From assembly GCA_002633005.1 (NCBI GenBank), contig NMRA01000486.1, positions 245,251-309,250 on the forward strand: a stretch of 64,000 nucleotides of DNA. The letters are read 5' to 3'. This document shows, piece by piece, positions 1 to 64,000 of this stretch. The first letter of the stretch is position 1. Each line of letters starts with the position of its first letter. This DNA is from Phoronis australis (taxonomy: Eukaryota; Animalia; Phoronida). Position numbers and translations under genes: made by a program. The notes under the pieces were generated by a model. That model saw only the letters and a program-made list of their open reading frames with translations, was not told the origin of the DNA and made no database searches.

Positions 1-114
1 AGTAAAGTTGTACAAACATAGAATGGAGGTACATGCACTTGGACGGAAAATATGCAATAAAGATTTAGATGCATCATCTCATCCAAAGGGTGAAACTCAT
101 TATGTAACACAAAC

Positions 115-3100
115 CTGGTCGCCACCTGGTGACTGTAAAGTCTTTTCCCATCGTTTTGAAATACTCGAGCCAAGCCAAAGTCTGCAATCTTTAAATGTCC
201 TGTAGAGCTAATCAACAAATTGGCTGGCTTTAAATCCTGCAAACAGATGTGCTATGCAGAAAACATTTTAAAATAAATGACACCTTTAGATTTTTTCACA
301 GAAAAGTTATTATTTAATAAAATGTTGTAAAAGAATAAACTATCAAACAACACAGCCAGAAATAAACGCGTAACCAACAATTCAAGAATACATTTGAAAA
401 TTAAAATGGTAATCCCAGTGTCAGTTTTCTCCAACATTAGAAACATGGCTCCATGTGTCAAGCTCGCTGTAATGTTGAGCATGCCCAAAAATCTGCACTG
501 TCTATTAAATTAAAATAAGTTTGGGTTAGTTTAAGAAGCCTATGAGCTCCATTACAAAGGTTGTTTCAGAACTTGAATTATTCCTTCAACAGAAAGTGAT
601 GCAAAAACACAACAGAATGGAACAATATTTGTCACTGAAATACATTCATGACATCATGTCCCAGCAAAATAGTCATACAAGTTCAATGTGCAACATTCAA
701 AAATAAACAACCACGAAAAAGAAGTGCTGATTCCAGGGTTCATTTCAAAAAGCTAGATTCATGTGAATTTTGTGAGATCATGCCAGATCACTGGCACATG
801 ATGATTTGAGTGACAGGTTAATAGTAAGATGGTGACCTCACTAACATACATCGTGAAGTGACAGCCACTGAAGTGATTGGTCGGCAAGGCTGCTATATTG
901 AATTATAGGGAAAAACTGTGTTTAAACGCATTATTTGTGTTCCACAGACTAAAGTTTCTCCCAGAAAATGGGCAACAGTTGGATGTAACGTGCCCACATT
1001 TTGAGAGCCATTTTTCCACTGAATAACTGGCATCAAAGTGGTTCTCAAAATCTCGACACGTTTTTTGCGACCATTGCCCTGAAAATGTCTGGCAAGTGCA
1101 TGGCATTACAGAACCTGTTCCAGTACTTACTCTGTGCATGATGTGGTTCTCATGGCAGAAGGCCACACCCTTCAGCAGCATCATCATATAACTCTTGATC
1201 TGGGCTTCAGTCAGGGGCTTTTCGGTATTACGTATCACCTCAGCCAGATCCGACAGCATGTAGTCAAAGACGAGGACAAAGCCAGTACCATGTGGAAACA
1301 CATCGCGTAACTTCACTACGTGTTGGTTCTCTTCAATTTCTTGTAAAGCTTTGATTTCCCTGTGTGACAAACATTAATCTGCATGCTGCAGTTGACTCAC
1401 TTCTGGCAAAATAGACTAACTTTTGGTTTAGACTCCCTGTGTGACAAACATTAACCTGCATGCTGCAGTTGACTCACTTCTGGCAAAATAGACTAACTTT
1501 TGGTTTAGACAGCTACTGCCATAAAAATGATGAGATCTTGTTCCTTATTCAGATTAAAAGTACGCCCTGAAGTTGGGGAAAACAGTCATCTCTTGCAGCC
1601 ATACTAAGAGCAATTTTTTAATTCTAAGTTAACTTTAAAGTTTTTCATTTTTGTTTGACCTGCAGTGCTGAGGACTTCAACATAACAAATTACAAGCGTG
1701 ACTAATATAAAAGCTGAAACCAGATTATCTTACAAGAGAAAGCATTATTTCAAAACAGTGGAATTTCAGAAGACCACCCAGAGCAAGTACAGATGGCATT
1801 TACAAGTCACTGTTCACAGCTGGAAAAACAGCAAGCATAAAAGTTGACAAAGTAGACCAATATATACCTGAGGGCGGTGTTTGGTACTCCTTCTTCCAAT
1901 TTACGCAGGGCAACCTTTTTAAGAGCGACGATGTCACCACTCTGCATAGAAACGGCAAGTTTAAATCACAGTGAGCATGTTAGTGTAAGCAGCTCAAAAC
2001 ATGTCATAGACCAGACATTACGTACATAACAGACATAATTCTCCAGGGTATTACGTAACTTTAATGAGGAGACAAAAATAAACAAGATAAACAGTAGCAT
2101 AGCAAGTGGAGCAAACTAGCTGGGGGGAGGGGTACTCCGCCATATTTTTTACTGGGTAGGGGCAGTGCAGAAGGAAAATTAAAAGACACACTCATTTAGA
2201 GAGTGGACTTGAAAAAACAGTTCTACCAGGAGAAAGTTACCCTTTTGTAAGGGTTGTTCCAGAAACATGACCCTTTTAATCCAAAAATTTGGTAAGACAC
2301 GTGTTGGCAAAATGAGTACAACATTTACAGCTGTAGCGGTAGTGTTAAATGCAGCGTTGTGTTTTATGTGTGTGGGGTGGATGACCGCTGGTGTCGACTT
2401 GACGGATAGATGCTCAGTCGTTTTGAAGTTTGGATATTTAAAAAGCAGAAGTAAAAGGAGATTCGAATTGATTAAAAATACATGCTAATTCACTGATGTT
2501 GTCAAAAATTACAAACAGTAGTTATGAGAAAGAATTTATCAGAGACTATGAAGCAACCCTAAAACTTTTAAACGAAACTATAGTAGACTTACAAGACGTC
2601 ACTCATGTTTTTAAGAGTCGGACTGGAGCGGGTTTCAAACCCCAGACAGCCCGCCAAAACTGCTTGTGCGCGGCTTTTTATAACTAAACGAATGCACGTG
2701 AGGGTGAGTCCATGACATGAGTGACGTAATGAAACACCCCTATATAGAAGAGTCAATTAATAAAATGGAGCGAAACTGTAACTCTATAATTCACAAAGGG
2801 AGGGCGCGCCCGTCACACTCCCCCAACCTCAGATCTAATGTAATTATTTAACATAGATCAAAATTATACAGTAGTGACAGTGAGCGACAACTTCAACTCG
2901 TGATAACAAGGTACTCAAGACAGTTTAAATGACATCAATAACTCTAGTAATTCACAAACACAAAGACCTGACCGGTAGGACCATAATAAAATAGAGATTA
3001 AATATATGCATAGAAAATGACAACAATTAACTCGGAAACGATTAACAACAACAATAACAACGTAAAACTTAAACACCAATAAATGCAACTAGAGTTCTCT

Positions 3101-4029
3101 CCCATTCCAACAATCGGCCTACGTCCCCACCAAACTTCTCTAACTCAACATCTTTGAAGGGTGCCCTCTCCCTATAGAGCTCGCCCATCCGGGCCACGGC
3201 ACCAAAAATGTAGCAGTGGTGTTAAATGCAGCGTTGTGTTTTATGTGTGTGGGGTGGATGACCGCCGGTGTCGACCTGACGGATAGATGCTCAGTCGTTT
3301 TGAAAAGAAGGAGTAAAAGGAGATTCGAATTGATTAAAAATACATTCTAATTTACTGATGTTATCGAAAATTACAAACAGTAGATATGAGAAAGAATTTA
3401 TCAGAGACTATGAAGCAACCCTAAAACTTTTAGACGAAACTATAGTAGACTTACAAGACATCACTCATGTTTTTAAGAGTCGGACTGGAGCGGGTTTCAA
3501 ACCCCAGACAGCCCGCCAAAACTGCTTGTGCGCGGCTTTTTATAACTAAACGAATGCACGTGAGGGTGAGTCCATGACATGAGAGACGTAATGAAACACC
3601 CCTATATAGAAGAGTCAATTAATAAAATGGAGCGAAAATGTAACTCTATAATTCACAAAGGGAGGGCGCGCCCGTCACACAACAAACATTTCAAAAATAT
3701 CCCAATGGGCACACCTAGTTACTTACCTTTACCTAGCGTTGTTGACCAACTGGTACCTCCAGTTACCTACCTCTACCTAGCATTGTTGACCAACTAGTAC
3801 ACCTGGTTACCTACCTCTACTTTGCGTTGTTGACCACCGGGTACCTCTAGTTACCTACTTATACCTAGCATTGTTAACCACCTGATACTTATATCAAGTT
3901 GCATACTTCTACCGAGCATTAATTGTTCACCAAGTGGCACACCTAGTTACCTACCTCTACATGCTTTGCCTTGTCTACAATTCCATGCGCACCTTCCCCA
4001 ATACGACACAAGATCAGATACTGATCCAT
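115..4029 (-). CDS. CDK20: Cyclin-dependent kinase 20 (CCRK), 5' part; coding exons 4029-3955, 1941-1868, 1359-1131, 236-115; gene continues beyond the window start
   Basis: Spliced translation [25 protein letters not shown]|[25 protein letters not shown]|[38 protein letters not shown]...HIMHR|[26 protein letters not shown]...YSHQVATR. The GEGAHG loop, PNTALRE helix, HRDLKPAN and DFG motifs are present. All introns are GT-AG and phases are consistent. Confidence 0.93.
1357..1510. repeat. 77-bp tandem duplication containing the CDK20 exon-3 splice acceptor
   Basis: 1357-1433 and 1434-1510 are near-identical (tccctgtgtgacaaacattaa...ttttggtttagac). Confidence 0.9.
2332..3679 (-). mobile_element. 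Non-autonomous miniature LTR retrotransposon (TRIM-like) in CDK20 intron 1
   Basis: Direct repeats 2332-2817 and 3209-3679 have TGT...ACA ends. A PBS TGGTGCCGTGGCCCGGAT (3204-3187) resembles the complement of the tRNA-His 3' end. A purine-rich tract GAGGTTGGGGGAG abuts the other LTR. The internal region is 391 bp with no gag/pol. Flanks are cagc/caac (4-bp TSD, 1 mismatch). Confidence 0.88.
3709..3960. repeat. Degenerate ~40-bp minisatellite built from the CDK20 exon1/intron1 junction
   Basis: About 6 units like acacctagttacctacctctacctagcattgttgaccaactggt; the last unit contains the real donor GTAGAG|gtaggtaac (minus strand). Confidence 0.8.
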
Positions 4030-6504
4030 AGATGAGATCATCCGACAGCTGCAGGTGGCACTGCAATTGTAACATGGTTTGATCAGTTGGAGGCATAATT
4101 CGGTGAAAAGCTTCTAGCATATGGATGGCCTATAGGATGGCCACTGTATCTACTGCAGCCAAATGAGACAATGGTACTGTCCAGGCGATACCTTGTGTGA
4201 CCTCACCTATGGCACCTATGCGCAAAAGGTACTTGAAGCAACAAGACATTAATGGTTTAACCAGTGTATGGCATAATTCGCCGAAAAGTTTATAACGAAT
4301 GGAAGGCCTATAGGATGGCCACCGTCTCTAAGGCCAGTTGAGATGGTGGTACTGTCTAGCCGACGAGTAGGCGATTACATCTCTGTGATATTATACCACA
4401 TAAAAAGTTACTCATGTCAAAATACAGTGAATAGCATTGAATGAAACATTCAGATATATAGTATTGTAGCCCCTGGCCCTAGACAACCAGCTGAGGGGCT
4501 ACGTGTTCCCGTCAAGCCCTGTACGCCTGTGCTGTGCCGTGGACGTGAGTGTGAATCAATCACTGACACTGGTCCATCACTCAATCAGTCAATGAATCAG
4601 ATCAGTGACACTGACAGTGTTTAAGATATCACGTTTCCACATTTTATCCTAATATTACCTATCTGTTATTGCAATAACATTGATTCAAAGACGTTGTAGT
4701 TCCACAGCAAAGTATTTTAAAATACTCTGTTCAGATGCTCATCAGCAATCCACACAATTTATCAAAACATCAACAACTGCCTGAGGACTGGTAAAGTTGT
4801 CAAGTACGCTCAGAAAGTTTCCGGTTTTGCTGGAATGCGCTCCCTCAATATTTGTCACTCGATTATTAGTTGTCGTTGGTTCACTTCTGTCGCTAGGATC
4901 GCAAGGGCGCGGTCAGACCAGACTGGCTGTTTGTTTCGTCCCTCATCCTACTTTAATGCCAGAATGACACAAATTGATTGTGAGCACACAGATCCAGAGA
5001 TCTGTTGCAATGAAAATGTCTTTTGTTTTTATTTCAGTGACATTGCCATTTTCATTGCAATGTAACAACCCGGCGTACAATTGCGGAATACCAAAATGCG
5101 AGTCTTGAAACTTTGTAAGCCCTTATTTCTGTTTTTTGTTTCATATCATGTAGGACCTATCTGAACTCATTTTCCCTTGTTTTTATTGAACATGCCTTTT
5201 CAAGTTGTTTTTTAGTTATCGAAACTGTTAGTCTGCAAATGTTTGTTTGACTATAAGATATATTTTTTTTATTTTTTTATTTCATTGGCTGTCAATAACA
5301 TAAACATACACATTAGTCAATTTTCAAATCTCATGGTGTTCAAAGCAAGTGTAAGAACGCTTGCTTGGTATAATTCGACTATATTGAAAACATTGATCTG
5401 GAAAAAAATTGAAACAAAACTGCGGCACAGTCATGAGAAAAGAACTCGAGAAGTACAGGTTTTATCAATGAGAAAAAACGTTAATGAGTACAATTAAGCT
5501 TGCGGTCCGTGAGAGTGGAAAATTATTCACGTTCACGTGGTTTGTAGCTACAAGTATGTAAGTGATCCGGTCACTCATCGGCTCAGTGAGCAAACAAGTG
5601 GCGGGACAACGTGAACTAGTGAAATCAACTGAGATACCTCCGGGCTTACTACGGAACAGAAAAAGTGGGCGTCAGTGGCCGGTTGCATGAAACAGTCCCA
5701 AATAGGGACTCAACTAAGGTCCCTAAGTCTTTTTGAATATTTGTGTCTTTATGGATTCATAGACACAATATTTTTCTATCACTTCATCTTTAGTATGAGC
5801 TCCTCTTTATTTAATGAATTGTTCAAATTCAAACTTTTTTCCAATTAGAATTTGATTTTACATTTTTTTTGTTCTTTATTTAGGCCTCACTTTGAATTAA
5901 ATTGACAGAAAAACACCACGTTGTGTTTCCACTTTTCAATAAGTAATGTATTTTGCTCGTGCATTTGGTGAAAATGAATATCAAAAAGACAATGTAAATA
6001 TGGCGTAATTGTTATTAGAGAAAATTAGTTCAAAGTTTAAAAAAAATAATTTGCTGGAACAGAGTTTGGCAAATAACAAAATATTTAAAATTCAAATTAA
6101 ACAGATTTTTGTTTGTTCTACATCAATACGAATCTCAATCTTTAATCTGGGTTCAAAAATCCTCTGGCCAAATCACCGCGTGTCCTTGCGTTATCTTACC
6201 GCGAAAAAAACTAATCGGTGTCCTCAGAAAAGTTTGAAACGTCGGAAATGAAATACCAATGATCTCAATGCGGCCTAGTTTCACTCCATTCCAAACAATT
6301 CAAAACCCATCAAAATTCACGGTATAAATAACAAGCGTCAACAATTTGAAATACTGCCATATGATCATTCTCACTTAAACCAGCAAGAGCGGGTCAGTGA
6401 AAAGTTGTCACAATTTTTCCAAAGACTGAGCCTGGCTATGGTTTTACCAGAGGAATCGTGATCTTGGCGGTGGGCGTGTGAGGGAAGAAGGGTCGCCCCC
6501 ATAA

Positions 6505-6748
6505 AGCTGCATGCGCGCACCTAGGCGAAGTGGGCAAAAAGGTCCGCCTACGAGAAACAAAAAGTCCGAGAAAATGAATGAGGCAAAAGTCCACTAAAGA
6601 AGCACAAACGCACAATTCAGTGGTGCGCCCGTTTCTTTTTTTCTTTTTTTTATTTATTTTTTTAGTCCGCCGGCTATTTTGTTACAAAAAGGTCCACAAC
6701 TTTAGGAATTCGAGCCCCCCCATATTGAAGGCTGGGCGCCCGCATGAG
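6505..6748. mobile_element. Interspersed repeat (MITE-like); related copy at ~23495-23765
   Basis: Both loci share ggcgaagt(g/c)ggcaaaaaggtccgcct...aaaggtccaca...aattcgagcccccca. Confidence 0.6.
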
Positions 6749-8029
6749 CTCGGCTCATTTTTCCGCGATACAATTTATGTAGTTTTACATCGAATGAGCT
6801 GTCCTTAGATAGAACAAGAAGAACGTGACAAAACCAAATTTGGGTGTTATCCCCCAACGCCATGTTGGGGGTCGTAGTTCTGCCAAATATCCTTGAGACG
6901 GTCATCGGCGAGGGGTCAGTCCCACCGGCACGTACGTGTGTCACTCTAGTGTAACCTACAGTAGTCGTGATGAACAGAGTGAATGGATGATTATATATAA
7001 CTAAGAGAGAGTATTTCCTAACCACCTCGAGACTCCGCGGGCTTCTACCTATGAAAAGTATGTACGGATCACCAATGGCTAGTAGGGTCAATCCTTTAGA
7101 AGTTGATAACGTTTGACTCTTTTTTGATAATCTCGCTGATCAGTTCAAATTGATTTTCCGGCAGTTAACGAAAGATTTGAGATTTACTTTGTTTTATTAA
7201 AGCTGTGTTTCGCCCTGCATGCTTACTAATTGGCTAAAAATCAGTAAATTGTTTCTCTTTTAAGATTTAGTAAAGCCAGTTATTATTCTTATAAAATCGA
7301 TCTTGTAATACTCCTATAACCTAATAAGAAAAATTGCGAATTCCAAAATGACCACAAAACGCATTGCCTGTGACTCGCTGGCTCATCAGGCAATAATTCG
7401 AGATCGGTTGACTGTGGAGATGTTTTTAAAACCCGCGGGACAAAGTAAGAGTTCAACGGACAAAACAGGAGCGAAACACAGTGAGTTTTCCACAAACCTA
7501 CGTAAGTATATTCAGTAGCAACGTTAATTCTAAAAGAACAACAAAAATTGGAAAGGAACAAAACCGGCAAATTAGTTGGATTCATACTATCTTCTGTTCT
7601 CAAAGTATTGATGACATCACCCGGGTTTAGATCCGCATGCAGCCAATCACATTGCTGTCTATCTTGTTACTATTTTTAGAACAGGGAACCTCTATATTAA
7701 CCCCCCTGCTGAATATATTTTTCAATATCAACTTTCATGTGTACAATAGTAATTGAGTTTACTATCACAACTGAATGTTTTCGTGGCTGAATTGTGCAAC
7801 AAGTGCTTCGAAAGGTAGACATTTTAAGTTTTTGAGTGTGTTTTGTAGAGTTATATTAAGTTCGGCAGCTAATTAAAGTCAGTGCTATATGTTCAGTGGA
7901 TCTCAGTACGTGCTCTGTGCAATGGCTCGCTGCAGACTTGTTTAATTTATTTGACGTATATACTGTGAGGATTTTAATAGTTAATTAAATTTCCACCATT
8001 TCCATGAAACGAGGATCATGGGGCTATGC

Positions 8030-8038
8030 CCGGAAGTG
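8030..8038 (+). promoter_or_regulatory. ETS/GABP-type site in the likely RhoA promoter / 5'UTR region
   Basis: CCGGAAGTG, with a CCAAT near 7642, a YY1-like CCGCCATTTT near 8707 and candidate UTR donors near 7502 and 8398. The TSS is not determinable. Confidence 0.3.
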
Positions 8039-8920
8039 GAGGATATTTCTTAACTTCACTTTTTTATTCGCTTTTCTGCAGTTGTGCGCTGCAAAAAAAC
8101 TTTCCTGCAAACTCAACAATTTCTCAAAAAAATCAGAAATATTTAAGCTCAGAATGTGCAGTTGATTTAATCTGAAAATCATAATCCGTTTCCTTTGATT
8201 TGTTTTGGGTGGAGTGAGAATCTATTTTGAGTCACGCACTTGTTATCCCAGAATGCTTTGCATGATTTCAATTCGCTCGAGCAATTCAGCAATACTGATA
8301 ACCCCCCAATCGGCACCAATTGAGGTGTGGTCAGAAAACGGTCGAGTTGGATGGTTGCTTTTTGCGGGGATACACAGATTTATAGCCAGTTTGTAAAGGT
8401 ATGAAAGGTTTTGTATGTTTCAGGTGTCATGATACTACAAGATGCGGGAGCGATTAGATAAATTTTCTGAGCTAGGTTTCAAAAAATGGGCAACTTTGCA
8501 GTAACGGTTGAGTTTTAAACGGGGTCATTGTTGCTGAATAAGAGGAAGTTGCAAGTCGCCCGGTATTTATGAGCTTAGCTTCATCCCTCACTTTTTATCA
8601 CTGGCGGAAAAGTTTGTCTGTGTTTGCAGCGTTAAAACTGTCACTACTGGAAGCCAATATAACGTTTCAAGAGTCTTCGCTGTTGAAGTTTCGCATTCCA
8701 ATGTGTCCGCCATTTTGAAAATGACATCACCGGCAATTTTTCTCTCAGGAAGGGAAGTCTTGGCGGTTTTCTTGGTGTCCTAGTCTAGTGAAAATGTGCT
8801 TCCTGGTTCGAATTTTGTTACTGAGTACACGGTTCTCAAAATTGTCCAAAACCAGCGCAAGCTTGTGTGTGGAACTTGAAGTGAATGTGTAAATGCCTCG
8901 TTCAGCTCATTTCGAGGGCT

Positions 8921-9030
8921 GGGATAACGCGGTCCCTGATTTTGAGAACCAGTTTCTTCCACTGAAAAACGGGCTCGTTATTCAGTGATTGCCAGGTTCT
9001 CAAAATCAGGGTCCACTATATCCGACTAGT
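8921..9030. mobile_element. ~110-bp hairpin MITE; second copy at 38304-38419
   Basis: Arms ...ccctgattttgagaacc / ggttctcaaaatcagggtcc... are reverse complements; the same family occurs in PQBP1 intron 1. Confidence 0.7.
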
Positions 9031-11537
9031 GCTGACTTGTTTTACTCGAGATTTAGCCTGTACTGAAATTGAAAACTAGACAAACACAGTGGACAAAACT
9101 GGTTCTCTAAGTCAGGGACTGCATATCAAAACATAGTTGTTTTCAAAAGTCTTGACTTGCTTGCTTGATCTAGCACTTAAAGATGAATAAGTATTTATAG
9201 ACACTTGACAAGATAGTTTGCAGTATACACCGGTGACCTAAAGTCGCGAATATAAGCATAATAAGCAGTTGATTGTCATACTACCCAGTGTCCATTTGCA
9301 ACTGCTCATGTGATATCATGGACATATATCAGCCTTCACAAATATACGTATTTTGACAATCTTAATCCTTGTTTGTATCCGTAAGCAGAGTTTTAAAACA
9401 GTCGTTGATCGACCCTGGGACATTTTGATACATTGTTGAAGCTACCCCTGGAGCGCGTGTTTGAGTAAATCTGAACGATAAATATTTTCGAAAATGTATC
9501 CCAAAATGCACTAAAAGCTGTTTTTAAGATACATTTGAAAAAAGAAGCCAATCACTTGTTATCATATTGTGAATACGAACACGTCCAAGTATTCGTTTGA
9601 CATTTGTAAGCAGATTAACACTGGAAACTTCAACCCCAGGTGTCTCATTACCGCGCAGAAGAGGAAATAAGATCGTTCACGACTTTAGGGCACTCACGAC
9701 TTAAGGACTTCTGACGGTACATATGCCAAACATATGTGACCAGACATCCTCTAGTTCTTGATGAAAGTTGTAATGTACCCNCCCCCCGTTGTTGTGAAAC
9801 TTGCCTGGATTACCAACGAAACATCATTCCATACACATGACCTTCCAAGAAATCTGCTGTCCTAAATTATAGATATTCAGTTTCTCCTTTTGGCCCAATG
9901 TCCCGCGCACGTGCTCACTTCCTGAGGCACACTATTATCTAGATATGATCCTTCTGATTTCCTATGAATGTTTCCGACTCCCGTCTTTATACTGTCTGTA
10001 TGTTGAGTTCTTGAGCGGATGGGGCATGGCGACTCCGTGGCAACCTAGGATTTTCACCAGATCGCCAAATAAAATCTGAGATTGTTACTGTGACCTGCAG
10101 GCTGCCAAACCATGCCCTGTTCATTTTATTCAATGGGTAATACTGGTTCTCAATGTCAGACCACCAAAAGAGACTATATCCCCACCATTGTGCAGAATTT
10201 CTGCAAAAGATTACATGGGGAATACATGCTTTAATTAATCACATTTGCCTGGCCCTTTGAATGATGTCATCTACTAGAAAATGGGTCTAGAAGCTGAATC
10301 TTTACTAGCGTTAGACAACTCACCTGTTTTCAATGAGATATAATTTTGTCTACAAAATTCAAAACAAAAACTTAGCTGCGATCAACTGCTCTAATGTTGA
10401 GCCACTTTGTTCAATTTTTGATTGACTGTCTTGTCAATTGCAACTACGCAGCGCTTTTAGTGGTCTCTACCTGTGAAACGTTGTCCAACTTTATTCCTGG
10501 TGAATTTTGCAACATTTTAAGTTGTTTACTCATCTCACCGTTATCTCGGTGGTCCTAAACTTGATAGTTTCTTGAAATTGTGACCCAGTCTTCCATGCTA
10601 ATACTGCTTTTGGTCAGGATTCATTAAAACAGTATTCTTTTTTCTTGCTGCTCCACATTTTTTGTTTATTGCATAGGGGCCTACTATTTTCCAATCCATT
10701 GCAAGCGTAGTTGATTCCCTTATATTTTTCCAACTCTGTAGGGCAACTTTATACTGCGTTTGTTCACACATGGGTTAAGTATATGGGATAAGCCGCTTTA
10801 CATTGTCAACACTATCATGTCTGTTTGTCCTCATAGAACTTAATTATCTTTGTTATATACTAAACCAGGCGTTCATGTAGAAGACTTCCAGGGTGTCCAA
10901 ATGGACTTAATTTTCGACACCATGGTTAGGATGCCCCGTTTCAGCATTTGCCCTGTTCAATACTTGGATGGTCGAGTAAAAACAGCAAGGTGCATTTGTG
11001 TCTCTTTTAACTTGCTAACAGCAGCTTAGAAAGTTCACTGGCCTTATAAAGATAAAACAGTCCTAATGTTAAGCTTTCATTTAAATTAAGAGAAACTTAA
11101 TTGCAGACAGATGTCTCCACAGTTCCATTCTACACTATTGCAGTAATTTGATCAAGGGTCATAAAAACAGTCATTGGGGACACTGGTTTTGGAAAGGCTA
11201 GCACTGAAAGACTGGCAGAATCTCCTATGTTCAACGTTGAGCCTTTTAAGCCCTGTGCATGAAATAGTTTAAGTAATAGATGTGCCTTTTTGTACACAGA
11301 TAATCTTGTGTTGACAACTGCTATTGCTCAGTTGATGTTGCTCGGAACAATCGTGAAATGTGTTTATGTTGTCACTTCTCGGGTTAATTCTTTGAAATTC
11401 ATTTTAAGTTGTGTCGTATTTTTGGGTAGATAAGCCTCACGGTGTTGTTAGTGTGTGTTGGATGATGCATTATTGTTAGTGGATAGTGACGCACATCTGC
11501 AGTGATTGGTTGGATTTCATTATTTGTCATGCATCAA

Positions 11538-12043
11538 CAGGGCTTGGAATTTTCCGCGGAAACGCAGATTTCCGCTTTTTTCAAATGTGCTTTCCGCTTT
11601 TTTATAATATTTCCGTGTAAAAAAATCGGATTTGATATAAAATTTCCGCTTCAAATTCCTTTCTTACCGCGGCGTTGCAGACGACATTCACCTCTAAAAG
11701 CGGAAGTTGCTCTTTATGTTTCGGAGGAACGTAAATTGTCAACATTGCCGGGGCATCTGGGACAGCGTGGTGGGATTTTTCAATGGCGTCTCGTGTTATT
11801 GTTAAGCGCAGCGACAAATACTTCCGCTCTGCAGCCAAAAATGTGTGGGCTGGGAGTGGACGGGCGAGCCAAAAGGACGCAGACGCATGCTACTGATGGT
11901 GATGACCTTTTTTTTTTTTTAGTCCCGATTTTTGTCGGGGAAAAGTTCACATTGACCATTTCAAGGCTGGTTATCAGGCATGATTTGGGCCGTAAAAGTT
12001 TCAAAGTTTCCGCGTTTTTTGTCATTGGTCATTCCAAGCCCTG
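11538..12043. mobile_element. MITE with 13-bp perfect TIR
   Basis: CAGGGCTTGGAAT ... ATTCCAAGCCCTG; flanks catcaa/cataaa. Confidence 0.8.
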
Positions 12044-12089
12044 CATAAAACTACCATTGCCATGGTAGATTTGGTGGAGAGGCTTGTAC

Positions 12090-12640
12090 CGGGATGCATG
12101 AAACAGTCCCAAATAGGGACTCTACTAACTTCCCTAAATCTTCTGCATATCTGTTCCGTTTTTTACTCACATATGTAGTATTTTTTCTTTTATTTTACAT
12201 GGGCGGCACAGCACTGAAAAAAGTGGGGGCTAAAGCCCCCTCAGCTCCCCTGTGAGGCACCACCTACAGACTATGTGCGGCATAGCACTGAAAAATGTGG
12301 GGCTAGAGCCCCCCCCCCCAGCCCCCTGTGGTGCGACGCCCATCTTTATTATGAGCACCTCTTTGACTAATGACATTCTTTTATAATATAGCTAAAAATT
12401 GAGTCCTTAAAATAATTGGGGACTTGGTCCTTAAATTAGGGGTGTTGCATGAAAAGATCCTTCCATATTTTCAATAAATTTGCGAATTCAGTTGTGATTT
12501 GTATCAAAGTTAAATATTGACTTGATTTTGATACTCAGACAGCATAAAAAGGACAGTCAGTGTTTTCACAAGCTCACAAATACGCAGTAGGTCTAAGGAT
12601 TTTAGTGTAGTCCCAATTTTGGACTGTTTCATGTATCTGG
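12090..12640. mobile_element. MITE with ~29-bp imperfect TIRs; a partial copy starts at ~5682
   Basis: gatgcatgaaacagtcccaaatagggact ... agtcccaattttggactgtttcatgtatc; the same left end occurs at 5682-5710. Confidence 0.7.
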
Positions 12641-13015
12641 TCGGGCATTCAGGCACTGGTGTTTAGAAAATGTAATAAATTTATAAATTTCTTATTCTCA
12701 AGGTTAGAATTTAAACTTCTTGAAATTTGAAGCAAAATCAAGACATTAAGTTTTTTTTTTTAAATCATGGTTGAAATGAACAGTTACTAGCAATTCTGAG
12801 ATTCTTGTTTCAAAGTCTACAATCAGAATTACCAAAACCTGGTACATTTTGCTCCTTAGCTTGTGCTAAATTAGAACCCTGCATTCAATGCTGATCCCTC
12901 GTCCCTTTACATTTGTAAATAGACATCCGAAAATGTTGCTGCATTTTCGTGAATCAAAACCAAGGTGTTAAAAATCTCTTTACTTGTTTAATGCAAATGT
13001 TAAAGAAGTATTTAA

Positions 13016-13444
<429 letters not shown>

Positions 13445-14098
13445 TAGTTACGAATAATCACTTCTTCCTATTGCTTTTTTGGTGTTGTGCACTTCGCCAT
13501 GCTAAGTGGGTGGTTCCTATCCTGTAAACTGGATCAGTCGTACAAACAAAACTTATGTGTGTAATTGTGTGATTGTAACATCACTGTGCGAGTGTTTTAT
13601 GCCATTTTGGAGCACAATGTTGAGTATTATCGCAGTGTTATCGTCGGCGATGTGTCCTTGGTTTCATTGGCGGTTCCGTTTCTCCTTGGTATATGTTCAG
13701 TGTCGGCTTGTCTCTACATGTTGTCTAACTATTCCAAACGCCACGACTCGGAAGCTTCAGTTTTCTGTGGATTTATTTTTTTCTCGTTTCTGGTGAGTTG
13801 TAAACTTTTCTTAGCATGCACTGTAAACAACCTGCATGCATGCTCTCCACTGCTCAGCATGCTTTTGTGACGTTATAGTTATGAAGCAAACCTTTCTGTC
13901 TACAGATTTGTACAAACAGAATGGAGATTACACATGAGCTCTCGCTTGCCAGTTCTTCCAATTCTCTTTCTAGCCTTTCCTTTTGCGTTCTCCGCAATGT
14001 CTTGAGTAATAACATTCGTGCATGACGGAACTTTGCTGAAAGTATGGTAATAATGCAAGTCTTGTTCTAACAAAGTGACTTCCATGCTGATATGTTAG

Positions 14099-14415
14099 CA
14101 GGGCCCTCAATCTCTTGATTTCGGGGCTAAGCATCGGCCCCATTCCCCTCTGAAAAAATATTGAAAAATACGAAATTCCCTTCATGGGGCCCAAAAATTC
14201 CTCTCGAGGTTCAAATCACTTGTAACTCACACAGGTTACAAATTGAATGAGCACAGAAAGTTAACTTTAGCTACTTGAGGCAGAGCCTATGAGGGCTTGC
14301 AACAGGGGTAGTGGGGGTGCTATTGATGGTGATTGGGGGTGTATAGTTTTCCCGTCGCCCCAAAAAAATTCTCTTCTCAGAAGGCACCTTTCCCCTCGAG
14401 TGATCGTGGGCCCTG
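14099..14415. mobile_element. MITE with CAGGGCCC TIR and 5-bp TSD GTTAG
   Basis: cagggccctcaatc ... gatcgtgggccctg flanked by gttag/gttag; homologous to 16445-16783. Confidence 0.8.
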
Positions 14416-15325
14416 GTTAGTCTGGTCAGCATTTTATGTCTCACATGCTTGATCGTGACTGAGATTGACATATGCATATGCTTGATCTTGTCTGTAGATA
14501 GTTGGCTGCCCTCTGTGGGTCACAATGTAGCAACAAATGATCACCACTCAACATTACTAGACAGTGTCAATTATTCAATGGATTGGTTGCTGGTGCTGTT
14601 TGCCATGCACTTCAGTGCCTGAATGGAGTGTGCAGTAGTGGGAATGTTGATAGAATACAGCTGCTGTCTTACCGCCCTGTATAAAATGAGTTAAGAATAG
14701 TTTACTGCAGTACAGTTCCTGAAACGCATGCAAGCTAAACTCGCTTGTGCTTTAACTGCCTTTATGTTATTTATGCAGTCTGTTTTTGAGTGCTTGTATG
14801 TTGTTCGAGTTAGTCTTGTTACTCTGTCTTAACTTTTTATGTCCAAATAAGAGAATGTTGTGCATAATGAATTTCTGAACAAACAATGAGTTGCCTTTGT
14901 CGATGTTTCGGTTTGCGATTAGTATATTATTTACGGCCATGTTGAAGTTAATCGTTCCAAGGATATTGGTGGTATTTTGTAGTTTCTTTTATTATTTGTA
15001 AATGTATTCACTTGTTGCCACTTGTCAACCACATCCATAAGGTGACCAGGCAAATCTTGGTTACTTCAGTTACATGTAATCTTTAATGCCTTTCACGTTA
15101 TTGTTTAAGTTTGAGCATATTTAAGGGTCTTCACTGAATGTAGAGTGTTTGTCTGTGTGGCGATAGGTTAACTGCAGTGGCCAACTTGAGTTACCCATTC
15201 AAAATATGTCTTTCTTTCTAAAAATCCACATTTTAAAGAACTTTTGAATTGGTAACCCATAGTCTGCTTGCAAACAAAACATCACTTTTGATTGGCGGGT
15301 AACTCAAGTCGACACTTTATTGCAG

Positions 15326-15748
15326 GTTGAACTAGCATTATGGGATACGGCGGGGCAGGAAGACTACGACCGTCTGCGACCATTGTCCTATCCCGATACT
15401 GATGTCATTCTCATGTGCTTCTCCATCGATAGTCCTGACAGCTTGGAAAACATCCCCGAGAAGTGGACGCCAGAGGTGAAACACTTCTGTCCAAACGTAC
15501 CCATCATTCTAGTTGGTAACAAAAAAGATCTTCGCAACGATGAAAAAACGAGACGAGAGTTGAGCATGATGAAACAAGAACCTCTGAAATACGATGAAGG
15601 GCGGGCAATGAGCGAGAAGATAGGGGCCACCTACTACATGGAGTGTTCAGCCAGGACGAAGGAGGGGGTGCGAGAGGTGTTCGAAGCTGCGACACGGGCT
15701 GCCATGAACAAGAAGAGGAAGAGGAAGAAGATTTGTCGATTACTATAA
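15326..15748 (+). CDS. RHOA: RhoA alternative terminal exon A (aa 53-192, polybasic tail, CRLL)
   Basis: ttgcag|GTTGAA phase-0 acceptor; [23 protein letters not shown]...GNKKDL...[35 protein letters not shown]; intact 423 nt. Confidence 0.92.
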
Positions 15749-16444
15749 ACTGACGAGTCATGGTGTAGTACAGTGCGCCCTAGTGTTGGTTGTGTACAGA
15801 CAGATGTGAACAGACTGGCTGTGTTAGTTGTTCTTGTCTTGTTGTCAATGCTTCCATTGAGCCACTCATCACCAGGCAGGTAGTGACTCAGCCTGCTGCG
15901 TTGTCGAGTGCTCCTGTTTCTGCTTAGCAGTTCGGCTATGTCCAGTGATGGTCCAGATGAATCGGTCTTCAACTGGGACGCGTTTCAGTAGAAGTTCATG
16001 CTTTTCCATTCCCTGTACTTAGGAAAACTGGAGTGTAAAGCCACACACACACTCTCTCTTTCTCTCTCTTTTACCAGACATTTGTTGGCGTGATCGGCGT
16101 AGTGTCGACATCTTTCTGTTTTGCTTTTGTTTTGCGAAATTTAAGTCACAGTGTAGATATAAACTACAATGCTAAATATTGAAATTATGAATGCAACATT
16201 TTTTGTCTTGTTTTAGTTGTTTGTTGTAATTATGTGGTAGTTGTATAATGTACTGTATTGTAAAATATTACCTTATGATTGAAACGGGATACCTGGTTCT
16301 TCTTTGGTCACACAGAAAATACTAGTGCTAGTATTATGCTGCTTGAATTATTTGACACAAGTGAATAAGCATCATCCTTGATTTCATTGTAACTACAAGC
16401 TCACTGAATGAACCAAAAGTAAGGCTGTGACGTCTGTTGCATAT

Positions 16445-16783
16445 CAGAGCCCTCAATCCCTCAATTTTGGGGCTGAATATTGGACCTTATTCTCCTATGA
16501 AACATTGAAAAATCACTCTAAATTCCCCTCACGATGCCCAAACTTCCCCTAAGTGATTGAAAAATTCCCCTCGAGGTTCATATCACTTGTAACTCACACA
16601 GGTGACAATTTGTAAGAGCACAAAATGTTATTTTTTGCTTCTTCAGGCAGAGCCTGTGAGGGCTTCCAACAGGGGTGCTGGGTGCTTTTGATGGTGATCG
16701 AGAAGTAGAATTTTCGCCTCGCCCCCAAAAAATCCCTCTCAGAAGGCACAGTCGCCTTCAATCTTGGACGAATGAGGACCCTG
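16445..16783. mobile_element. MITE of the same family as 14099-14415, independent insertion
   Basis: cagagccctcaatc ... atgaggaccctg; flanks catat/caaat differ from the first copy's TSD. Confidence 0.75.
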
Positions 16784-17829
16784 CAAATATACGTTCTACT
16801 CGTCAACGGTTCAGTTTTAGTCTTTATCTTAACATTTCATTGGTGATGTGTGAGTGATTAGGACTGCAAAATGCAATTTTTTTCTGAAATTATTATTTGC
16901 AGACCTGTAGTCTACGTATATGCATGTGTTTAGGTGCATGTATCTGCGTGGGAAGCCGTGTTCATATCCAGAACCTAGCTTATGCATCAGTGTATAGAAC
17001 CTTTCGAGTAGAACTAAGGAATAGTTTTTTTAAATTAGCGAAAGAAACTTCACGTACGTTACAAAATGGTGGACGTCTGTGTATTCAATTGAAACTATTA
17101 AATGACAAGTACACAGAATGTACAAAGCTGATGTTAAAGATGTGCATGTAAATATCTGCACGAAGCTGAGGTACTTGTGCGGATGTGCGAGACCAGCGAA
17201 AAAATTATTTGAGCAGCGCATTGTGCAGTAGTCTAAATACATGCAGACATGCCGCTATGGTTGGATTAACTACAGCAAATACTGGAACCTAACGTATTGG
17301 ATGGGCAAAGCTGTTTCCACATGGTTGATGATAACCGACTTGTTTTTGTGTAATATTTTACTGTGTCTTTAGTCTTGTTGAACACTACATTTTTGGTTTC
17401 TTAGGTGCATGTTTCATTAAATACATAGGTTTATGGGTTTCTGACAGCTTGGGTGGGCATCATGGCTTTCAAAACACTTTAAACAATCTATTGCTTAGGA
17501 ACTTGCGACTTAAAGAGGCTTTCATAAAAATCAACTGTAGATGGTCTACATTCTTTAATCGTGCATGTAATGTATGGCATGAAAGGTTGGATAAATCTAC
17601 AAATGTGGTTTGTTGGTTTGCAGCTGTTGCCTTTAGCTGCATTTCACAACCGTGTAATAAGGTTTTCTTACTTGACATTTGTGCTCCAAATGGTAAAATA
17701 CAAAAATGAATCCCTGCACTCGAAAGTTGAATGTGTTGGTTTTTAGTCCAACAAAGCATCTTTCAGACACTCGTTCTGCCATCATATCAAAAATAGTCCC
17801 GTTTTTGAATGAAGTTGGTTCCATTGCAG

Positions 17830-18252
17830 GTTGAACTAGCATTATGGGATACGGCGGGGCAGGAAGACTACGACCGTCTGCGACCATTGTCCTATCCCGA
17901 TACTGATGTCATTCTCATGTGCTTCTCCATCGATAGTCCTGACAGCTTGGAAAACATCCCCGAGAAGTGGACGCCAGAGGTGAAACACTTCTGTCCAAAC
18001 GTACCCATCATTCTAGTTGGTAACAAAAAAGATCTTCGTAACGATGAAGCCACGAAGCGCGAGTTGATGAAAATGAAGCAGGAGCCTGTCAGACCGGAAG
18101 AAGGGCGTGCCATGGCCGAGAAGATCAACGCGTATGCATATTTGGAGTGCTCGGCCAAAACAAAAGAGTGCGTTAGGGAAGTGTTTGAGACGGCCACCAG
18201 GGCTGCACTGCAGGTGAAAAAGAAGAAGGGAAAGGGCTGTTGCCTTCTGTAA
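17830..18252 (+). CDS. RHOA: RhoA alternative terminal exon B (aa 53-192, canonical RhoA-like, CCLL)
   Basis: ttgcag|GTTGAA phase-0 acceptor; ...[58 protein letters not shown]; intact 423 nt. No separate exon for aa 1-52 was seen between A and B. Confidence 0.94.
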
Positions 18253-19512
18253 TGGGTGTGAAGGTGGTGTGAACTTAATGGCTGAGAGTGGAGCCTGATT
18301 ACTGTACATGTGACAGACATGCAGCCAAATTGTAGTGCAGGGGTCAGCTCACTCTTGATGTTGTTAACTGTCAATCGTGCACTCTACAAGCATAGTATGC
18401 CAAAGGCTCTCTCCTCTCCGATATTTTATGGACTAAATAGACTTTGCTTTCTTGAATACACACATTGTTTATATATTGTTAATCTGAAGATCTGTCTAAT
18501 TCCTGTTGAATGAATATAACCAGTCTTAACTTCTCTTGCCTGGTCAGAAATCTAGTCCGATGGGAGGTCCTTGTTTGTAGTTACTGTGGCAACTAGCCCC
18601 TGGTTGACACTGCACAAGCATGCCAGGATTTGTGGTATTGCTTGGACAAAAACCACTGAATCCAGTGCTGCGCACAATTGTCTCAAGTTTCACACGTTCT
18701 TCCAGTTAAATCATTGTGGTTGATGTTCATTTAACATGTCGTCTTGATGGAGATGATTATTCTAAACCAAGAAAACGTGGGTTTACCATTGTTAATCTTT
18801 TTGTACATTCATGTCCAAAATAACAAACATCTATCTATATGGAATTATTTTGATTTTATATGTATTGTGAGAGAGGATTCAATCAGTGTAGTCTAGTAGT
18901 CTTTTTATTCCTAATTTAACCAATGTTTTGCATCTGGTGTAAGTTAACTAAATATATAGATGGTAAAATACTTTGTCATATTTCTCTTGTCCTCCAATGC
19001 TGGTGGCCCGTTTTCTTGTGCACCCAAAACACATGTGGGTTGGGTGCATGTTATTGCCTTGTCTCTGTCAGCCTTGTCTGGCCACCCAACGCCCTCCTCT
19101 CCTAACGGCTTAGATCTCTGTAAATTTGTTGCAGCTTTCATTGGGGGAAGCCGAAGCTGTTGACATGGGTTTTCGTTTTATGTTTAGATATATGCTTTCA
19201 GTGTGGACGCATCTCTGTGCACCAGGAATAACTCTGGAAGCCCCGCGTCACTGCCGCAAAAATAATTTAATTGGCGCATCGCGATTGCTTAATTCTAGCC
19301 CGTGGGGCTGGTTAAAATTCAAAGCAAACTGGGAACAATATGCTAACATGGCCGATGGGTCCTCCAAATTGAGCCATAGACTTGTGGGTCAAGGCGCCCA
19401 TGCCCACTTTCTGAAATGACCCCTGGTGTACATGGCGAGATTCAACGAACACATTTCAGACGTTAAGGTTATTTAATCCATGGTTCTGCTTGGTGTAGAA
19501 TATAATTTGTTC

Positions 19513-22500
19513 TTATGGCGGGCAAGCACATCCCACTGTATTGAAAGCTGATTTAACGTCGGGGACGTCATAATCTAACATCTCGGCTGCCGCTTCCATT
19601 TCGCACACACCTTGGTTAAAATCCATCCATTCGTACCAGAATAACTTGTTAGCGATACCAAATAACTTGAATGCCTTTATAACTCCCCATCCATCGGTTT
19701 TAGCAAGGATGCAGAATGCCTTCGAATAAATCCCGCTGCTCACGTGACCATTCATACCAGCCACGTATTGGTCGTAATGGTATATCATGGCCTGTGGAGT
19801 GTTAGCGGTGTAGTTACACATGCTTCTTACCAGATGACCGTGCGTCCATCTGTAACTGTCGTAACCTATAGTGAAGGTCACCGGGTCCAGTTGTTGATTG
19901 TTGGTGAAAAACTCCACTGCTAACGCACTGATGTCTGAAAAAGCTTCGTGAATTCCCCAGCCTTCGTTATGTGTCTCCAAGGAACAGCTCATGTCCGTGT
20001 AACCATGAGCAAGCTCGTGCGCTACGATATGCAGCGTTGTTAGCGGATAACAGCACCCTGTCGCGTTGCCATCCCCCAAGAATACTGCTTGGCCATTCCA
20101 AAATGCGTTTTCATAATTTTTGCGATAGTGAACATAGACGTCAAAAGGCGTTGGGAGAACTTCCTCGTCCAAGTATTGCAAGTATGCCAGTCGTGTCTGA
20201 TGAGCGAAGTGATGTGCGTCACTAAGCGGGGAATAACCGTCGTTCACAGAGTCGACAATGCCAGAGGAACATTTGAACGTGTATGGAGCTGTAGGCTTGT
20301 CTTCCGATCGGTATTTATTATTATAATGAAAAGTCTTCACGTAAGCTGTCTCAAGACTGCAGTAGGAACCGTTAGTCAACACGTCCAGTTGAAGGTACCT
20401 GCCATAGTTCTTTGAATAGGAATACTGCCCTGTCTGTAAAAGAATTATTTGAATCACTCGTAGTCGGGTAACACGAAGGTGGCGTGACAAAAGAAATGCG
20501 CGTAATTTTCTAACATATGAGGCGATAGAAAATGTTGACGAAGGCCCTAACAACGCAATGATAACGTTTGAGGGGGGGTCAAGCCTCCCGAAATACGCAT
20601 GGTGTTCAAGTGGCATGGGACTTACAATTGACAAGCCAAATGAAAGTCACTTTGGACGAGCATTTACTCATGACTCAATGCTGAAATTTTCAGATAATTA
20701 AGCCACAAAGTAAGTCAATGTTTGGATTTTTTCGGCTCGGCGTGGTGTTCTCTTTAAGACATAAACACTTGACGTGCTTTACTTATCATGGAAATGCATT
20801 ACATAGAGTCAGTTTGGCATTGTATGCAAAATCAGACATCGCTTAAGGCCAGAATTCAGAGTGTTCCAAATAGACCGACTCGGTTTGATTGAGGCTCAAG
20901 GCTGATTAGAACCACGTTTTCATGAAAACAAAGGTGTCAAAACCACGCAACCCTCGATTTTTTAGCAAATATTAAATGCGTTTAGATAAAATGAAAAACT
21001 TCATAAGCTTTTCAAAAATATGTATACTTAATTTTCATTTTATTGCCTGAAGTTTTTTATGTAGTATGTAACGCCACGTTAAAGGCCGGGGTTATTGTAA
21101 TTGCATCTATCCTCGAAGCGAATTTTTTATTTAGGCCACGAAGCCTACATGTAGTTGATTCTCGTCTTTGCCTAGATTCATTTCGATCTGGGCTTACCGT
21201 CTAAAAACCGACAGACCCCCATCAATTTTAGTGGAAGTCTCGTTTTCTGTTTTTGTTTTTGTTTCATTGTTTTTTTTTTTGAAAAATCTGCTCAAAGGCA
21301 CTTTAGCAAGGTTAGTAAGGTCTGAAACAGCATCGTTTGCCGGCGATGAATAAAAAATAACAATTGCCGGTCATTTTTTCTCGTCTCTGTGGATTTTCGT
21401 TCTTGAAAAAGTAGGCGCCTAAAAATACCACACCACCTACCGGATTTTCGAAGAAAACCACAGACCAAACGGCTTTTTGCCTTACCGCTCTAATATTGAT
21501 CTCAACTTATTCCACTGTACTCAGACGAGAAGTGATTTCTAGGTTTGCAAAGAACAAGCCTCTTATAGGGCCTGGTCGCAAGAAATAACGAATTATCTGT
21601 TCTTTCGAACCTTGAAATCATCTCCACTTTTACCACCGTATTGCCGCGCCATTAGGCCAATGGGCGTCTGTGTACATCGAACTGCGCATGCATGTGAGAC
21701 AGGTGCATGCGCCAATTATGCGTACCACTTGTGTAAAAAAGGCCGCGAAAAAAGACATAATTTCGGATATAGGCCCATGGGCCAAAAGGCGAGGCAATAC
21801 GGTAATACAAAACTACCAATTGTCTTGAAAATACACCTAGAAACAAGATACAGAGGCAAAGGTAAAAAAATGCCATAAGGAAGCCCAACGGTAGTCAAAA
21901 CGGGTGCGCCTATATTCGAATTAATGTGTGGGCTTATGTAGGGGACATTGCCTAGGCTTATATGCAAAACTTAGGCGCATGCGCCAATATGAGAACCAAT
22001 TATGTAAAAACAGGCCACTAAAAAGGTGTTATTTCGGATATATGCCCATGGGCCTAAAGGCCCGGCAATAAGGTAAAATAATAAATTGAGGCCAATTTCG
22101 TACTGTAAATGGTCTGAATCAAGTTATTTGTGATGGCAAGTGGGTTTATTGCCGCCTTAATATTTTGAATTATGAGTCACACCCATACATTCTTTCAATG
22201 TACTGCCTTTTCATACATCCAACAAACAACACCACAACTTTTTTTACAAAGCCCTGGAGATGTTTGATTCGCTTCAGTTTATTACTGGTACCATTCTCTC
22301 GTTTTACACACTTTTTAGAGGTTGAATTTGCAAAGTGCATAACTTAAGGAAATTAACCGTGAACTGTTTTCTTGAGACGGCAAACAGAGATGGACACCGT
22401 CTTTTGCAAAGTTGCTGGACCTTTTTGAGGCATAGTAATTAATGCCGCCGGCAGGTGCGCTACATTCGAGGAGCGAGATGAAAAATTTTCCGTGCGATAA

Positions 22501-25500
22501 TGAATCTCATCGTTGGTAGTGTAATCACTTTTAACGAGTTCAATCATAGGCCAAAACAGCAAATACACTCTGATCAGCGCAGAGTTGGTAACAGCAATAG
22601 TGAGCTCAACATGTATGAACTATACGTCGTGCGTTTATGGCGAACTAGCAAAGCACATTTTAATTTCTGCAATATGATGAAACTGAACGGATGAAGGCTT
22701 ACTAATTCGATGTTAATATTTTTAGATATTAGGAGGGTTTTCCAACAAGTTATTGCAATAATTTACGGTTTACAACACCCGTAGCTCACACTTTGCGATT
22801 TTATAAATGAGCCCCGTCACACCAAACCGTCCAAGCTGGAATGGACACAACCGTGGCAACGTCAGCGGAACTAGCAATTTATAGAAGCGTAACACTTGAT
22901 TCGAATGCGACGCCGTCCACGGAGTTTTTTCTGCGATTGTATACGATGCTCGGTTGCTTGCCACTGGTTCGGTTTTCTCCCCTTTCCGACCGTCGGTACT
23001 GAATAATATGAACTGCCTCGGAGTGACAAGGCCAAAACCGACTAAAATGCCTGAGAACGAGGCACGCAGACGTGAATTTGCCTAATTGTACTTACGAAAA
23101 GATTGCCTCCGACACTGTCAATCTTTTTTGGGAGGTCTGGGCGCTTATTTAGCAAACCATCCCACGTTTCAATTACCCGCCCAGAGATGGCGTCCACCAC
23201 ACATACTGGACGAGACGCTCTTCGGGCGCCTCCGTAGAAGTATTTCACGACAAATATTAGTTGACTTTTTCCTCTCCGTCTTTTTCTTAATTCATGTCTG
23301 TCTTCGACGCCTGAAAATGCAGTATGCAGTGAAAAGCAACCTGAAGTAATTCATACGTTTGTTTTACGGAAAACAGATCCATTATTATGTGAAGGGTTTG
23401 GAATCCAAGAGATCTTTCAGTAGATTCAAGTACTTAAATAGCAAGGACAACACAAAGCGTTGAGATAGGCCCATGACTAAACCGCACACGCTAAGGTTGC
23501 ATGCGAGCATCCAGACGGGGGGGGGGTCTCGGGGCTCGAACGTATACCCCATTTGGCGAAGTCGGCAAAAAGGTCCGCCTCGGAGAAAAAAAATTCAAAA
23601 AAGTAGAAAACGAGAGACAAAAGTACACTAAAAAGGCAGAAACTACCAAAATTCGGAGAATGCCCAATTCATAGCTCTGAACGTACCCCATGAACCTTCA
23701 AAATAAAAGGTCCACATTCTCAAAAAATTCGAGCCCCCCATTTTTGGCTGGTTGTTCGCACAACTGTGGTGTAGACGGAATACGTCGAATCCGTCCGAAA
23801 ATCATGATGTGAAGGCATCGTCCTATTCTTATCAGAAACCTATTTGCTTGAATTCATGAAAACTCGTCACAAATAATGAGACAAAAGTAAAAAAAATAGA
23901 TTGCCACTGAGAGGCACAGAGGTAAATTGAATACTCCCAAAAAGCCACCTGTTGACGGCCCATGTACATAGAACTAAACTTCACAAAGTACAGAAATATC
24001 CTGCAAAATGTAAAAGATGGCCGCCTGGGGTTAATGCAAAACCCCACAAAATTGCCACTAGGGAGCGCTACAGCAGTTGGACCCGTTTGTAAGTCAACTA
24101 TGTGACCTCAGCAGACCTGGAACACACGTGTAACTCGAACAGTTCGTCACATAGGTGGCACAGAATATGTCGAATCTGTCCAAAGATGGAAATGAAGGCA
24201 AAGTCGTCACCTCAATAGAAACCTTTTTGCCAAATTTGATGGAGAACCATCAAGCAACTTCGAAGATATACAGGCTAACGTAAAAATAAAATTGCCACGA
24301 GTGGGCACAACTCAGTGGCGGATTTGGGGGGGGGGGGCAAAGGGGCCATGGCCCCCCTAAAACTCTACCAGATACCATTTGGGAGTTTGCTTGTGAACTG
24401 CTGACTAGCACATGCGCGCAACCAGGGGGTGCCGAATAAACGATGCATGGGCCCTGAAGAAACCCGTTCACCGTTCTGCCGAAATTCTGGTTATTCCTGT
24501 GCCCTGCCCCCCCAACTCAAAATCCTGGATCCGCCCCTGCAGCTGTTATCTGATCGACCCAAAACACGATTGCCGTTCGTCATCAGCTTTGTAGGAACAT
24601 ATTCGCCAAGTTTCACAAAAAGATCCAGAATTTCAAAGGGCTAAAGAGATGCAGCTGCGGGAGCAACTTAAAAACCAAAATCGCCCAAAAATCAACGTCT
24701 GTCGTGGTCTCATCAGGAACACCAATTGTCATAACGATAATCCATTAAAGTTGATCGGTTTGGTGGGTAGAGATACAGACGCCAAAAACGGACCCGAAAA
24801 TAAGAAAATAGCCATTGGGGGAGCAAATTCCGTCGAATACGTTCGAAATGGGGAAGTTGTCGTCATCTCAATAGAAATATGAATCTGCCAAATTTCGTGA
24901 AAGTCGGTCAAGGAACTGTGCCGGCAAACGTAGAATAAGTTAAAATTGCCAATTGGGGGTACACCAGCACTCGGATTTGTTAGAAATTTGCCATCATCTG
25001 TCGCCAACTATAGGAACACGCCTGCAAAATTTCATGAAGATCCTGCAAGTCGGATTAGTAGACACATCAGTGCACGGACGCAAGATGGCAAAACGCCGGA
25101 TCAGAACAGATACTCTCTGGCAAAAAAGACAAAATTCACCATTGCTTAATTACTTGTGTGTTGACGCTGGAATTGTCGAAACTGGATAGTTAACGCCACG
25201 ACCGAGTTTTCCACGCGTTTCAACATGACGTGACCGTTAGACTTCTTGCACTGGCGCAATGCCCATCGGCGCGTAATTCGTGGCCTTTCCCCTCCTGTAA
25301 AGAAGGAGCACAACTTAATTGCACGCCCTTACAGGGAATGATTAAAAAAGCCTCATTGCTACCTAAAACGCAATGTAAAAACCAAATCTCTTAACACCCG
25401 TATATGCCCCGAGTAATGCTGGTAACAATTTTTAACACCAAACGCAGGAATTCTGGACATTGACATTTAAAGTGGCTATCAAACAGGTTATTAACGTCAG

Positions 25501-64000: not shown

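Follow-up and report, generated by a model that had tools for sequence, protein, structure and literature searches.

A 216-nt identity tract between tandem alternative terminal exons of a Phoronis australis Rho gene, most likely written by gene conversion

Introduction

The alternative exons of KRAS encode only about the last 40 residues of the protein, and we know of no identity tract between them. In vertebrates these are alternative fourth exons that give rise to KRAS4A and KRAS4B (as described in PMC9882654). Like the Rho pair analyzed here, KRAS is a small GTPase with tandem-duplicated alternative last coding exons, and its isoforms vary in their C-terminal helix and in the tail that targets the membrane. 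Each of the Rho exons, however, covers residues 53-192, switch II among them, and so about 73% of the protein. CDC42 is a Rho-family GTPase and, like the gene described here, has two isoforms with different C-termini. Its ubiquitous and brain forms arise from alternative last exons, differ only at the C-terminus and localize differently (described in PMC10883850 and 10.1101/2023.02.27.528078). That case is vertebrate-specific and involves a short tail only, whereas the Rho pair also varies in the insert helix and the G5 region.

Two RhoA-type proteins of Schistosoma mansoni, SmRho1.1 and SmRho1.2, are the same in the G boxes and in switch II, and most of their differences lie in the C-terminal part; they are described with different partners, HDAC8 for one and the formin Dia for the other (PMC8670706). 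The isoforms reported here likewise have a common switch II and a differing C-terminal part, but SmRho1.1 and SmRho1.2 are described as paralogous genes from a recent duplication (PMC8670706), and here we find alternative exons of a single gene. Gene conversion between tandem alternative exons is described for the Dscam arrays and for newt sodium-channel exons (PMC3236188, 10.1101/2021.03.25.437018). As in the Rho pair, tandem duplicates within one gene are used alternatively; conversion moves sequence between them. They are internal and mutually exclusive, whereas the Rho exons are terminal with their own poly(A) sites, and the tract covers their invariant half.

We analyzed a 64,000-nt stretch of the P. 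australis assembly (GCA_002633005.1, contig NMRA01000486.1, positions 245,251 to 309,250, forward strand), referred to as the window. An initial annotation, made from the sequence alone, had proposed a sharp conversion tract between two duplicated Rho exons.

Gene organization

The gene encodes a RhoA/Rho1-type Rho GTPase and has two complete tandem alternative 3'-terminal exons. The parts found are a 5'UTR exon, one coding exon for residues 1-52, and two copies of the exon for residues 53-192 (Table 1). Among solved structures it is nearest to RhoA, RhoB and RhoC and not to Rac or Cdc42, with chain scores of 1.9e-75 for RhoA, 7e-73 for RhoC and 1.8e-49 for Rac1. Aligned to the human RhoA chain 3tvd_A, residue 1 of the 3' exons is V53 and NKKD occupies 117-120. 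The G1 motif GDGACGKT is in the exon at 13199-13354, and both 3' exons contain G3 (DTAGQ) and G4 (NKKD). Both are gapless through RhoA 124-136, which we take to be the limits of the Rho insert. The isoforms have SAR versus SAK in the G5 neighbourhood. Both tails contain a polybasic stretch and a CAAX box ending in L (CRLL versus CCLL), and prenylation of the geranylgeranyl type is predicted for both.

Table 1. Coordinates of the Rho gene, the identity tract and nearby repeats in the window
Feature	Position	Strand	Remarks
Upstream 5'UTR exon, 3' end	8367..8398	+	GT donor next: AG/GTATGA
First coding exon	13187..13354	+	ATG 13199; residues 1-52 (MSSIRKK...DGKQ); P-loop GDGACGKT; donor CAG/GTACTG
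Dispersed repeat copy, intron upstream of exon A	14096..14387	+	Outside tract; chimeric RNA joints and loose ends there
Identity tract copy 1	15319..15534	+	7 nt acceptor and first 209 nt of exon A; reads of X1 and X3 give a 216-nt contig
Exon A (proximal), coding part	15326..15748	+	Residues 53-192; stop TAA; tail of 12 letters, not shown
Exon A 3'UTR	15749..16314, end approximate	+	RNA depth drop; X5 contig 16090-16314
Dispersed repeat copy, upstream of exon B	16442..16749	+	DNA depth 149-11400 vs flanks 4-38
Identity tract copy 2	17823..18038	+	7 nt acceptor and 209 nt of exon B; 216-nt contig in X2
Exon B (distal), coding part	17830..18252	+	Residues 53-192; stop TAA; tail of 11 letters, not shown
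Exon B 3'UTR	18253..18970	+	Ends at poly(A) site; X5 contig 18009-18970 runs into A stretch

Exon B encodes the canonical isoform (94% identity to a Biomphalaria Rho cluster; Pfam Ras family 3e-35). Exon A encodes a divergent isoform, for which at least one other species has an ortholog; the best database identity of exon A is 84-87% (Pfam Ras family 8e-34).

Expression and splicing

The RNA evidence consists of raw-read runs under the same species label; X6-X8 are three further samples and X5 is an independent study. Both exons are in use, with similar RNA depth and a common upstream donor, and they have separate stop codons, 3'UTRs and transcript ends. Depth in the codons specific to exon A is 326, 234 and 838, and in those specific to exon B 412, 333 and 945, with 0.1-21 in the introns; the specific coding parts and UTRs together are covered at 125-945. 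The first coding exon has a depth of 325-1169 (bin 13214-13420). Past exon A, depth falls from 125-430 to about 30-85 (bin 16112-16318) and then to 3-11. RNA joints connect one donor to both acceptors (13351>15323 and 13351>17827), and none of the 8 joints listed runs from exon A to exon B. Junction reads cannot be assigned to either exon because the first 209 nt of both are identical. Upstream, the consensus of 369-1394 RNA reads with a loose end before 13186 is an exact match to 8367-8396 of the window.

The identity tract and the diverged halves

The two tract copies have 0 differences over 216 nt, which include 7 nt of intron (ATTGCAG) and 209 nt of exon, just as the initial annotation had reported. 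The tract covers the acceptor, switch II and the sequence up to NKKD, and encodes residues 53-121 (0/207 nt different) plus two bases of codon 122. The first mismatch, C at 15535 versus T at 18039, is the third base of the Arg122 codon. The break was thus placed correctly just after the G4 motif, and the maximum chi-square breakpoint is at 15544. In the tract, dS has a 95% upper bound of 0.06-0.07, versus at least 1.75 beyond it. If silent codon changes were as frequent there as in the 3' half, all 69 codons would have stayed unchanged with a chance of 7e-25. There is no signature of GC-biased conversion in third-position GC, which is 0.54 in the tract versus 0.63 and 0.66 in the 3' halves.

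In codons 122-192, exons A and B differ at 77 of 213 nt, at 24 of 71 residues, and in 26 of the 47 codons that encode the same residue, which bears out the many silent and replacement differences described there. Estimates of dS for this half are undefined (NG86), 1.75 (LWL85) and 4.9 (ML), with dN of 0.27-0.28. Silent sites are saturated after codon 122, and purifying selection acts on both diverged 3' halves (dN/dS no higher than about 0.16).

The flanking introns had been called unalignable. This holds for the adjacent 1 kb: comparisons of the 300 nt upstream, the 1000 nt upstream and the 3'UTRs of the two exons score no better than shuffles (z 0.26, 0.73 and -0.37). It does not hold further upstream, where both introns contain a copy of a repeat (74% identity over 316 nt). 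We rejected this block as a relic of the duplication; DNA depth of 20-300x the flanks identifies both intron blocks as copies of a dispersed repeat.

Confirmation in reads

The three DNA runs X1, X2 and X3 come from a single sample, and the assembly itself may have been built on them. Each yields one contig of exactly 216 nt with no other letters. Flanking contigs end at 15348 and 17852 and resume at 15505 and 18009, so that they branch 30 nt inside the tract ends, as a perfect repeat does. The 216-nt contig has 1.3-2.0x the depth of the flanks. Such a clean node, branching exactly at both ends, argues that the identity is not an artefact of assembly or polishing. No loose end in the DNA-read contigs points to a third copy of the tract. 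The check for copy-specific SNPs collapsed in the assembly, which had been proposed for raw reads, thus returned variant-free contigs in all three runs.

The X5 contigs also branch at 15505 and 18009, and the shared contig (17884-18038) has a depth of 1616, close to 401 + 1188. Among the variants listed for X6-X8 at 10% or more, none falls in either tract copy at a depth of 180-630, where RNA reads fit both copies and rare or low-share variants could escape. The same samples have SNPs listed in the 3' halves of both exons.

Age of the duplication and other species

Gene models with two copies of the exon are found in Mya, Dreissena, Mytilus, Octopus, Asterias and Acropora (bivalves, an octopus, a sea star and a coral), and tandem pairs in other phyla argue that the duplication is old. 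In the tree of the 3' halves, exon A groups with P0240, an A-type sequence from another species, with a support of 98/95 and apart from exon B. Copy 1 of Mya groups with copy 1 of Dreissena (98/91), apart from the copy 2 exons of both, and Mytilus X1 groups with Azumapecten. Three redundant rows were left out (both Mytilus edulis copies and Octopus vulgaris copy 1). With 59 columns, the tree leaves 21 of its 33 inner branches open and does not establish deep orthology of the proximal exons across phyla. From saturated 3' silent sites, groupings of exons across species and pairs in other phyla, we judge the exon duplication to be old, in agreement with the initial annotation.

The protein encoded by the 5' half is invariant among the compared Rho sequences. 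At the nucleotide level, 36-44 of 62-68 same-residue codons (about 60%) differ between the tract 5' half and six other Rho sequences. Silent sites of this half vary among species, so the identity does not come from silent-site constraint.

We searched metagenomes with the half specific to exon A and found 48 loci, mostly transcript-like or distant, of which one (L004) has a tandem pair. L004, from another animal, has the same exon-pair architecture and is not from a close relative. Its 5' halves are only 76-78% identical and are not homogenised; conversion is therefore not a general property of this exon pair. A search of prokaryote genomes gave 10 loci, none with the exon pair, one of them an animal-type Rho on a 1.3-kb contig. 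A viral search gave six Rho-like genes with 40-54% identity, which are irrelevant to the exon pair.

Three loci (L007-L009) have an intron at 121/122. We considered the break as the trace of an intron lost at this position together with a recent re-duplication of the 5' half, and rejected this because complete 53-192 exon pairs are present in distant animals.

Origin of the identity tract

The most likely source of the 216-nt identity is a recent non-allelic (intragenic) gene conversion between exons that duplicated long ago; we assign this reading a probability of about 0.85. Identity forms one contiguous block, with the 77 differences in 213 nt downstream and unalignable sequence upstream. 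One recent event is enough to explain this genome. Conversion may also be recurrent, and selection, rather than loss of homology, may set the 3' limit, as the initial annotation proposed. The process itself is a known one, which the tract illustrates cleanly.

The 5' halves encode an invariant peptide, and because it is identical to human RhoA at 69 of 69 residues, the copies could differ there at silent sites only. With silent differences alone, the 5' halves would stay close enough to form heteroduplexes, and a transfer of sequence between them would leave the protein unaffected. Pairing would fail in the introns and in the 3' half (36% different) because of their divergence. Selection would probably also purge any tract that extended over the insert helix, alpha-5 region or tail, which are specific to each isoform. 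Limits on pairing, together with selection on the isoform-specific parts, would confine the tract to the interval from the acceptor to codon 121.

A single structural event, either unequal crossing-over of misaligned A and B or a partial re-duplication, could instead have produced a chimeric exon by giving it a new copy of the other exon's 5' half. One event of this kind would explain 0 differences in 216 nt, and we see no sign of recurrence. We consider it unlikely, however, since unequal crossing-over alters copy number and drags flanking sequence along. The locus has just two copies with unique sequence in between, and their homology reaches no more than 7 nt into the upstream intron. The layout with two complete exons is also common to distant animals, so no recent rearrangement is needed. 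A still less likely possibility is that reverse-transcribed spliced mRNA of one isoform was the template for repair of the other exon. In line with this, the tract begins within 7 nt of the exon boundary and both mRNAs are abundant, but the identity reaches into the intron (ATTGCAG), where CAG alone is shared with the last bases of the upstream exon (CAAACAG). Absent intron homology gives the same boundary without RNA.

Purifying selection at the nucleotide level, for splicing enhancers or RNA structure, might hold the 5' halves identical without copying, and the three RNA samples do list no polymorphism in the block while both 3' halves carry SNPs. This is very improbable given the codons that differ from other species over the same 69 codons and the L004 copies, which differ by 22-24%; about 45 silent sites would need identical fixation in two exons. 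Equally improbable is a collapse of true copy-specific differences by assembly or polishing. The window is draft sequence that contains N runs, of which those at 9781 and 31661 lie nearest, and the assembly may itself have been made from these DNA runs. Contigs put together from the reads without use of the assembly nevertheless yield a single 216-nt node, free of variants, that two paths enter and two leave, and the pattern recurs in RNA from other samples and two other studies, where the depth of the shared node is the sum of its branches. The proposal of a homogenised tract thus stands against both collapse and silent-site constraint, the former contradicted by DNA and RNA reads and the latter by other species and L004.

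Implications

This locus provides an unusually clean natural case of partial concerted evolution within one gene, with one half of a duplicated exon identical and the other saturated, and the break coincides with a structural boundary in a signalling protein that has been studied in great depth. The isoforms have a common switch core and a different Rho insert, G5 neighbourhood and tail, and as judged from their sequences they would likely have different partners or membrane targeting. For Rho biology, the locus predicts two isoforms with the same switch II and a different insert helix, G5 neighbourhood and membrane tail.

Many invertebrate Rho genes have two alternative versions of three quarters of the protein. 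We found no description of alternative Rho exons in invertebrates in the literature searched, which was that outside subscription journals; PMC7600811 contains neither 'splic' nor 'exon'. A broader and rather doubtful scenario is that the A/B pair is an ancient, possibly pre-bilaterian module of alternative terminal exons in the founding Rho gene, which cnidarians, echinoderms, molluscs and brachiopods have retained and vertebrates and insects have lost. It would produce two Rho isoforms that have the switch core in common and differ in the surfaces of insert helix and tail, with conversion repeatedly resetting the shared half in some lineages and selection holding its end at codon 121/122.

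Automated gene models sometimes fuse both exons into proteins of 320-340 residues, and such fused Rho models are a recurrent mis-model in annotation.

Structure and expression of the Rho gene

By sequence similarity, the gene encodes a RhoA/Rho1-type GTPase. The reading frames of its two 3′ exons, proximal exon A and distal exon B, match the Pfam Ras family (8e-34 and 3e-35, respectively). The top solved relatives are human RhoA chains (1.9e-75), with Rac1 behind at 1.8e-49. In the alignment to these chains, the first residue of the exons pairs with V53 of human RhoA, which places the NKKD motif at residues 117–120 and the break in exon similarity at codon 122. Residues 53–121 of human RhoA are the same peptide as that encoded by the 5′ halves (codons 53–121) of both exons.

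Features of the Rho gene and neighboring sequence
Feature	Position	Strand	Description
Kinase frame	903-1370	-	exon-sized; protein kinase domain, 1e-13
5′UTR exon	3′ end ~8396-8398	+	
First coding exon	13187-13354	+	translation start 13199; residues 1-52 incl. P-loop
Upstream repeat block	14096-14387		
Identity tract, copy in A	15319-15534		
Exon A reading frame	15326-15748	+	423 nt, TAA stop, residues 53-192
Downstream repeat block	16442-16749		
Identity tract, copy in B	17823-18038		
Exon B reading frame	17830-18252	+	423 nt, TAA stop, residues 53-192
Metallopeptidase frame	19513-20643	-	just downstream of the Rho gene; uninterrupted, 376 residues; Peptidase_M4 4.9e-20, Peptidase_M4_C 2.7e-18
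CUB frame	56780-57214	+	exon-sized; CUB domain, 3.3e-14

Both exons are expressed. RNA reads from samples X6, X7 and X8 cover A-specific codons (bin 15491-15697) at depths of 326, 234 and 838 and B-specific codons (bin 17975-18181) at 412, 333 and 945, versus 0.1–21 in the introns. Coverage of the exon A UTR is gone by ~16314, and the exon B transcript ends with a poly(A) run at 18970. The donor at 13351-13354 is joined to the two acceptors with similar counts (157/116/422 and 146/129/413); since A and B have their first 209 nt in common, these reads fit either exon. No A-to-B joint is among the eight RNA joints listed. Given the depth on both exons and their separate ends, A and B are alternative last exons, with usage of roughly 1:1 to 1:3.

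An exact identity tract with a sharp end

The initial annotation had described two 216-nt blocks as identical base for base, and we find 0 differences at the 216 positions, which comprise 7 nt of intron end (ATTGCAG, the acceptor) and 209 nt of exon. The first mismatch thereafter (15535 C versus 18039 T) falls on the third position of codon 122 (Arg). Codons 53–121 differ at 0/207 nt and codons 122–192, the 3′ half, at 77/213 nt and 24/71 residues, in agreement with the strong divergence reported for this part. In the 3′ half, 26 of the 47 same-residue codons differ and dS has reached saturation (NG86, undefined; LWL85, 1.75; ML, 4.9), with a dN of 0.27–0.28. The 5′ half has zero changes at ~45 synonymous sites, giving a 95% upper bound on dS of 0.06–0.07; if silent changes had accrued per codon as in the 3′ half, 69 codons would all escape change with a probability of 7e-25. 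As had been proposed, the break lies just after NKKD, and its position agrees with the start of the Rho insert, which we take to span residues 124–136. Third-position GC is not higher in the tract (0.54) than in the 3′ halves (0.63 and 0.66). Metagenome contigs L007-L009 carry a Rho gene in which an intron falls precisely at the 121/122 residue boundary, where the tract ends in the window.

The flanking introns had been called unalignable. This is true of the adjacent sequence, since 300 nt and 1000 nt upstream, and also the 3′UTRs, align no better than shuffles (z 0.26, 0.73 and -0.37), but not of two blocks, one ~1.0–1.2 kb upstream of each exon, which are 74% identical over 316 nt. We rejected these blocks as a relic of the exon duplication: the DNA runs cover them at 20–300 times the depth of the flanks, and numerous contigs leave there into unrelated sequence, as for a dispersed repeat. 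RNA reads form chimeric joints at the same blocks.

Assembly collapse, constraint or copying

Identity of this kind could arise if the assembly had collapsed copy-specific SNPs. We mapped contigs built from raw reads, without the assembly, on 15000-18400. Each of DNA runs X1, X2 and X3, which are from one sample and possibly the source of the assembly, yields one contig of exactly 216 nt that equals the block, with zero alternative letters. Adjacent contigs stop at 15348 and 17852 and resume at 15505 and 18009, 30 nt inside the block ends; a word-graph assembler gives this pattern where two paths enter and two leave a perfect repeat. The 216-nt contig is 1.3–2.0 times as deep as its flanks (10.9 versus 4.3–7.3, 46.7 versus 31.9–38.1 and 16.6 versus 7.2–10.1), and no loose contig end in these runs points to a third copy. 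Read-derived contigs from an independent study (X5) branch at the same two places, and the depth of the common contig (1616) is approximately the sum of the branches (401 + 1188). In the RNA samples, where reads inside the block match both copies alike, no variant of at least 10% is among those listed for either copy at a depth of 180–630. SNPs are listed for the same samples in B-specific coding sequence (18099 and 18126) and along the B 3′UTR, and X5 has SNPs listed at 15595, 15613 and 15625, in sequence specific to A.

Silent-site constraint is another alternative to copying. We compared the 69 codons of the 5′ half with six other Rho sequences from public collections. Silent differences from the window occur at 44/68 same-residue codons in L049, 42/68 in L001, 43/68 in both L002 and L003, 36/62 in L005, and 36/67 in copy 1 of L004. 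L004, a metagenome contig of 16 kb from a different animal, has the same layout (3426-6338; first coding exon 3426-3581, 3′ units 4381-4873 and 5751-6338); each 3′ unit has gained its own intron(s), and the 5′ halves of the two copies share only 76–78% DNA identity. Silent sites in the 5′ half are thus free to change, and the perfect identity in the window is most likely a gene conversion tract, left when one exon was recently copied over the other. L049 (246-644) is a 1.3-kb low-coverage contig in a Microbacterium assembly, presumably a contaminant, that encodes an animal-type Rho sharing 92% identity with exon B.

Evidence for an old exon duplication

Of the two exons, B is canonical, with 94% identity to a cluster that includes Biomphalaria, Aplysia and Littorina Rho; exon A has no database match better than 84–87%. 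The 3′ half of A alone retrieves 320–340-residue RefSeq models from Mya, Dreissena, Asterias and Acropora, and similar two-unit models occur in Mytilus and Octopus. These proteins (P0236, P0237, P0238, P0239, P0218 and P0221) all contain two successive 53–192 units with the junction [10 protein letters not shown]. Such models are most likely fusions of two tandem alternative exons. Normal-length isoforms are annotated in Argopecten, Lingula, Patella and Littorina. Exon B contains a donor-like CAGGTGA at 18211 that matches the fused-model junction; exon A has none.

Most of a tree of residues 122–180 (37 rows, 59 columns) lacks resolution: 21 of its 33 inner branches are open. Its resolved branches group 3′ halves by exon rather than species, except for the two coral copies, which pair weakly (95/64). 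Window exon A groups with P0240 (98/95), a transcript-derived protein of a different species with the same unusual MSSIRKK start as the window gene. Copy 1 of Mya groups with copy 1 of Dreissena (98/91), away from both copy 2 exons, and Mytilus isoform X1 with an Azumapecten protein (100/99). The core of the initial reading, ancient exon duplication followed by recent conversion, is well supported by the saturated 3′ silent sites, the tandem pairs elsewhere and identity without silent-site constraint.

Proposed mechanism and isoform differences

Because the 5′ peptide is invariant, the copies would differ there only at silent sites and may remain close enough to pair, and conversion within this half would leave the protein unchanged. 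Heteroduplex extension should stop upstream, where homology is lost within the 7 nt of acceptor, and downstream, where 36% of positions differ. A tract running past codon 121 would wipe out isoform-specific residues. The 3′ halves have a dN/dS of at most ~0.16, so both exon versions are kept under purifying selection. On the evidence of one genome, the tract end may be set by lost homology, by selection or by both, and conversion may be recurrent. At residue 121, both Dreissena copies and Mya copy 2 carry T, against L in Mya copy 1, and Argopecten has CPSVP in both isoforms; these patterns weakly hint at exchange in other lineages, as single residues that could also be parallel changes.

Differences between the isoforms lie in the insert helix (K126A, R128K, S132M and M133K), at residues 139–142 and 152–157, near G5 (SAR versus SAK), and in their tails (A [12 protein letters not shown] versus B [11 protein letters not shown]). 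In a parallel case, two Schistosoma Rho1 proteins are reported to have the same G boxes and switch II but different binding partners; the seven residues that distinguish them are mostly in the C-terminal part (PMC8670706). By analogy, different partners for the A and B isoforms are plausible.

Among known systems, the Rho pair most closely resembles KRAS (PMC9882654) and CDC42 (PMC10883850; 10.1101/2023.02.27.528078), which also use alternative last exons, and Dscam and newt sodium channels, where duplicated alternative exons undergo conversion (PMC3236188; 10.1101/2021.03.25.437018). Unlike those systems, the Rho pair combines an alternative unit of 73% of the protein, a terminal position, and an exact boundary between an invariant, homogenized half and a variable half saturated with change. 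In the non-subscription literature searched, we found no invertebrate Rho gene described as having alternative exons, and passages of a review on Rho GTPases of early-branching animals (PMC7600811) do not mention them.

Haplotypes and neighboring genes

Between 18099 and 18776 (exon B 3′ half and UTR, ~700 nt), >25 SNP sites between the reference and RNA are among those listed. The alternative letters are homozygous in X6 and X7 and heterozygous in X8, which suggests two well-separated haplotypes at the locus.

The kinase and CUB frames indicate neighboring genes. The metallopeptidase frame is of the thermolysin type, a family that is mostly bacterial and fungal, and this intronless frame in an animal genome could therefore be a horizontally acquired gene. 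Contigs L059-L064 from the viral collection encode Rho-like GTPases 40–54% identical to exon B; several of these contigs carry the label of a giant-virus bin.
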